From: Myxococcota bacterium
Lineage (GTDB): Bacteria; Myxococcota_A; Polyangia; Polyangiales; Houyiibacteriaceae
NCBI GenBank assembly: GCA_039030515.1
Contig: JBCCEA010000001.1
Location: forward strand, 64,001-128,000
DNA length: 64,000 nucleotides
Direction: 5' to 3'
In this document: one piece after another, positions 1 through 64,000 of the stretch
Layout of the letters: each line of letters begins with the position of its first letter
How positions within the stretch are numbered: position 1 is the stretch's first letter
Made by a program: the position numbers and the translations under genes
Notes under the pieces: generated by a model
What the model was told of the DNA's origin: nothing
Databases searched by the model: none
What the model saw: the letters and a program-made list of their open reading frames with translations, nothing else

Positions 1-169
1 TCAAAGGAATTGAGAAGAGGAATGCCGGCACCAAGCATAGAAGCAGCCGCTGAACTGCAGCGCCCATCGCACATCCCGGGCGCAGGACTGACTGGAGCTG
101 GACTGACTGAAGGTGAAAGCTCCGATCAACCAAGGTATCTCCCGCTCGGTGCGCATCGCTCGCTTGCAC
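1..169 (-). CDS. Partial ORF running off the window edge, probably the N-terminus of FliP
   Basis: Frame is open from GTG at 169 (or ATG at 67) to the edge and reads ...MGAAVQRLLLCLVPAFLFSIPL, which is signal-peptide-like. It follows fliO in the canonical fliLMNOP order. Confidence 0.4.
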   Translation of the reverse strand, partial: MQASDAHRAGDTLVDRSFHLQSVQLQSVLRPGCAMGAAVQRLLLCLVPAFLFSIPL

Positions 170-170
170 T

Positions 171-1304
171 CTATTTTCCAGCGGCTCTTCTGAGCTTGAT
201 AAGACCCGCAACCGCTTCGGAATGAATACTTTGCTTCCTTTGCGCTTCAGCGAGCTTCATCAGTTTTGTGCCGAAGTTTGGATCGCTGTCGGATTCCTGC
301 TCTGAGACGCGAGCTTTCGGCACGTCGTTTTGGGCCCGGATACCTTTGGCGACCCCTTTGCGGAGTTTAGAGAGCAGATTGTGGGTAGGTAGCTCGATGG
401 GTATGTCGTCGATATCTACCGACACCGAACTTCCGGGGTTTTTTCTGCTGGGATCTTTGTTGTGAGACTGATGTGCTTCACCAGGACCCGCCGGAAGTGA
501 GCTGAGCCGTGTCGTCGCGTTGCCCTGGATAGATAAAAGGTGGTCTTCGCCGAGAGCACGCACGAGAACCAGCTGATGTTTCGTGCCCAGCCTTCGCGAA
601 GCGAGCAACTCGATCTCCGGACGTTCCAAGATAAGCGGATTGGACTTCTGCAGATAGCGCATCACCAAATAACCTATTCCAAGTAGTGCAGTGATGAGCA
701 GAAGCAGCCCTATGTTCAGGCTCGTTCCGGAGGCGGTCGATGTGAGGTCTCTGCCGGATTGCACAGCAGGTGCGGGTGCCTCTGACGGAGACCGGTCTGT
801 ACTGTCGACAGGATTGGAGTTCGCACCGGAAGGTTGCTGTGACGGCGCAGTAGGTTCTGCCCGAAGTATCGGGGTTTGGGTTGCTTCCGAAGCGTCGCGA
901 CGTGGCGCTTCGGAAGAGGGCACTTCGACTCGTGCCGCAAATGGCAGGCGTATTTTCGCTCCCGCAGACCCGAGTTCGACGCGTATTTCCTCGACCGGGA
1001 CTTTGAGGCCTGGTTTCAGCTGGAGGACCACAACGGTAGAACCCTGCATTCCCGGTCGCAATCGGATGCTTCGTATATGTTCGCCGTCGCCAGGCCGATC
1101 TAAGTGCACATCCAACATATTCGGAAACCAGAGTCGAATCTGTCCTTCTCGAGTTCGGATACGCGGGGATGCGAGCGGCGTATTTGAGGTCAATAAGATA
1201 TCTGTGTAGTCAGAGCCGGAGAAGATGTTTGCGTCGGTGAAGGACTGTGCGGCAACCGTGCTGGGGATCAAGAGTACGATGAGCCAAAGCGAGACCAGTC
1301 TCAT
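171..1304 (-). CDS. fliO: FliO-like flagellar export chaperone with a large N-terminal periplasmic (AMIN-like) domain
   Basis: Signal peptide, about 110 aa beta-rich domain, P/S linker, TM helix, then the FliO-type motif IELLASRRLGTKHQLVLVRALGEDHLL. Its start overlaps the fliN stop. Confidence 0.75.
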   Translation of the reverse strand: MRLVSLWLIVLLIPSTVAAQSFTDANIFSGSDYTDILLTSNTPLASPRIRTREGQIRLWFPNMLDVHLDRPGDGEHIRSIRLRPGMQGSTVVVLQLKPGLKVPVEEIRVELGSAGAKIRLPFAARVEVPSSEAPRRDASEATQTPILRAEPTAPSQQPSGANSNPVDSTDRSPSEAPAPAVQSGRDLTSTASGTSLNIGLLLLITALLGIGYLVMRYLQKSNPLILERPEIELLASRRLGTKHQLVLVRALGEDHLLSIQGNATTRLSSLPAGPGEAHQSHNKDPSRKNPGSSVSVDIDDIPIELPTHNLLSKLRKGVAKGIRAQNDVPKARVSEQESDSDPNFGTKLMKLAEAQRKQSIHSEAVAGLIKLRRAAGK

Positions 1305-1621
1305 CCTCCACCCCCGAGACGTCGCACTCTCTCGTGAGGTGATACGATGTCTGTGACGCGAACGCCGTAGCGGTCTCCGACAACGATCGCCTCTCCCTGC
1401 GCGATCAGCGTCTGATTGGCGTAGATGGAGAGCGGCGTTCCTGAGGGGGCGTCGAGTTCTACTACGGCTCCAGAGCCGACATCGAGAAGCTCGCTGATGC
1501 GCATTCGCTTACGTCCAAGTTCTACCCTTATCGTGAGAGGGATATCGAGAATGCGATCTAAATCCCGAGGTGAGTGACTTTGGACACTGCTCGAATCAAC
1601 TTTTTCTTCTTCGGATTCCAT
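1301..1621 (-). CDS. fliN: Flagellar motor switch protein FliN
   Basis: SpoA domain LDRILDIPLTIRVELGR...GSGAVVELD...IAQGEAIVVGDRYGVRVTDI; GGAG upstream of the start. Confidence 0.95.
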   Translation of the reverse strand: MESEEEKVDSSSVQSHSPRDLDRILDIPLTIRVELGRKRMRISELLDVGSGAVVELDAPSGTPLSIYANQTLIAQGEAIVVGDRYGVRVTDIVSPHERVRRLGGGG

Positions 1622-1698
1622 CGCTTACTCCAGGTTTCGGACGATCGCCAGGGGTTCAGCCCCTAGCCAGACTGCGTTTGCTACAGGTATTCTCAGTT

Positions 1699-2679
1699 TC
1701 AATGCATCTTTGAGGTGTGGACCGCGGTGACCGCAACCGCGAGGTTTCCATGATGGATACACGGGTCTCCGTAGAGCACCGCAATGCCCTCGCTGCAGAT
1801 GGGAGTCGGCTGGCTCGGTACTGAATCGAGTCGAACGATGTCTCCTTTGCGTAGACCGAGAACGTTGCGAATGTCCGATCGAACCTCACCCAGTACCGCG
1901 ACGAGACTGAGGTCGGTGCCGTGAAGGTTTTCCGCCATGCGATAGCGCTCCTCAATCGACGGGAGGTTGACGGTCGTGTCCTCCTGTTTTGGCATCGTGG
2001 AAAGGGTGGCTTCTGGAGAGAGAACAACGATGAGGTCGTCGGCGGGTGCGCCCAGAGGGGTGACCCGCACCGCAAAGCGTAAAAGAGACTCGTACGTATC
2101 GATTTCCGGCAGCTCGCTCCGTTCGAGCAACTCTCCAAACTCGAAATCGTTGCGGTCCTCACACCAGCTTTCCCCAAAGAGTTTTGAAATGTCGCTCGTG
2201 ATCGGGCGCATCACGCGCTTGTCTACTGGGCTCAGGGTCTTGCGGGCATCGGATGGCCCCGCTGCAGCCTCGGTAGTGTCGAGGCGCAGCGGGGCGCCGA
2301 GTCGGCGATCAAGAAGGAATGAAACAAGATTCGGACCCAAGATAAGCAGACCTCGTGACCTGTCGGTTTGCGTAGTCAACGTGGCGATGGCGGCGCCAGG
2401 AGCTATTGCATCCCGCATGACACGATAAGGAATAATTTCTGCAGGCTGAGCTTCGACATTTGCCGAACATCCTGCGGTTCGAAGCACCAACCTACGTACT
2501 CTACCGGCGAGAAACTGCGTGGCCCGGTCTGCAGGTGAAAGCGCATCGCGAAGACGCGGCTCCTTACTCGTAAGGTCGAGACTCTCCACCTGTTCCTCAG
2601 GTCCGGTCTGTCGCATCACGTCGAGTAGGGCGTCGGTCTCCTCTCCAGTCAGTATTGGTTCGTCGGAGTCAAAGTTCAT
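1699..2679 (-). CDS. fliM: Flagellar motor switch protein FliM
   Basis: N-terminal CheY-binding-like motif ILTGEETDALL, CheC-like middle domain, C-terminal SpoA domain (LRKGDIVRLD); lies between fliL and fliN. Confidence 0.88.
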   Translation of the reverse strand: MNFDSDEPILTGEETDALLDVMRQTGPEEQVESLDLTSKEPRLRDALSPADRATQFLAGRVRRLVLRTAGCSANVEAQPAEIIPYRVMRDAIAPGAAIATLTTQTDRSRGLLILGPNLVSFLLDRRLGAPLRLDTTEAAAGPSDARKTLSPVDKRVMRPITSDISKLFGESWCEDRNDFEFGELLERSELPEIDTYESLLRFAVRVTPLGAPADDLIVVLSPEATLSTMPKQEDTTVNLPSIEERYRMAENLHGTDLSLVAVLGEVRSDIRNVLGLRKGDIVRLDSVPSQPTPICSEGIAVLYGDPCIHHGNLAVAVTAVHTSKMH

Positions 2680-3179
2680 TGAACGACAAACTCCGTAAAG
2701 TAGGCATCGACAACGTGAGTGCCGCCCAGAACGTCATTGACTGCATCCACGAGTTCACGACGGATGCGCTCCTTATTCTCGCTACCGTCCGTTTGAGGGG
2801 CAGATACCTCAGAAAAGTAGATCAGCATTTGACTTCGAATCGGAGGGATTGCGCGCTCGACGATCGGTTGGTCTTCGTCAGCTCGTGCTTCGAGGTGAAC
2901 GGTCACCTTGATGTATCTGGGAGCGCCGGGACTGTTTAGGTTGGCGATGAGCGGCATCAGCTCGATCAGTGGGCCAAACTCGCGTGCGCGTGGTTCCGGT
3001 GGGGGAGCCTCTTTCTCTTCTGGTGCGGGAGCGGCCGCGGCAGGTTGACCACCTCCGAGCAGCAAGTAGGCGCCGAGCCCGGCTATGAGCAGCAGGTTGA
3101 ACAGCATGAGAATCAGCATCAGCCGATTTTTTCCCCCGCCATCGACTTTCGTGACTTCGCCTTCGGTGTCGTCCGCCAT
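2676..3179 (-). CDS. fliL: Flagellar basal body-associated protein FliL
   Basis: N-terminal TM helix, ANLNS...RYIKV, C-terminal YFTEFVVQ typical of FliL. Confidence 0.93.
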   Translation of the reverse strand: MADDTEGEVTKVDGGGKNRLMLILMLFNLLLIAGLGAYLLLGGGQPAAAAPAPEEKEAPPPEPRAREFGPLIELMPLIANLNSPGAPRYIKVTVHLEARADEDQPIVERAIPPIRSQMLIYFSEVSAPQTDGSENKERIRRELVDAVNDVLGGTHVVDAYFTEFVVQ

Positions 3180-3193
3180 CGCGAAAGTAAAGG

Positions 3194-3209
3194 AGCACGG
3201 CGTGTGCCA
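3194..3209 (-). promoter_or_regulatory. Sigma54 (-24/-12) promoter of the fliL operon
   Basis: Minus strand TGGCACACGCCGTGCT has exact GG-N10-GC spacing, 14 nt upstream of the fliL ATG. Confidence 0.75.
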
Positions 3210-3510
3210 GAACCTAAGTGCCCGAAGATATGCACTTCAACGAGAGACTTCGCCAGAGAACCAACGCCCAAGCAGATTTGACGCCGATCGTTTGACACCC
3301 ACACCGGCAGGTAAATGTTCGGCTCTTCAAATTCGAAGCCTGCGAGGAGTTCGGCTACGGAAGCGATTCAAGGCAGTGAAGTTTTTCCTTTACCGAGAAG
3401 AACATCACCCTCACTCGGGGCTAGGCGAGGAATTGTTTCCTCCCGCATGCATCTTAGGCGCGATATCTTTAGATAAATCCCGTGGCCTGATACGTGCTAA
3501 CGCTCAACCC

Positions 3511-3903
3511 ATGGTTCTCACAGTGCTGACGGCATCTCTGTTTTTGAGCCTGCTCGTGATCGCACTATGGATACATGAGGACAGGCTTCGAGCGCGCCGA
3601 ATGAACGTGCTGCCTGGGTCCCAGTCTCAGCGAGCCCAGGTGGCCACATTGCGCAGTGGTGAAGTCGCCGCCGCGGAGCGAATCGTACGAAGGAATCTAC
3701 GTCAGGTAGAGACGGTTCGATCCAATCTGGAAATGGACGTTTCAAGAGAGCTGACTCCAAAGCGTTCGGGTGCGCATGCTCGCTTGGGTGTGTATGCTTC
3801 GGAGAAGAGGCATTTCGACAAGGCTTGTGAACGCATTGTCGACGTCGAGTGGACTGTTGTCGAAGTTCCATCGGCGAGTCATCTGACCGTTCGAGGTGTC
3901 TAG
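3511..3903 (+). CDS. Hypothetical protein with an N-terminal TM helix
   Basis: In-frame ATG at 3511 gives MVLTVLTASLFLSLLVIALW; the stop abuts that of the convergent regulator. Confidence 0.5.
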   Translation: MVLTVLTASLFLSLLVIALWIHEDRLRARRMNVLPGSQSQRAQVATLRSGEVAAAERIVRRNLRQVETVRSNLEMDVSRELTPKRSGAHARLGVYASEKRHFDKACERIVDVEWTVVEVPSASHLTVRGV

Positions 3904-5478
3904 CTAGCGCTCCGAGGATGCGCGCGCAGATCCCGCGAGACCGAGTCGTCGCCGCATTTTCGCAAGCCGACTTCGTTCCATTCCCAAACGCTGAGCGGCC
4001 CGACGGATCACGCCTTCCTCATGGCACATCGCGTGTTGGATCAGCGCGGTCGCGAGCGTACGGATCGCCTCGTCGTAGTGCACACCGTAGCGGATAAATA
4101 CGCCCGTTGATGGTTCTCGATTCGGCGTTTGGGAACGAGGATCGAGATCCACAATTCGAGGAGAAAGGAGGTTCAACTGGTCGATTTCCGATCCGCTCGA
4201 TAGGACGACGAGTCGCTCTATCTCGTTGGCTAACTCTCGTACGTTGCCCGGCCAGTCGTAGCGCTCGAGTGCGCCCAGCACTTCGGCAGACAAGCGGAGC
4301 GGCGGAGTCGAGTACTTTGCGGTGTAGAGGTCCAGAAAGTGTTTTGCAAGCAGGGAGATGTCGCCTTCCCGATTTCGCAACGGAGGAAGTTCGATACCGA
4401 CAACGACGAGCCTGAAATAGAGATCCTCTCGAAATCGCCCTGCCCGTACTTCCTGTCGTAAGTCTTTATGCGTTGCCGAGATGAGACGTACATCGACCTG
4501 CTCCGGGCGGCTGGAACCGATGGGCGTGATCTCTCCCTCTTGCAGAACGCGTAGAAGCATCGATTGAGTCGAAAGAGAAAGTTCGGCCACCTCGTCCAAG
4601 AACAGGGTTCCGCCGTCGGCCTCATGAAAGAGACCCGGCTGATCGCGAGTTGCACCCGTAAACGCGCCTTTTCGATGACCGAACAGCGTACTCTGCAATA
4701 GGGACTCGGTGAGGCCTCCGCAGTTTTGCGCGATGAACGGAGATCGACTGCGGGGACCACCTGTATGCAGCGCTTTGGCCACCAGTTCTTTGCCGGTTCC
4801 GGTCTCGCCAGAGATGTAGACGGTGACGTCGGTTCGGCGTACGCGCTCCAGAGCCAGCAGCGCTTTACGAAGCGCCGGACTCGATCCAACAATCGATTCA
4901 AACCCAGCTGCCCTGCGCAGCGTTTCGTTTTCGCGTGCGAGCTTTTTGTTTTGCGCCTCCAGGGTGGCCTCTCGATCGGTCCGCTGGACCTCAAGGCTGT
5001 AGCTTTGTGAACACTGATAGATCGCGCTGCGAAGCTCCTCAGGGCTGAATGGTTTGGCTACAAAACGGCTAATTTCGCAAGCATTGACGAATTGTTTGAG
5101 CACTTCTACGTCCGCGTAGCCCGACATGAGAATCCGCTCTGTGCACGCGGAGGGGTATCGTTTTGCGATTTCGGTGAGCAGTTCAAGGCCACTCATCTGC
5201 GGCATATTTTGATCGGTCACTAGTACCGCTGGCTCCACCTCCTCAAAGGCCTCGAGGGCTTCCCGTCCCGAGGAACAGAGGACGATGTCGAAGATTCCCC
5301 CGAGGGACCTTTGGGTGGCTCGAAGAAATGGCTCTTCATCATCGACCAAGATGACGCGATGCTTGTGCGTTTGAAGTGTGCCGTCACCCTCGGAGTTTTG
5401 AATATGGGAATGCCGGCGACTTCTCAGGGTAGGTTCGCCCGTCGAACCCAGGGCACCCAGGTGTTCATGACACTCCAT
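3904..5478 (-). CDS. Sigma54-dependent response regulator (REC-AAA+-HTH, NtrC family)
   Basis: REC (LVDDE, TDQNMP, AKPF), Walker A GETGTGKE, GAFTGA loop, LFLDEV, WPGNVREL, C-terminal Fis-type HTH. Start uncertain. Confidence 0.95.
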   Translation of the reverse strand: MECHEHLGALGSTGEPTLRSRRHSHIQNSEGDGTLQTHKHRVILVDDEEPFLRATQRSLGGIFDIVLCSSGREALEAFEEVEPAVLVTDQNMPQMSGLELLTEIAKRYPSACTERILMSGYADVEVLKQFVNACEISRFVAKPFSPEELRSAIYQCSQSYSLEVQRTDREATLEAQNKKLARENETLRRAAGFESIVGSSPALRKALLALERVRRTDVTVYISGETGTGKELVAKALHTGGPRSRSPFIAQNCGGLTESLLQSTLFGHRKGAFTGATRDQPGLFHEADGGTLFLDEVAELSLSTQSMLLRVLQEGEITPIGSSRPEQVDVRLISATHKDLRQEVRAGRFREDLYFRLVVVGIELPPLRNREGDISLLAKHFLDLYTAKYSTPPLRLSAEVLGALERYDWPGNVRELANEIERLVVLSSGSEIDQLNLLSPRIVDLDPRSQTPNREPSTGVFIRYGVHYDEAIRTLATALIQHAMCHEEGVIRRAAQRLGMERSRLAKMRRRLGLAGSARASSER

Positions 5479-5695
5479 CTTTAGGTCATCGGCTGCTGAG
5501 CGCCGGTTTTGAAGCCACCTGAGCTCAAAGGAGCTTGACGCGCTCTTTGGGTGCGGTGCTCCGGACCCTCCGCGAGGTTGATTTCAATATTGATACTGGC
5601 CACAAGGCGACGTCGACGCGCCAAGACCGAATCGAGAGTCACGCGGAGGATTCGAAATTGTAGTCGAGGTTCCGGCGAGGTACATCACATGTTCG

Positions 5696-7870
5696 ATGAG
5701 TCCATACGAACTGCTTTCGCTTGTCCGCTACCCAACCCTTGTTATCGTGCTTCAACTCGCCGTTGGCTGCGTCCGAGGCGATAGCGAATCGACTACCGCA
5801 ATCCGGAGAGAATCGATGCGTCCACCTGTGGCCAAACAAGTGCCTTACGAGCTTACGAGTCATGACCATACTCGAAGCGACCCTTACTACTGGATGCGGG
5901 ACGATGCCCGACGCGATCCGGAGGTGTTGGGCTACCTCGAGCAGGAGAATGCCTACGCCGAAGCGTTTTTTGAACCTCTCGATGCGTTCCGCTCCGCGCT
6001 CTACGAGGAGATCGTGGCCCGAATCCCGAAAGACGATGCTTCAGTCCCCCATCGGTTGGATGGCTACTACTATTACGATCGCGTTGAGGATGGAGACGAG
6101 TATCGTCGCTACTGCCGTCGCCGAGGATCGATGGATGCGCCGGAAGAGGTTTTTTTCGACGCCAATCGAGAGGCCGAAGGCCACGACTACTACTCTGCCG
6201 TCGGTCTCACCGTCAGCGTGGACGGCAATACGCTAGGCTACGGCGAAGATACGCTGAGTCGTAGGATCTACACGCTTCGTTTTCGTGATTTGGTCTCAGG
6301 TCGTCCGCTCGATGATGTGATCGAAGGAACGACCGGGCAGCTCGTATTCGCACTCGATAATCGCACCGTCTTTTACGTAAAAAGAGATCCGGGCACCCTT
6401 CGCGCCTACCAGGTGTACCGCCATCACCTCGGCACGAATCCCGAGGCAGACGAGCTCGTTTTTCACGAAGAGGATGAGGAGTTCTACCTGTCTATCCGCA
6501 GAAGTCGGAGTCGCGAATACATCTTGATCGCAAGTCGCCAAACGCTTTCCCACGAATACCTGACGATCGATGCGCAGCGTCCAGACTCTGCCCCGGTAGT
6601 GGTGCTACCGAGGGAACGCGGTCACGAGTACGATCTCGATCATGCACGCGGACGTTTTTTCATTAGGACGAACTGGCAAGCGCGGGATTTTCGTTTGATG
6701 TCCGTAGCTCCTGAGATGAGCCAAGATAAGTCTGCTTGGAGGGACGAAGTACCTGCGGAAGAGGGTGTGTTTCTAAGGGATTTTGAACTGTTTGCGGGTC
6801 ATCTCGCGGTGTCCCAGCGTCGACGAGGTCGTACCGAGCTCCAGGTGATTCCCTGGACCGATCGAGAAAAGGCCCATCAGCTTGAGTTCGATGAACAATC
6901 CTACGTAGTGCAGTTTGACCGCAACTCCGAGTTTGACAGTGCAACCTTGCGTTTTGCTTATCAGTCGATGACCACTCCACGTTCGGTATTCGACTTTGAT
7001 ATGGAACACAAAACACGCATTTTGAGAAAGCAATCGAATATAGAAGGTGATTTCTCTCCCGAACACTATTCAAGTGCATCTCTTACGATTACCGCTCGAG
7101 ATGGAGCTGAAGTTCCCGTGTCCCTGGTGTTCCGCGCAGACTTGGATCGTTCAAAGCCGCAACCGTTGCTGCTTTATGGCTATGGTTCTTATGGATACTC
7201 GATGGATCCAACGTTTTCCTCCCCAAGACTCAGTCTGCTCGATCGCGGAGTCATCTTTGCCATCGCCCACGTTCGCGGTGGGCAGGAGCTTGGAAGAGCT
7301 TGGTACGAAGACGGCAAACTGCTCCAGAAACGAAATACCTTCACCGACTTTATCGACGTTGCTGAAGGTCTCATACGCGCAGGTTGGACTGAGACCGAGA
7401 AACTCTTCGCCCAGGGAGGAAGCGCAGGTGGCTTGCTGGTTGGGGCGGTTGCCAATATGCGTCCCGATCTTTTTGCGGGTATTGTGGCCAATGTCCCTTT
7501 TGTCGACGTGGTGACGACCATGCTTGACGAGTCGATACCGCTGACGACTTTTGAATACGATGAATGGGGTAACCCGGGTCAGCGAGAGTATTACGAATAC
7601 ATGCTGTCCTATTCTCCGTACGACAATGTCTCGGAGCAGGACTACCCCGCGATGCTGGTGATCACTGGGCTGCACGACAGCCAAGTTCAGTATTGGGAGC
7701 CAGCGAAATGGGTGGCGCGACTACGCGCTCGAGGCGTCGGTCGGCAACCGATCGTATTTTCAGTCAATATGGATGCGGGTCACGGTGGAGCATCAGGGCG
7801 CTATCGTAGACATCGCGAGACGGCCATGGCGCAGACCTTCATATTGAGTCAGCTGAACAGAGTTGACTGA
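5696..7870 (+). CDS. ptrB: Oligopeptidase B (S9A), with a possible lipoprotein signal
   Basis: DPYYWMRD, catalytic GGSAGG / DSQV / GHGG, EYDEWGNP; N-terminal LVIVLQLAVGC. Confidence 0.93.
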   Translation: MSPYELLSLVRYPTLVIVLQLAVGCVRGDSESTTAIRRESMRPPVAKQVPYELTSHDHTRSDPYYWMRDDARRDPEVLGYLEQENAYAEAFFEPLDAFRSALYEEIVARIPKDDASVPHRLDGYYYYDRVEDGDEYRRYCRRRGSMDAPEEVFFDANREAEGHDYYSAVGLTVSVDGNTLGYGEDTLSRRIYTLRFRDLVSGRPLDDVIEGTTGQLVFALDNRTVFYVKRDPGTLRAYQVYRHHLGTNPEADELVFHEEDEEFYLSIRRSRSREYILIASRQTLSHEYLTIDAQRPDSAPVVVLPRERGHEYDLDHARGRFFIRTNWQARDFRLMSVAPEMSQDKSAWRDEVPAEEGVFLRDFELFAGHLAVSQRRRGRTELQVIPWTDREKAHQLEFDEQSYVVQFDRNSEFDSATLRFAYQSMTTPRSVFDFDMEHKTRILRKQSNIEGDFSPEHYSSASLTITARDGAEVPVSLVFRADLDRSKPQPLLLYGYGSYGYSMDPTFSSPRLSLLDRGVIFAIAHVRGGQELGRAWYEDGKLLQKRNTFTDFIDVAEGLIRAGWTETEKLFAQGGSAGGLLVGAVANMRPDLFAGIVANVPFVDVVTTMLDESIPLTTFEYDEWGNPGQREYYEYMLSYSPYDNVSEQDYPAMLVITGLHDSQVQYWEPAKWVARLRARGVGRQPIVFSVNMDAGHGGASGRYRRHRETAMAQTFILSQLNRVD

Positions 7871-7958
7871 TGCAGAGTAGTTCGATGCAGAGTTGACTGA
7901 TGCAGAGTAGTTCGATGCAGAGTTGACTGATGCAGAGTTGACTGATGCAGAGTAGTTC
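7858..7958. repeat. 15-bp tandem repeat with two variants (order A B A B A A B')
   Basis: A = CAGAGTTGACTGATG, B = CAGAGTAGTTCGATG; the first unit contains the ptrB stop. Confidence 0.95.
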
Positions 7959-7987
7959 AGCATAGATGCATCCGATATTGGATTGGC

Positions 7988-10927
7988 TTAGCTCGCGTCG
8001 TCGCCCATGAGTTCATCGAATGCTGCGTCCACATCATCCGCGGTTGGGTCTGGTGGAATCTCTGCATAAGAAGTCGACGGCGATTGGGTCAAGTTACGGA
8101 TTCGCTCACCGACACCCCGAAAGTCTGGGTGACGCTTCTGAACTTTTTGATAGTAATAAAGAGCTTCCTTCGCATCGTGAAGCAGCTCATACGCATGTCC
8201 AATCTCAAAGTAGAGTCCCAATTCTTCATGTTCGTTGCGCTCTTTGGCGTTGAGACCTCTCTTGAAACGGCTTATCGCTTCGGCAAACTGACTCTTCTCG
8301 ATAAGGCAAAGCCCGATCATGGTGTGTGCAGTGCACTCGCGCTTCGGACTAGACATCGCGAGTTCGAACTCCTGAATCGCATCGTCTAAGAGCTCCATCT
8401 CTTTGTAGGCTATGCCTAAGTCGAAGTGCGTATCGCTGTCGTCGGCACTGACCTGTTGCTCGATGCCTTCTTTGAATTGGGCGAATACTTGTTCGACGTC
8501 GAGTACATCGCTTCCGGGGTTGGTTGCGTCTTCCGCATGTCCGAGTTCCTCGGCCAGTTTTTCTGCGAGTTCAAATGACTGATCCGGATACTGAGATGGT
8601 CTAATGGAAACTTGAGCTGCTGCCGCCGCCGCCATCTCTTCGATCTCCTTGGCCTTGTCGAGCAAAAGAGGATGGTTCGGATGCGAATTGAGCATGTCTT
8701 GGAGCGTGAACCTTGCTTCGTCGAAGATTCCCTGGGCCAAGAAAAAGTCCACCTCGTCCAGGGTTTCCTCGATCTCGCCCGGAGGCATGGAAAGACGTTT
8801 TTGAGCCTCTGCCTTGGCGAGGCGAAGATCCGCCTCTGTGGTGTCCGTTTCGTTAAACTCACGAGGGGATATGGGCGCTTCGAGAGCTGGATCTCCCTGG
8901 ATCGATTTCGGGATCTCTCTTGCAATGAACGGCGCGGCAGGTGGGTGCGCGACTTCGAAAGGGGTTGTCGCTCCGGGTAACTCCTGAGAAGAGTCTGGGG
9001 GAGCAAACCTCTCATTTGCTTCTTTGTCTCCAGGAATCGAAAACGGATACCCCTTTGCTTCGAACGGACCTGAGCTGTTTCGTTGTTCCCATGGGGCAGG
9101 TAGGGTGCCGGCCTCCGGTGGTGACGCGCTTCCCGCTGGTCCACGATGGCGCGGTAGGTCTCGCGTCGGGACCATCAAATCCGCGGGGGGCGGGACGATC
9201 GACTCATACTCGACCGCTTCCTCTAGCCTTACGTCGCTCGCCGTAAGATCGATGAGATCCGACTCGTCGTCGACGAAGAGCACCTCCTCGTCCTCTTCAA
9301 AAGTCGCTCGATCTAAAGGAGCTGTGTCTTGGTAGTGCTCTTGCGGATTCAAGGCTGCCGGTGCTGCCCTCGGGTCCTCGGGATCGAGCGCCTGAATCTG
9401 CGCTCGGTAGCCTTCAGCGGCCTCCGGTAGTGCGACCTCGGTTAGCGAAATGAGTTGCCCCAACTCTTGGAGGGCCTCCTGCAGCAGTCCTTCTTCCGCA
9501 TAGGTGTTCGCCAAGATTTCCCGCGCCTGCCTATGGCTGGGGTCCAATTGGATGACGAGGCTCAGTTGCTCGATGACCTTGCTGCGCAGTCCGTAGCGCT
9601 GGAATACCTCGCATTCGGTGAGCAGTCGCGCGATCTGCGCCTCCTGGGCGACGTCTGGAGGTATCGAGGTGAGACGGACATGTCCTTGAGCGCCTTGATC
9701 TTCGCCCTCAAATTCCTCGATCAGTTCGTCGTCGTCCAGCAGCATCATGCCGCTTTCGCTTTCTTTGGCCTTCCGTTCGAGACTCTGGGGAGCCAGTGGT
9801 TCAGGACGGGGATGGTTCGGTGGCGTGACCGGCGGTCGCTTGAGTGGCTCTGTGGCTTCCCGCTGCTGCGTAGACTGCAATGGAGTGGGCCTTGGCGGTT
9901 TCACCGTCACGCGGCGCCGCACTGACGGTTCCAAATCCCAGTCGTCGACTTCTTCGGCAGGCACGGCTCCCGAGGGCTCGACCACCGCGGAAGGGGGAGG
10001 AGTGATCGCAGCCGGAGGACGACTTCTCGGAGCATAGCCCGCTAGGGCTTGGCGGGCTTCCGCATCGCCTGGGTCCAACTCCAAAATCGCCTTGAGAATC
10101 CGCGCCCGCTCTTCCGGTTTGTTCGTCTCGTGTAGAATTCGGACGATCTCCCGATACACACTGATGGTTTTGGGTATTTGTTCCAGCATGTGGAACGCCC
10201 GTGCCAGCAGTTCTAGCGTGCCGATATCGCGCGGATTGGCCTTGAAGCAAAGCTGCAGTTTGGCAAGGGCCCGTTTCGCATCGTTTCGGTCGAGGTAGAG
10301 CCGCGCCAATGCGATCGCGGTCTCCAGATCGTCCTGGCGATGGTAGAGCAGTCGCTCGGCTACCTTGATGTAGTCGTCGATGCGACCCTGGCTCCTTAGC
10401 AGGTGCGCTCCAGTCTCAAATTCCTGAGCTGCCTCCTTGGTTTTTCCCGCTTTAGAGAGCGCCTCGGCAAGTTTGATTCGGATCGGGATGTTCTCCGGAT
10501 CCAGGTCGCACATGCGGGCGAGGGTTTCGAGAGCCTGCTCCACATCTCCGTTTCGGGCGTACGCTCCGGCAACCTGCTCGTACGTGCTCAAGGCATCGCT
10601 CACGAGTTCAAGCTGTTCATACATATCGGCGAGCCGGAGAGAGATATCGAGTCGTGCTGAATCGAGTTTGAGAATTTGCTTGTAGACTGCCACGGCCTTC
10701 AGAAAAAAACCCTGGCCTGCATAGTGCTCTGCTACTCGAGCATAGGTCTCGATGGCTTCCGGTCGTGCGCCCCTGCGGGTGTGTAGATCGCCGATTTTGA
10801 GCCACGTGCGAACGTCGCTTGGATCGTCCTTGACGAGCTTTTGATACTCCAGGATCGCCTTGTCGTAGTTCCCCTTCGAGATTTGCTTCTGAGCGGAGGC
10901 GAGTATTCTAGAGCGATCGACTGCCAC
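7988..10927 (-). CDS. sgmX: Large TPR protein, SgmX-like type IV pilus activator/polarity protein
   Basis: N-terminal TPRs with KGNYDKAILEYQK...GFFLKAVAVYKQILK and C-terminal TPRs with THFDLGIAYKEM, as recalled for myxobacterial SgmX; lies downstream of accBC and an MglC-like gene. Confidence 0.75.
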   Translation of the reverse strand: MAVDRSRILASAQKQISKGNYDKAILEYQKLVKDDPSDVRTWLKIGDLHTRRGARPEAIETYARVAEHYAGQGFFLKAVAVYKQILKLDSARLDISLRLADMYEQLELVSDALSTYEQVAGAYARNGDVEQALETLARMCDLDPENIPIRIKLAEALSKAGKTKEAAQEFETGAHLLRSQGRIDDYIKVAERLLYHRQDDLETAIALARLYLDRNDAKRALAKLQLCFKANPRDIGTLELLARAFHMLEQIPKTISVYREIVRILHETNKPEERARILKAILELDPGDAEARQALAGYAPRSRPPAAITPPPSAVVEPSGAVPAEEVDDWDLEPSVRRRVTVKPPRPTPLQSTQQREATEPLKRPPVTPPNHPRPEPLAPQSLERKAKESESGMMLLDDDELIEEFEGEDQGAQGHVRLTSIPPDVAQEAQIARLLTECEVFQRYGLRSKVIEQLSLVIQLDPSHRQAREILANTYAEEGLLQEALQELGQLISLTEVALPEAAEGYRAQIQALDPEDPRAAPAALNPQEHYQDTAPLDRATFEEDEEVLFVDDESDLIDLTASDVRLEEAVEYESIVPPPADLMVPTRDLPRHRGPAGSASPPEAGTLPAPWEQRNSSGPFEAKGYPFSIPGDKEANERFAPPDSSQELPGATTPFEVAHPPAAPFIAREIPKSIQGDPALEAPISPREFNETDTTEADLRLAKAEAQKRLSMPPGEIEETLDEVDFFLAQGIFDEARFTLQDMLNSHPNHPLLLDKAKEIEEMAAAAAAQVSIRPSQYPDQSFELAEKLAEELGHAEDATNPGSDVLDVEQVFAQFKEGIEQQVSADDSDTHFDLGIAYKEMELLDDAIQEFELAMSSPKRECTAHTMIGLCLIEKSQFAEAISRFKRGLNAKERNEHEELGLYFEIGHAYELLHDAKEALYYYQKVQKRHPDFRGVGERIRNLTQSPSTSYAEIPPDPTADDVDAAFDELMGDDAS

Positions 10928-11062
10928 TTCAACCTACGTGTGTCGCCTCGAGGCTGGCGAACTTGTCGACGACGGGCTTAAGATCGAATGACGACCATAC
11001 CGTGCTTCTTTTCAAGCGATTACGCTGCTCCATGTCGATATGCTGCGCTTGCTTCAAGCCTA

Positions 11063-12409
11063 TCATCTGTTGTTGGGTTCCATCCTGAGTCGTTCGAGGA
11101 ACCGTGTTGAAACAGTTCCCTCTAAGAAAGCTTTCGATGACAGGATACGCTGATGTAGGGGAATATTTGTATGAATTCCCGTCACGATCGTTTCTGAGAG
11201 TGCCCTTTTCATTCGGTCGATGGCCTGTGGGCGATCTCGGCCAAAGCTGATCACCTTGGCAACGAGGGAGTCGTAGTCGCTAGGTACGCGGTATCCTCCG
11301 TAGATCCCGTCGTCCACGCGTATTCCGGGTCCCCCTGGCGGATGGTACTCGGTGATTAGTCCTGGGGAGGGGGCATCGGTCTCCGGATTTTCAGCGTTAA
11401 TTCGGCATTCGATCGCAGCGCCTCGGATCGAAATTTCGTCCTGAGAGAGAGAGAGACCCCTTCCGGAGGCGACTCGGATCTGCTCCAGCACCAGATCGAC
11501 TCCGGTCACCAGTTCGGTGACCGGGTGTTCGACTTGAATGCGGGTATTCATCTCCATGAAGGTGAGATTGCCGCGTTCATCCATGAGGAATTCCACGGTG
11601 CCCGCGGAGACGTAGTCGCTTTCCTTCATGGCTCGACGTAGTGTCGCAGATAGGTCTTGGCGGAGTTCATCACTTACGGCGCCACTGGGGGCCTCTTCGA
11701 GAAGTTTTTGGTGACGTCGCTGAATAGAACATTCCCGCTCTCCGAGGACGAGTGCTTGGTGATGGTCTACGAGCACTTGGAACTCGATATGCTTCGGCTC
11801 TTCGATGAAACGCTCGCAGTAGAGATCGCCTATTGAAAATGCAGCGATCGCTTCTGCCTGTGCCTTTTGGAACGTACGCCTCATCTCACTTGCAGAACGA
11901 ACGATGCTCATCCCGCGTCCACCACCACCGCCCGAAGCCTTGAGCATCACCGGAAATCCAACGGCCTGTGCCTGCTGCACTGCGTCTTCCGTACCTTGAA
12001 GCACATTGGAGCCACGCATCAAGGGCAGTCCAAGGCGTTTTGCCAGGGCGCGTGCCTGCACCTTATCTCCCCACTGCCGCATGTTTTCAGGAGTGGGACC
12101 GATGAACGTGAGTCCGCAAGCAAGGCACACGTCGGCAAAGTCAGGATTCTCAGAAAGAAAACCGTAACCTGGGTGAACTGCGTCGGCACCGGTGATCTCT
12201 GCAGCAGCCATGAGCGCGGGGATATTCAGGTAGCTCTGATGTGCCGGACCGGGGCCGATGCAGACTGCCTCGTCGGCAAGGCGAACATGCATGGCCTGGG
12301 CATCCGGTACGCTATGGACTGCAACGGTCTCCAGCTCTAACTCTCGACAGGCACGCAGGATACGGAGGGCAATTTCCCCCCGATTTGCGATGAGCACCTT
12401 ACGGAACAT
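11063..12409 (-). CDS. accC: Acetyl-CoA carboxylase biotin carboxylase subunit
   Basis: KVLIANRGEIA, HPGYGFLSEN, GGGGRGM, RECSIQRRHQK, EMNTRIQVEHPVTE. Confidence 0.97.
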   Translation of the reverse strand: MFRKVLIANRGEIALRILRACRELELETVAVHSVPDAQAMHVRLADEAVCIGPGPAHQSYLNIPALMAAAEITGADAVHPGYGFLSENPDFADVCLACGLTFIGPTPENMRQWGDKVQARALAKRLGLPLMRGSNVLQGTEDAVQQAQAVGFPVMLKASGGGGGRGMSIVRSASEMRRTFQKAQAEAIAAFSIGDLYCERFIEEPKHIEFQVLVDHHQALVLGERECSIQRRHQKLLEEAPSGAVSDELRQDLSATLRRAMKESDYVSAGTVEFLMDERGNLTFMEMNTRIQVEHPVTELVTGVDLVLEQIRVASGRGLSLSQDEISIRGAAIECRINAENPETDAPSPGLITEYHPPGGPGIRVDDGIYGGYRVPSDYDSLVAKVISFGRDRPQAIDRMKRALSETIVTGIHTNIPLHQRILSSKAFLEGTVSTRFLERLRMEPNNR

Positions 12410-12415
12410 AACGAA

Positions 12416-12859
12416 TCAACCCTGGGGTTTCATTCGAAAGAGCACGTCACCGAACTCGACGGGCTTTCCGTTTTCGACGAGGATCTCCTCGACAATTCCG
12501 GACACCTCAGACTCGATTTCGTTCATCAGCTTCATCGCTTCCACGATGCACAGGATCTGGCCGGACGAGACCTGAGCTCCAAGCTGAACGTAGGGTGGCG
12601 ATCCCGGAGAGGGTGCGCGATAAAAAGTTCCCACAAAGGGTGAGGTCACGTCGATAAGATCCGCTCCAGCGGGCGAACCCATCGGTTCCGCTGCGACGGG
12701 CAGTTGCGATTGAGTCGCTGCAGAAGTCGAAAAAGGTGCAGTTAGGCTGTTTCGACGTAGCAAGATGCGTTCATCGCCGCTCTCGATTTCCACTTCAGCG
12801 ATGTCGTGATCTTCGATGGCGCGCATCAGCGCACGGAGCTGATCGAGATCGATCTGCAT
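12416..12859 (-). CDS. accB: Biotin carboxyl carrier protein
   Basis: [11 protein letters not shown] and the EAMKLMNEI biotinylation motif; AGGAG precedes the ATG at 12859. Confidence 0.97.
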
Positions 12860-12896
12860 GGAGTACTCCTCAATGTCCGTGGGTGACGTCCGTCGT

Positions 12897-13415
12897 TCAA
12901 CCAGCCTCAAAACGAGGTCGTTTCAGGTGTACGATGAGCGCCTGTAAGCCGAGGTAATAGCTTTCACGTCCGAAACCGGCAATCGAACCGAGACAGACCG
13001 CGGCGGTATAGGAGCGGTTTCGAAACGACTCTCGGCCATCGATATTGGAGAGATGAACTTCGACGCAGGGAATCGCGATCGCCTTGATCGCATCTCGCAG
13101 TGCGATCGAGCTATGCGTCAGGGCTGCAGGATTGATGACAACGCCCGCGGCGGTCTCTCGAGCTTCATGCAGCCAGTCGACGATCACTCCCTCGTGATTT
13201 GATTGCCGACACTCGACATCGCAACCCATGTCGGCACCGTAGCGGCGAAGGTCTGTGTCCAGCTCCTCAAGCGACCCGTCGCCGTAGATCTCCGGTTCTC
13301 GTGTCCCAAGCAGGTTCAGGTTGGGGCCGTGAAGTATGAAAACCGTAAGCGATGGCCTCGACCCGTCGATCGCTTCGTCGGTAGCGCGACCTACACTCAG
13401 CGTTTTGCCACTCAC
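12897..13415 (-). CDS. aroQ: Type II 3-dehydroquinate dehydratase
   Basis: [38 protein letters not shown]. Confidence 0.97.
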
Positions 13416-13503
13416 GCTTCAGCCCTACACGCCGCGCACCTTGCGTGCCACCTCGGAGGCCAGAAATCGCGAGCCTTTCTTCCGGCCAGTCCCTCCGTCG
13501 TGT

Positions 13504-13866
13504 CTAGACCAGCGCTTCGGAAAGCCGGCTGCTCTGACGACGTAGCAGATAGCGTGCCTTGCCGAAGTTGCCGGTCGGGTGGAGGGTGAGCGCTACGAAA
13601 TGCTCCTCGGTAAGCACGCGGATGATCGTGGTAAGCCGCTCGGCCCGAATAGCGATCTCGCTTGCCCCGCCGACTTCCAACATTTCTGCAGCGCTGCGAA
13701 CTTGGTTCAAAACCACACTGAACTCGGCCCCTACCGCTTCCACGTCTGGCGTTTGCTCCGATCCGCGCACGTAGTGTTCGAGAGGGATACCGTCGCTGTC
13801 CATGATGACGCTTGCAATGCTGCCTTCGGCTTGGTCGACGACCTCTTTTAAAATCTCCTTGAACAT
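13504..13866 (-). CDS. mglC: Roadblock/LC7 protein, MglC-like
   Basis: 120 aa with IMDSDGIP and GNFGKARYLLR; context with accBC and the SgmX-like gene. Confidence 0.75.
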   Translation of the reverse strand: MFKEILKEVVDQAEGSIASVIMDSDGIPLEHYVRGSEQTPDVEAVGAEFSVVLNQVRSAAEMLEVGGASEIAIRAERLTTIIRVLTEEHFVALTLHPTGNFGKARYLLRRQSSRLSEALV

Positions 13867-13925
13867 GGACTTCCTCCGCCATCCGCGCGTTTGTCACAGA
13901 TGACGACATGTAATCCAATGACAAG

Positions 13926-14975
13926 TCAAGTAGTTCTACTTTGGATCGCCTCGGTGATCGTTTCCCGCCACGCGGAGACGAACCGTTTCATCGAAAAATC
14001 GATCCGCGCCCGCGCTCTTGCGGCTTGGCCCATGCGCGTCGCGAGCTCTCGGTCTGCGAGCAACCTGCGAGCCGCCAGGCGTAGTTCGTCGGCTGTGTCG
14101 CATACAAAGCCCTCCACGCCTTGGGTGATGGGGCAGCTTGGATGCGTTGCGGTGACGATGGGCATGCCCGTAGCCATCGCCTCCAGCATCGCAAGGTTGT
14201 AGCCGTCCTCTAAGGGTGCGGCCGCGGTGTGCACGTAGAAACGGTGCTTGCGATAGTACGCTTTGAGGGTTTGCCAGCATGATGCAGGTTCGACGCCCGC
14301 GAAATCTGGATTGACTCCGACCAGTCTGACGTTTGGCCGATCGCTGCCTGCGTTTGGCTCTTCGTTCGTTGCGGTTTGAAACGCTGCTTCGTGCAGTGGC
14401 CATCTCAAGTATTCGGTCTTGAGGGTGATATGGTTGGCGACCCGCAGCCCAAGGTCGAGTGCGCCGTCGTAACCGCAGTACTCCTCGCAATCGACCGCGC
14501 CCTGAATCACCTTTGCGCGGTCGAGAGCCCACGTGTTCTGCTTCATCGGAGAGATAACGACGGGTAGCGCCTGAACAGCTTTCAAATATTTGTCGACAAG
14601 AGTTCTGATTTCCGCGCCGCTTTCGCCTCTTTGCTCTTGTTTGAGTCGCCCCTGCAGCGAGCTGTGAAAGGTGAGTATTTTGGCTCCGGCCATGCCGCGG
14701 CAGGCGAGTAAGTCGGTAAGGTTGTGGGCGATGATGCAGTCGTACCGACGACCTCTCGCCTCCTGCATCGTGCAGAGCCGAACGTTTGCGGGCAGTGGCC
14801 GCATCCGCTCGTCCCAGTTTCGATGGTGGTGACCCGCCAGCTCAACGACGACATCCATGGGCATGCCCAGTCGAGCCAGATCAAAGCAGTAGGCTTCATG
14901 GGAGTTGAATGTCAAAAGACGGATCACAGCTTGAGCCTCGATTCTAATCGATTTGTGCCGGGCCTCTTGAACCAA
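13926..14975 (-). CDS. Glycosyltransferase, family 4 (GT-B)
   Basis: EDGYNLAMLEAMATGMPIV motif and C-terminal MGQAARARARIDFSM. Confidence 0.85.
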   Translation of the reverse strand: MVQEARHKSIRIEAQAVIRLLTFNSHEAYCFDLARLGMPMDVVVELAGHHHRNWDERMRPLPANVRLCTMQEARGRRYDCIIAHNLTDLLACRGMAGAKILTFHSSLQGRLKQEQRGESGAEIRTLVDKYLKAVQALPVVISPMKQNTWALDRAKVIQGAVDCEEYCGYDGALDLGLRVANHITLKTEYLRWPLHEAAFQTATNEEPNAGSDRPNVRLVGVNPDFAGVEPASCWQTLKAYYRKHRFYVHTAAAPLEDGYNLAMLEAMATGMPIVTATHPSCPITQGVEGFVCDTADELRLAARRLLADRELATRMGQAARARARIDFSMKRFVSAWRETITEAIQSRTT

Positions 14976-15018
14976 ACCTATCGACCCAGAGGTTCCCCTT
15001 GATTTCCACAGTGTCTAC

Positions 15019-15046
15019 TTGACAAGCACGCGGCGCAGATTACAAG
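15019..15046 (+). promoter_or_regulatory. Putative sigma70 promoter of the tRNA
   Basis: TTGACA, 16-nt spacer, TACAAG, 14 nt before the tRNA; the -10 is weak. Confidence 0.4.
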
Positions 15047-15060
15047 CGAGGTCCCCACCA

Positions 15061-15144
15061 GCGGAAGTGGCGGAATTGGCAGACGCGCTAGACTAAGGAT
15101 CTAGTGGGGTAATACCCGTGGAGGTTCGAGTCCTCTCTTCCGCA
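15061..15144 (+). tRNA. tRNA-Leu, anticodon AAG
   Basis: Acceptor GCGGAAG/CTTCCGC with discriminator A; D loop AATTGGCAGA; anticodon arm CTAGA-CTAAGGA-TCTAG; long variable arm; T arm GGAGG-TTCGAGT-CCTCT. CCA is not fully encoded. Confidence 0.95.
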
Positions 15145-15213
15145 CCCGTGCTGAAATCGGCTCGCTCCGAAAGCCGCCCTGGCAGACGTGAGCTAGGCGC
15201 CACCAAATGCGAG

Positions 15214-15672
15214 TTAGGCGCTACCGGGCAGCACGCTAAGGACGCGAGAGATTCGCCAAAGCACGGGTAGATTCCTCACCCCACCATACACCCGCAACTC
15301 GCCCCGCCACACAGCGCGTAGCGCATCGCGAGCGTTGGGTCCGAAGGGATTGGGAATGCCCCGGGTGAGAACTTCGATCTGACTGAGACGAACGATCATC
15401 TCGCTGCTCGTCCGAATCGTGATGTCGGGAATGCCGCAAATCCCGTGATGCACGACCAGGCGTCCGAGTTTGAACTGCAGGGTAACCGCAAGGTCCAAGT
15501 CTTCCGCTACGATGGCGACCCGGCCAAGCAACCGAGCGAAGACCGCTCGGCGCGCCGGATCATCCGCTAGGTTTTGACCGATGAGCTCGGCAAGCATAGA
15601 GACGAGACCGTTTTCGGTTCCCCCAGGGGCCATCTCAATTTCTTGAGAGCTGTCGGTTCGAGACGAAGTCAT
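15214..15672 (-). CDS. SCP2-like (sterol carrier fold) hypothetical protein
   Basis: VTLQFKLGRLVVHHG...PDITIRT...GELRVYG resembles the SCP2 fold; adjacent to a clearer SCP2 gene. Confidence 0.55.
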   Translation of the reverse strand: MTSSRTDSSQEIEMAPGGTENGLVSMLAELIGQNLADDPARRAVFARLLGRVAIVAEDLDLAVTLQFKLGRLVVHHGICGIPDITIRTSSEMIVRLSQIEVLTRGIPNPFGPNARDALRAVWRGELRVYGGVRNLPVLWRISRVLSVLPGSA

Positions 15673-15707
15673 CCGGTATTCTTGCCTTCAGCCCTCGACA
15701 CAACCAA

Positions 15708-16136
15708 CTACAAATACTCGGTGTCTACCTTTTTGGCACTTGCCACCAATGCTCGCGACGACTCCACAAACCGAATCATGGTAGGCAGGTGGCCTTTGGT
15801 CAGCCTCAGCTTTCCTTCCATCATCCCCTTGATGGGATCGAGCGAGCCCTCGATGACTTCCTTCCATCGATGGTAGCTGGCTTTGATCACAAAAGAGGTT
15901 GGGCTTTCGTCGATCGCTTGTTCTCCTTTGATCAATGTCGCGTTGCGGCAAACCCCCTCGTGGACATCGAGCACCATGGCCATCGGCTGCTCAATTCCCA
16001 AGGCGGCATCGGCTTCAACCACCATGGCGACCGCTCCGAACGTCCACGGCTTGCCGTGGGTGCGGTAGGCTTCATTTTGGTTCACCGCATCTTTGAACGC
16101 GGCGGTCCATCCTTCAGAAGGAAAACGATGACTCAT
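15708..16136 (-). CDS. SCP2 sterol/lipid-binding domain protein
   Basis: FPSEGWTAAFKDAVN...WKEVIEGSLDPIKGMMEGKLRLTKG. Confidence 0.85.
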   Translation of the reverse strand: MSHRFPSEGWTAAFKDAVNQNEAYRTHGKPWTFGAVAMVVEADAALGIEQPMAMVLDVHEGVCRNATLIKGEQAIDESPTSFVIKASYHRWKEVIEGSLDPIKGMMEGKLRLTKGHLPTMIRFVESSRALVASAKKVDTEYL

Positions 16137-16255
16137 AACGGCTCGGTGTAGCAGGGCTGGTCTGCACGTCCATGTCGGTTGGCGCTTCTCTAAAAGCCCC
16201 AAGAAATCAGAGCTGGCGTTCCAGCAATCGATTCTCAGGGCTCAAGACGTCTATC

Positions 16256-17635
16256 CTAGAGGGCAGCGATGCGGACAGGAGGAAGTCCTGTCGAGCTGGC
16301 TACCGTTACGGCATCGAGCTCCTGCAGGGTGGTCTCTCCGTCGGTGCTGACGACAAATCGATGGATCTCATCCGCGCCCGAGTTGGGCACCAGTAACAAT
16401 CCTGAGGAAGTTCCATAGGCGCCCTGACCGAGTACGAAGGAGCCGTCCGCTACGATCAATACCTCTTGGCTTCCGGTTTCAAGCTCTGTGAGCACCAGAC
16501 GATCGGTGACGTCGTCGCCATTGCCCAGCGCCACACCGACTGCAAGACCGTCACCAAGGGAGGTAACCGTCCAAGTCGCAAGGAGGGACGATGTGTCGTC
16601 CGCGTTTTCAAAGCGGGCTACTTCCTCGAGTTCGCCAGAGCCGTTCAAACGAAGTTGAACTAGACCCGAGGTTGCCCGTACCCCTTCTTCGTCGAAGAAG
16701 GATACGTTGGAATATCCCTTACAGGCGACGAGGACTTCTCTTTCGGTTCCGGGTACGCGGGTCACTTGACCACAGTTGGCAAGGCCTCCCAGCGGAACAC
16801 CGGTGACGGTCTCACTGTTCAGGTCGACCACCGCGGTTATGCCGTCGCCGTGTCCTCGAGGGCCGGAGAAGTCGCTCGACAATCGGTCGAGGCCTACGAT
16901 GAGGTAGTCCCCGATCCGAACGATCCGGCTCGGGCGGCTGACCACTGACACATCAACCTCAGTCCGCTCGCCCCCCTCGCTTTGCTCTAGTCCGGTGACC
17001 ACCTCGTTGAAGTCGCTGAGATCGACCCGATCGCCGTTGAGCGTCATCGTGGTCGGATCGAATCCGAGTAGGTCCGTACCCTGGTCGATTTCCGGTGCAT
17101 CCGGATCAAGGCTGCCGGAGTAGCGTGACGCAAACGCGCTCGTATCGCTGACAATGACGTAGTCATGAGGGTTCGATCTGAACCCCACCTTACCGTCTGG
17201 GTTTCCGCTCAAGCGAACCTGGCCGACGAGGTCTCCCTCGGGCTGGCAGAAGAGACTGACCGCGTCGGTACCGAATCGGTCGATCACGCCAAAGGTTCCC
17301 GCGTATTGCGCAGAGGGAAAAACCACGTCTCCCGAGAGCGCAGCCACCAAGCCGGGGCGGGTAACGCCCGAGTTGTGCCAGCTCTCGGCGAGGACCTCTG
17401 CCTCTGCTCCCAGAAGAGAGACGGCGGTGCTCGAGAAGTCCGTCGAGATCACGGCAAAGCTCGGGATTTCGGACAAACTAGAGAGTCCCGACTCTCCGCT
17501 AGGGCAAAGCCCGCTTTGCACGTTGGGATCTTCTAAAGAGGTGCCGTTCGAGTCGTCGTCGCAGCCGACGGTTAAAGAAGTTAGTGAAAATGCAATAAGA
17601 AAGCGGCCGAGGTTTTCGGCAATCCGAGTGTTCAT
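16256..17635 (-). CDS. Acidic lipoprotein, probable beta-propeller, partner of the TonB receptor
   Basis: Lipobox LTVG-C followed by DDDS; repeated beta-strand motifs; TAATG overlap with the receptor stop. Confidence 0.75.
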   Translation of the reverse strand: MNTRIAENLGRFLIAFSLTSLTVGCDDDSNGTSLEDPNVQSGLCPSGESGLSSLSEIPSFAVISTDFSSTAVSLLGAEAEVLAESWHNSGVTRPGLVAALSGDVVFPSAQYAGTFGVIDRFGTDAVSLFCQPEGDLVGQVRLSGNPDGKVGFRSNPHDYVIVSDTSAFASRYSGSLDPDAPEIDQGTDLLGFDPTTMTLNGDRVDLSDFNEVVTGLEQSEGGERTEVDVSVVSRPSRIVRIGDYLIVGLDRLSSDFSGPRGHGDGITAVVDLNSETVTGVPLGGLANCGQVTRVPGTEREVLVACKGYSNVSFFDEEGVRATSGLVQLRLNGSGELEEVARFENADDTSSLLATWTVTSLGDGLAVGVALGNGDDVTDRLVLTELETGSQEVLIVADGSFVLGQGAYGTSSGLLLVPNSGADEIHRFVVSTDGETTLQELDAVTVASSTGLPPVRIAAL

Positions 17636-19857
17636 TATAGTTCCTTTCGATATTGAACGGTGAGTGCAAAGCGCCGGCCCGGTAGTGGATAGCCGACGAA
17701 GTCTTGGCCACGGGTGTCTCTCAGGTCCCTTGCTGCCCCAAGGAAGGAAACCCCGCAGTTGAAGCGCAGCGCTGCGCTTAGGTCGAGCCAGGTTGCCGCT
17801 GCGACCTCTACGAAATTTGCTGGATCATTGTAATAAGAGCCGCGATATCGCATGTGAAGCGTAATTGAGAGATTCTCCACGGCACCCAGAGCTCCGCTGT
17901 GATAGGTCGCTTGGGCTTGGGCGACCTGTCTAGGCCTCCACACCAGATCGCGCGCCCCGTCCCCAGTGGCGCGCATCAAGGTCGCGCTTCCGTTGACGCT
18001 TACCCGCTCCAGAAGGTGTTTTGCTGTATGTAGTGTGCCGGAAAAGCCCGCCTCGACGCCCAGGGTCTCCGCGTGGTTGAGGTTTTCGGCTTTTGCGGTT
18101 CCACGTGAGTTTTGCCGGTATTGGATCAGGTTGCGAAGGTCACTGTGGAAACCACGCACCTCTCCTTGAATCTCTAGAAGTGACCCTCTCTTCCGAAACA
18201 CTGCCCCAAAATCCAAGTTTCGTCCCCGCTCGGGGTTGAGATCGGTGTTTGCTTCGAGTGCACCGCGATCGCCAAAGAGCTCCAGCACCGAGGGTGTGCG
18301 CACTCCGGTCGAAATTGAGGCGACGAGGCTGAGGAACGGAAGAGGCGTTGCGGTTGCGCCCAGGCGGTAGACCGGTTCGATCAGGGTGTCGCTCCGAGAG
18401 GTTTGCGTGCCGAGTAGCTCTCCCTGAATTCGGGCTCGGGTACCGTAGACCTGGATACTGGGTCGCAGAGTCCAATAGGTACGAAGCGCTTCTCCATGAA
18501 GGTTGAATTCAACAGCGCCTCGCATGGTCGCTCGATCCGAATCTTGCTGCGGGGTGCCGAGTGCGTTGTCCGGCAGATATCGATCGCGCCGTACTGCGAG
18601 GAGCGTGGTGATCTCGAGATACTCGGCGACCGAAAGCTCCAAGGAAGAGCGTAGATGCATCGCGCTGATCCGATCGTCTGAAATTTCGCGACCCAAGCCA
18701 ATTTCACCAAAGCGATCGATGAACTGGCGGCGCTGATGGCCTCCTCCCCACAACAGCCCAACGCGGTGTCCTCGTCCAAAAGGCTGAATCAAAGAAGCGC
18801 TGCCGATTCCCTGTGTCTCGTTTCGGCGAGAGTGGCGGGCGTAGATCGCGGAGGGTCCGGGCGCACCACCTTGCCTTGAGAGTGCAAGGAGCGCGATCTC
18901 CAAAGTCCCTCCAGACTCGAGTTCGCTGCGGCTGTGAAACAGCCCGTGACCGCCGAGCACCTGTGCGTTTTGTCGCCTGCGACTCTCGTCGTCGCTCGGG
19001 TCGAAGACCGTGCCGTTGTCGTAGTGGATCGGGTAGTCATTTTGGCTGCCGTAGGCACCGACCGAGCTCACCACCATGGTGCGGTTGCTCCAGACCACCG
19101 CAGATGCCGACGATCGGTGGGTACCAAAACTCCCCCAGCCCGTTTCGAGCATCAGGTAGTCCCGATAGTCTCGCCGCGGCTTGAGCCGCACCACGCCTCC
19201 GATAGACGGTGAGAGAAGCCAAGCTGGCGCTCCTCCCCGGAATACCTCGAGCGATTCGAACGCCTCCAGCGGAAGCAAGCTGAGGTCCAACGGGCCGGTG
19301 TCTGGTCCGGTGAGCGGAAGGTCTCCCAGCATGTACACGGTATGGCCAAACTGCGCTCCTCGGAGCGCAAGTCTTGAACCACTGCCCATGCCTCCCACCG
19401 CGACCACATGGGATCCTGGGGTCTGGCGTAGGACCTCGGAGGTGGTGGCCATCGCGACATCTGTTGCCGCCGGTACTTCTGTGCCCGAGGCGCTCGGGTC
19501 CAGTCCGTGAAGCGCGATCGGGCCCGGGTGGGCGACCGCTCGGGCCTGATACGCAGAGGCGCCTACATCGGTCGAGCCTGGATCGTTCGGATCGGGGTTC
19601 GTGTTCGCTGCGGGCTGTGCCTGTGCGGACTCCTTCGCAGATTCGTTCGATGCGGTTTGCTCCGTTGGGGTTTGAGCAAGGCTCCTCTGTGCCTGCACCG
19701 CGGGATGCAGCAGCGACCAACCGAGCAACACCCCAAAGGTTCCGGCCCCAGGAAAGACACGCTGGTGACGATGCACGCTCCAGCCCCGAGACGGTACGGC
19801 CGCGAATGATGCGACGCGCTCGGAGAGATACGTGGGATGGGGCGGGGTTGGCTTCAT
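17635..19857 (-). CDS. btuB: TonB-dependent receptor, BtuB-like corrinoid transporter
   Basis: Plug motifs (LRQTPG, LALRG, LEVFRGG), barrel motif NTDLNPERG, C-terminal YPLPGRRF; lies downstream of a cobalamin riboswitch. Start uncertain. Confidence 0.85.
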   Translation of the reverse strand: MKPTPPHPTYLSERVASFAAVPSRGWSVHRHQRVFPGAGTFGVLLGWSLLHPAVQAQRSLAQTPTEQTASNESAKESAQAQPAANTNPDPNDPGSTDVGASAYQARAVAHPGPIALHGLDPSASGTEVPAATDVAMATTSEVLRQTPGSHVVAVGGMGSGSRLALRGAQFGHTVYMLGDLPLTGPDTGPLDLSLLPLEAFESLEVFRGGAPAWLLSPSIGGVVRLKPRRDYRDYLMLETGWGSFGTHRSSASAVVWSNRTMVVSSVGAYGSQNDYPIHYDNGTVFDPSDDESRRRQNAQVLGGHGLFHSRSELESGGTLEIALLALSRQGGAPGPSAIYARHSRRNETQGIGSASLIQPFGRGHRVGLLWGGGHQRRQFIDRFGEIGLGREISDDRISAMHLRSSLELSVAEYLEITTLLAVRRDRYLPDNALGTPQQDSDRATMRGAVEFNLHGEALRTYWTLRPSIQVYGTRARIQGELLGTQTSRSDTLIEPVYRLGATATPLPFLSLVASISTGVRTPSVLELFGDRGALEANTDLNPERGRNLDFGAVFRKRGSLLEIQGEVRGFHSDLRNLIQYRQNSRGTAKAENLNHAETLGVEAGFSGTLHTAKHLLERVSVNGSATLMRATGDGARDLVWRPRQVAQAQATYHSGALGAVENLSITLHMRYRGSYYNDPANFVEVAAATWLDLSAALRFNCGVSFLGAARDLRDTRGQDFVGYPLPGRRFALTVQYRKEL

Positions 19858-20040
19858 CGTGGCAGAGGGCCACCCCGGGAACGGTATCGGACAAGCAAAC
19901 CAGCGCTCAGGCACCGGAGATGCGATGGTCGCTTTAGGCAACTCAACCGAGAGGTTCAACGCTCCCGCTGCCTTCCGATGACCGCATCGGCTCGTCTTCA
20001 ACCGCCATCCCCGAGGCGAGGTCAAAGTGCACCTAATTTG

Positions 20041-20234
20041 AGCAGGTCTCCGGACTGACGGCCGTGAACCAGGTGGCCTTCCCAACGAGCCCTCCGGCTT
20101 GGGGGATTCCCATCCGAAAGCGTCTCGTCAGTGGCATGATCACCCGGGCGTAGACCGAACACCGTGGCGGGTCCGCGTCGGAATCGCACCGACTTCCCTC
20201 TTGGAACTGCCGGTTTTCTCTCCGGATTCCTGCT
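20041..20234 (-). ncRNA. Cobalamin (B12) riboswitch
   Basis: Minus strand: AGCAGG...AAGAGGGAAGTCGGTGCGATTCCGACGCGGACCCGCCACGGT...GCCACTG...GGGAAGGC...AGTCCGGAGACCTGCT (B12 box; P1 AGCAGG/CCTGCT). Confidence 0.95.
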
Positions 20235-20377
20235 GATTGCAAAAAGCAACCAACCCAAAAGGCACACCACACTGCGATCCTCGCAGGCGGAAGTCAACTC
20301 GGTTTGCGGTCTCGGATGTCGCTCGATGAAGCCTGGGTGAGAGCGACGCTAGGCCACGATCGAGTGCGCCCTCAGAG

Positions 20378-21136
20378 ATGACGGTCTATGACTCTTCGAT
20401 GCGCCCCACCGTCGAGCTTCGTCGTCGCGCCTGCGTGGTGCGCTTCCCCAAGCCCCAACGCATGCTGAGCTGGGCTGTGCTTCAAGGGGGTATGGTGGTT
20501 TCCGATACCGTGGCGTGGCTCGAAGTTCGAGGAGAAGAGCTTCCTGCCGATGTGAAACCAGAGTGGGTGGCTGAGCAACGTCTCAAGGAAGAGGCTCTAG
20601 TGGATGCAGTCACCCTGATGACGAGCCGTCGTATCGATACGCTGCAGGAGACTTGGTCGGGAATCGACGAGGTTCATGTGAGGTGCTGGTCGACGACGGG
20701 TTTGTCCAATGCCGTTCATATTCGCGGTGCTCTCGGTGCTCAAGGGGATCACGCGAATCGAGCTGCCTCGAGGTTCGGGACGATCAACGCGCTCTGCCAA
20801 GTGGACGTGCCTCTTTCGTTTCCTGCGAGCATGGAAGCGCTTTCCCTAGTTGCTGAGGCTCGAACGGCCGCGGTGATCGAGGCCTGCGCTGCGCTTCCTG
20901 AGCGGCCTGCATGGACCGGGACCGGGACCGACTGCATCGTCGTCGCTTCACCCATCGACGAACAGGTACCTCATGCCTACGCGGGCAAGCACACCAAGCT
21001 AGGCCAGGCGATCGGTCAGGCTGCGTTCGATTCGTTTTCTGCCGGGATTGCGGCTTGGCTTGAGGAAGTGCGGCAGTGCACCGAATCCCACGCGCACTCT
21101 CGGTGTTTTGGCGCCGTGGGCGCAGAGGAAGATTGA
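20378..21136 (+). CDS. cbiZ: Adenosylcobinamide amidohydrolase
   Basis: LSWAVLQGG, TTGLSNA, GTIN, EARTAA, TGTGTDC, YAGKHT. Confidence 0.88.
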   Translation: MTVYDSSMRPTVELRRRACVVRFPKPQRMLSWAVLQGGMVVSDTVAWLEVRGEELPADVKPEWVAEQRLKEEALVDAVTLMTSRRIDTLQETWSGIDEVHVRCWSTTGLSNAVHIRGALGAQGDHANRAASRFGTINALCQVDVPLSFPASMEALSLVAEARTAAVIEACAALPERPAWTGTGTDCIVVASPIDEQVPHAYAGKHTKLGQAIGQAAFDSFSAGIAAWLEEVRQCTESHAHSRCFGAVGAEED

Positions 21137-21693
21137 TGTCTCATTTGTTGCTGGTAGGTGGGGGATCTCGCTCGGGTAAGAGCGAATACGCGTTGCAGCG
21201 CGCACGAGAGATCTCGCCAACGAGAGCGTTCGTGGCGACAGCGCAGGCGTTTGATGACGAGATGAGATCTCGCATCGCGCGACACAGAGCAGAGCGAAAA
21301 GGTCAGTTCGATAGCTTCGAATCACCAACCGAACTCGTAGCGCTCCTCAGTACGCTCGAGCATGAGGTGGTCGTGGTCGACTGCCTGACGCTTTGGATGA
21401 GCAACTTGCTTCTCGAAGACAGGTCTGACGCTGAGATTCTCCTTAGGGTAGATCGGCTGGTCGATTGTTGCGTGCGTCGCGAAGGAACGACGCTGCTGGT
21501 GACGAACGAAGTAGGCCTTGGCATCGTGCCCGAACATGCTCTTGCTCGCCGGTTTCGAGATCTTGCGGGATTTGCCCATCAACGGCTTGCGGCCGCGGCC
21601 GACGAAGTCGTTCTTTTGGTATTTGGCATTCCTCTCAAGATAAAACAGGAAGCGTCCGACAATGCCGACTCTTCTCTCCGAGAACATCCGTGA
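21136..21693 (+). CDS. cobU: Bifunctional adenosylcobinamide kinase/cobinamide-phosphate guanylyltransferase
   Basis: GGSRSGKS, RIARHR, VDCLTLW, NEVGLGIVP, RRFRDLAG; TGATG overlap with cbiZ. Confidence 0.96.
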   Translation: MSHLLLVGGGSRSGKSEYALQRAREISPTRAFVATAQAFDDEMRSRIARHRAERKGQFDSFESPTELVALLSTLEHEVVVVDCLTLWMSNLLLEDRSDAEILLRVDRLVDCCVRREGTTLLVTNEVGLGIVPEHALARRFRDLAGFAHQRLAAAADEVVLLVFGIPLKIKQEASDNADSSLREHP

Positions 21694-21739
21694 CTCTAAG
21701 CATCGCATGTGCCGCTGACCTCCGTAGATCGCTCCTCTG

Positions 21740-22918
21740 ATGAGCGACGGTTTCGCACAGATCCTGCTCGCAGCGGCGCTTTTGTGGGATCAAAGGCTCG
21801 GAGAAATGCCTTCAAAGTTGCACCCGGTGGTCTGGTTTGGGGCGGGAGTCGATCTAGTGCGGCGAGTCAGTTTCAGACCGGCAGCGTCGCCAGCGATGCA
21901 GTGTTTCGCCGGAATGCTCACGCTTGCGTTGATGGTCTTGGCGGCAGGCTCGTTTGGTGGAGTCCTGCAGGTGCTTCTCGCCTGCCTGCAGGACTCAACC
22001 TGCCTGCACGATCTTCTCGGTAGTTGGGTTTCTGTCCCAGTGCGTTCGGCGCCTGATACACCCTCTGCGTCCCCGTTCTCCTCAGGGTTTCCGAGCGGAG
22101 GTTCGATCATCTTCTCCGTACCTTCGCCGATCGCCCTTGCGGGCTCCGTGTGCTCGCTTGTCTTGGGAGCCTACTTTTTGAAGTCTACGTTTGCGGCTCG
22201 TGCGCTTGTCGAGGCCGGCAGGCGAATGGTTCGCGAGGCCAAGACGGCTCGTGAGGCCAAGACGGCTCGCGAGGTAACGGGGGAAGACTGCCTTGCGCCG
22301 CTTCGTCGTGAACTCACCAACCTTTGCAGTCGCGATCCGACAGACCTCAGCGAAGAAGAACTGTTTGCCGCTACGATCGAATCGCTGACCGAGAATATTT
22401 CAGACAGTGTTGTTGCGCCGCTAATGTATTATCTCTTTTTTGGGATCCAAGGTGCGATCGTCTATCGCGCGATCAACACCATGGATGCGATGATCGGCTA
22501 TCGAGGACAGTATCTTTGGTTTGGCAAAGCCGCTGCCCGAGTCGACGACTTAGTCAACTGGGTTCCCTCTCGCGTTACTGCGTTCATCATGGTCGTTGCG
22601 TCGCTACCGCTCGGGTTGTCGCTCCGCGACGGGATTCGCATATTCTTTCGCGACCGGTATCGAACCGAGAGTCCCAACGCGGGTCAGCCGATGGCCATGG
22701 CAGCAGGTCTATTGGGGGTGCGACTAGAAAAACGCGAGCATTACGTTTTGCATGCGGAGGCACCTTCCCCGAAGCGTAATGATCTCGAATGCGCTATTCG
22801 TCTCACCTCGCATACTTGTTTTCTTGCGCAGCTGCTTTGTCTGGTGTTTGTGCTGTGCCTGCCTTTGCCTTTGCCTTGGGCGTTTGGAGGTATGTATCGA
22901 TGCGGGTGGTTTGAGTGA
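21740..22918 (+). CDS. cbiB: Adenosylcobinamide-phosphate synthase (CbiB/CobD)
   Basis: HPVVWFG, IESLTENISDSVVAPL, YRAINTMDAMIGY, SPNAGQPMA. Confidence 0.93.
   Translation: MSDGFAQILLAAALLWDQRLGEMPSKLHPVVWFGAGVDLVRRVSFRPAASPAMQCFAGMLTLALMVLAAGSFGGVLQVLLACLQDSTCLHDLLGSWVSVPVRSAPDTPSASPFSSGFPSGGSIIFSVPSPIALAGSVCSLVLGAYFLKSTFAARALVEAGRRMVREAKTAREAKTAREVTGEDCLAPLRRELTNLCSRDPTDLSEEELFAATIESLTENISDSVVAPLMYYLFFGIQGAIVYRAINTMDAMIGYRGQYLWFGKAAARVDDLVNWVPSRVTAFIMVVASLPLGLSLRDGIRIFFRDRYRTESPNAGQPMAMAAGLLGVRLEKREHYVLHAEAPSPKRNDLECAIRLTSHTCFLAQLLCLVFVLCLPLPLPWAFGGMYRCGWFE
22231..22274 (+). repeat. 18-bp in-frame tandem duplication (REAKTA x2.4) in cbiB
   Basis: TCGCGAGGCCAAGACGGC TCGTGAGGCCAAGACGGC TCGCGAGG. 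Confidence 0.9.
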
Positions 22919-24570
22919 TGCCGGTCTCCGATATCGAGGCCTTCTCGAACAAGGTTTCTGCACGAGGAGAAGGGCGCAACGCTCCGGTCTTGATGATCCA
23001 GGGCACGGCGTCGGACGTCGGTAAGTCGCTGGTCGTGGCAGCGCTTTGCCGGATCTTCAAGATGCGGGGCTGGCGCGTGGCTCCCTTCAAGGCGCAAAAC
23101 ATGGCGCTCAACTCTGCCGTGACGTCCGAGGGGCATGAAATAGGACGTGCTCAGGCGATGCAGGCGGTAGCGGCGGGGGTTTTGCCTCACGTGGACATGA
23201 ATCCCATTTTGCTCAAGCCTGAAGGCGAACTCCGCTCTCAACTTGTGGTGCTTGGGACCTCCAGGGGGGTGATGTCTTTTTCAGCGTACCGCGCCCGGCA
23301 TGACGAGCTGGCCGAGGTGGTCCTAAGGTCGCTCGATCGGTTGCGCCGTCGCGTCGATTTGGTTGTGGCGGAAGGAGCTGGAAGCCCGGCGGAGATCAAC
23401 CTCCGCGATGGAGACCTGGTCAATATGTTCGTCGCCAAGGCGGCTCAAGCGACCGTACTGCTCGTTGGCGATATCGATCGAGGGGGCGTATTTGCGTCGC
23501 TGCTCGGCACCCTAAAGCTTCTCAGTCCAGACGAGCGCGCTTTGGTTCAGGGCCTGATCGTCAATAAGTTTCGGGGCGACCCCGCACTCTTTGAAACTGG
23601 GATCGGCTACCTCGAGAAGTCGAGCGAGCTGCCGGTGCTCGGAGTACTGCCCTACCTGCCTTCGGTAGGTGTTGCCGAAGAGGACTCGGTGGCGCTCGAG
23701 CGCAGGCGGGATCGTCCTCGGGCCCCTTTGGACGAGATCGAGATCGCGGTGGTACGCCTGCCGCATCTCTCCAACTACGACGACGTGCAGCCACTTGAGG
23801 CAGAACCGGGGGTCTTGGTCCGGTTCGTGGACAACCCTCGCGATCTCTTTGGGGCGGACCTCATTCTACTACCGGGCTCCAAAAAGACGGTCGCCGACTT
23901 GGCTTGGCTGCGTGCGACCGGCTTTGCCGACGCGTTCTCTCGCGTGAGTCGTGAGCTACCGATCATCGGGATTTGCGGCGGATGTCAGATGCTTGGAGAA
24001 GTTTTGGAAGATCCAGAAGGCGTCGAAAGCGCTGCCGGCTCGTACGAAGGACTCGGTTTGCTCCCGCTACGAACTCGCTTCGGCCCGGTGAAGCGCACGA
24101 CGCAGGTGATCGCGACACCCTTACAGTCTGTGCCGTGGATGACTCCCGAGCTGCAGGATGAACAGCTGCATGCCTACGAAATTCACCATGGGCGTTCGAC
24201 ACGGCTTCGCGGACCTGCCGCATTTTGTCTTCTGCAGCGCCACGGGACCTCGATGCATCTGCCGGAGGGTTCGGTTCAAGGTCGCGTGGTCGGCACCATG
24301 CTGCACGGCTTCTTCGATGAGTCCTGGTTCCGAGGGGCATTGCTTCACTGGCTATCTCAAATCAAGGGAGCGTCGCTCGGAGCCGGGCGAGTGTCTGCAT
24401 CCAATTTGCGTTCTGGAGGCACAAACGCTTCCGACCGTCCCGCTCCTAAGCGTTCTGAACTCGGGATGCATTCAGATCCCGGGATGCGTTCGGATCCCTA
24501 CGATGATTTGGCTCGCTCCTTTGGAGCATCCCTCGACATTCAGCGAATCGAAGCCATGGTCGAAAGATGA
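22915..24570 (+). CDS. cobQ: Cobyric acid synthase
   Basis: QGTASDVGKS, PFKAQNM, EGAGSPAEINL, DIDRGG, GICGGCQMLG, YEIHHG. Confidence 0.97.
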   Translation: MMPVSDIEAFSNKVSARGEGRNAPVLMIQGTASDVGKSLVVAALCRIFKMRGWRVAPFKAQNMALNSAVTSEGHEIGRAQAMQAVAAGVLPHVDMNPILLKPEGELRSQLVVLGTSRGVMSFSAYRARHDELAEVVLRSLDRLRRRVDLVVAEGAGSPAEINLRDGDLVNMFVAKAAQATVLLVGDIDRGGVFASLLGTLKLLSPDERALVQGLIVNKFRGDPALFETGIGYLEKSSELPVLGVLPYLPSVGVAEEDSVALERRRDRPRAPLDEIEIAVVRLPHLSNYDDVQPLEAEPGVLVRFVDNPRDLFGADLILLPGSKKTVADLAWLRATGFADAFSRVSRELPIIGICGGCQMLGEVLEDPEGVESAAGSYEGLGLLPLRTRFGPVKRTTQVIATPLQSVPWMTPELQDEQLHAYEIHHGRSTRLRGPAAFCLLQRHGTSMHLPEGSVQGRVVGTMLHGFFDESWFRGALLHWLSQIKGASLGAGRVSASNLRSGGTNASDRPAPKRSELGMHSDPGMRSDPYDDLARSFGASLDIQRIEAMVER

Positions 24571-25223
24571 AGGAAGAGAACGGTCTTGCGAGCCAAGAGA
24601 CGCCGAATGCAGAGGACACTGAGGATCAACATCGCGAAAAGATGAAGGCCTTGCAAATGCGGCAACGTCAGGCGCGAAGGCAGAAGACGGTGAGCCGCGG
24701 TATTCTGCTCGTGCACACCGGAGACGGGAAGGGTAAGTCGTCTTCAGCGTTTGGCGTTGCGATCCGTGCTGCGGGCCACGGACAAAAGGTCGGCATCGTT
24801 CAATTCATCAAGGGCACTTGGAAAACCGGTGAACAAGCGGCGCTCGCGCGCTTTCCCGAAATCGAACATGTCGTCTCAGGAGACGGCTTTACCTGGGATA
24901 CGCAAGACCGAACGCAGGATATCGCCTCTGCTGAACGAGGGTGGGGCGAGGCGCAGCGCATGATCGAAGCCGCTCGAGTCGATTCCAAGGCCTACCAAGT
25001 GATCATATTGGACGAGCTCAACATCGCCCTCCGCTACGACTACCTCCGGATCGAAGATGTCGTCGAAGTGTTGAAGAACAAGCCCGCTGAGCTGAGCATC
25101 GTCGTCACTGGACGCGACGCCAAAGCGGAGCTCATCGAGATCGCGGATACAGTCAGCGAAATGCGCTGCGTCAAACACGCCTACGAAGCTGGAGTGCGCG
25201 CACGCAGAGGGGTCGAGTTTTGA
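24567..25223 (+). CDS. cobO: Cob(I)yrinic acid a,c-diamide adenosyltransferase
   Basis: HTGDGKGKSSSAFG, QFIKG, GDGFTW, LDELN, VTGRDA. Confidence 0.96.
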   Translation: MKEENGLASQETPNAEDTEDQHREKMKALQMRQRQARRQKTVSRGILLVHTGDGKGKSSSAFGVAIRAAGHGQKVGIVQFIKGTWKTGEQAALARFPEIEHVVSGDGFTWDTQDRTQDIASAERGWGEAQRMIEAARVDSKAYQVIILDELNIALRYDYLRIEDVVEVLKNKPAELSIVVTGRDAKAELIEIADTVSEMRCVKHAYEAGVRARRGVEF

Positions 25224-25261
25224 ATATTGCTCCTAAACGTGCGTGCGCCTTACGCGTTTAG

Positions 25262-25310
25262 GCATTGTTACTCAAGCATTGTTACTCAAGCATCGTTACT
25301 CAAGCATCGT
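25262..25310. repeat. 14-bp tandem repeat x3.5 at the bolA 3' end
   Basis: GCATTGTTACTCAA x2, GCATCGTTACTCAA, GCATCGT; spans the bolA stop. Confidence 0.93.
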
Positions 25311-25554
25311 CGCCCTGAAAGGACTGTGGCGTATAGGTTTTCAGCGCCAGCGCGTGCACTGGTCCCGCCATCAATTCACCGAGCGCCTTATAGACCATCT
25401 GGTGCTGTTTGATGCGCGAGATTCCCTCGAACGACGTAGAGACCACGACTGCCTCGTAGTGATCCTTCGTTCCCGTCAGGTCCTTTACGGAGACGTGGGA
25501 AACTCCCGTGATGTGCTCTCGGATTCGTGCTTCGACCAGGTCCGGCTCGATCAT
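25300..25554 (-). CDS. BolA/IbaG family protein
   Basis: DHYEAVVVSTSFEG, RIKQHQMVY, VHALALKTYTP. Confidence 0.93.
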   Translation of the reverse strand: MIEPDLVEARIREHITGVSHVSVKDLTGTKDHYEAVVVSTSFEGISRIKQHQMVYKALGELMAGPVHALALKTYTPQSFQGDDA

Positions 25555-25590
25555 GGGAGACACCATAGCAGCTTTGTGAGTCCGCACCCT

Positions 25591-26829
25591 TCAGAGTCGA
25601 ATCGCCTGCAGACGTCGGTTGACGTCGCGGGCGAGCGCGAGCTCTTGGTCTCGAGGTAACGATGTGGTCGCAGCAAAGAGAGCGAACGCTGCAAGTTCAT
25701 GCAGTGCCTGGTGCAGTGCCTCGACCGGGTTTTCCGCATCGCTTTCGCGAAGTGAGGTCAACACTCTCTCGGGCTGCACAGAGCCGTCTTCTTCGACCCT
25801 ACTGCCGAAGTAGTCTTCGTAGCCGCTGCCCTGAATCCAGGCGTTTAGGGTCTCATGGGTCTGATCGACCCCACCATAGGTTGCCACCGCAAAAAATACG
25901 TCACGCATGACCTCGTTGAATCCGGACAGGAGTCTAAGGACCGCCTCGGTGTCCAAGCGATCAGGGCTGCGAAGCTCGACAAAACCCCGCTGCAGAAGGT
26001 GGTAAATCGACTTCGTGGTTTCGAAAAGATCCTTGCCGGTGGCTCGAGCGATGTCTTCGATGGAACGGTTGCCGTCGCACTGATAGACGACCATCGCCAC
26101 TTCCGGCTCCAGCGAGGTGCGACCGACCCTTCCGGTGATCTCCGGACAAAGGTCCGTAGAAGGAATTCGCTGCTGAAACAGGGTCATTTCGTCGATTCGC
26201 TGCACTCCCTCCATGAGTAGCCCCTGGATCGGCAGATGCATTGGGGTTTCTGGAGGTGCATTTTCGTTTGCGGTGGTGAAGAGATAGCACCCAGCGGGTA
26301 CGAGGAGGGCTCCATAGGCGATCTGCTTGGCCTGTGACTGCAATGCGCTGAAAAGCCTTTCTCGGTCGATATGTCCGGAAGCGATCAGGGCTTCCGCAAG
26401 GCCGCGATCGCTGTCGAGTGTATCCGCGACCTCCAGGAGCTGCTGCTTGGTGATCATGCCGAGGCGATACAGCACCTGGCTGAGACGCTCCGCTTTGACG
26501 GTGCTCGTGGCGCCTTTAAGAGCCGCCTGGTCGAAAGATAGGGTGCGACGCTCTGAGGCCCCCAGCACGGTGAAGTCACCGCGCCAGTTCGATGACGCGA
26601 TGACGCTTATCATCTCGATGATGGTCATGCGGTGGATGACTTCGCCGGCCATCAAGATGCGACTGTCGTGCTGAGAGCTGCCTCGTCGAAGCACGATGAA
26701 GTCGTCGCTTCGGATGGCTGCATTCCAAGCATCGTCCGGTCCCGCCAAAAGAGGTGTGCCGTCAGCGCTGCGGATGACGCCGTCTCGGTCGACGATCACG
26801 TTTCCCACCTGAGTGCTCACCCGCGTCAT
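25591..26829 (-). CDS. DUF4388 (PATAN-like) domain protein with a winged-helix-like C-terminal part
   Basis: IEMISVIASSNWRGDF, RLSQVLYRLGMI, GLLMEGVQRIDE, CDGNRSIEDIAR. Start uncertain. Confidence 0.75.
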   Translation of the reverse strand: MTRVSTQVGNVIVDRDGVIRSADGTPLLAGPDDAWNAAIRSDDFIVLRRGSSQHDSRILMAGEVIHRMTIIEMISVIASSNWRGDFTVLGASERRTLSFDQAALKGATSTVKAERLSQVLYRLGMITKQQLLEVADTLDSDRGLAEALIASGHIDRERLFSALQSQAKQIAYGALLVPAGCYLFTTANENAPPETPMHLPIQGLLMEGVQRIDEMTLFQQRIPSTDLCPEITGRVGRTSLEPEVAMVVYQCDGNRSIEDIARATGKDLFETTKSIYHLLQRGFVELRSPDRLDTEAVLRLLSGFNEVMRDVFFAVATYGGVDQTHETLNAWIQGSGYEDYFGSRVEEDGSVQPERVLTSLRESDAENPVEALHQALHELAAFALFAATTSLPRDQELALARDVNRRLQAIRL

Positions 26830-26949
26830 GGTAGCGGCTGTGGCTCGACTACGTCGTGCAAAAGTGCATTTACTGCCCATGGCTTCGGTGGGTTTCGGGG
26901 GCTGTCCCAGGATCCGCCGTCGTGGTAGGGGCATTTTAGGAGGCCGTTT

Positions 26950-27915
26950 GTGGGGAAGATCGCGTTTATTTTTCCAGGACAGGGAAGTCAGAAGGTTGGC
27001 ATGGGTGAGGCGCTTTCTGCTTCATCCGAGACAGCTCGTGACGTGTTCCGTGCGGCTGACCGCGTGCTGGGCGAACCGCTGTCCCAGCTCTGCTTTGCGG
27101 GACCGTCCGAAGAGCTGAATCTCACTGCCAATACACAGCCTGCGCTGCTGACGGTGTCGGTCGCACTGCTTCGAGTGCTGGGCGAGGATTGCGATATGGC
27201 TGCTGGACACAGCCTCGGGGAGTATTCGGCCCATGTGGCTGCGGGTACACTGGACTTTTCTGATGCTGTTTGGCTGTTGCGGAAACGTGGCGCGTACATG
27301 CAGGAAGCGGTTCCGGTCGGAGAAGGTGCCATGGCCGCGGTGCTCAAGGCAGAAGCGGCGCTCGTCGAGTCGATCTGTGCCCGGGTGGATGGAGTGGTCC
27401 AGCCAGCGAACTACAACTCCAAGGGTCAGGTCGTGATTTCGGGCCGTCGCAAGGCGGTGGATGCCGCCTCGAACCTGCTTCGGGCCGAGGGAGCGCGCAT
27501 CGTACCGCTCCCGGTGAGTGCTCCTTTTCATTCACAGCTTATGGAACCGGCAGAGCGACGTCTTGCGGTTGATCTCCAAGGCACCGAGTTTAGAGACCCC
27601 CGAATACCGGTCTACTGTAACGTCGATGCGGCCTCCGTGACTTCCGGGGATGCATCGCGCGACGCCCTACGCCTGCAGGTAAGTCGGCCGGTCCGCTGGG
27701 CAGAAACCGTTCAGCGGATGGTTCAAGATGGCGCCAGTCTGTTCGTGGAACTCGGTCCCGGGAAAGTGCTCGCCGGGCTCGTTCGACGAATCGTAAGCGA
27801 TGTTGAGTGCCTAAACGTAGAAACGCCTGAAGATATAGCGCCAGTGCGTGCACGAATTCGCGCAAAACGAGGTCTCGATCCTTCCCGCGCGGTTGACCGA
27901 GATGAAAAATACTGA
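26950..27915 (+). CDS. fabD: Malonyl-CoA-ACP transacylase
   Basis: FPGQGSQ, NTQPA, GHSLGEY, SAPFHS. Confidence 0.97.
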   Translation: MGKIAFIFPGQGSQKVGMGEALSASSETARDVFRAADRVLGEPLSQLCFAGPSEELNLTANTQPALLTVSVALLRVLGEDCDMAAGHSLGEYSAHVAAGTLDFSDAVWLLRKRGAYMQEAVPVGEGAMAAVLKAEAALVESICARVDGVVQPANYNSKGQVVISGRRKAVDAASNLLRAEGARIVPLPVSAPFHSQLMEPAERRLAVDLQGTEFRDPRIPVYCNVDAASVTSGDASRDALRLQVSRPVRWAETVQRMVQDGASLFVELGPGKVLAGLVRRIVSDVECLNVETPEDIAPVRARIRAKRGLDPSRAVDRDEKY

Positions 27916-27993
27916 CACATCCGGCCGCCAAAGGCGTCGTCTAGGCCTGCTTGAATAGGTTGAGACAGACCCCCGCGACCGAGGTCTTCCAAT

Positions 27994-30135
27994 ATGCTGG
28001 AACTATTGATATATTCTGCCCCCCTAGCGGGTATACTGGCGCTGCTTTTCGCATACATCAAAGCGGCTTGGGTTCGTCGGCAAGACGCCGGCACCGATGA
28101 AATGCAAGAAATCGCTGCGCGAATCCAAGAAGGCGCCATGGCGTTTTTGGGGCGAGAGTACCGAGTACTTGGAATCTTCGTCCTGGTCGTGGCTGCGCTG
28201 CTCGCTGTCGGCAATCTTCCCCTCGACGCAGAAGATCCGGGCGTGAAGCGGCTGATCGAGACCCAGGGCAATCGCTCCCCGTGGATCGCGGTTTCCTTCG
28301 TGGTCGGTGCCGTCTGTTCCGCCCTTGCGGGCTACTTTGGAATGCGGGTCGCGACCAACGCCAACGTACGCACTACCGCTGCCGCTCGAACGGGGCTGCC
28401 GCATGCCTTGGCGGTCGCGTTTAGTGGCGGCGCGGTCATGGGTATGAGTGTTGTCGGATTGGCGCTTGTCGGCCTCGGCGGGCTCTACGTGCTCCTTTCG
28501 ATCGTGCTGTTTCAAGCCGACCTGCGCACCACCCTCAATGTGCTGACCGGATTTTCGATGGGTGCTTCGTCCATCGCCCTTTTTGCTCGGGTAGGCGGCG
28601 GAATCTACACGAAGGCCGCAGATGTCGGTGCAGATCTTGTGGGCAAAGTCGAAAGCGGTCTGCCTGAGGACGATCCACGAAACCCTGCGGTTATCGCCGA
28701 CAATGTTGGTGACAACGTCGGCGATGTTGCGGGCATGGGCGCGGACCTGTTTGAGTCGTACGTCGGTGCGATCATCGGTGCCATGGTCTTAGGACTCGGA
28801 TTTACTGCGACTCGGTCTGCCGAGGTGGGTCCGGTCGTACTCCCCATGGTCATCGCGGCGGCTGGAATCATTTGCTCCATCGTCGGAACGTTCTTTGTGC
28901 GAACCAAAGAAGGCGGTAATCCACAGTTGGCGCTCGACATCGGCGCCTTCGGGGCTGCAGGCGTGATGGCGTTTGCCACCTTCGGGATCGCAAAGCTCAT
29001 GTGGCCAGAGGGCGGCACGACCAATGGAATCAGTACCGACGTCGTCACTTGGGTCGATGTTGGATTGTCGACGGTGGTTGGACTGGCCACTGGGGTACTG
29101 GTTGGTTTGATCACCTCCTACTACTGCTCGATGCAAAAGCCTCCAGTCGACAGCATCGCCGAACAGTCACGCACGGGAACCGCGACCAATATCATCGCCG
29201 GACTCGGGGTGGGTATGCAGTCGACCGCCGCACCGATCGTGGTGATCGCCATGGGGGTGGTTGCGGCCGCTCATTTTGCCGGTTTGTACGGGGTGGCCAT
29301 CGCAGCCCTCGGGATGCTTTCGACCACCGGCATTCAGCTGGCCGTCGACGCGTACGGTCCCATCGCGGACAACGCGGGTGGTATCGCGGAGATGAGTCAT
29401 CAGGACCCTGAGGTCCGTGAGCGAACCGACAAGCTCGACGCGGTGGGAAACACTACCGCCGCTATCGGTAAGGGCTTCGCTATCGGCTCTGCAGCCATGA
29501 CCGCGCTTGCGCTTTTTGGAGCGTTCATGCAGCAGGCGGGCATCACCGCCATCAATGTGAGCGAGCCTACGGTGATGGCGGGACTCTTCGTCGGTGGCAT
29601 GTTGCCGTTCCTTTTCTCTTCCATGGCGATGAAGGCGGTGGGTGAGGCTGCCATGGAGATGATCGAAGAGGTTCGCCGTCAGTTTCGTGAAATCGACGGA
29701 CTACTCGAGGGGCGCGCACGTCCTGATACCGCTCGATGCGTAGATATTTCAACGAGTGCGGCGATCAAGCGGATGATGCTGCCAGGAGCGTTGGCGATTC
29801 TCACCCCGGTGGTCATCGGTTTTGCGATGGGACCGGAAGCCCTCGGTGGTCTGCTTGCGGGAACACTCGTGTCCGGAGTCTTGATGGCTATTTTCATGTC
29901 CAATGCGGGAGGTGCATGGGACAACGCGAAGAAGTCCTTTGAGGGTGGTGGCTACACGATGAAAGACGGCTCGGTCCATCCTAAGGGCTCCGAAGCTCAC
30001 AACGCCGCAGTTGTTGGGGACACCGTGGGAGATCCGTTCAAGGATACCGCAGGGCCCTCGCTCAACATCCTGGTGAAGCTGATGAGCGTGGTCGCGCTCG
30101 TAATCGCACCGCTTCTTCGAGATATCTTCAGCTAG
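27994..30135 (+). CDS. hppA: Membrane-bound pyrophosphatase, K+-dependent, probably Na+-pumping
   Basis: [49 protein letters not shown]. Confidence 0.96.
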
Positions 30136-30209
30136 TTCCTGCGCCGCCGAGTTCGTCAGGCTCAGCCCAGTTCTCTATCAGGCGCAACTCGCCTAAGTAT
30201 TCATCTGGC

Positions 30210-30238
30210 CCGATGAGGGTGGTTTTCGCCCTCATCGG
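30210..30238. terminator. Hairpin between convergent genes, putative terminator
   Basis: CCGATGAGGGTG-GTTTT-CGCCCTCATCGG. Confidence 0.65.
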
Positions 30239-30306
30239 TTAAAGCTCCCCATTGGTTAAGCTAAGCCCCTCTCGCGTAGCACCAGATCGGTCTTCATCTA
30301 GAAGAT

Positions 30307-30939
30307 CTACAGGCCGCGAAGAAAAGGATTGCGAGCTCGCTCGTCACCTACGGTTGTGGGAAGTCCGTGTCCGGTAATGATCTCAGTATCGTCTTCCAGA
30401 GTGAGAATGCGCCGGCGAATCGATTTCAAGATTTGCTCTGAGTCGCCGCGCCAAAGGTCTGTTCGTCCAACGCTGCCCCGAAAAAGCGTGTCTCCCGCGA
30501 TGAGCACCTTACCGAAATGAAAGCAAAGGCTGCCGGGTGTATGACCGGGCGTATGGAGCACGGCGGCCTCAATCTGACCTGCATGCACCGTCTCCTCATC
30601 GTTTAGAAATCGATCGATATCCGCAGTTTGCGGTGCTCGAAACGGTACGCCAAACGTATCGAGCTGCATTTGAAGGCCCTCGTAGAGAAAGAGATCGTCC
30701 TCGTGCAGTGCGGTCGTCGCATTCGTGGCCTCCTGCAGTTCTTTGGTTGCACCCACGTGATCGAAGTGGGTATGCGTGTGCAGGATTGCGGTGCATCGGA
30801 GGCCGTGATGTTTTAGCCGTCGGATGATTTTCGTGGCCTCGCCCCCCGGATCGACCACCAAGGCTTCTTTGGTTTCCTCATCTCCAACGATGACGCAGTT
30901 GCAGCCCAAAGGACCGACCGGGAAATGCTCGATGATCAT
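30307..30939 (-). CDS. MBL-fold metallo-hydrolase (glyoxalase II/YcbL-like)
   Basis: VGPLGCNC, HTHTHFDHVG, TPGHTPG, GDTLF, GRTDL, GHG. Confidence 0.93.
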   Translation of the reverse strand: MIIEHFPVGPLGCNCVIVGDEETKEALVVDPGGEATKIIRRLKHHGLRCTAILHTHTHFDHVGATKELQEATNATTALHEDDLFLYEGLQMQLDTFGVPFRAPQTADIDRFLNDEETVHAGQIEAAVLHTPGHTPGSLCFHFGKVLIAGDTLFRGSVGRTDLWRGDSEQILKSIRRRILTLEDDTEIITGHGLPTTVGDERARNPFLRGL

Positions 30940-31004
30940 GACGCGACCATAACGCACCGGAGCTCCGCTCGCTTGCCCGGAAGAGCTGGGTCTCAGCCTG
31001 TCGT

Positions 31005-31493
31005 CTAGGGTGCGGAGTTCGAGGGATCTTTTTTCTCGATGCAGCTGGAACAATAACCGTACAGCTCGTGCGTATGTCGAACGAGTTCAAAACCATGGGT
31101 TTTGGCCAGTTGCTCTTGCAGCCGCTCGATCTCTGCGTCCTCAAACTCCAAGATCAGACCACATTTCAGACAGATCAAGTGATCGTGATGCTCGTTTTCA
31201 TGGGCGACCTCATAGCGCGATACTCCTCCGCCAAAGTTCCGTTCATAGGCGAGACCTGACTCCTTTAGGAGCTTTAGGGTTCGGTACACCGTTGCGTAGC
31301 CGACTTTTGGGTCTTCCTTTCGAACCTCTGCCAGCAGATCCTCGATCGAAAGATGTTCCTTGCTCCGAAAAAACACTTCCGTGACCAAACGTCGCTGTGC
31401 GGTGGAACGAAGCCCTTTTCTCTCCATATAGGTCGTGAGGCGATCTCGCAGATCCGAAATTATCGAGGATTGGGTTTGAGTTTGATTCGCCAT
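31005..31493 (-). CDS. fur: Fur family transcriptional regulator
   Basis: GLRSTAQR, ATVYRTLKLL, HHDHLICLKCG, YGYCSSC. Confidence 0.93.
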   Translation of the reverse strand: MANQTQTQSSIISDLRDRLTTYMERKGLRSTAQRRLVTEVFFRSKEHLSIEDLLAEVRKEDPKVGYATVYRTLKLLKESGLAYERNFGGGVSRYEVAHENEHHDHLICLKCGLILEFEDAEIERLQEQLAKTHGFELVRHTHELYGYCSSCIEKKDPSNSAP

Positions 31494-31531
31494 GGAACGA
31501 CTCGCCCTCTGGGTAAGTCACATCGGTTCCG

Positions 31532-33223
31532 ATGTCCACCCCTTCGGCGATTTGCCATGAGGTCCATTCTGTGTGGCCCGTAGCGCGCATGGGGTTTGGG
31601 GAGAAGATAATGTTTTGGGGGGTACCCCTTTCGGTCGCCCTCGTGTTTCTCTTCGTATTGGGTTCTGAAGGAGGAGGACCGAATGAGGATCTGCAGGTCT
31701 GTAGTGATCGCCGCGTGCGACCAGGTCGTCCCATGGCCGTGCGCTCCTTTTTGTTCGAGAAGCTCGGAACGCCGTTGGGCCCCGAGCTACGTACCGCTCC
31801 AGCGACTGCTCAGATGGTTTGTGGAGGCGCTGCCGTCGCAAATGCCTTTTTGAGTCCATCACTGCTGCCCGGCATGGAAGGGCAACTGATGATCCCAAAT
31901 CACGTGGAGGGCGACTGTGAACTTTGGTTGAGCGCCACACTCAGAGACGGTCGAGATACCCGTGTGGTTCGCTCTCTTCAGGTCGCTCTGGGCGCGGAAG
32001 CTCCTGCACTCAAAACGCGTCCGCTCGCCTTGGTGCATCAGCTCCATCACGGCTTGATCGAGCCGCCGAATACCGTCCACAATCCTGGCCTAGGTACTGC
32101 CGCTCGAGAGGATCTCCGTCCTCCAGAGCGTCTAGAGGTGCGTATTGTTGGCGGAGCCTGCGTACCCGAACAGCGCTGCGACGTACTGGTGCTCGTCGAA
32201 GGAGATGGCTTCTCACCGTCCATTGTGCCGAGTCCCTCCGTTTCGATCGTATCGCTCACCCAAAGCGCAGCGGCTCCGCAGTCAGAGACAAACTCGGCGT
32301 CGATGATCCGTGCTGTTCTGACGACCCACGGTCCAGAAGCGGTGACCAAGATCGAAGCGCTTAGATCCTCTAACTCGTCTAGGTTGGAGCCCGAGGGAAC
32401 TCCGAGCTCGGCAGTGGCTTTGTCGACCCAACGCTGGTCTCGGAGCGTGCAGCTCTCGGTCGTTCTTGCAGCTCGTGCGGTGACGGTGCCTGCGGTGTTG
32501 ATGATCGACACGGAGCCCCTAAGCGTACAAGTATCTGGAATGCGCCATTCAGCTGTGCTTCTTGACCTGTTTGAGGACGGCAGATTTTGGCGAAGTTCTC
32601 GTAGTTTCGCCCTCGCCTCAGAGGGTCCCTCCAAATTGCTCTGGCCGTCGACCGACCCACTTCCTATCGGTCTTGTGCGACTTCAGGTACGCACCGATCC
32701 GTACTCTGCTGAACACGCGGGTGTGCGGCTCTTTTGGAGGCATGCGGCAGCGGATTCAAAAAGCGAGTCGCTCGATCGCTTGGTGGATGTCCTGCAAGAT
32801 CGAGATCTGTCCGAGCCCGATGCGGCCCTTGTCCACTGGTTTCAGCAGGAGCGCACGGCACCTTTTTCGGAAGATTGGATGGCCGCCTGGCTGCTCTCAC
32901 CCCTGGAGTCGCATCTTGTGGCTCAGCCGTTATTTGTGAGCGGAGCTGCTCAAGGTCGAGATGGCGGTGAGGCGGCGCGCATGAGCAGAAGGACCGTTGG
33001 TGGAGGGCTCATCCTCCTTGGAGGCTTGATCTTGGCTGGCACGGTGCTCAGACGAGGGTTTGCTGCAGAACGTCGGGCAAGGCAGTTGATGCGAGCCGTC
33101 GATGTCCAGTCTGCCCGTGGTGCTCTGAATCGGAGCCCGGCGTCGGTGATCTTGGTCGCTTTGCTGGTCTTCGGTGCGTTTGCTGCCGCCGCCCTCCTGT
33201 TAAATTCCCGTAGTCTATGGTGA
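31532..33223 (+). CDS. Hypothetical membrane protein with a large extracytoplasmic region
   Basis: 563-aa ORF with an N-terminal TM/signal and two C-terminal TM helices. Confidence 0.7.
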   Translation: MSTPSAICHEVHSVWPVARMGFGEKIMFWGVPLSVALVFLFVLGSEGGGPNEDLQVCSDRRVRPGRPMAVRSFLFEKLGTPLGPELRTAPATAQMVCGGAAVANAFLSPSLLPGMEGQLMIPNHVEGDCELWLSATLRDGRDTRVVRSLQVALGAEAPALKTRPLALVHQLHHGLIEPPNTVHNPGLGTAAREDLRPPERLEVRIVGGACVPEQRCDVLVLVEGDGFSPSIVPSPSVSIVSLTQSAAAPQSETNSASMIRAVLTTHGPEAVTKIEALRSSNSSRLEPEGTPSSAVALSTQRWSRSVQLSVVLAARAVTVPAVLMIDTEPLSVQVSGMRHSAVLLDLFEDGRFWRSSRSFALASEGPSKLLWPSTDPLPIGLVRLQVRTDPYSAEHAGVRLFWRHAAADSKSESLDRLVDVLQDRDLSEPDAALVHWFQQERTAPFSEDWMAAWLLSPLESHLVAQPLFVSGAAQGRDGGEAARMSRRTVGGGLILLGGLILAGTVLRRGFAAERRARQLMRAVDVQSARGALNRSPASVILVALLVFGAFAAAALLLNSRSLW

Positions 33224-33376
33224 AATATCGTATTGTCAGATATTCGGCGTCGGATGCGTCCCAGTGCCCTTGGGGTTCCCGTTGCGCATGTCTCGACGAG
33301 AGCTTAAGTTGCCGCCGCTCTTGCGTCCTCGGGCTCTGTGCGAGGGTCAGAGCTTTGTTTTGATGGAGACGCAAGC

Positions 33377-36300
33377 GTGTTGCAATGGGCGATTAAGAAG
33401 GTTTTCGGTACCAAACACGAGCGTGAAGTAAAAAAGCTTCATGTTCATGTGGACGCGATCAACGGCCTGGAAGCGAGTGTCCGACAGCTCGATGACCACG
33501 CCCTAAAAGCCAAGACCGAGGAGTTTCGTGGGCGGATAGACCGGGGTGAATCTCTTGATTCGCTGATGGTGGAAGCGTTTGCTGTCGTTCGTGAGGCGGG
33601 CGTGCGTGCGCTCGGCATGCGGCATTACGACGTTCAGCTCATCGGTGGGATGGTCTTACACCAGGGCAAGATTGCGGAGATGAAGACCGGTGAAGGCAAA
33701 ACGCTGGTCGCCACGCTTCCTTGTTACCTTAACGCGCTTTCTGGCAAAGGCGTTCATGTTGTCACCGTCAATGACTATTTGGCCTCTCGAGATGCTGAGT
33801 GGATGGGGAAACTGCATCGATTCTTGGGTCTAGAAGTTGGCTGTATTCATCCTCGCCAAAACGGGGTCGATAAGAAGCGGGCCTACCAAGCGGATATCAC
33901 CTACGGCCAAAATAACGAGTTTGGCTTTGACTATCTTCGCGACAACATGAAGTTCAGCATTCACGACTACGTTCAGCGTGATTTGAACTACGCGATCGTC
34001 GATGAGGTCGATTCGATCCTGGTGGATGAGGCAAGAACTCCACTCATCATCAGTGGCCCGGGAGAGACCGCCAGCGATAAGTATCTACGCATCAATGAGG
34101 TGATCCCTCGTCTTAGAAAGGACGAGCACTACGTTGTCGATGAAAAAGCTCGCTCGGTTACTCTGACCGAGGATGGAATCGAATCATCCCAGAGGCTGCT
34201 TTTAGAACGCGAGATTACCGAGGTTGAGAACCTTTACGAACCTTCGAATCTACAAAATCTCCATATTTTGCAGCAGTGTTTGCGAGCCCATACGCTTTAT
34301 CGACGTGACGAAAAGTATATGGTTACCACAGACGGTAAAGTGCATATTATCGATGATTTCACAGGGCGTGTGCTGCCCGGTCGCAGGTGGTCTGACGGAC
34401 TCCATCAGGCGGTAGAGGCCAAGGAGCGCGTCGTGATTCAGGACGAGAACATTACCCTCGCGACGATTTCCTTTCAGAATCTTTTTCGCCTCTACGACAA
34501 GCTCTCCGGCATGACCGGCACTGCGGATACCGAAGCCACCGAGTTTCATAAGACCTACTCCCTCGATGTCGTGGTGATTCCGACCAATCGTCCGGTGGTT
34601 CGTCTCGATCACGAAGACCTTGTCTACCGCAGTGAACGCGAGAAGTTTCACGCGGTGGCCCGTGAAATTCGGGAAGCGCACGAAAGGGGTCAGCCCGTAC
34701 TGGTCGGCACCACCAGTGTCGAGAAGTCCGATGCCCTCGACCGATTGCTTACCAAGGAGGGGATTTCTCACTACGTGCTCAATGCCAAGCAGCACGAGCG
34801 GGAAGCGTACATCGTAGCTCAAGCGGGCCGTCGGGGTGCCGTGACTGTGGCGACCAATATGGCAGGGCGCGGGACGGATATCGTTTTGGGGGGCAATCCA
34901 GAAATGTTGTCTCGAATGGAGGTTTTAGAGACAGCAGAGGAAAGTGTCCTTTCCGATCCCGCGGCCCTGAGCGCAGCCATCGCGGAGATCACGCCCCGCT
35001 ACAAGGAAGAGTGTGATCGAGAAAGAGAAGCGATCAAAGAGTTGGGTGGGCTCCATATCTTGGGCACGGAGCGCCATGAGTCCCGCCGCATCGACAATCA
35101 GTTGCGAGGCCGGAGTGGTCGACAAGGCGATCCCGGATCTTCCCGATTCTACCTATCGCTAGAAGACGACCTGATGCGTATTTTTGCGGGCGAGCGGGTT
35201 CAAACCATGATGGACAGATTGGGAATGGAAGAAGACATTCCCATCGAGCACAAGTGGGTGACAAGGGCGGTTGAAGGTGCTCAAAAGAAGGTCGAAGAAC
35301 GAAACTTCGACGTCCGTAAAAACCTTCTTGAATACGATGACGTCATGAACCAGCAGCGCAAAAGTATTTATGCGCTGCGAAAGCAGGTTCTTCGTGGAGA
35401 GTACAGGACCGTTCCGACAGAAGAAGAGCAGAGCCAGGGGAAACGCCCGGAGTCCATCATCAAAGAAGTCAGCGAAGATCTCACGAAGCGCGCACAACCC
35501 ATTCTCAAGCAGATGGTCCAGATTCACGGTACCCCGCTGCTCGAGAAGGGAGCCACCGACGAAGAGATTGAGCAGCAGCGTCAGGTAGCGCTTTCGTCTT
35601 CCATTGAGACGCTTGACAAGGTTCGTTTTCGACTCTGTGAGAAAGACGTGTACCGCTGGTTTGGATGTGTGACGCAGCTCGAGCACCTTGCCGACGATCC
35701 TGCCGCGCTTCTATCTCACTTGGAGCAGGAAGTCGGTCGGTCCCTGACGGAACAGCAGGAACGACTTTTTGACATGGTCGATGAAATCGTGGGGACGATG
35801 GTGGAGCATGCCTGTCCCCCGAACAAGCAGCCAGAAGACTGGGACTTGGAAGGGCTGGCTAAGGCCTACCGTGGTCAGTTTGGAATTCTGCCGACCGGTA
35901 TCGAATCGATAGGTGGCATTCAGGAGCTCGCTACCAAGCTTTACGAGGACGCGGAGGCCGTACTCAAGAAGAAGGAGTCTGAGTTTGGGGCGGAGTACTT
36001 TCTCCGTCTTTTTCGAAACCTTTATCTGCAGGAAATCGATCAGCGCTGGACTCAGCACCTGCAGGATATGGATGGGCTGCGTGACGGAATTGGGCTCCGA
36101 GGTTACGGGCAGCGGGATCCGAAAAAAGAATACAAGCGAGAGGGCTTCGACATGTTTAAGGCGATGTCCCAGGGCATCAAGTCGCAGGTTGCCTCCAATA
36201 TGTTCCGCTTAGAGCGAGCGAGCGATGAGGACGTCCAGCGAATTGAGAACCAGCGCAAAAAGGCATCAGAGGCTCGTCAGCGTCACATGCAGGTGGCCCA

Positions 36301-36586
36301 CTCGAGCGCCGGTCCCCAGGACGCCGGGCCCGTGGGCACGGCGAGTCGCCAGCAGCGGGCTGCAGCGATAGCGGCTCGAGCCACGGTTCGCGGAAGCCAC
36401 GCTACGGATCGCGTGGAGCCATCGATCCAGTCGCCGGCTCAATCGCAGACCCGTCAAAAGCCAGATACGGTGCGTCGAGTGCGCCCGAAGCTCGGACGCA
36501 ACGATCCCTGTTGGTGTGGCTCTGGTAAGAAGTATAAGAAATGCCACTGGGCGCAAGACCACAGTGCCTCTTCTGTGAACCCTTGA
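33377..36586 (+). CDS. secA: Preprotein translocase ATPase SecA
   Basis: [45 protein letters not shown]-terminal SEC-C motif [21 protein letters not shown] at 33377 has GGAG upstream. Confidence 0.98.
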
Positions 36587-36676
36587 TCGCGTTTAAGCCT
36601 CTTTCCAGGATAGCCCCATCGGCTTGAAGTCCCGGTTGGAATTGAAGTTTAGGTTGGGGACGAGTGAGGTGTGTGA

Positions 36677-37906
36677 GTGGACCAGCACAAGTCGATAGGT
36701 GTCGAAGCGAGCGAGCACGTCCAGCTTTTGCGAGTTCCGGGGTTTTTATTTTCGGGCGTTGCATGCGGCATCAAAAGCGAGAACCGACGTGATCTTGCGC
36801 TCGTCCATGCAGAGGGAGGGTGCAACGCTGCCGGGGTATTTACGACCAACCGAGTCAAAGCAGCTCCCGTTTTATTGGCTCAAGAACGTATCGGTCTGGG
36901 GCCGATTTCCTGTGTTGTGGTCAACAGCGGCAACGCGAACGCCTGCACGGGAATGCCCGGTTACGATGCCGCAGTCGCAACAACTCAATTGGTTGCAGCG
37001 CGTCTTGGAGTCGAGGCGCAGCAAGTCCTGCCCGCATCGACCGGGGTGATCGGAGTACCGTTGCCGCTCGCCGCCATCGAGCGCGGGGTGGGTCCACTTG
37101 TCGATTCGCTTGAGCCGGAAGTTGGCGCGTTTGCTGAGTCCATCCTAACTACCGATCGGTGCACCAAGATCGCTTCGACCTCACTCATCCTCGATGGAAA
37201 GCGAGCGAGTATCTTAGCGGTGGCCAAAGGCGCGGGCATGATTCACCCAAACATGGCGACAACCCTTGGCTTTGTCATGACCGATGCAGTCATTTCGAGA
37301 CCAATGCTTCGGCGTGTTCTGCTTCGAGCTGCGGCCGATACGTTCAACCGTATCAGCGTGGACGGAGATACTAGTACAAACGATGCAATTTTCTTAATGG
37401 CATCCGGTGCGCTAGAAAACCATCCAATTCCCGCCAGCAGTCCGGAAGAACATCGTCTGCTCGACTCGGTGACTTGTGTACTCGAGCAGGTGGCTAAAAT
37501 GATCGTGCAGGACGGTGAGGGCGCGGAGCATTTGATTCGGGTGCAGGTCAATGGTGCACCGTCCGAGGAGGCCGGGGTACGGGTGGCGCGCACGGTCGCG
37601 ACGTCGTCGCTTGTGAAAACGGCTCTCTTTGGCAAAGATCCCAACTGGGGGCGCGTTCTTGCCGCGATGGGACGAAGTGGAGTTGATTTTGACCCGGAAA
37701 AGGTCGAGATCTGGATCGGAGACGTTGCGGTCTACCGTTTTGGGGTTTCCATGAATGAATCGGCCGAGAAGGAGGCCTCTGCGGCGATGCACCAGGAACA
37801 GTACACCCTTGAAATTCGGCTCCACTCAGGATCACATGATGCTTGGTACTGGACCTGCGACCTTGGTCATAGCTACGTATCTATCAACGCGAACTACCGC
37901 AGCTGA
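36677..37906 (+). CDS. argJ: Ornithine acetyltransferase ArgJ
   Basis: NSGNANACTG, STGVIG, KGAGMIHPNMATTL, DGDTSTND, DGEGA, DPNWGR. Confidence 0.97.
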   Translation: MDQHKSIGVEASEHVQLLRVPGFLFSGVACGIKSENRRDLALVHAEGGCNAAGVFTTNRVKAAPVLLAQERIGLGPISCVVVNSGNANACTGMPGYDAAVATTQLVAARLGVEAQQVLPASTGVIGVPLPLAAIERGVGPLVDSLEPEVGAFAESILTTDRCTKIASTSLILDGKRASILAVAKGAGMIHPNMATTLGFVMTDAVISRPMLRRVLLRAAADTFNRISVDGDTSTNDAIFLMASGALENHPIPASSPEEHRLLDSVTCVLEQVAKMIVQDGEGAEHLIRVQVNGAPSEEAGVRVARTVATSSLVKTALFGKDPNWGRVLAAMGRSGVDFDPEKVEIWIGDVAVYRFGVSMNESAEKEASAAMHQEQYTLEIRLHSGSHDAWYWTCDLGHSYVSINANYRS

Positions 37907-37934
37907 TCGGCGCCGCCTCTCGAGAGGTATCCGA

Positions 37935-38972
37935 GTGTTCTTTCTGTTCGGTTTTTTTTGCAGTAGCTATGCAAGCGCCCAGAGAGAACCCAACACCCAA
38001 CCGTTCAGAGACGTTTCATGCCAACAGGAAGTGGAGCTGGCCTGGGTGGCCGACCGTTTGATGGGTGAAGAGGCTCCGATGGATCCCCAAAGTATCACTC
38101 GGTGGTTGCGTGCTTCAGGCTCTGATCTGATGGAAGCCAAGGCATTCCGAGGGCCAAGTCGTCTAGCGCTCCTGCGATGGTTGCGTCCTCGGATCGCCTC
38201 TGCGGAACAAGAGATTTCTTGCGGCTTTGCGCAAAATGTTTCTGGATTTGTGGTGGTGCTGGCGGAGCGGACGGGGCGGTTGCGTCTTACAGATCGCTCT
38301 GCCGTTGAGGTCTCTCTATCGACCGGATACCGTCGTCCCTCGGTTGTCCTCCGTGATGGGTTGGGTGAGGTCCGGCTTCTGCCCGTCCATGGGGGGCGAG
38401 CAGAGATTCCAAGCAACCTGGTACACCCGGTGACGATACAGCTTGTGGCCGTTGGTCCGTCAGGACCGCAGCCTTTGGCGATGCGCACGATCGACGATGG
38501 TCCTGGTGTCGCGTCTGCTTCTTCCGATCTTGCGGAGGCTTGGACTCCGCCCTCGATGCCTCGAGTTTCTGAGCAGACGGATGAGATCTATCGCTGGCTG
38601 GCTTCATTCCGAGATGTTCGCGAGACCTCCGGACTTCGTCGAAATTCTCTGCTGGAGCGTGCCGCGGGGTCCCATGCGGCAGCGGTATGCGCAGAGGGAA
38701 GGGCGCGGCACTACTTTGTCGACGGTCCCGAGGATCGAGTGAGCTCGCAGGGGCTCACGGCGAGGCATGTTGGAGAGGTGGTTGCCCGCGCTCCGAGCGC
38801 TTCACAGTGTTTGGAGGCCCTCGTGAGGAGTCCTAGTCACTATGTTGCACTCGTCGATGTGCGGTTCACGGACGTAGGTGTTGGGTTGCATCGTGAGCAG
38901 AGCGAGAGTGGCACCGAAATGACTTGTGTCGTCATACTCTTCGCCGCCTGGCCTCGTTACACCGGATACTAG
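37935..38972 (+). CDS. Exported CAP (SCP-like) domain protein
   Basis: C-terminal LERAAGSH...VGEVVA...SPSH...FTDVGVG; GTG at 37935 after GAGAGG gives a short signal peptide. Confidence 0.75.
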   Translation: MFFLFGFFCSSYASAQREPNTQPFRDVSCQQEVELAWVADRLMGEEAPMDPQSITRWLRASGSDLMEAKAFRGPSRLALLRWLRPRIASAEQEISCGFAQNVSGFVVVLAERTGRLRLTDRSAVEVSLSTGYRRPSVVLRDGLGEVRLLPVHGGRAEIPSNLVHPVTIQLVAVGPSGPQPLAMRTIDDGPGVASASSDLAEAWTPPSMPRVSEQTDEIYRWLASFRDVRETSGLRRNSLLERAAGSHAAAVCAEGRARHYFVDGPEDRVSSQGLTARHVGEVVARAPSASQCLEALVRSPSHYVALVDVRFTDVGVGLHREQSESGTEMTCVVILFAAWPRYTGY

Positions 38973-39151
38973 TTCTGCGGCGCAACTAGCGGCTCTCCGA
39001 GTACCCCTGTCCGAGTCGGGGTGCGAGAGCAGTAGTGGAGGCCCAGGTCGCCGGAGCACATCGACGCTTCGAGTCTAGAGAACTTTCTATGCCGGTTCTA
39101 AGACCTTCCCAGACGCGCTCTAGGGTTCATGTACTGGCGATGTTCTAACGC

Positions 39152-39168
39152 TGTGGTATAGCGCCGCT
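39152..39168 (+). promoter_or_regulatory. Extended -10 promoter of rpsB-tsf
   Basis: TGTGGTATAG followed by GC-rich CGCCGC, resembling the conserved rpsB promoter pattern. Confidence 0.6.
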
Positions 39169-39200
39169 TCCTCCGAGCGGAGGACGGGCTCAGCTCGAAA

Positions 39201-39275
39201 ACAAACACATCTGCGAAAACACTCGGGCGTTCCGGTGCGTTTTTCAAGACGCTCTCGCCGAGAGCAGATGGAGGA
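39201..39275 (+). promoter_or_regulatory. rpsB 5' leader (S2 autoregulatory, t44-like structure)
   Basis: ACAAACA-CATCTGC...GCAGATG-GAGG long-range stem enclosing CTCGGGCGT/ACGCTCTCG pairing, just upstream of the rpsB start. Confidence 0.6.
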
Positions 39276-39288
39276 AGAACCGGCACTC

Positions 39289-40149
39289 ATGTCCACGCAT
39301 TCACATACGATAGAAGAGTCTCCAGAACTTGCCGCCCTCGGAACCCCCGACGTAGCAAGCGGTAGTTATCCAATTGGGCTTCGCGCGCTCATCGAAGCGG
39401 GTGTGCACTTCGGGCACCAGACGCGGCGTTGGAATCCGAAAATGCGACCCTATATCTACGGGGCACGTAACGGCATCCATATCATCGATCTCGATCAGAC
39501 TGCGGAGCTGTTCAAGACTGCATTCCACTTCGTGCGCGATGAAGTGGCCCGCGGAGGTCATGTCCTCTTCGTAGGAACGAAGCGCCAGGCAGCTGAGGTT
39601 ATCTTCGAAGAAGCATCCCGAGCTGAGCAGTTCTATGTCACCGGGCGCTGGCTCGGCGGAACGCTTACCAACTTTCGAACAGTCAAGCAGGGCATCGAAC
39701 GTCTGCGTGAAATCGAACGTCAGGAAGAGGACGGAACTCTGGACTTGTTGGTCAAGAAAGAAGCGCTGTCGATTCGTCGCGAGGGCGAGAAGCTCAATAA
39801 GTTCCTAGGTGGTATTAAGATGATGTCGTCGCCGCCTTCAGTGATGTTCATCGTCGACCCAAACCATGAGCACATCGCTGTTCGGGAAGCACGTAAGCTT
39901 CATATTCCGATCGTGGCTTTGACCGACAGCAACTGCGATCCTCAGCAAGTTGATTTCGTGATTCCAGGCAACGACGATGCGATCCGTTCCATTAAACTTA
40001 TCACTTCTCGTCTCGCCGACGCCTGTATCGAAGGCCAACAGCGTCGTAGGGCTTCCGCCCAGCAACAGTCCGCTGGTGAGGGCCAAAATGCTGAGGGTGT
40101 TCAAGTCGACTTTGCGCGTGGCCGACGACGAGGTCGAGGCAATAGCTGA
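39289..40149 (+). CDS. rpsB: 30S ribosomal protein S2
   Basis: [37 protein letters not shown]. Confidence 0.99.
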
Positions 40150-40218
40150 TCCACTCAGTCGGAAACACTACTGCGGATTACTTCTCTAAACTAGGTAAGA
40201 GCAAGGAAGGATTGTGCG

Positions 40219-40893
40219 ATGACCGTCACTGCATCAATGGTCAAGTCGCTTCGGGAACGAACTGGCGCAGGCATGATGGACTGCAAGAATGCGCTGGTCG
40301 AGTCTAATGGAGACGAAGAGAAGGCTCTCGAGATCATTCAGAAAAAGGGCTTGGCAAAGGCAGCGAAACGTGCGGGTGCGATCGCCGCTGAGGGTGTTGT
40401 CTACTCGTATATCCATCCGGGCAGTCGCATCGGCGTCCTAGTTGAGGTGAACTGCCAGACGGATTTCGTCGCCCGAAATGACGAATTCATGGCGTTTGTG
40501 GAGGACGTCGCACTGCAGATCGCATCCATGTCTCCCGAGTACGTTCGACCTGAAGATATCTCCGAGCAAGACAAGTCAAAGAAGATGGAGATTTTCAGAG
40601 CGCAGGTCGAAGAGATGGAAAAACAGACCGGCAAAAAACGTCCCCCTCAGGCTGTGGAGAAGATTCTCGAAGGTAAGTTGGCAAAATGGATGAGTGAGTC
40701 CTGCTTGATCCACATGCCTTCGGTGAGGGATGAAGAAGGGCGCACTCTTGACGAAGTTTCGATAGCCCTGACCGCGAAGATCGGAGAAAAGATCACCATT
40801 CGCCGGTTCACCAGGTTTGAGCTCGGTGAGGGTTTGGAGAAGAAAAAGACAGACCTTGCGGCCGAGGTCGCAGAGACGCTCAAGGGCGCCTAG
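40219..40893 (+). CDS. tsf: Elongation factor Ts (short form)
   Basis: LRERTGAGMMDCK, EVNCQTDFVA, IRRFTRFELGEG. Confidence 0.98.
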   Translation: MTVTASMVKSLRERTGAGMMDCKNALVESNGDEEKALEIIQKKGLAKAAKRAGAIAAEGVVYSYIHPGSRIGVLVEVNCQTDFVARNDEFMAFVEDVALQIASMSPEYVRPEDISEQDKSKKMEIFRAQVEEMEKQTGKKRPPQAVEKILEGKLAKWMSESCLIHMPSVRDEEGRTLDEVSIALTAKIGEKITIRRFTRFELGEGLEKKKTDLAAEVAETLKGA

Positions 40894-40915
40894 TTTCTAT
40901 GCTGCGGGAGCATTG

Positions 40916-40941
40916 GCACGGAGCAGGTTCATGCTCCGTGC
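40916..40941 (+). terminator. Hairpin after tsf
   Basis: GCACGGAGCA-GGTTCA-TGCTCCGTGC; no U tract. Confidence 0.5.
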
Positions 40942-41034
40942 TGCACCCAAGGCTGCGTGTTCAACTGGGGACCGGGTTTTCCCCCTGAATCGAAGTGTTG
41001 CTTGTCCATAACAGAACGCGTAGACGGTGGTGTG

Positions 41035-41763
41035 ATGCAGAAGTTGGCTTACAAGCGAATCCTGCTGAAGCTTTCCGGTGAAGCATTGTGCGGTCGACGT
41101 GGTGGCTTCGGAGTGAGCCCCGACACCCTCTCCGCGATCAGTGCCGAAATCGCCGACGTTGCCATGCTCGGTTGTGAAATCGGTATCGTTATCGGCGGTG
41201 GCAATATCTTTCGAGGTTTGAAAGGCAGTGCTGCCGGAATGGACCGGGCGAGCGCAGACCACATGGGAATGTTGGCCACGGTGATCAACGGCATTGCCTT
41301 GCAAGATGCGCTGGAAAAAATGGGTGCACAGACCAGGTTGCTTTCTGCGCTAGACATTCGGCAAGTAGCAGAGCCGTACATCCGTCGGCGAGCAGTGCGA
41401 CATTTTGAAAAGAAGCGCATCGTCATTTTCGCCGCTGGTACCGGCAATCCCTATTTTTCCACGGACACTGCGGCTGCACTCCGTGCCATGGAGATACAGG
41501 CGGACGTGCTCTGTAAAGCGACGAAGGTGGAGGGTATCTTCGATAAGGACCCTGAGAAACATGAAGATGCCTTGATGTACCGTCGACTCAGCTACGATCG
41601 ATTCCTTGCCGAGCATATCGGGGTGATGGATTCGACGGCGGTGACGCTTTGCAGGGACAATTGCTTGCCCATCAGGGTGTTCGCTCTGCCCACTCGAGGC
41701 AATATCAAGCGTGTGGTTCAAGGTGAGGAGTTGGGTACACTCGTCACCGAGAAAGGTGAGTAG
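41035..41763 (+). CDS. pyrH: UMP kinase
   Basis: [38 protein letters not shown]. Confidence 0.98.
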
Positions 41764-41967
41764 CTCGAATCTCCAAGGAACTGATGTCCACGACTCGGCC
41801 CACTAAGGGAGTTCATGCTCACGTAGGTTAGAAAACTGCACTTTTTGCGCGTCTCGCTGGACTGGTGGGCTCGCAAATGTAAGTGAATCAAAAGCACCGC
41901 CATTAATTTGGGGCCAATGTGGACGGGTGCTTTCTCGGCCCAACGCTATCGATTTAGGGAGGGTGCG

Positions 41968-42525
41968 ATGTTGGATGAGACGCTTGACGATCTGAAGGCC
42001 AGTATGGACAAAGCACACCAGTCCTTGCGCCGCGAGCTAGCGAAAATTCGCACAGGTCGAGCGAATCCCGATATTTTGGATGGCGTGAGGGTCAACTACT
42101 ATGGAAGTCCAACCCCGCTGAAGCAGGTCGCAACCGTATCGGTACCGGAAGCGAGAATGCTGCTGCTCAAGCCCTTCGATCGAACTCAACTCGGAGCGAT
42201 TGAAAGAGCGATTCTTGAGTCGCAGTTAGGTCTCAATCCTCAGAACGATGGTGAGATCTTGCGGATACCGCTGCCCCCGCTCACTGAGGAGCGACGCAAG
42301 AATCTTGTCAAGCTCGCCCGAAAAACCGGCGAAGACTGCAAGGTAGCCATTCGGGCGGCGCGTCACGATGCAAAAGATATTATCGACGTATTCGAAAAGG
42401 ATGGAGAAGTGGGCGCAGACCCTGCAGATAGAGCGCGCAAAGAGGTTGAGGAAATCGTCAAGGCCGGTACGGCCAAAGTCGACTCTATCGTTTCCTCCAA
42501 GGAAACAGATATTATGGTCGTTTAA
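41968..42525 (+). CDS. frr: Ribosome recycling factor
   Basis: IRTGRANP, YYGSPTPL, LGLNPQNDG, PPLTEERRK. Confidence 0.98.
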   Translation: MLDETLDDLKASMDKAHQSLRRELAKIRTGRANPDILDGVRVNYYGSPTPLKQVATVSVPEARMLLLKPFDRTQLGAIERAILESQLGLNPQNDGEILRIPLPPLTEERRKNLVKLARKTGEDCKVAIRAARHDAKDIIDVFEKDGEVGADPADRARKEVEEIVKAGTAKVDSIVSSKETDIMVV

Positions 42526-42620
42526 AGCTGAGTTTAGACATTGGAACTAGCAGTGGTCGTCGGAATAAAGCGCTTCTCTTGATAAGGCGTTACCCAACGA
42601 CTTGGCACACAGAACGTTGT

Positions 42621-45548
42621 CTAAAAGGGGACGCCAAAAAGAGCGTACGTTTGCAAACTTCCTTCGTGATGCACTCCGTATGCGACGCCAACCCGCAGTG
42701 AGTAAAATACCGTGTAACCGAGAATGAACTGAGTAAACACTTCGGCGCCTATTCCCAGGCGGAAGTCGCGCACATCGAGTCGGCCAAAGGACGCGTCTCC
42801 ATAGTCAGCGAAGATTGCGCCGTGCAACCGATACAGGTAAGCGGGGAGGGTGGCGCTACTTACATTAGGTCGCCAGAGCGGAAATCTGTATTCAGCTTGC
42901 GCTAAGTGATATTGGTCTCCAATACGGCTGAACGGCTCGTAACCTCGTAGGGCGACGCCAGAGAAGACCGTGTTTTCGATGAGCGCTTCGAGGCGATCCT
43001 GCTCTGGAAAGCCTCCAATACCGAATGCCGCTCGATCGGGGGTGCTGACAGACACCCCGCCGCCGTAGCGCATCGCGAGTACGTGATGTTCAAGCCATGG
43101 ATTTTCGAGATATTGAGTAGCTCTCCAAGAAAAAACCTGTTGTCGAACGCGTCCTCCGATCGAAGGTTCCCGAACACTCAGCGCGGCTCCAACGCTCTGC
43201 CCGGCACTAGGGGAAATGTCGAACGTGGTGCGGTATGCATTCGAATAGCTCCAGCTGACGCTAGCAGAAGTATCGTAGCCGAGGGGCGGGAGTATCGGTG
43301 GTGGATCGTTGGGATCCAGGTGCCCTTCGAAGGGCTCTGCGTTCCAAGCGTACGCGAGATGATAACTCACGCTCACTGAGTTGCGATGAAACAAACGGCG
43401 AGAGAAGGGTAGAGACACGCCTAGAGAACTCGCTATCCGTTCCTCTCGCCAGACTCTCGAAGCGCCTCCAACCACCAGACCACCACGAGGGCTCAATCGA
43501 CGGGAGATGGAAAGTTGGACCGGTGTCGGCAATCGCAGGTAACGCCAGCTCGCGTCGAAGTTTACGTTTCCCTCCTCGAGTCCGAACCCCAGTCGAGTGC
43601 GCCAGCGATGGAAGGATGCCAGGTCTTCACCATCCGTCGTGATCGCTAGCTCGCGGCCAAAGCTATCCTCGCCGAGTTCGATAGACCAAGCGAGTGGGTA
43701 TAATGTGCGTAGGGGGCGATAGCGCTTACTCGGCTGGGTGTCCCTAGGTCCAGTCTCCATTTCCTCCAATGGGTATGAAGGTGGAGGTCGACTATCCAGG
43801 TATGGACTTGCCGGATAGGTAGAGATCGAGTTTAGGTCGAGATGCCATAGATCGAATCCTCGACTCGAATAGCCGACATATACGAGTTGCTGTCCATCCG
43901 GAGAAATCGTGGGGTGGTAGGCTCCTGCGATCACATTGGTTATTTGTTCGATTGCCCCGGTTGCGATTTCGATTCGAAAGATGTTTGCGATGCCGGTGCG
44001 ATCGCTTGAAAAATAGACGAATCGACCGTCTGGCGAGAAGCAAGGACCGGTATCAAGGGCTCTATCGTGAGTGAGCACCATTTCTGTGCCGTCATTCAGA
44101 TTGTGTAGCCGGAGATCTCGATAGCCCCCTTGCTCCCATGTGCTGAATACGATTTGTCCTCCGTCTGGCGAAAAGTGAGGTGTGTAGACCTGTTCGAACT
44201 GCCCGCTACGGCGGAGGATTCGAAAAGTCCCATCTATGTCGTGCAGCTCGGCTATGGCTAAGTGCCGAGTGGCCCTCCCGTTGACGGCGAAGATGACCTG
44301 CCGCCCATCGGGACTTACATCTGGATATTGAGCCCGCAGTCCGTGGCTCAGTCGTGTTCGTCCAGTGCTCGGGTGGAACGAATACAGATCATAGAAATTG
44401 TAGATTCCAGCGCGTAGCGGGGCGCGCTGCTCATACACGATCGTTACCCCGTCTGCAGCTACGGCGGGGTAGCTCTGCCCTGAGGACCGAATGAGGTTTT
44501 GAGTGTTTCGATCTTCTAGATTTAGGATGCGAATCTGAGCAGCGTCTCGACCGTCAGACGCGTAGTAGATGATCTCGTTGCCGTTTAGGAATCTTGGAGC
44601 TCGGACCACCTCGCCGAGGTGGGTGACTCGGGTGCCGGTTCGAAGACCTTTTCGTACCAAGTCATCGAGTACCTCAGTGTACGTTCTTTTCAGCTCGAGC
44701 AGAAAAGCGTCATAGAGTTCGACAAAGGTATAGCCTGTCGCCCGAGCAGCAATTCGGTTTAAGCCGTAAGGCAGGGTTTGTCTTCCGTAGTCCTGAGACA
44801 TCTGACGGAGGGCGGTATGTCCAAAGCGGTTTCGGATGTACTTCAGGAAATGTGAACCGTAGAGGTACCAGGCATTGCCTCTAGGCCATCGGTCGACCGC
44901 ATTGGATATCTGGTCCAGGCGAAGGGTTCGCTCCTCGAGCACATCCATACGCAGAAACATTTCGAACATGGTTGAACGAAGCCTTCCTCCCGCGGTCCGC
45001 TCAGATTCCTCGTGGGTCGCAAGTCCTTCGATAAACCACCGAGGTTGAACCGAATTGGGTGCTGCGGTTTTTCCGAAGATCGCGTTGATCCACTTTGAGA
45101 TGCCTCCGATCGTGTCTAGATGCAGAATATGTGTGTGTTCGTGGGTGACGAGTTCGGTGAGCCAGTCGTCATAGTCGCCGAGTGGGCTGAGATCGTCGGG
45201 TGCGGTGGCGAAGAGTCGGATCGTATTGCGCGGCAGTACGCTCGCAGATCCGTTCGCGACATCGGTGTCGTCGGTTAAGACGATCTGAGTTCGCCCTTTC
45301 GGAGCATGTCGAAGGACATCTGATAGAATCGAATGGGCCCGTTCTGCAACTTCGGCAGTACGTTGAGCCACGATGTCGAGCGGTTCATGATAGGTTACGT
45401 CGAAGTGCGCTGTGCGAATTGTTCGCCATCGCAGATGTGGATCGCGAATTTGGGCGTATGCCAATGTCGCTTGAATAAAATCCAGCAGTAAGAAAGCCGA
45501 CAGTACGAACGCTACCGGACTTAGAGAGAACACCCAAGCGCACTTCAT
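42621..45548 (-). CDS. Outer-membrane protein: zinc metallopeptidase-like domain, TolB-like beta-propeller and Omp85-like barrel
   Basis: HEHTH...WFIEGLA, PD40 repeats (SPDGRQ, FSPDG), LRGY...AEYRFPL...FADYG, C-terminal Phe. Start uncertain. Confidence 0.8.
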   Translation of the reverse strand: MKCAWVFSLSPVAFVLSAFLLLDFIQATLAYAQIRDPHLRWRTIRTAHFDVTYHEPLDIVAQRTAEVAERAHSILSDVLRHAPKGRTQIVLTDDTDVANGSASVLPRNTIRLFATAPDDLSPLGDYDDWLTELVTHEHTHILHLDTIGGISKWINAIFGKTAAPNSVQPRWFIEGLATHEESERTAGGRLRSTMFEMFLRMDVLEERTLRLDQISNAVDRWPRGNAWYLYGSHFLKYIRNRFGHTALRQMSQDYGRQTLPYGLNRIAARATGYTFVELYDAFLLELKRTYTEVLDDLVRKGLRTGTRVTHLGEVVRAPRFLNGNEIIYYASDGRDAAQIRILNLEDRNTQNLIRSSGQSYPAVAADGVTIVYEQRAPLRAGIYNFYDLYSFHPSTGRTRLSHGLRAQYPDVSPDGRQVIFAVNGRATRHLAIAELHDIDGTFRILRRSGQFEQVYTPHFSPDGGQIVFSTWEQGGYRDLRLHNLNDGTEMVLTHDRALDTGPCFSPDGRFVYFSSDRTGIANIFRIEIATGAIEQITNVIAGAYHPTISPDGQQLVYVGYSSRGFDLWHLDLNSISTYPASPYLDSRPPPSYPLEEMETGPRDTQPSKRYRPLRTLYPLAWSIELGEDSFGRELAITTDGEDLASFHRWRTRLGFGLEEGNVNFDASWRYLRLPTPVQLSISRRLSPRGGLVVGGASRVWREERIASSLGVSLPFSRRLFHRNSVSVSYHLAYAWNAEPFEGHLDPNDPPPILPPLGYDTSASVSWSYSNAYRTTFDISPSAGQSVGAALSVREPSIGGRVRQQVFSWRATQYLENPWLEHHVLAMRYGGGVSVSTPDRAAFGIGGFPEQDRLEALIENTVFSGVALRGYEPFSRIGDQYHLAQAEYRFPLWRPNVSSATLPAYLYRLHGAIFADYGDASFGRLDVRDFRLGIGAEVFTQFILGYTVFYSLRVGVAYGVHHEGSLQTYALFGVPF

Positions 45549-45746
45549 CCCATGAGTTACCCCGAAAACCCTCGATGAATACGACATGGCGGATCTTGCC
45601 CACAATAAAACAGAGGCCGATGCTAAATCATCTCCATTGCAATCGAGTCCTTTGAAATCATTGACGCTCTCGCCTGTCGTCAACGATACTCTAACAATCG
45701 AAAACCCAGCGATCGAACAGGCTTGGGATCTCTCGCGAAAAGTTTG

Positions 45747-46706
45747 ATGGAGCCGCCACTTCCCAACATGACGGGACAGCCCCCAGCGCAATCGTTGCGT
45801 GCGTTCGCCCTTCGTTTTATCTCCGGGAAGTATCAAGGTGGAGAGTTTCCTCTGCCCGAAAACGGTGAGATCGTTATCGGTCGTTCGAGCGAGCTCGACA
45901 TGGTGCTTGTCGAGGATATGGTTTCGCGACGACACGCAAAGATCACCGTGACCACTGGACAGGTGTTCATTCAGGATTTGGGATCCACGAATGGCAGCTT
46001 CGTCAACGGCGAGAAGGTTCGTCGAGCGAAGCTCACCGAAGGAGATCGTATCCTCATCGGCACCAGCATCATTAAGGTCGTTGCTGCAGACGGCAATGAC
46101 GACCTCAAGGACGCCAAAGCACGGCTGGAGGACGTGGCAGCCGCCAAGCGGACCAGTCAGGTGCGTACGATGACTGGTGATATTAGCGAGGTTCCGCTAC
46201 CGGATCTCCTACAATTATTCAGTGCCTCTAAGAAGAGCGGCACACTGGTGATTCGAACTGAACGTGAGATCGGGAAAATCTATCTCGAAAAAGGTCATGT
46301 GATCTACGCCACCATCAATGAAGGGTATGAAGTAAATCCCATCAAATGTTTCAACCGAATACTTACTTGGGATCACGGAACCTTCGAGATGGATCAACCT
46401 GAGGAGCGGGAGTTTCCGGAGCCGATTCAGATGAGCACCGAGGGCCTCTTGATGGAAGCGATGCGCCAGATGGATGAGGTCAGGAGACTCGGAGCAGACT
46501 TGCCGCCGATGACCAGTCAACTATCTCTCGGTCGTCCACTAGGACCTCTCCTTAAGGATCTGACGCCCGAGGAGCTCGATGTGCTTCAGCTTGCACACAA
46601 CTACGGGCACGTCGAAACCATCCTCAACAAGAGTTTCGCGACCGATCTCGCGACGAGCGAGATCGTAATCAAACTCCTTAAGGCAGACTACCTGAAGGTA
46701 GATTAG
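45747..46706 (+). CDS. FHA domain plus DUF4388 protein
   Basis: IGRSS...VSRRHA...DLGSTNG; MTGDISEVPLPDLLQL...GLLMEAMRQMDE. Confidence 0.9.
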   Translation: MEPPLPNMTGQPPAQSLRAFALRFISGKYQGGEFPLPENGEIVIGRSSELDMVLVEDMVSRRHAKITVTTGQVFIQDLGSTNGSFVNGEKVRRAKLTEGDRILIGTSIIKVVAADGNDDLKDAKARLEDVAAAKRTSQVRTMTGDISEVPLPDLLQLFSASKKSGTLVIRTEREIGKIYLEKGHVIYATINEGYEVNPIKCFNRILTWDHGTFEMDQPEEREFPEPIQMSTEGLLMEAMRQMDEVRRLGADLPPMTSQLSLGRPLGPLLKDLTPEELDVLQLAHNYGHVETILNKSFATDLATSEIVIKLLKADYLKVD

Positions 46707-46763
46707 GGCAGTTGGCTCTGAGGCCGATGTAACGTGTACTCAGACCAATAGAGGTGAATGAAT

Positions 46764-47156
46764 CTAACTGGAATCCCCCTGATCCGTCTTGTGTTCGGAC
46801 GTATTATCGACAGGGAACGTGCTGGTGGACGAGCGAGACCCTACGAGCAGTCGCTCGATAAGGTGCTCGCTACACTTGCTGAGTTCGGTGAATACGACGC
46901 CCATACCTGGAGGATCTTCCTGAACGCGTACCACCTCCCCCTCTCCCTCGATGGTCTCGATATCGTCGGTGATTACGGTGAAGCAAAGATTGACTCGAGT
47001 TCCTATCGCGAGTGGTTCCTTTGACTTGATGAACGCACCATGTCGGGAGATATTTGTTACATATTCGTGAACGAATGCGTCAAATGATTCGAACTCCTTA
47101 TTGATCGTGACGCGGTCCTGAACACGTCGCTCATCTTCGTCATCGTCCATCGTCAC
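46764..47156 (-). CDS. Stand-alone PilZ domain protein (myxobacterial type)
   Basis: RVQDR (RxxxR), NISRHG (NxSxxG), GEVVRV, GMGVVF; GTGA overlap with the rng stop. Confidence 0.9.
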   Translation of the reverse strand: MTMDDDEDERRVQDRVTINKEFESFDAFVHEYVTNISRHGAFIKSKEPLAIGTRVNLCFTVITDDIETIEGEGEVVRVQEDPPGMGVVFTELSKCSEHLIERLLVGSRSSTSTFPVDNTSEHKTDQGDSS

Positions 47157-48664
47157 CCCGCGGTGAGATCGAACTGCTCCAGATGGTAGTCTCTACAAGG
47201 CTGTAACACGATCCGACGTTCGAGACGGCTTGCAGCTTCTTCAAGTGACTTCCTCTCCTCGCGACGCAGCATGTCGCACACAGCGGGATGCGCACTAACG
47301 ACGATCTTATACCCTGGAATGGCCTCTTTTTCGCGTTTCATTTGGCGAAAGATCTCATGGCAGACTGTGCTTTTAGATTTGAGCTGTCCCGTGCCGTCGC
47401 AGTAGAAACAAGGCTCGTAGAGCGTACGACCAAGGGACTCTCGGGTTCGCTTGCGAGTCATCTCTACGAGACCGAGTTCGCTAATCCGTACGGTAGTGGT
47501 ACGGGCCTTGTCCTGTTTCAGGACTTGGAGCAACTCTTTGTAGACCTTGTCCCGATGGCTTTCCTTCTCCATGTCGATGAAGTCGAGGACGATGAGCCCG
47601 CCGATATTTCGGAACCGGAGCTGATAGCCGATTTCTTTGACGGCCTCCAAGTTGGTTTGGACGATCGTATCGCCCACGTCGCGTCCCTTGCCTGTGAAAC
47701 GTCCGGTGTTCACATCGATCGCCGTCAGGGCCTCCGCTTGATCGATGACGAGATGTCCGCCGGAGGGCAGGGGAATTTTTCTCGAGAGCGCGCGCTGTAT
47801 CTCGTCTTCGATACCATAGGCGTCGAAGAGCGACTCGTGATCTTCGTAGAGCTGAGCGTCACCAACCCGCTCAGGCAAGAACATCTCTAAGAAGGCGATC
47901 AGTCGCGCATAATCCGTTTCGGAGTCGACTACGACCTGGTCGATTTCCTCCGTAAACAGATCGCGAGCCGCCCTCAACACGATATCCAGCTCTTCATACA
48001 AAAGTGCCGGGGCTTTGCTCGTCGACGCGATCTGCTCGGCGGTGCGTTCCCATACCTTGATCAGATATCCGATGTCCGATTTCAGAGCCTTTTTTGTCAG
48101 GCCTTGACCTAAGGTACGTACGATAACACCGCCCGTAGGAGGTCGTATTTGATCGATCACTTCCTTCAGGCGACGCCGCTCTTTGTCTTTTCCGATGCGT
48201 TTGCTTACTCCGACATGATCTACCGTCGGCGTGTAGACGACATAACGTCCCGGGAGCGCAATATGTCCGGTGACGCGTGCTCCCTTGGTGCTGATGGGGC
48301 CTTTGCTGACTTGCACTACGATCGTCTGACCCTCGTTCAGCACTTCTCGGATGGGTGTTTTGCGTGAGATGCGTCTTCCCGTACGGTTGTTTGTATCGTC
48401 GCCTTCATCGTCCAGTTGTGTTTCAAGGCTGGGCGCCGATATAAGATCCTCGACGTGGAGAAACGCCGCACGATCTAGGCCGACGTCCACGAAAGCAGCC
48501 TGCATTCCCGGAAGCACCCGGGTGACACGTCCGCGATAGATGTTGCCAACGGGAGAACGGTCGCGCCCGCGCTCGACATAAAGTTCCGCGAGGATGCCAT
48601 TCTCGATCACCGCCACTCGGGTCTCCCCAATGGCTGCGTTGATCAGGAGGGTGTTGCCTGCCAT
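47153..48664 (-). CDS. rng: Ribonuclease G (Rne/Rng family)
   Basis: GNIYRGRVTRVLPGMQAAFVD, IDVNTG, GGLIVLDFIDM, LVEMTRKR, CFYCDGTG. Confidence 0.96.
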   Translation of the reverse strand: MAGNTLLINAAIGETRVAVIENGILAELYVERGRDRSPVGNIYRGRVTRVLPGMQAAFVDVGLDRAAFLHVEDLISAPSLETQLDDEGDDTNNRTGRRISRKTPIREVLNEGQTIVVQVSKGPISTKGARVTGHIALPGRYVVYTPTVDHVGVSKRIGKDKERRRLKEVIDQIRPPTGGVIVRTLGQGLTKKALKSDIGYLIKVWERTAEQIASTSKAPALLYEELDIVLRAARDLFTEEIDQVVVDSETDYARLIAFLEMFLPERVGDAQLYEDHESLFDAYGIEDEIQRALSRKIPLPSGGHLVIDQAEALTAIDVNTGRFTGKGRDVGDTIVQTNLEAVKEIGYQLRFRNIGGLIVLDFIDMEKESHRDKVYKELLQVLKQDKARTTTVRISELGLVEMTRKRTRESLGRTLYEPCFYCDGTGQLKSKSTVCHEIFRQMKREKEAIPGYKIVVSAHPAVCDMLRREERKSLEEAASRLERRIVLQPCRDYHLEQFDLTAG

Positions 48665-49166
48665 CGATCATATTCCTATCGAAAAATCCGGACGGCTCCG
48701 CGTTGACTCTAGGCGGCAGAGCGGTCGGTGGAGCGGCCTGTCGTTGAGGCCGAATCCTGCATACAAGATTGGTTTGGTTGATTGAATGTTCAGTAGTGAC
48801 ACAACCGAGTAATTATTTGGTTCTGGAAATTGCAAATCCGAGATGCGGGTTATTGCATCTGCCGAATTTTTACCAAGGACCAAGATTCCAAAAGGAAAGG
48901 TCACCAAAAAGAGCGCGATCCCTCTGCCAAGGTAACCGCGCTCCAATGGAACGTCATGAAACTCTGGTTCCGTACCCTTCCAAACTCTCCGTAGCACAGC
49001 CCGATGTGATTGGCGCCGCGGATACTTCCTATGATGCGCGTTCGACGTACAGAGTTTACTCGGGGCTTGTTCTGGGATGCGACTTGGGTGTACGAATGCG
49101 TTTCGGGATACGAGTGTACTGCAAGTGAGCAAAATCAGAAGCAAACAAACGTGTCAGGGCGTTCTA

Positions 49167-49706
49167 CTAATTGGCCTCGAAGATCTGCTCGATCTCTCCC
49201 TGAACTTCCTCTTCATCTTTATGACGAGCGACCGCGATCTCTTTCACTATCAATCCTCGAGCGGTCTCCAGCATGCGACGCTCCCCAAAGGAGAGAGACT
49301 TATCTTGTTTGAGTCGATAAAGATCGCGCATGACTTCCGCTACGTCGAATACCGAGCCTGTTTTGATTTTATCCATGAAGCCGCGATAGCGACGGTTCCA
49401 GGTCTGATTGTCGAATGCGATGGTCTTTTCTCTTAAGATCGAGAAAATTTCTAAGATGTCATTTTCTGAAATGGGTGGACGTAATCCAACGTCCAAAGCC
49501 TTCTTCACGGGCACCATGATCTTGCGATCCGTATCGAGTATTCGCAGCACATAGAAACGCTGGCGATCTCCCGCGATCTCTTTTTCCTCAATCGAGACGA
49601 CTTCAGCAACACCCTGAGCCGGATAGACCGCTTTGTCCCCCACCTTGAACTGATCGTCAGACAGTGCGTCAAGAATGCCGTCTGTCGTTTGGTTCTGCGC
49701 CTGCAT
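49167..49706 (-). CDS. cdnL: CarD-family RNA polymerase-binding protein, CdnL-like
   Basis: FKVGDKAVYPAQGV, TWNRRYR, KIKTGSVF, LSFGERRML; no AT-hook tail; AAGGAG precedes the ATG at 49706. Confidence 0.92.
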   Translation of the reverse strand: MQAQNQTTDGILDALSDDQFKVGDKAVYPAQGVAEVVSIEEKEIAGDRQRFYVLRILDTDRKIMVPVKKALDVGLRPPISENDILEIFSILREKTIAFDNQTWNRRYRGFMDKIKTGSVFDVAEVMRDLYRLKQDKSLSFGERRMLETARGLIVKEIAVARHKDEEEVQGEIEQIFEAN

Positions 49707-50066
49707 CGGGACTCCTTGCATGTTCAAGACGTCTTTCTACGTGGAGGCAGAGTTGCCTCCATCATTCTCCGTTGATCATGAATCGCGCTGGAGCGGGTTT
49801 TATTCCTCGCTCCTTGCGGTGGTCAGTGTACGAAGCCATAGCATTGTACTCGGGCTGACGATATGGAGCAAGCTATATTCCGCTTTGTGTGCGTCTGTAA
49901 AGTGTGCTCTGTTCTTGAGCTAGAGCGACATGGAGCGACGGGTGCATTCAATTCAAACGCGAGCGTCGAAACGCCAGCGCTTGACTAGCTTGATGTTCCC
50001 AGACTTCTCTGATGAATCAATATCTCTGCGCCAAGCATCATCTCGGGTTCGTTAGGGTCTCCAGAC

Positions 50067-51014
50067 TCAGTTGCTCGACTGAAGTGAGGACAAATCAGGG
50101 AGCTCATCGAGATTCGGCACCAAAACGATTTCAATTCGTCGATTTTGAGCGCGACCCTCGTCGGCGTCGTTCGATGCTACTGGTTGGGTGTCCGCGTAAC
50201 CAGCAGCGGAAAGACGATTTGCCGGAACCCCGTTTTCTACCAAGAAGCGAGTAACCGTTACGCCGCGGCCTGCCGATAGTTCCCAGTTGGAGGGAAATCG
50301 TTGAGTTCGGATAGGACGATCGTCTGTGTGCCCGGCGATTTGAAACGAGCGATCTGCAATCGTTGCGAGAACATTTGCTACCTCCCTCAGTGTCTCTTCT
50401 CCCTGTGGTTTCAGCTCGATACGTCCTGCGTCAAACAGAATTCCCTGAGGTAGTTCCACAACCATTTGGTTGCGAGCGATCCGAACCCGAAGGCGACCAG
50501 ATTCGATCATCGCCTGAAATCGGTCGATAAGATTCCGAAAGGTCTCCAGTCTACCCTGTGCCTGTCGCTCTCGCGACTGAAGTTCTCTCAATGCCCGCTG
50601 AGTGCGCTCCAGGTCGGATTCGAGCGATGCTCGCGTAGTTTCAAGCTCCTCGACGTTTTGTCCCAGCGCAGAGAGTCGCGCAGTCAGTTGGTTGTTTTGA
50701 TCCTCAATTTCGTCGACACGGGCGTTGAGCCTTTCGTTTTCACTCCACGCGGTGTCGAGCTGACCTTTTAAGGACCGAACGCGCTCCAACTCTATGTCCA
50801 GCTCTTTCTGAGATGGCCCGCAGTTCCACGACGCAGCGCCGAGACAAACTACCGCTACAAAAGATAGAACTGTCGACTTCCGAGATGAATGTGAACCATC
50901 GGGTTTTCGTGCGTGGCGGTCGGAACTAACACGCTGCTCGAGCCGGGAGGAAACTCTAGAGGTTTCGAAACCTACGGATGAAGTGTTGAGGCACTCCAGA
51001 CGGAAACGGAGCAT
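50067..51014 (-). CDS. OmpA/MotB-like peptidoglycan-binding protein with a coiled coil, probable lipoprotein
   Basis: Hydrophobic stretch ending in C, long heptad region, GHTDD, SNWELS, NRRIEI. Start uncertain. Confidence 0.85.
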   Translation of the reverse strand: MLRFRLECLNTSSVGFETSRVSSRLEQRVSSDRHARKPDGSHSSRKSTVLSFVAVVCLGAASWNCGPSQKELDIELERVRSLKGQLDTAWSENERLNARVDEIEDQNNQLTARLSALGQNVEELETTRASLESDLERTQRALRELQSRERQAQGRLETFRNLIDRFQAMIESGRLRVRIARNQMVVELPQGILFDAGRIELKPQGEETLREVANVLATIADRSFQIAGHTDDRPIRTQRFPSNWELSAGRGVTVTRFLVENGVPANRLSAAGYADTQPVASNDADEGRAQNRRIEIVLVPNLDELPDLSSLQSSN

Positions 51015-51292
51015 GAGCGACCTTTCGTAGAAATAGCTCGGGCGCGCAAAACTAGGCTTCTCTTTTGCCACTGTCAACGCGATCAGGGCGAAGTTTGACT
51101 TCTGCAGTTCTAGAGCGGCTCTCGTAAGCATCCGTTATATTTTGATAATTACAAAGTGTCGAAAAAGTTATGCGAACTGTTCGACTAATTTGGTTAAAGT
51201 TAGGTATAAATTATACGCGCATTGAGTGAATGCGCATTGACGTGACAATACCGTTGCGAAGGAAGTAGCGCCCCCTGCTAGGAGGAAATCCG

Positions 51293-51634
51293 ATGGCTAC
51301 TGCAAAGAAGACTGCCAAGAAAACAACTACTAAGAAGAACCTCAAGAAAGCCGCTCCGAAGAAGGTAGCTGCCAAGAAGGTTGCAAAGAAGAAGGTGACC
51401 AAGAAGGTCGCCCCCAAGAAAGCCGCTCCGAAGAAGGTGGCTGCCAAGAAGGTTGCAAAGAAGAAGGTGACCAAGAAGGTCGCCCCCAAGAAAGCCGCTC
51501 CGAAGAAGGTAGTTGCCAAGAAGGTTGCCAGTAAGAAGGCTGCCACCAAGAAGGTGACCAAAAAAGCTCCCACCAAGAAGGTGACCAAAAAGGCCGCTAC
51601 CAAGAAGACATCAGCGAAGAAATCTTCCAAGTAG
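51293..51634 (+). CDS. Histone H1-like lysine/alanine-rich basic protein
   Basis: 113 aa almost entirely K/A/T/V/P with no acidic residues; AGGAGG RBS; internal 72-bp repeat starting at 51343, 51415 and 51487. Confidence 0.85.
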   Translation: MATAKKTAKKTTTKKNLKKAAPKKVAAKKVAKKKVTKKVAPKKAAPKKVAAKKVAKKKVTKKVAPKKAAPKKVVAKKVASKKAATKKVTKKAPTKKVTKKAATKKTSAKKSSK

Positions 51635-51795
51635 AAGCATCCTTCAGGCAGGCCTGTTCAGATGCCGACGCACGGGGCTAATTCGTTGGAGATTTATGCG
51701 TCGGTCTTGTAATAAGTAGGGACTTGACGGCGTCTTGGTCGTTGATCCTTAGGTTTTTCTTTGGCGTACGAGAGACTGACGTTTGGTATAGACGC

Positions 51796-52674
51796 TCAAT
51801 CTATCGTGCGCGCTGAGTTTCCATGACGAAGTTCGGCTTCAAATTCAGTTTCGTCTTCGTCTTCGTCATCGAACTCATCCTCATCATCGAACCCGTCTTC
51901 GCAATCGAGCTCGTCCTCGCTGTTTTCAGCCACTTCGAACCGTGGGCTGAAGAGGCAGGCCCCATCGTCCAACTCCGATCGCTCAGGCGGTTCGGCAAAT
52001 TCGACAATCAAGCGATGAAGCAAGCACGCTTCTTTGAATGAGCGTGGTGATTCGATCGCCACATATACAGTGTCCGATATGCACTGGACCAAGGCAGAAG
52101 CTGCTTCCCAGAGCATTCCCTCGGTGAAACGAGTTCTTCCGCCGATCGTGCGAAGTCGCACGTAGGCCGGTTGGCACGAAGGCGTCCTTTGCCCGCTCAG
52201 CGGATCAAAGGAACAGATCACTCCGAGCTTCTTTGCGAAGGGTTGAGCCATTTCCGGCTCCCAAAGTCCTCCAGCGGACCAAACCAGGGGGGTGTCCTCC
52301 CCTAAGCGCTCCTCTCTGAGACGCTCGAAGTACCTCGAGAGTCTATCGCGATCTCGTTGCCCAGTGGATACCTCCGGACCCGTTGGGATAACGAGTGCAC
52401 ATAACTTTAGTGCCTTCGCCGCGTCCCGGAGGTGAGCGATTCGTTCGCTCAAGGCGTCGTCCTCAATTTGGAGCGGGCCCATTGCTCCGTAGCGCGTACT
52501 GCGCGGAGCCACGGCCGACAGCTTAAGCTCCTCCGGGAGGCCAGCGCGCCACTTTCTCAGGGTAGCCACTTTCGGCATCACGTTGGGAAGGCCAAATTCA
52601 GCAAAGCAAAGTTGGCTTAGGTACTTTGGGCCTGGTGGTCTATCTAAGTGCGCACCGACATGCAGCTTAGTCAC
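51796..52674 (-). CDS. DUF72-like protein with an acidic C-terminal tail
   Basis: PKVATLRKWR...SFDPL...AYVRL resembles DUF72; tail EDELDCEDGFDDEDEFDDEDEDE. Confidence 0.6.
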   Translation of the reverse strand: MTKLHVGAHLDRPPGPKYLSQLCFAEFGLPNVMPKVATLRKWRAGLPEELKLSAVAPRSTRYGAMGPLQIEDDALSERIAHLRDAAKALKLCALVIPTGPEVSTGQRDRDRLSRYFERLREERLGEDTPLVWSAGGLWEPEMAQPFAKKLGVICSFDPLSGQRTPSCQPAYVRLRTIGGRTRFTEGMLWEAASALVQCISDTVYVAIESPRSFKEACLLHRLIVEFAEPPERSELDDGACLFSPRFEVAENSEDELDCEDGFDDEDEFDDEDEDETEFEAELRHGNSARTID

Positions 52675-52898
52675 CCGGGTAAGTTAGCAGGCGTGGACGA
52701 AAATGCTTCGGGAAAACCCCACCATTCTGGCGCATTGAGATCTTAAATTATCGTAATTAGACCTGTCTGTCGGGATTCGACACCGCAGGCCTTTAACCGT
52801 CAAGAAACTTAGCTATGCTCCGCCGGGCGACTTGCAGACCGGGTCGTTTTGCGAAATCGGCAGCTCCCATTCTACGGACGCCGGTGCGTATTGGAGGA

Positions 52899-53936
52899 AT
52901 GGTGCCCAACGCCTTTATTGCCGGCACTGGCATGAGAGTGCCAGATCGTATCGTTACCAACGATCAGCTGCGTACCGAGTTTGGAATCGACACGACCCAT
53001 GAATGGATCGTCAAGCGAACAGGAATCGAGGAGCGGCGGTTCGCTGATGAAGGTGTTGGAACTTCCGATCTTGCAGTTACTGCTTGTGAAGAAGCCATCA
53101 AACAGGCCGGCATCGAGAAGACAGAGATCGACATGATTCTCTTTGCGACGCTCTCTCCAGAGCACTGTTTTCCGGGATCTGGGGTGTATCTTCAGGAAAA
53201 ACTGGGTCTTTGTGACGGCGATAGTGCAACGTTTTGTCCCGCGATGGACATTCGCAATCAGTGTTCGGGCTTCCTCTACGGACTCGGGACCGCTGCTTCC
53301 ATGATTCAGTCTGGAGCCGTCAAGAACGTACTTTTGGTAGGCGCTGAAGTTCACTCTGCCGCCCTCGATCTGACTACCCAGGGTCGCTCAGTGGCTTCGT
53401 TATTCGGTGACGGCGCCGGTGCAGTGGTTGTTCAAGCGACTGAAGAAGACCGCGGGGTGCGTGGCTGGTACCTCGGCGCGGATGGCAGGTACGCCGACAA
53501 TCTCTGCCAAAAGGTATGGGATATGCGCAAGAGGCCGTATATTTCTGTGGATGCAGAAGGGGTCGGTCAGGTTCCGGTCGACATGCTTTGGGCTCACATG
53601 GATGGTCGACTCGTGTTCAAGAACGCCGTGGAGCGCATGCTCGGCGCGTTGATGACGGCGTTTTCCGATCAGGGAGGGCTGACGGTGAACGATGTTGACC
53701 TCTTCGTCTTCCATCAAGCAAATCTTCGAATCAATCAATATCTTGCGGAGATGGCGGGGATTCCAGCCGAGAAACTAGTCAACAATATCCAGTGTTACGG
53801 CAACACCACCGCTGCCACAATTCCTCTACTTCTGACGCAAGCCGTCAAAGATGGAGTACTGCAGCGAGGGATGAAGGTTGCCATTGCCGCGTTTGGCTCA
53901 GGCTTCACTTGGGGCAGTGCAATTATCGACTGGTAG
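52899..53936 (+). CDS. fabH: 3-oxoacyl-ACP synthase III family protein
   Basis: RTGIEERR, NQCSGF, LFGDGAGA, HQANLRI, GNTTAA, FGSGFTWG. Confidence 0.93.
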   Translation: MVPNAFIAGTGMRVPDRIVTNDQLRTEFGIDTTHEWIVKRTGIEERRFADEGVGTSDLAVTACEEAIKQAGIEKTEIDMILFATLSPEHCFPGSGVYLQEKLGLCDGDSATFCPAMDIRNQCSGFLYGLGTAASMIQSGAVKNVLLVGAEVHSAALDLTTQGRSVASLFGDGAGAVVVQATEEDRGVRGWYLGADGRYADNLCQKVWDMRKRPYISVDAEGVGQVPVDMLWAHMDGRLVFKNAVERMLGALMTAFSDQGGLTVNDVDLFVFHQANLRINQYLAEMAGIPAEKLVNNIQCYGNTTAATIPLLLTQAVKDGVLQRGMKVAIAAFGSGFTWGSAIIDW

Positions 53937-54033
53937 GCGGGTCTGAGGTTTCGACTTTGCTTAGGAAATTATTGACGTTTGGACGGCCTGCCGTCTAAAA
54001 CAGAACTCGGCACTAAGAGAACTGCCTGCGCTG

Positions 54034-54972
54034 ATGGAGAGCTACTTCGGTATCGTATGTGGTGACTGCAACACCTATTCGCAGATCGGTACCCGCAACT
54101 GTCCGGAATGTGGTAACGACCTCACCGCAGAGCTATCGAACACCGGAGGTGCCGCGCCCGCTGCAAAACCCTCTCGGGAGGAGTTGATGGAACAAGCTCG
54201 GAACTACATTTGCAGAGAATGCTCGAGCCCCGTGCCATCTGGACACAAGTTCTGTGGTGCGTGCGGCGCTGAAGTGCCGGAAGATATTCAGCTGCTCCGG
54301 GAAGAATATTTTGGTGCGATGCAGTCTCCCGGTAAGGCGCGCCTCATACTGATTCGAGGAGATCAAGGTGTCGATGGGTTGAGTTATCTCCTCCAGGGCA
54401 ATGAGCATGTCGCAGGTCGACAGAACGTGCAGATACTGTTTCCAGATGATTCCTGGCTCAGTCCTAGGCATGCCAACTTCATTTACAGAGGGGAGAAGTT
54501 GGTTGTGAGAGATGAAGGCAGTGTGAATGGGGTCTACGTTCGACTAACCGCCCCAATGCAGTTGCGACCGGGAGATAAGTTTCTCTGTGGAGAGCAGGTG
54601 TTTCGGCTCGATGAGACTCCCGAGGATACCGCAGGTCCTGCTTCAGATCAGACCTATTTCTACTCCTCCCCCAAACGGCCATACTCGTTCAGAGTCACGC
54701 AGATTCTTGCAGGAGGTTCCGATGGGATCAGCGTTTGCTCTCGAGAGGATACAGTGCTGATTGGGAGAGAAAATTGCGATACGAACTTCCCAAACGACAT
54801 TTACATGTCTGCTACTCATGCCCGATTGGATGCTGTCGAAGGCGAGGTTACCTTGACTGATGCTGGGTCCCGCAACGGCACCTACACCCAGACTCGCGGG
54901 GAGACTGAACTCAATCACGGTGACTATCTATTCTTGGGTCGACAGCTGTTGCGGGTTGAGATGACCGTCTAA
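54034..54972 (+). CDS. Zinc-ribbon x2 plus FHA x2 protein
   Basis: Four CxxC pairs; two FHA domains with GR, SxxH and NG. Confidence 0.88.
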   Translation: MESYFGIVCGDCNTYSQIGTRNCPECGNDLTAELSNTGGAAPAAKPSREELMEQARNYICRECSSPVPSGHKFCGACGAEVPEDIQLLREEYFGAMQSPGKARLILIRGDQGVDGLSYLLQGNEHVAGRQNVQILFPDDSWLSPRHANFIYRGEKLVVRDEGSVNGVYVRLTAPMQLRPGDKFLCGEQVFRLDETPEDTAGPASDQTYFYSSPKRPYSFRVTQILAGGSDGISVCSREDTVLIGRENCDTNFPNDIYMSATHARLDAVEGEVTLTDAGSRNGTYTQTRGETELNHGDYLFLGRQLLRVEMTV

Positions 54973-55107
54973 GCCGCTTTTCAGGTGCGATAACATACAG
55001 GATATTAGAGGCGTTCGGCGGCAGTCCGGAATCGAACCCACATCAAATGCGCTCCAGCTTGTGATGACATCGATGTTGCAGATCGATACCCGGCGAGCGT
55101 ATTCCTA

Positions 55108-56901
55108 TTAAGGACTCTCGTCCTGTAAAGGCACGGACTCACCTTCTGGCAAAGCCTCAAATTGCTCTAGAATCGCGTTTACAACTTCCCGATCGTTTGA
55201 CTCAGGATCCAGTTCTAGATAACGCCGGTATGCTTCACGACCCTGAATCAGGCGTCCTATCCTCATATAGGCTCGAGCTAGTTCTCGATGCACATCGGCG
55301 TCCCGAGGGTGGTCGAGCGCTGCTTTTTCGTAAGCCACAATCGCACCAAGAACGTTGTTGCTTAGAAACTTAATTCTCCCGTCCTCAAACGAAAACTTTT
55401 CTGCTTCGAGCTGACTCTGCACTGCGGATGCGGATTCTTGTTCGTTCGCGATCGATTGGGTCGTGTGCCTTCGTCCTAACCGCGCTTCTTTGGTTGTTTG
55501 CGTCTTCCTCTGCTCGACAAGCCTGTGCTCTCCCAACCTTGTGTCGACCGTTTCGATCTGCGATTCGGTTTGTTCGCTTCTCACGCCATCTTTGCTCAGC
55601 GGAGATAGGGTTCGATAACGCTCGTGCAGCGTCTCGTTCTGCCTACGTCTACTAGCTTGTTGTGTGTCCGGAGCCTTCGCAGTAACGTGTGGTGCGTGCT
55701 CGGGCCCGGGGGCCCGGAGGATTGACCAAGTAAACATTAAGAAGCTTACGGCTAAGAAGCCGGTAGCTGCAGCAAACAGCCACGTACTTCGACTTTTGTC
55801 GGCACGCTTGGAAGCGATTTTTCTCGCAAGTCGACGAGTCGGGTCGCGCTTGACGGTGCCGAGCTGAGACACTGCAGAAGGCCCCAGTAATTCGAGGCAG
55901 CAAAGTAGCGCGTCACGCATATCTCCAGCATTCCGAAACCGGTGGTCGCGCTCTTTTGCCATCGCGCGTTGGCAGATGGCTTCAAGTGCTCGAGGAATAT
56001 ATAGCTCCGGATGACGTGCTCTCGGGGGTGGTGCAACGCTCGTGAGGTGCCGCGTGATCGTTCCTAGTGCTGTGCTCGTCTGGAAGGGCGGGCTTCCCGT
56101 GAGCAGATGATAGAGTATGCATCCTACCGAATAGATATCCGCTCGGTGATCTACCTCCTCTCCGCGGGCTTGTTCCGGCGCCATGTACTCAGGAGTCCCG
56201 CAAACGAGATCCGCGATGGTGATCGCCGAGCCCTCTGCTTCCACGATCTTTGCGATTCCGAAATCGCATACCTTTACATGTTCCGAGCCGCCTCCGGAAT
56301 CGAGAACAACGACGTTCTCCGGTTTCAGATCTCGGTGAATAATCCCCACCCGATGCGCTGCGTCTACTGCGAGTAATGTCTGCGATAAAAGCTCAATGAT
56401 TCGCTTGGGAGAGAGAGGTGCGTCGTGCTGGAGAATCGTTAGGAGGTCGTCGCCATCGAGGAGCTCCATCGCCAAGTAAAAGGTTCCATCGTCGGAGCGC
56501 CCAAAATCAATGGTCTGCAGACTGTTGGGATGGACCAGTCTACTGGCTGCTTGCGCTTCTCGATGGAAGCGTCGGGTAACGCTCGGGTTTACTGCGATAT
56601 GGTCGTGAAGAATCTTGATCGCCAGTTCTAGGCCCAAGTGCTCATGCACTGCACCGTACACGCGAGCCATCGCTCCCTCACCAAGTACGTCCATGATTCG
56701 GTACTTGCCTGAGATTAAGGTGCCGAGTCGTGGATCGTCCGCCCAATTAGCGGTCAGGTCTCGCTTTGGGCAGGATCCACATGTTTCCGGTACCTGAGGC
56801 GCTTCAGCGTTGTAGTCCTCACATGAGCCCATATTCGCGTTACCAAAGCGCAGTGTACGTGATGGTGCCATGCAGTGCGACCCGTGAAGAATGCCCCCCA
56901 A
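55108..56901 (-). CDS. Hanks-type Ser/Thr protein kinase with a TM helix and C-terminal TPR
   Basis: LGEGAMARVY, AIK, HRDLKPEN, DFG, GTPEYMAPE; TM WLFAAATGFLAVSFLMFTW; TPR AYRRYLELDP. Start uncertain. Confidence 0.93.
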   Translation of the reverse strand: MGGILHGSHCMAPSRTLRFGNANMGSCEDYNAEAPQVPETCGSCPKRDLTANWADDPRLGTLISGKYRIMDVLGEGAMARVYGAVHEHLGLELAIKILHDHIAVNPSVTRRFHREAQAASRLVHPNSLQTIDFGRSDDGTFYLAMELLDGDDLLTILQHDAPLSPKRIIELLSQTLLAVDAAHRVGIIHRDLKPENVVVLDSGGGSEHVKVCDFGIAKIVEAEGSAITIADLVCGTPEYMAPEQARGEEVDHRADIYSVGCILYHLLTGSPPFQTSTALGTITRHLTSVAPPPRARHPELYIPRALEAICQRAMAKERDHRFRNAGDMRDALLCCLELLGPSAVSQLGTVKRDPTRRLARKIASKRADKSRSTWLFAAATGFLAVSFLMFTWSILRAPGPEHAPHVTAKAPDTQQASRRRQNETLHERYRTLSPLSKDGVRSEQTESQIETVDTRLGEHRLVEQRKTQTTKEARLGRRHTTQSIANEQESASAVQSQLEAEKFSFEDGRIKFLSNNVLGAIVAYEKAALDHPRDADVHRELARAYMRIGRLIQGREAYRRYLELDPESNDREVVNAILEQFEALPEGESVPLQDESP

Positions 56902-57036
56902 CTGCTTCCAAGCATCGATGCTCTGAGACCGTGTCCTGCCGGCTCTCTTGACCCCGCGCGTAAAACGCCACTATTCTCGGGCATAAATGGCGTTTACGAA
57001 TTTCCAAACAGTCGAAAACGAAGTGAGGAGGCTGCG

Positions 57037-58203
57037 GTGATCGTTTGTCCCCGGTGCGGCAAAGAGAATCAGGACCACTACAAGTTCTGTCTTGGCTGCG
57101 GCGCGGAACTTCCTCGGGATGCGGAGCAGGCTCCTAAGAGCTTCACCGCGCCTACGCCTCCATCTGGAGTGCCGTCAGTGAGTGCTCCCGTGCCTTCGGC
57201 TATAGCGCCCAGCGATTTAAGTAAAGGCCACAGCTCCTCAATGGTCCCAGCAGTTTCTGCCCCTAGTGCCACGCGTCCGGCCAAAAAGACCTCTTCCTCT
57301 GGCTCAGCCGGAGCCGAGAAGCCTCCCGTGGTCGGTTCGGCGGCGCATGCCGGGAAGCCCTTGTCAGATTCGGTGGCTCAATCTTCCCCAGCAGCAATGG
57401 CTCCTTCATCAGCGATTGCTGGACCCACGTCGACCGAGAAAATTAACTGCCCTCGCTGTGGTGCGATCAATCCACAATCGTTTAAGTTCTGCGGCTCCTG
57501 TGGTTTCGACCTGACCAAATTGGATCGAGATCCTGCAACCTCTCCAAGCGAGCCGCAGTCCCAGCCCACTGCTGAGGCTCCGCGAGGCTCTCTCGTGGTT
57601 ATCCGGCCTGATGGAACCGAAGGGGCAGTGGTTCCCCTTTCCTTGACCACTAAGATCGGCCGAGACACGGGAGGCCCGTTCGCGGGAGATTTCTACCTGT
57701 CCCCGCAGCACGCGACCTTCCGTTTTTCAGGAAGCGATTTGATGGTAACCGATGAGGATAGTCTCAATGGAATCTATGTGCGCATAGAGCGCGAAACACC
57801 AGTGGAGCTTGCCGCGGGGAGTATCTTTCGAATCGGTCAGGAAATTATCCGCTTCGATCCTATCGCTTCTCGAGTTGCCCCAGAGGGGGTTGAGATTATG
57901 GGGAGCCCCAATCCCGGTTACCTTGGAAGAATTAGCCTGGTTGTGGGTCGCGATACCTTCGGGAACTCATTCTGCATTCCATCTGAGGGAATGCACCTGG
58001 GCCGCGAGCGGGGTGATATTGTATTTCCAGAAGACGGCTACGTTTCCGGTTTGCACTGCCGGCTGCACGGTGACGGGGGCCGGATGTGGCTCACAGACTG
58101 CGGTAGCTCCAACGGAACGTTCTTGCGCGCCAGTCGAGAATTCGATCTGCGTAGTGGAAGTTTGATCTTGATGGGTCAGCAGCTGTTCCGAGTAGAGTAC
58201 TAA
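57037..58203 (+). CDS. Zinc-ribbon x2 plus FHA x2 protein with a P/S/T-rich linker
   Basis: CPRCG..FCLGCG, CPRCG..FCGSCG, two FHA domains; GTG after GAGGAGG. Confidence 0.9.
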   Translation: MIVCPRCGKENQDHYKFCLGCGAELPRDAEQAPKSFTAPTPPSGVPSVSAPVPSAIAPSDLSKGHSSSMVPAVSAPSATRPAKKTSSSGSAGAEKPPVVGSAAHAGKPLSDSVAQSSPAAMAPSSAIAGPTSTEKINCPRCGAINPQSFKFCGSCGFDLTKLDRDPATSPSEPQSQPTAEAPRGSLVVIRPDGTEGAVVPLSLTTKIGRDTGGPFAGDFYLSPQHATFRFSGSDLMVTDEDSLNGIYVRIERETPVELAAGSIFRIGQEIIRFDPIASRVAPEGVEIMGSPNPGYLGRISLVVGRDTFGNSFCIPSEGMHLGRERGDIVFPEDGYVSGLHCRLHGDGGRMWLTDCGSSNGTFLRASREFDLRSGSLILMGQQLFRVEY

Positions 58204-58214
58204 AGCAGAGCTCC

Positions 58215-58234
58215 GGAGCCCATGAGTGGGCTCC
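58215..58234. terminator. Hairpin between convergent genes
   Basis: GGAGCCCA-TGAG-TGGGCTCC. Confidence 0.5.
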
Positions 58235-58318
58235 CTCGGGTGGTCTGTAGGTCCCTCGGCAATCGAACTAAGTGGTTCACGGAGACTCACCTAAAGATGG
58301 TGACGTAAAAGAAACGCT

Positions 58319-59233
58319 CTACTGGTCTGCAAAATCGCCGGAAACACGTCCGAGTCGTTCCAGCAAGAATCGATCGATGTGTCGACGTACTGTATCAGGC
58401 TGCTCAACCACTGCCGCGTGGCTGCCCTCAGGGATCATCGTAAGCTCTGAATTGGGGATGAGGCTTGCCATGCGTTGGGCGCGTTCCGGTGGCGAGAAGG
58501 TGTCCCGCTCGGCGGCGATGACCAAGGTCGGCACGTTGATTTGCTCTAGGAGATCCTCGGCTGAATGCTCGCCGGCACATTCAAGCATGGAGAGAAATAG
58601 TTTAGGCCCCATGGAGGCGACGTGGCTCCAATAGGCGCGAAAGTCGTCTTCACGGATCGCGAAGCGATCTACCTCTCCACTCAATCGGGCAATGCGATAA
58701 GCGAGGCCTGCGGGAACTCTTCCCCAGATGGCTCTTGCGATGCCTAAGTGATGATCCACGGCCTTGATGATTGTGGGCAAGGCGTGCTTCAAGCGGTCGC
58801 TATTGTGAAAATGGCTGGTGACCTGACCATAGCTGCCGCAACAGAGAATAAGCGCTGCGACTGATTCTGGCTGCGATCGATAAAATTCGAGAGCTACCTG
58901 CGTGCCCATCGAATGACCGATCAGCACGGCCCGACCAGCGCCGACGTGCTCGAACACGGTAACTGCGTCCTCCGCCAAAACCGGTATCTCTACTTTGGAG
59001 GGATCTGCAGGCAGCCCGCTTCGGCCATGACCGCGGTAGTGCCAGTGAATCACTCGATGCGTCTGAGCTAAGTGGGGGAGCAGATATCGCCAGGCGAACC
59101 CGTCGCAGCCGATTCCATCAAACATCATCAAAGGTGGACCGCTGCCCCTCGCACACCAATAAATCTTGGTGCCGTCTTGAGCGGTTACAAATCCTTCTCT
59201 AGGCTCGTTTGGAACTCGCTCTTCTAGTTCCAC
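58319..59233 (-). CDS. Alpha/beta hydrolase
   Basis: YRGHGRS, GHSMG nucleophile elbow, ERDTF, GSH. Start uncertain. Confidence 0.9.
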   Translation of the reverse strand: MELEERVPNEPREGFVTAQDGTKIYWCARGSGPPLMMFDGIGCDGFAWRYLLPHLAQTHRVIHWHYRGHGRSGLPADPSKVEIPVLAEDAVTVFEHVGAGRAVLIGHSMGTQVALEFYRSQPESVAALILCCGSYGQVTSHFHNSDRLKHALPTIIKAVDHHLGIARAIWGRVPAGLAYRIARLSGEVDRFAIREDDFRAYWSHVASMGPKLFLSMLECAGEHSAEDLLEQINVPTLVIAAERDTFSPPERAQRMASLIPNSELTMIPEGSHAAVVEQPDTVRRHIDRFLLERLGRVSGDFADQ

Positions 59234-59258
59234 TCTGCTTACCGAGCCTTGAGCGCAC

Positions 59259-59486
59259 TTATTTGTTTGTGGTATCAAACTCGTCCGATGACTGCGACTC
59301 TGCATCGTTCGTGTCGGGAATATCATTCACCGAGGGGAGCTTTCTTATCTCCTGTATGCCGATTTTCACACAACGTTGCACGATCCAAGAAAGAGACCGA
59401 TCGAGGCGCGCAGCTTCATGCTGGATTTCCTGAAGCATCGACTCAGGAAAGTACAGGCTTTGTTTTCGCTTATCTGTTCCGGCCAT
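59259..59486 (-). CDS. Small myxobacterial protein (TIGR04563-type, ribbon-helix-helix-like)
   Basis: MAGTDKRKQSLYFPESMLQEIQHEAARLDRSLSWIVQ; GAGGG upstream. Confidence 0.85.
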   Translation of the reverse strand: MAGTDKRKQSLYFPESMLQEIQHEAARLDRSLSWIVQRCVKIGIQEIRKLPSVNDIPDTNDAESQSSDEFDTTNK

Positions 59487-59604
59487 GACGACGATGCCCT
59501 CCTCGCTTTTCTGCTGTCTCATCTCTCTGCTGCGATGTACCCCTTCGTCGCAGAGCACCGACTAGTGTGAACGACAGTAATACAACACGAGGCGTATTGC
59601 ATTC

Positions 59605-60978
59605 ATGAAACGAACGCGAAGGAAAAGTATGTGGCAGTTGGTAGGCGTTTGCTCACGTTGGTGGAGGACGAGTGCATACCTTTTCGTGTCTCTATTCGCC
59701 TTGGTCGGAGTAGCTCAGGCGATTCCTGAATCGGAGAGTCCCTTTCGGAATCTTGGTATCTTCGCGCGAGTTCTCGCGCACATCGAGCGTTCCTACGTAG
59801 AGGAAGTTGATCAGGACGCTCTGATCTATGGGGCCATCCGAGGATTGATGTCGACTCTTGATCCGCACAGTCTGTTTATGGATCCCGAAGAGTATCGTTT
59901 ATTGACAAGCGATACTCAGGGACGATTCGGCGGCATCGGTGTCGAGATTCATGTTCAGGACGGCTATCTCGTCGTTGTAGGTCTTGTTGACGATGGACCC
60001 GCTCAAGAAGCAGGGATGCGCGAGGGGGATCGTTTTCTCCGTATCGATGGGCTCGGAGCGCGGGATCTACAAATCGCTCAGGCTGTTCGCCGCGTGAGGG
60101 GGGAGCCAGGAAGCACGGTCCAGGTGACCATCAGGCGGGAAGGCCATGAACGCGATCTCGAGTTTAATCTCACTCGAGAGGTCATAAAGGTCGAACCGAT
60201 AGAAGCCAGCGTGATCCCAGATCGAGTGCTTTATTTGAAGGTTAAAGCTTTTCAGGAGGGCAGCACGGAGCAGCTCCGCCAGGCCATCGACGTGGCGTTG
60301 GCATCGACATCTCAAGATCTCTCCGGGGTTCTTCTAGACCTTCGCAACAACCCTGGTGGGTTGCTCTCGGAAGCTATTTCGATGAGTGACGTGTTTCTAT
60401 CCAGCGGAACGATCGTGTCCACGCGAGGTCGAGATGGAATACCGATCGACACGGTCACCGCTTCGCAGTTGGATACCGCTCCGCCATGGCCGATGGTGGT
60501 TCTGGTCAATGGCTATTCGGCAAGCGCGGCTGAGATCGTCGCGGGAGCGCTGCAGGACCATGGGCGAGCCGTATTGGTGGGGACACGCAGTTTCGGTAAG
60601 GGAAGCGTGCAGAACATCATCGAGTTGCCGGGGGGAAGTGCGATGAAGCTCACGGTCGCTCGCTACTACACTCCAAGCGGGCAGTCCATCCAGGCGCAAG
60701 GTATCGAACCTGACGTCCGGGTCGAGCAGTTTGACACTCGGGAACTGATCGACGCTCGCCGTGATGTCCATCCACTGATCCGTGAGGAGTCCCTAGAAGG
60801 GCACCTTGATGCAGATGCGTCACGCAGGCCTGAGTTGCCGGCCCGCGGGCAGCCCCGCCTGGTTCCTGAATCCGTACCCAGCGAAGTCTTTTCAAGTGAT
60901 TTCCAAGCAAGAATAGCCCATCAGACGTTGCGGGGATTGCAGATTCACCAGCAAGGGCGCTCCGATTCATCCCAATAA
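59605..60978 (+). CDS. ctpA: Carboxyl-terminal processing protease (S41A)
   Basis: LDPHS, PDZ GGIGV, DLRNNPGG, SASAAEI, GKGSVQ. Confidence 0.95.
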   Translation: MKRTRRKSMWQLVGVCSRWWRTSAYLFVSLFALVGVAQAIPESESPFRNLGIFARVLAHIERSYVEEVDQDALIYGAIRGLMSTLDPHSLFMDPEEYRLLTSDTQGRFGGIGVEIHVQDGYLVVVGLVDDGPAQEAGMREGDRFLRIDGLGARDLQIAQAVRRVRGEPGSTVQVTIRREGHERDLEFNLTREVIKVEPIEASVIPDRVLYLKVKAFQEGSTEQLRQAIDVALASTSQDLSGVLLDLRNNPGGLLSEAISMSDVFLSSGTIVSTRGRDGIPIDTVTASQLDTAPPWPMVVLVNGYSASAAEIVAGALQDHGRAVLVGTRSFGKGSVQNIIELPGGSAMKLTVARYYTPSGQSIQAQGIEPDVRVEQFDTRELIDARRDVHPLIREESLEGHLDADASRRPELPARGQPRLVPESVPSEVFSSDFQARIAHQTLRGLQIHQQGRSDSSQ

Positions 60979-61000
60979 CGGGCTGACAGATAGAGCAGCC

Positions 61001-61513
61001 TCATTGAGCTGGAGTTTGGCTCATGGCCCTTTCCAGGGTAACGAACTGAACTTCCGAGTTGTTCTCGGAAGATTTGCGGCTGGTCTCGACTAGCTCTGAA
61101 TGATCCAGTTTCGGAAACAGAGTGTCCCCCTCCACGACTCTACCTATTTCCGTAAGCCATATTTTTGTCGTCCAGGGTAATGCTCGCTCGTACACGGCGG
61201 CCCCACCGATCACGATAGGAAACATGTCTAGATTTTGCGCTGCGGCCACTGCAGATTCGAAGCTAGAGTGCACCGTGCAGCCCGGAGCACGGAAGGACGA
61301 TTTTCCAGAAATTACGTGGTTGTCTCGGTTTGGTAGTGGGCGCCCAATGCTCTCGTATGTTTTGCGTCCCATGATGATCGAGTGCCCTAGGGTGACTCTT
61401 CGGAAATGACGTAGGTCTTCCGGGTAGTGCCAGGGCAATTGACCCTGATCGCCGATCACTCGATTGACACTCATCGCGACGATGAGGCCTAGCTGCGCGC
61501 GATCAAACGGCAA
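61001..61513 (-). CDS. folA: Dihydrofolate reductase
   Basis: [35 protein letters not shown]. Confidence 0.97.
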
Positions 61514-62345
61514 CGGGAGCCTTGATACGGGGGTGAGGATGATAGTCCGTCAGTTCAAAATGCTCGTAGCGAAACTCGAACATATCGCGAATCTCGGGGT
61601 CCAGCCGGATCTTCGGGAGCGCTCGAGGTTCCCGGCTGAGTTGTTCCTCGGCCTGGTCAAGATGGTTTTCGTATAGGTGCACATCACCGAAAGTATGTAT
61701 AAAACGTCCCGGAACTAAGCTGCAGACTTGCGCTATCATCGTTGTGAGCAGCGCGTAGCTGGCGATGTTAAAGGGAACCCCTAGAAAGATATCCGCGCTT
61801 CTTTGGTAAAGCTGGCAATCAAGACGATCCCCGCGCGCATAGAATTGAAAGAGGGTATGACAGGGCGGCAAGGCCACCTGCTCAGTCTCCCGAGGATTCC
61901 AACCGGTCACGATCAGCCGTCGGCTTGAGGGAATCTCTTTAATCTGCCGGACCACACGGGTGATTTGGTCGCATCCGTCCGGCTGATAAGAGCCGTCACT
62001 GTTTTGTGTCGCCCCGAAGTTACGCCATTGATGCCCGTAAATCGGTCCTAAGTCCCCCTCTTTTCGATCGAATCGTGCGCACTGCTCTTCGCTGGCCCAC
62101 TCGTCCCAGATCGTGACGCCTTGACGCTGCAGCGAAGCTACATGTGTTTCACCTCGAAGAAACCAGAGCAGTTCATGGACGATTGAAGGAAGATGAACTT
62201 TTTTGGTCGTGAGCAGTGGGAAGCCGTCTTGCAGGTCCAAACGCAACTGTTCACCAAATAGGCTCCGCGTTCCGGTTCCTGTTCGATCCTCGCGGGCTTC
62301 TCCCTCTTGCATTATTTTTGCAAGGAGTTTTAGGTAACTTCTCAT
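61503..62345 (-). CDS. thyA: Thymidylate synthase
   Basis: [31 protein letters not shown]. Confidence 0.98.
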
Positions 62346-62433
62346 CCGTCCTCATCGATTTGAGCTTTCCCGTTGTACTCTAGCCCCACGTGAGTTCAAC
62401 GCTGAGCATCACGATGAGCTCCAAAGTAGGCGA

Positions 62434-63060
62434 GTGGCTCGGTGTGTTTGGCGTCTGTTGGACCTCCTTTGCCTAGACTCAGGGAAGGTTGCTCAAAAAT
62501 TGTCCTTGATACGGACCGCGTGCTTTTCTCGGATTGTGGAGTTCCGGGCGTCATCCGTCCTCGCACTGCTCGCTCCCCTTTTGTCGGGAGTGGCCACCTG
62601 CGATCGGGAAGAGTCTCGTCAACTGGCCGACGTGACCGAGTCAGCCAAAGCCTACGTCTCGCACTTTTATTGGTTTGAACGATGGGCGCGTCGCAGTGTC
62701 GCTGCAGCTCCAGCTCGGCTCAATCGAGACAGCGTTCTCGAAACGCTTTTTGCTCCAGTGCGTCGAGATGACACTCCCTTGGCAATCTGGGTACAGCAAG
62801 GAACCCATGTGGGTGACCATCTTTTCTTTCGCACCAAAAAGCCGATGCCTCCTCAGTCCGTTGCATGGTTGATGTTACGCGAACGGTTTGCTGGACTTCG
62901 AGTAGCTTCAGCTCTGGTGCCGGATGGCCGTGTATCTCGCCGGCCTCCAAATGTTGAGGCGATTTTGCTCTCCCGCTCCCAACCATCTCGAGATAGTGTC
63001 GAGCTCACGGTGACCATCGCCTACCCGGTCGTGACGGCGCCGACTATCGTACTTCAGTAG
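62434..63060 (+). CDS. Hypothetical protein, possibly exported
   Basis: ORF fills the gap between thyA and the next gene; hydrophobic stretch VLALLAPLLSGVATC. Start uncertain. Confidence 0.5.
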   Translation: MARCVWRLLDLLCLDSGKVAQKLSLIRTACFSRIVEFRASSVLALLAPLLSGVATCDREESRQLADVTESAKAYVSHFYWFERWARRSVAAAPARLNRDSVLETLFAPVRRDDTPLAIWVQQGTHVGDHLFFRTKKPMPPQSVAWLMLRERFAGLRVASALVPDGRVSRRPPNVEAILLSRSQPSRDSVELTVTIAYPVVTAPTIVLQ

Positions 63061-63949
63061 GCGATTCCAGGTGAATCAGTTGCAAGCTGACTGCCTCAGT
63101 ACTGTCGTCGATTTGGCATCCAATAATTTTTGCAGCTCCTGAAGTTGCTAAAAAGCAGCTGTCCGAAGAAATTCCCAGCTCGACTGCTCTCCCGTCGTCT
63201 CCAGGTACGATTTGAGAGCGTTGGTGATCTCCGAACGCTTCCAATGTTTCTGCGGTTACAGTGCAGATGATCGGTTGGTACCGCTGAGCCACTGAGGGGT
63301 GGAATAGGTTTTCGGCGCCAGCACCGCTAGGGTCCGTCGTGCACGCGGTAAGAATTCGGCTCAGGCTCGAAGTGAGCGCAAGGCGGCTGTGGCTCTCCTC
63401 GATCGATGCGATTCCTCGTGACCCTAAGACCCAAAGAGCGACGGCGCTCAGTAGGCAAAGGCCAAGGCAGCCGAAGCCTACGCCGAGTAGAATCTTAATC
63501 TTCCCCTGATCGCTGCCGGACCGACCGTCGGACGGTGGAAGGTCTGCCGCGCTAGAGCTGTGTAGTAAGCTGGTCGGCGGCTCGAAACCTGGAGCGTTTC
63601 GGTTGACGGACTGTTCTGCGACAACCTTGTCTCTAGGTGGCGATGTAGCCAGACTTTCGTGCGCTAGGAGGGGCGTGCCCGAGGACATTGAGGCATCAGC
63701 AGTGTGAGATGGATCGGCATTCGATGATCCGGTTTGTGCAGCAGGTTCAACTTCTGCAACGGCTGAGGAGGGTATCGCCGACAGCGGCTCATCGGCCCTG
63801 CTCGGCTCATCGGCCCTGCTCGGCTCATCGGCCCTGCTCGGCTCATCGGCTCCGCCTGCCGCATTTGAAGGAGGTTCCGGTGCAATCATCGGCCCGAGCA
63901 TGGTTTGCTGAAAGGCGATGTCGCGCTTCTTCGAGGACGGTTGCGTCAT
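63044..63949 (-). CDS. Hypothetical bitopic membrane protein
   Basis: Disordered N-terminus with ADEPSR repeats, one TM helix, Cys-containing C-terminal domain. Confidence 0.7.
   Translation of the reverse strand: MTQPSSKKRDIAFQQTMLGPMIAPEPPSNAAGGADEPSRADEPSRADEPSRADEPLSAIPSSAVAEVEPAAQTGSSNADPSHTADASMSSGTPLLAHESLATSPPRDKVVAEQSVNRNAPGFEPPTSLLHSSSAADLPPSDGRSGSDQGKIKILLGVGFGCLGLCLLSAVALWVLGSRGIASIEESHSRLALTSSLSRILTACTTDPSGAGAENLFHPSVAQRYQPIICTVTAETLEAFGDHQRSQIVPGDDGRAVELGISSDSCFLATSGAAKIIGCQIDDSTEAVSLQLIHLESPTEVR
63785..63850 (-). repeat. Perfect 18-bp tandem repeat x3.7 (ADEPSR)
   Basis: CGGCTCATCGGCCCTGCT x3 plus CGGCTCATCGGC. Confidence 0.95.
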
Positions 63950-64000
63950 GCCGCCGCTGGATGTTCCAGGGCCGAACGCCCCCGCAGCCGATGGAGACTC

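Follow-up and report, generated by a model that had tools for sequence, protein, structure and literature searches.

The 64-kb window analysed here (the whole stretch of DNA, 64,000 nucleotides) contains a sole tRNA gene, an intact tRNA-Leu with the genomic anticodon AAG (Table 1), which probably provides the housekeeping tRNA for the CUY codons in place of Leu(GAG), its A34 being edited to inosine by a single ordinary TadA. In this mechanistic scenario, A34 would be converted to inosine by the one TadA of the source genome, termed G000, and the resulting IAG anticodon would read CUC and CUU and, in lineages where Leu(UAG) is missing, also CUA. Expression of the gene, leucine charging, TadA editing and the decoding range are steps which we infer from the gene sequences.

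Table 1. The tRNA-Leu(AAG) gene and its surroundings in the window.
Feature	Position	Strand	Basis
tRNA-Leu(AAG), class II body, variable arm 15105-15119, A73 at 15144	15061..15144	+	sequence, ARAGORN, Rfam
Anticodon AAG, A34 = 15095, predicted inosine	15095..15097	+	sequence; X1 and X2 contigs agree
Anticodon loop C32-U33-A34-A35-G36-G37-A38 (C T AAG G A); fits S. pyogenes TadA consensus YUAMGRA	15093..15099	+	
5-bp anticodon stem CTAGA (15088-92)/TCTAG (15100-04), closing pair A31-U39	15088..15104	+	
TTGACA, perfect -35-like, upstream of Leu(AAG); promoter putative	15019..15024	+	
GT4-type glycosyltransferase gene, divergent upstream neighbour	13926..14975	-	
Roadblock/LC7 - aroQ (type II dehydroquinase) - accB - accC; conserved marker of the clade's AAG locus	11063..13866	-	
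Two small ORFs downstream, convergent on the tRNA, in the conserved locus; first SCP2-like, 15214-15672	15214..16202	-	

The anticodon arm is exactly as the initial annotation had read it (AAG, perfect CTAGA/TCTAG stem, U33 at 15094, G37), and the cloverleaf is likewise intact: ARAGORN calls tRNA-Leu(aag) at 15061-15146, and Rfam RF00005 matches with 55.2 bits (cut-off 29, E 3.7e-9), all four stems being paired in the alignment and followed by the long variable arm. A Leu-type body with long variable arm and A73, combined with a genomic anticodon AAG, is one of the traits that mark bacterial tRNA-Leu(IAG). CCA is not encoded, and CCC comes next after A73. MFE folding did not return the cloverleaf (z -1.5); since such folds carry no information on a tRNA with modifications, the structure was taken from Rfam and ARAGORN. 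The A31-U39 closure recurs in the Leu(CAG) and Leu(TAG) genes of G000, and the GAG genes of the order mostly have C31-G39. The upstream TTGACA pointed out in the initial annotation is present, but the promoter scan gave no full sigma-70 site in 14950-15260, the best -10 nearby being a weak TACAAG (15041-46), and the combined promoter/terminator scan around the gene returned nothing. Elsewhere in the window, a cobalamin riboswitch (20024-20259, - strand, Rfam 83 bits) lies ahead of a TonB-dependent receptor gene (17635-20085, -), and a CbiZ-family gene (20378-21136, +) is arranged divergently from both, as is usual in a locus for the uptake and salvage of B12.

The A at 15095 is no assembly slip. 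A 7.2-kb contig of run X1 (possibly the source sample) shows no difference over 14600-15132 and a contig of run X2 none over 14900-15096, although 15095 sits there at the contig end; both are assembled contigs and not raw reads, and all four DNA runs come from one study. One might still regard the gene as an artefact, a pseudogene or a mobile accessory tRNA and Leu(GAG) as just missing from the bin, in keeping with a bin completeness of 85% and the lack of a complete sigma-70 promoter. We attach practically no credence to this reading: both contigs have the same base, 117 genomes of the order share the anticodon, 22 of 27 AAG loci of relatives share neighbours with the window (roadblock-aroQ-accB, SCP2-like), and the single-contig genomes G077, G071, G072 and G229 possess AAG and lack GAG, a conservation by which it is refuted. 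The relatives have kept this AAG loop. The gene is real, conserved, and stands in for Leu(GAG).

G000 is a genome of 4.08 Mb and 57% GC from a marine metagenome and is 85% complete. Its leucine set consists of AAG, TAG, CAG, TAA and CAA. The initial annotation had asked for a missing isoacceptor and for further A34 tRNAs: Leu(GAG) is indeed missing from this 85%-complete genome, and apart from Leu(AAG) an A34 occurs just in Arg(ACG), none being found for Thr, Ala, Pro, Val, Ile or Ser. Because of the incompleteness and because tRNAs for Phe, Ile and Ala(TGC) are absent as well, the missing GAG in G000 alone proves nothing. Leu(TAG), which the initial annotation had likewise asked about, is retained, and G000 consequently does not need its AAG tRNA to read CUA. 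Lowering the ARAGORN threshold yielded mainly noise on this genome. An Arg(TCG) gene is found alongside Arg(ACG), and CGA reading is therefore independent of inosine there.

The replacement becomes evident at the level of the order. A pattern reading both AAG and GAG genes matched 203 of 218 order genomes (hand tally), 117 of them with AAG and 86 with GAG. The analysis as a whole leaves aside G143 and non-tRNA pattern matches in G057, G265, G315, G061 and G011. AAG is thus the CUY reader in more than half of the matched genomes of the order and not a one-lineage oddity. Outside the order, it occurs in 19 of 117 matched genomes of the phylum, including all 13 of family f32. AAG and GAG are mutually exclusive, with extra GAG genes in three AAG genomes, all in tRNA arrays; the housekeeping Leu(GAG) is replaced by the AAG gene, as is characteristic of the Lactobacillales-type Leu(IAG).

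An expansion of I34 to many codon boxes, as in eukaryotes, was looked for and not found; the A34 tRNAs of G000 are those given above. A further A34 scan matched 44 of 401 order genomes, fewer than its reversed-pattern control, and revealed no further class I housekeeping A34 tRNA in these genomes; among the 30 loci checked, only an array Val(AAC) and one His(ATG) were tRNAs. The pattern frame recovered 23 of the 45 tRNA calls of G000, including all for Thr, Pro, Val and Gly; in the relatives it covered boxes other than Ser. The tRNA-His-like gene with anticodon ATG (L467:1483-1557) belongs to G047, a GAG revertant that is 91% complete and gave no TadA match. In L483 (G003), L484 (G011), L485 (G013) and L460 (G014) there are large, likely mobile arrays composed of 9-31 divergent tRNA genes; that of G014 contains a Val(AAC) as well as Leu(TAA/TAG/CAA) genes of only 76 nt that lack the variable arm, and others contain Arg(GCG).

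Mapped onto a FastTree RpoB tree (109 genomes with an RpoB match, midpoint root, GAG read as ancestral), the distribution requires eight state changes, about six AAG gains and two reversions. G000 falls into a large AAG clade of 50 rows (support 100) to which AAG is ancestral, and the independent gain in this particular lineage assumed in the initial annotation is thereby superseded. The reversions, in genus g42 and in G047, lie inside this clade, and five further gains concern G213, G292, f32 together with f48, G323 and G327. Two cases illustrate switches in place: the GAG gene of g42 has the body and the locus of its AAG relatives and differs by five changes, all in the anticodon arm, and G213 carries AAG on the GAG body of its family with two GAG congeners, corresponding to a within-genus gain. 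None of eight f16/f17 GAG loci shares the neighbours of the window, and the bodies of the clade's AAG gene and of Leu(CAG) are nearly the same (88% in G000), which suggests an origin of the former from a CAG duplicate or by gene conversion; the comparison took in few loci, each with the surrounding 6-15 kb or 3 kb. The AAG gene of G327 (L445:7627-7708), which has rpoB on the same contig, is unlike the GAG genes of its family in body and neighbourhood and was possibly acquired instead of switched in place. Altogether, Leu(AAG) appears to have been repeatedly gained and lost in GC-rich myxobacteria.

The gene is also widespread beyond the phylum. A cross-phylum scan with one genome per species gave at least 120 matches, of which 80 loci were returned, a sample and not a census; ARAGORN called all 80 as Leu(AAG). 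The matches listed span what we take to be at least about 14 phylum-level groups, including Verrucomicrobiota, Clostridia, Actinomarina, Cloacimonadota, Synergistota and Planctomycetota. The distribution of Leu(AAG) is accordingly much wider than reported.

A conversion of A34 to inosine is suggested first by the anticodon loops. Y32 and A38 occur in every one of the 136 myxobacterial AAG genes, and A38 is found in none of 184 housekeeping GAG genes (both read by eye). This pattern holds across the eight state changes of the RpoB tree, including the in-place reversion of g42 and the gain in G213. The loop CUAAGGA matches YUAMGRA, the widened consensus of the S. pyogenes TadA, which fully edits its Leu(AAG) (PMC11472039). 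The E. coli TadA leaves this S. pyogenes tRNA unedited (PMC11472039) and is blocked by changes at 32, 37 or 38 (PMC11066159). The myxobacterial Arg(ACG) loop, CU-ACG-GA in 66 of 73 genomes, is one base (35) away from the Leu loop; in G000 it has A37 and is two bases away.

Alternatively, A34 might remain unedited or partly edited, C32 and A38 being a matter of ribosome tuning, and wobble over the CUN codons with the help of Leu(UAG) where present. This view is attractive insofar as the identity of 32/38 follows a purine at 34 for decoding reasons and tunes weak A/I34 anticodons for the ribosome (PMC7293025); A38 may reflect ribosome tuning instead of enzyme recognition. Moreover, unedited A34 reads C-ending codons when the first two bases are G/C, CUC modestly (PMC11066159), and AAG loops with G37 are not edited by E. 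coli TadA (PMC11472039, PMC11066159). Of the four A34 tRNAs of Oenococcus oeni, only two undergo editing (a finding cited in PMC11066159), and A34 therefore does not guarantee I34. We nevertheless consider this alternative improbable. Every myxobacterial AAG loop fits the consensus, and the identical loop is the one fully edited in S. pyogenes. CUC is the dominant codon (31% of the Leu codons in G000, reaching 77% in the rpoB genes of AAG relatives), yet an unedited AAG-G37 tRNA in E. coli prefers CUU over CUC by 87:13 (PMC11066159). Finally, lineages without Leu(UAG) still use CUA, the reading of which by an AAG tRNA in E. coli was below detection (PMC11066159). Inosine at position 34, as proposed in the initial annotation, is the most probable explanation; in G000, its CUA reading would be dispensable.

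The balance may differ in other phyla. A38 is present in 66 of the 80 Leu(AAG) loci returned by the cross-phylum scan, and in 14 the loop combines U32 with G38 or U38, the stem being closed in most of them by U31-G39 (L065, L068, L072, L079, L085, L087-L089, L093, L098, L100, L107, L121 and L143). These misfit the TadA consensus, and unedited AAG tRNAs may accordingly exist. An origin from TadA-less genomes was rejected, as a TadA match was obtained in 13 of these 14 genomes; the genes may represent a second class, either unedited or differently recognised.

The case for CUA reading comes from the apparent loss of Leu(UAG). Among 24 AAG genomes, 10, including two single-contig ones, yielded no Leu(TAG), as opposed to none of 8 GAG genomes, the genomes tested being a non-random set whose last five were chosen as kin of TAG-less ones. 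The ten comprise all six tested members of family f22 and four of family f1, and an eleventh genome has TAG only in an array; a BLAST check agreed on the absence in five of the ten. With Leu(UAG) missing, AAG is left as the only reader of CUU, CUC and CUA, and CUA persists in conserved genes (7 of 581 aligned Leu positions in G011 and 2 of 1032 in G077, both single-contig). In three genomes Leu(TAG) itself has an A38 loop (G071:C1:63175-63224, G097:C54:43962-44011 and G009:C314:16196-16246); the TAG anticodon arm of G071 and G097 equals their own AAG arm except for base 34, which suggests exchange between AAG and TAG genes in these two.

The codon usage of G000 gives no support for an effect of this tRNA. 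The leucine codons are distributed as CTC.310, CTG.243, CTT.189, TTG.144, CTA.081 and TTA.033. Compared with the remaining four-codon boxes, CUU/CUC is at their U/C ratio (log-odds difference 0.00), while CUA/CUG is lower (log-odds -0.42), and the frequent CTT and CTA codons noticed in the initial annotation reflect the 57% GC of the genome and not the tRNA. Between sister lineages, CUU/CUC was higher on the AAG side in rpoB in six of seven contrasts (fragments below 2 kb dropped), but in only three of seven in larger samples from 36 genomes (ORFs by our own heuristic); a codon shift towards CUU with AAG is therefore not claimed.

The enzyme side shows an ordinary equipment. As proposed by the initial annotation, the TadA copies were inspected, and G000 encodes one intact TadA (G000:C38, L043:1294-1857) scoring 155.7 bits against an NCBIfam equivalog cut-off of 150, with H-x-E and PC-xx-C zinc motifs and 2b3j as best PDB match (E 5e-45); the gene adjoins tRNA-Arg(ACG). 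A second deaminase distinct from the Arg-tRNA TadA might be envisaged as the editor of Leu(AAG), since a few genomes contain weaker TadA-like matches (75-93 bits). This appears very improbable: the deaminases of G000 are restricted to one TadA and one RibD-type protein, and the weaker matches, which GAG genomes contain as well as AAG genomes, are missing from most AAG genomes. In the myxobacteria, tadA and tRNA-Arg(ACG) are no more than 1.5 kb apart in 73 of 110 loci, including L211 (= G000:C38), and the four tadA loci listed in full are each located inside a Ser/Arg tRNA cluster. In family f48 (G249 L452:7350-10056; also G272 and G293), Leu(AAG) is found 2-4 kb from tadA and the Ser/Arg(ACG) cluster, so that the enzyme and both A34 substrates are linked.

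The H-x-E and C-xx-C motifs are intact in all 110 aligned myxobacterial TadAs. In E. coli TadA, Arg26 and Arg152 were proposed to close the base-35 pocket (PMC10586758). At the position equivalent to 26, G000 and 105 other TadAs of the 110 (106 in total) have Gly, none has Arg, and AAG and GAG genomes are alike. The special relaxation of TadA invoked in the initial annotation is thus hardly needed, Arg26 being absent irrespective of the tRNA and the Arg substrate usually already having G37. The switch would accordingly be evolutionarily cheap, because TadA has Gly instead of Arg26 and usually handles an Arg loop with G37; that both traits are common to AAG and GAG genomes fits easy, repeated switching.

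A variant within the preferred reading assumes that Leu(AAG) is edited only because TadA gained Ile/Val152 and Ile61 with each switch, the ancestral TadA being unable to do so. Position 152, which is Ile in G000, is Ile or Val in 44 of 60 AAG versus 2 of 49 GAG TadAs. Among 149 columns x 38 residue classes, I/V at 152 ranked first and Ile at 61 second over seven sister contrasts (family-wise 4 of 128 sign flips), and an independent-pairs analysis of position 152 gave 5.3 of 7 in the same direction and 0.0 opposite (median p 0.06). Position 152 had also been nominated independently (PMC10586758), and TadA groups with the host clade in G213, G327, G323 and g42, albeit in a short alignment with few strong branches covering genomes with a TadA match; joint transfer of TadA with the tRNA is hence unsupported. 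On the other hand, there is no TadA residue by which the AAG and the GAG genomes can be fully told apart, and a single diagnostic residue was rejected: GAG genome G517 has Val152, which as a congener of G213 removes one contrast, and AAG genome G090 has Leu152 and Val61. AAG genomes without I/V152 further include f48 (R, L, K) and G292 (L), and outside the phylum I/V152 is found in 2 of 18 A38-type AAG genomes, Streptococcus oralis having Arg. The I/V class was, in addition, chosen after the data had been seen, and several of the seven contrasts hinge on one genome. The co-change of TadA at 152 and 61 is thus suggestive, and we judge its being a prerequisite for editing rather unlikely. In three f17 genomes (G188, G207 and G153; L254, L259 and L260), Arg(ACG) has A37, with Arg at position 152 and Asp/Glu at 61. 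The residues at 152 and 61 may therefore relate to base 37 instead of 35, an idea derived from one clade only, and f53 combines Arg152 with G37.

Based on these data we propose, very tentatively and with somewhat more doubt than confidence, a broader scenario: Leu(IAG) would be a recurrent and reversible solution for the CUN box in many phyla; in myxobacteria, a package of base 34 and 32/38 changed in place would have been opened by a G37-tuned TadA and fixed by Ile/Val152 and Ile61; and Leu(UAG) would have been lost in several GC-rich lineages, in which inosine editing alone would support 60-75% of leucine decoding. If this holds true, g42 versus its family and G213 versus its congeners are natural experiments on how the range of TadA widens.

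While the mechanism as such is known, the surprise lies in distribution and evolution. Bacterial Leu(AAG) was placed almost wholly in Bacilli/Firmicutes, with Prochlorococcus and Mycoplasma mentioned in passing (PMC13249217, bioRxiv 10.64898/2026.05.15.725136 and PMC8007984). The main texts of bioRxiv 2026.05.15.725136, PMC11472039 and PMC8007984 contain no 'Myxo' terms, and PMC13092985 has a single, off-topic one. We found no paper tying myxobacteria (including Sorangium, Anaeromyxobacter and Deltaproteobacteria) to A34 or Leu(AAG), although earlier surveys and supplements may list them. How the strict homodimeric TadA accepted a second tRNA was left open (PMC11472039). For this question, about eight independent switches, in-place reversions, Leu and Arg loops that differ by one base and the apparent repeated loss of Leu(UAG) offer matched tRNA/enzyme pairs. 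Natural TadAs with a wider range at bases 35 and 37 are also of interest because adenine base editors were developed from TadA.

On every feature that can be tested in DNA, the gene belongs with the Lactobacillales tRNA-Leu(IAG). Common to both are the replacement of Leu(GAG) with mutual exclusion, a single TadA and a YUAMGRA loop; the gene even shares the 11 bases GA-CUAAGGA-UC at the core of its anticodon arm with gene L082 of Streptococcus oralis. Leu(AAG) edited to IAG is reportedly also present in Oenococcus oeni. Editing of Leu(AAG) to IAG by TadA was demonstrated in S. pyogenes (PMC11472039) and in S. mutans and S. pneumoniae (PMC13249217), whereas in the myxobacteria it is predicted from the genes. 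It differs in residing in GC-rich Myxococcota and not in AT-rich Bacillota, with CUC as main codon, and in its repeated gains and reversions inside one phylum. A leucine codon shift is an associated trait in PMC13249217, in contrast to the inconsistent one found here (3/7 contrasts in the wider samples), and the claim that I34-Leu drives codon recoding did not hold in these samples. Several myxobacterial lineages appear to lack Leu(UAG), which Lactobacillales keep according to the same report (PMC13249217).

With the Arg(ICG)/TadA system of E. coli and S. aureus (PDB 2B3J), the present one shares the enzyme family, A34, U33, G36 and the Y32/A38 frame, and in UAG-less lineages the Leu box, like the Arg box, would be read by I34 and C34 tRNAs; it differs in base 35, A instead of C, and in the Gly26/Ile152 of the G000 TadA (Arg26/Arg152 in E. 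coli). Leu(AAG) was also noted in Prochlorococcus and Mycoplasma, with editing untested in that paper (PMC13249217). The Prochlorococcus genes recovered here have the same anticodon and C32/A38, but compared to the myxobacterial gene these tRNAs have another body, a U31-G39 or similar closure and an unrelated phylum as host. Eukaryotes likewise use Leu(AAG) in place of Leu(GAG), but with up to eight A34 tRNAs and the heterodimeric ADAT2/3; the myxobacterial switch may serve as a bacterial model for the step which eukaryotes took with ADAT.
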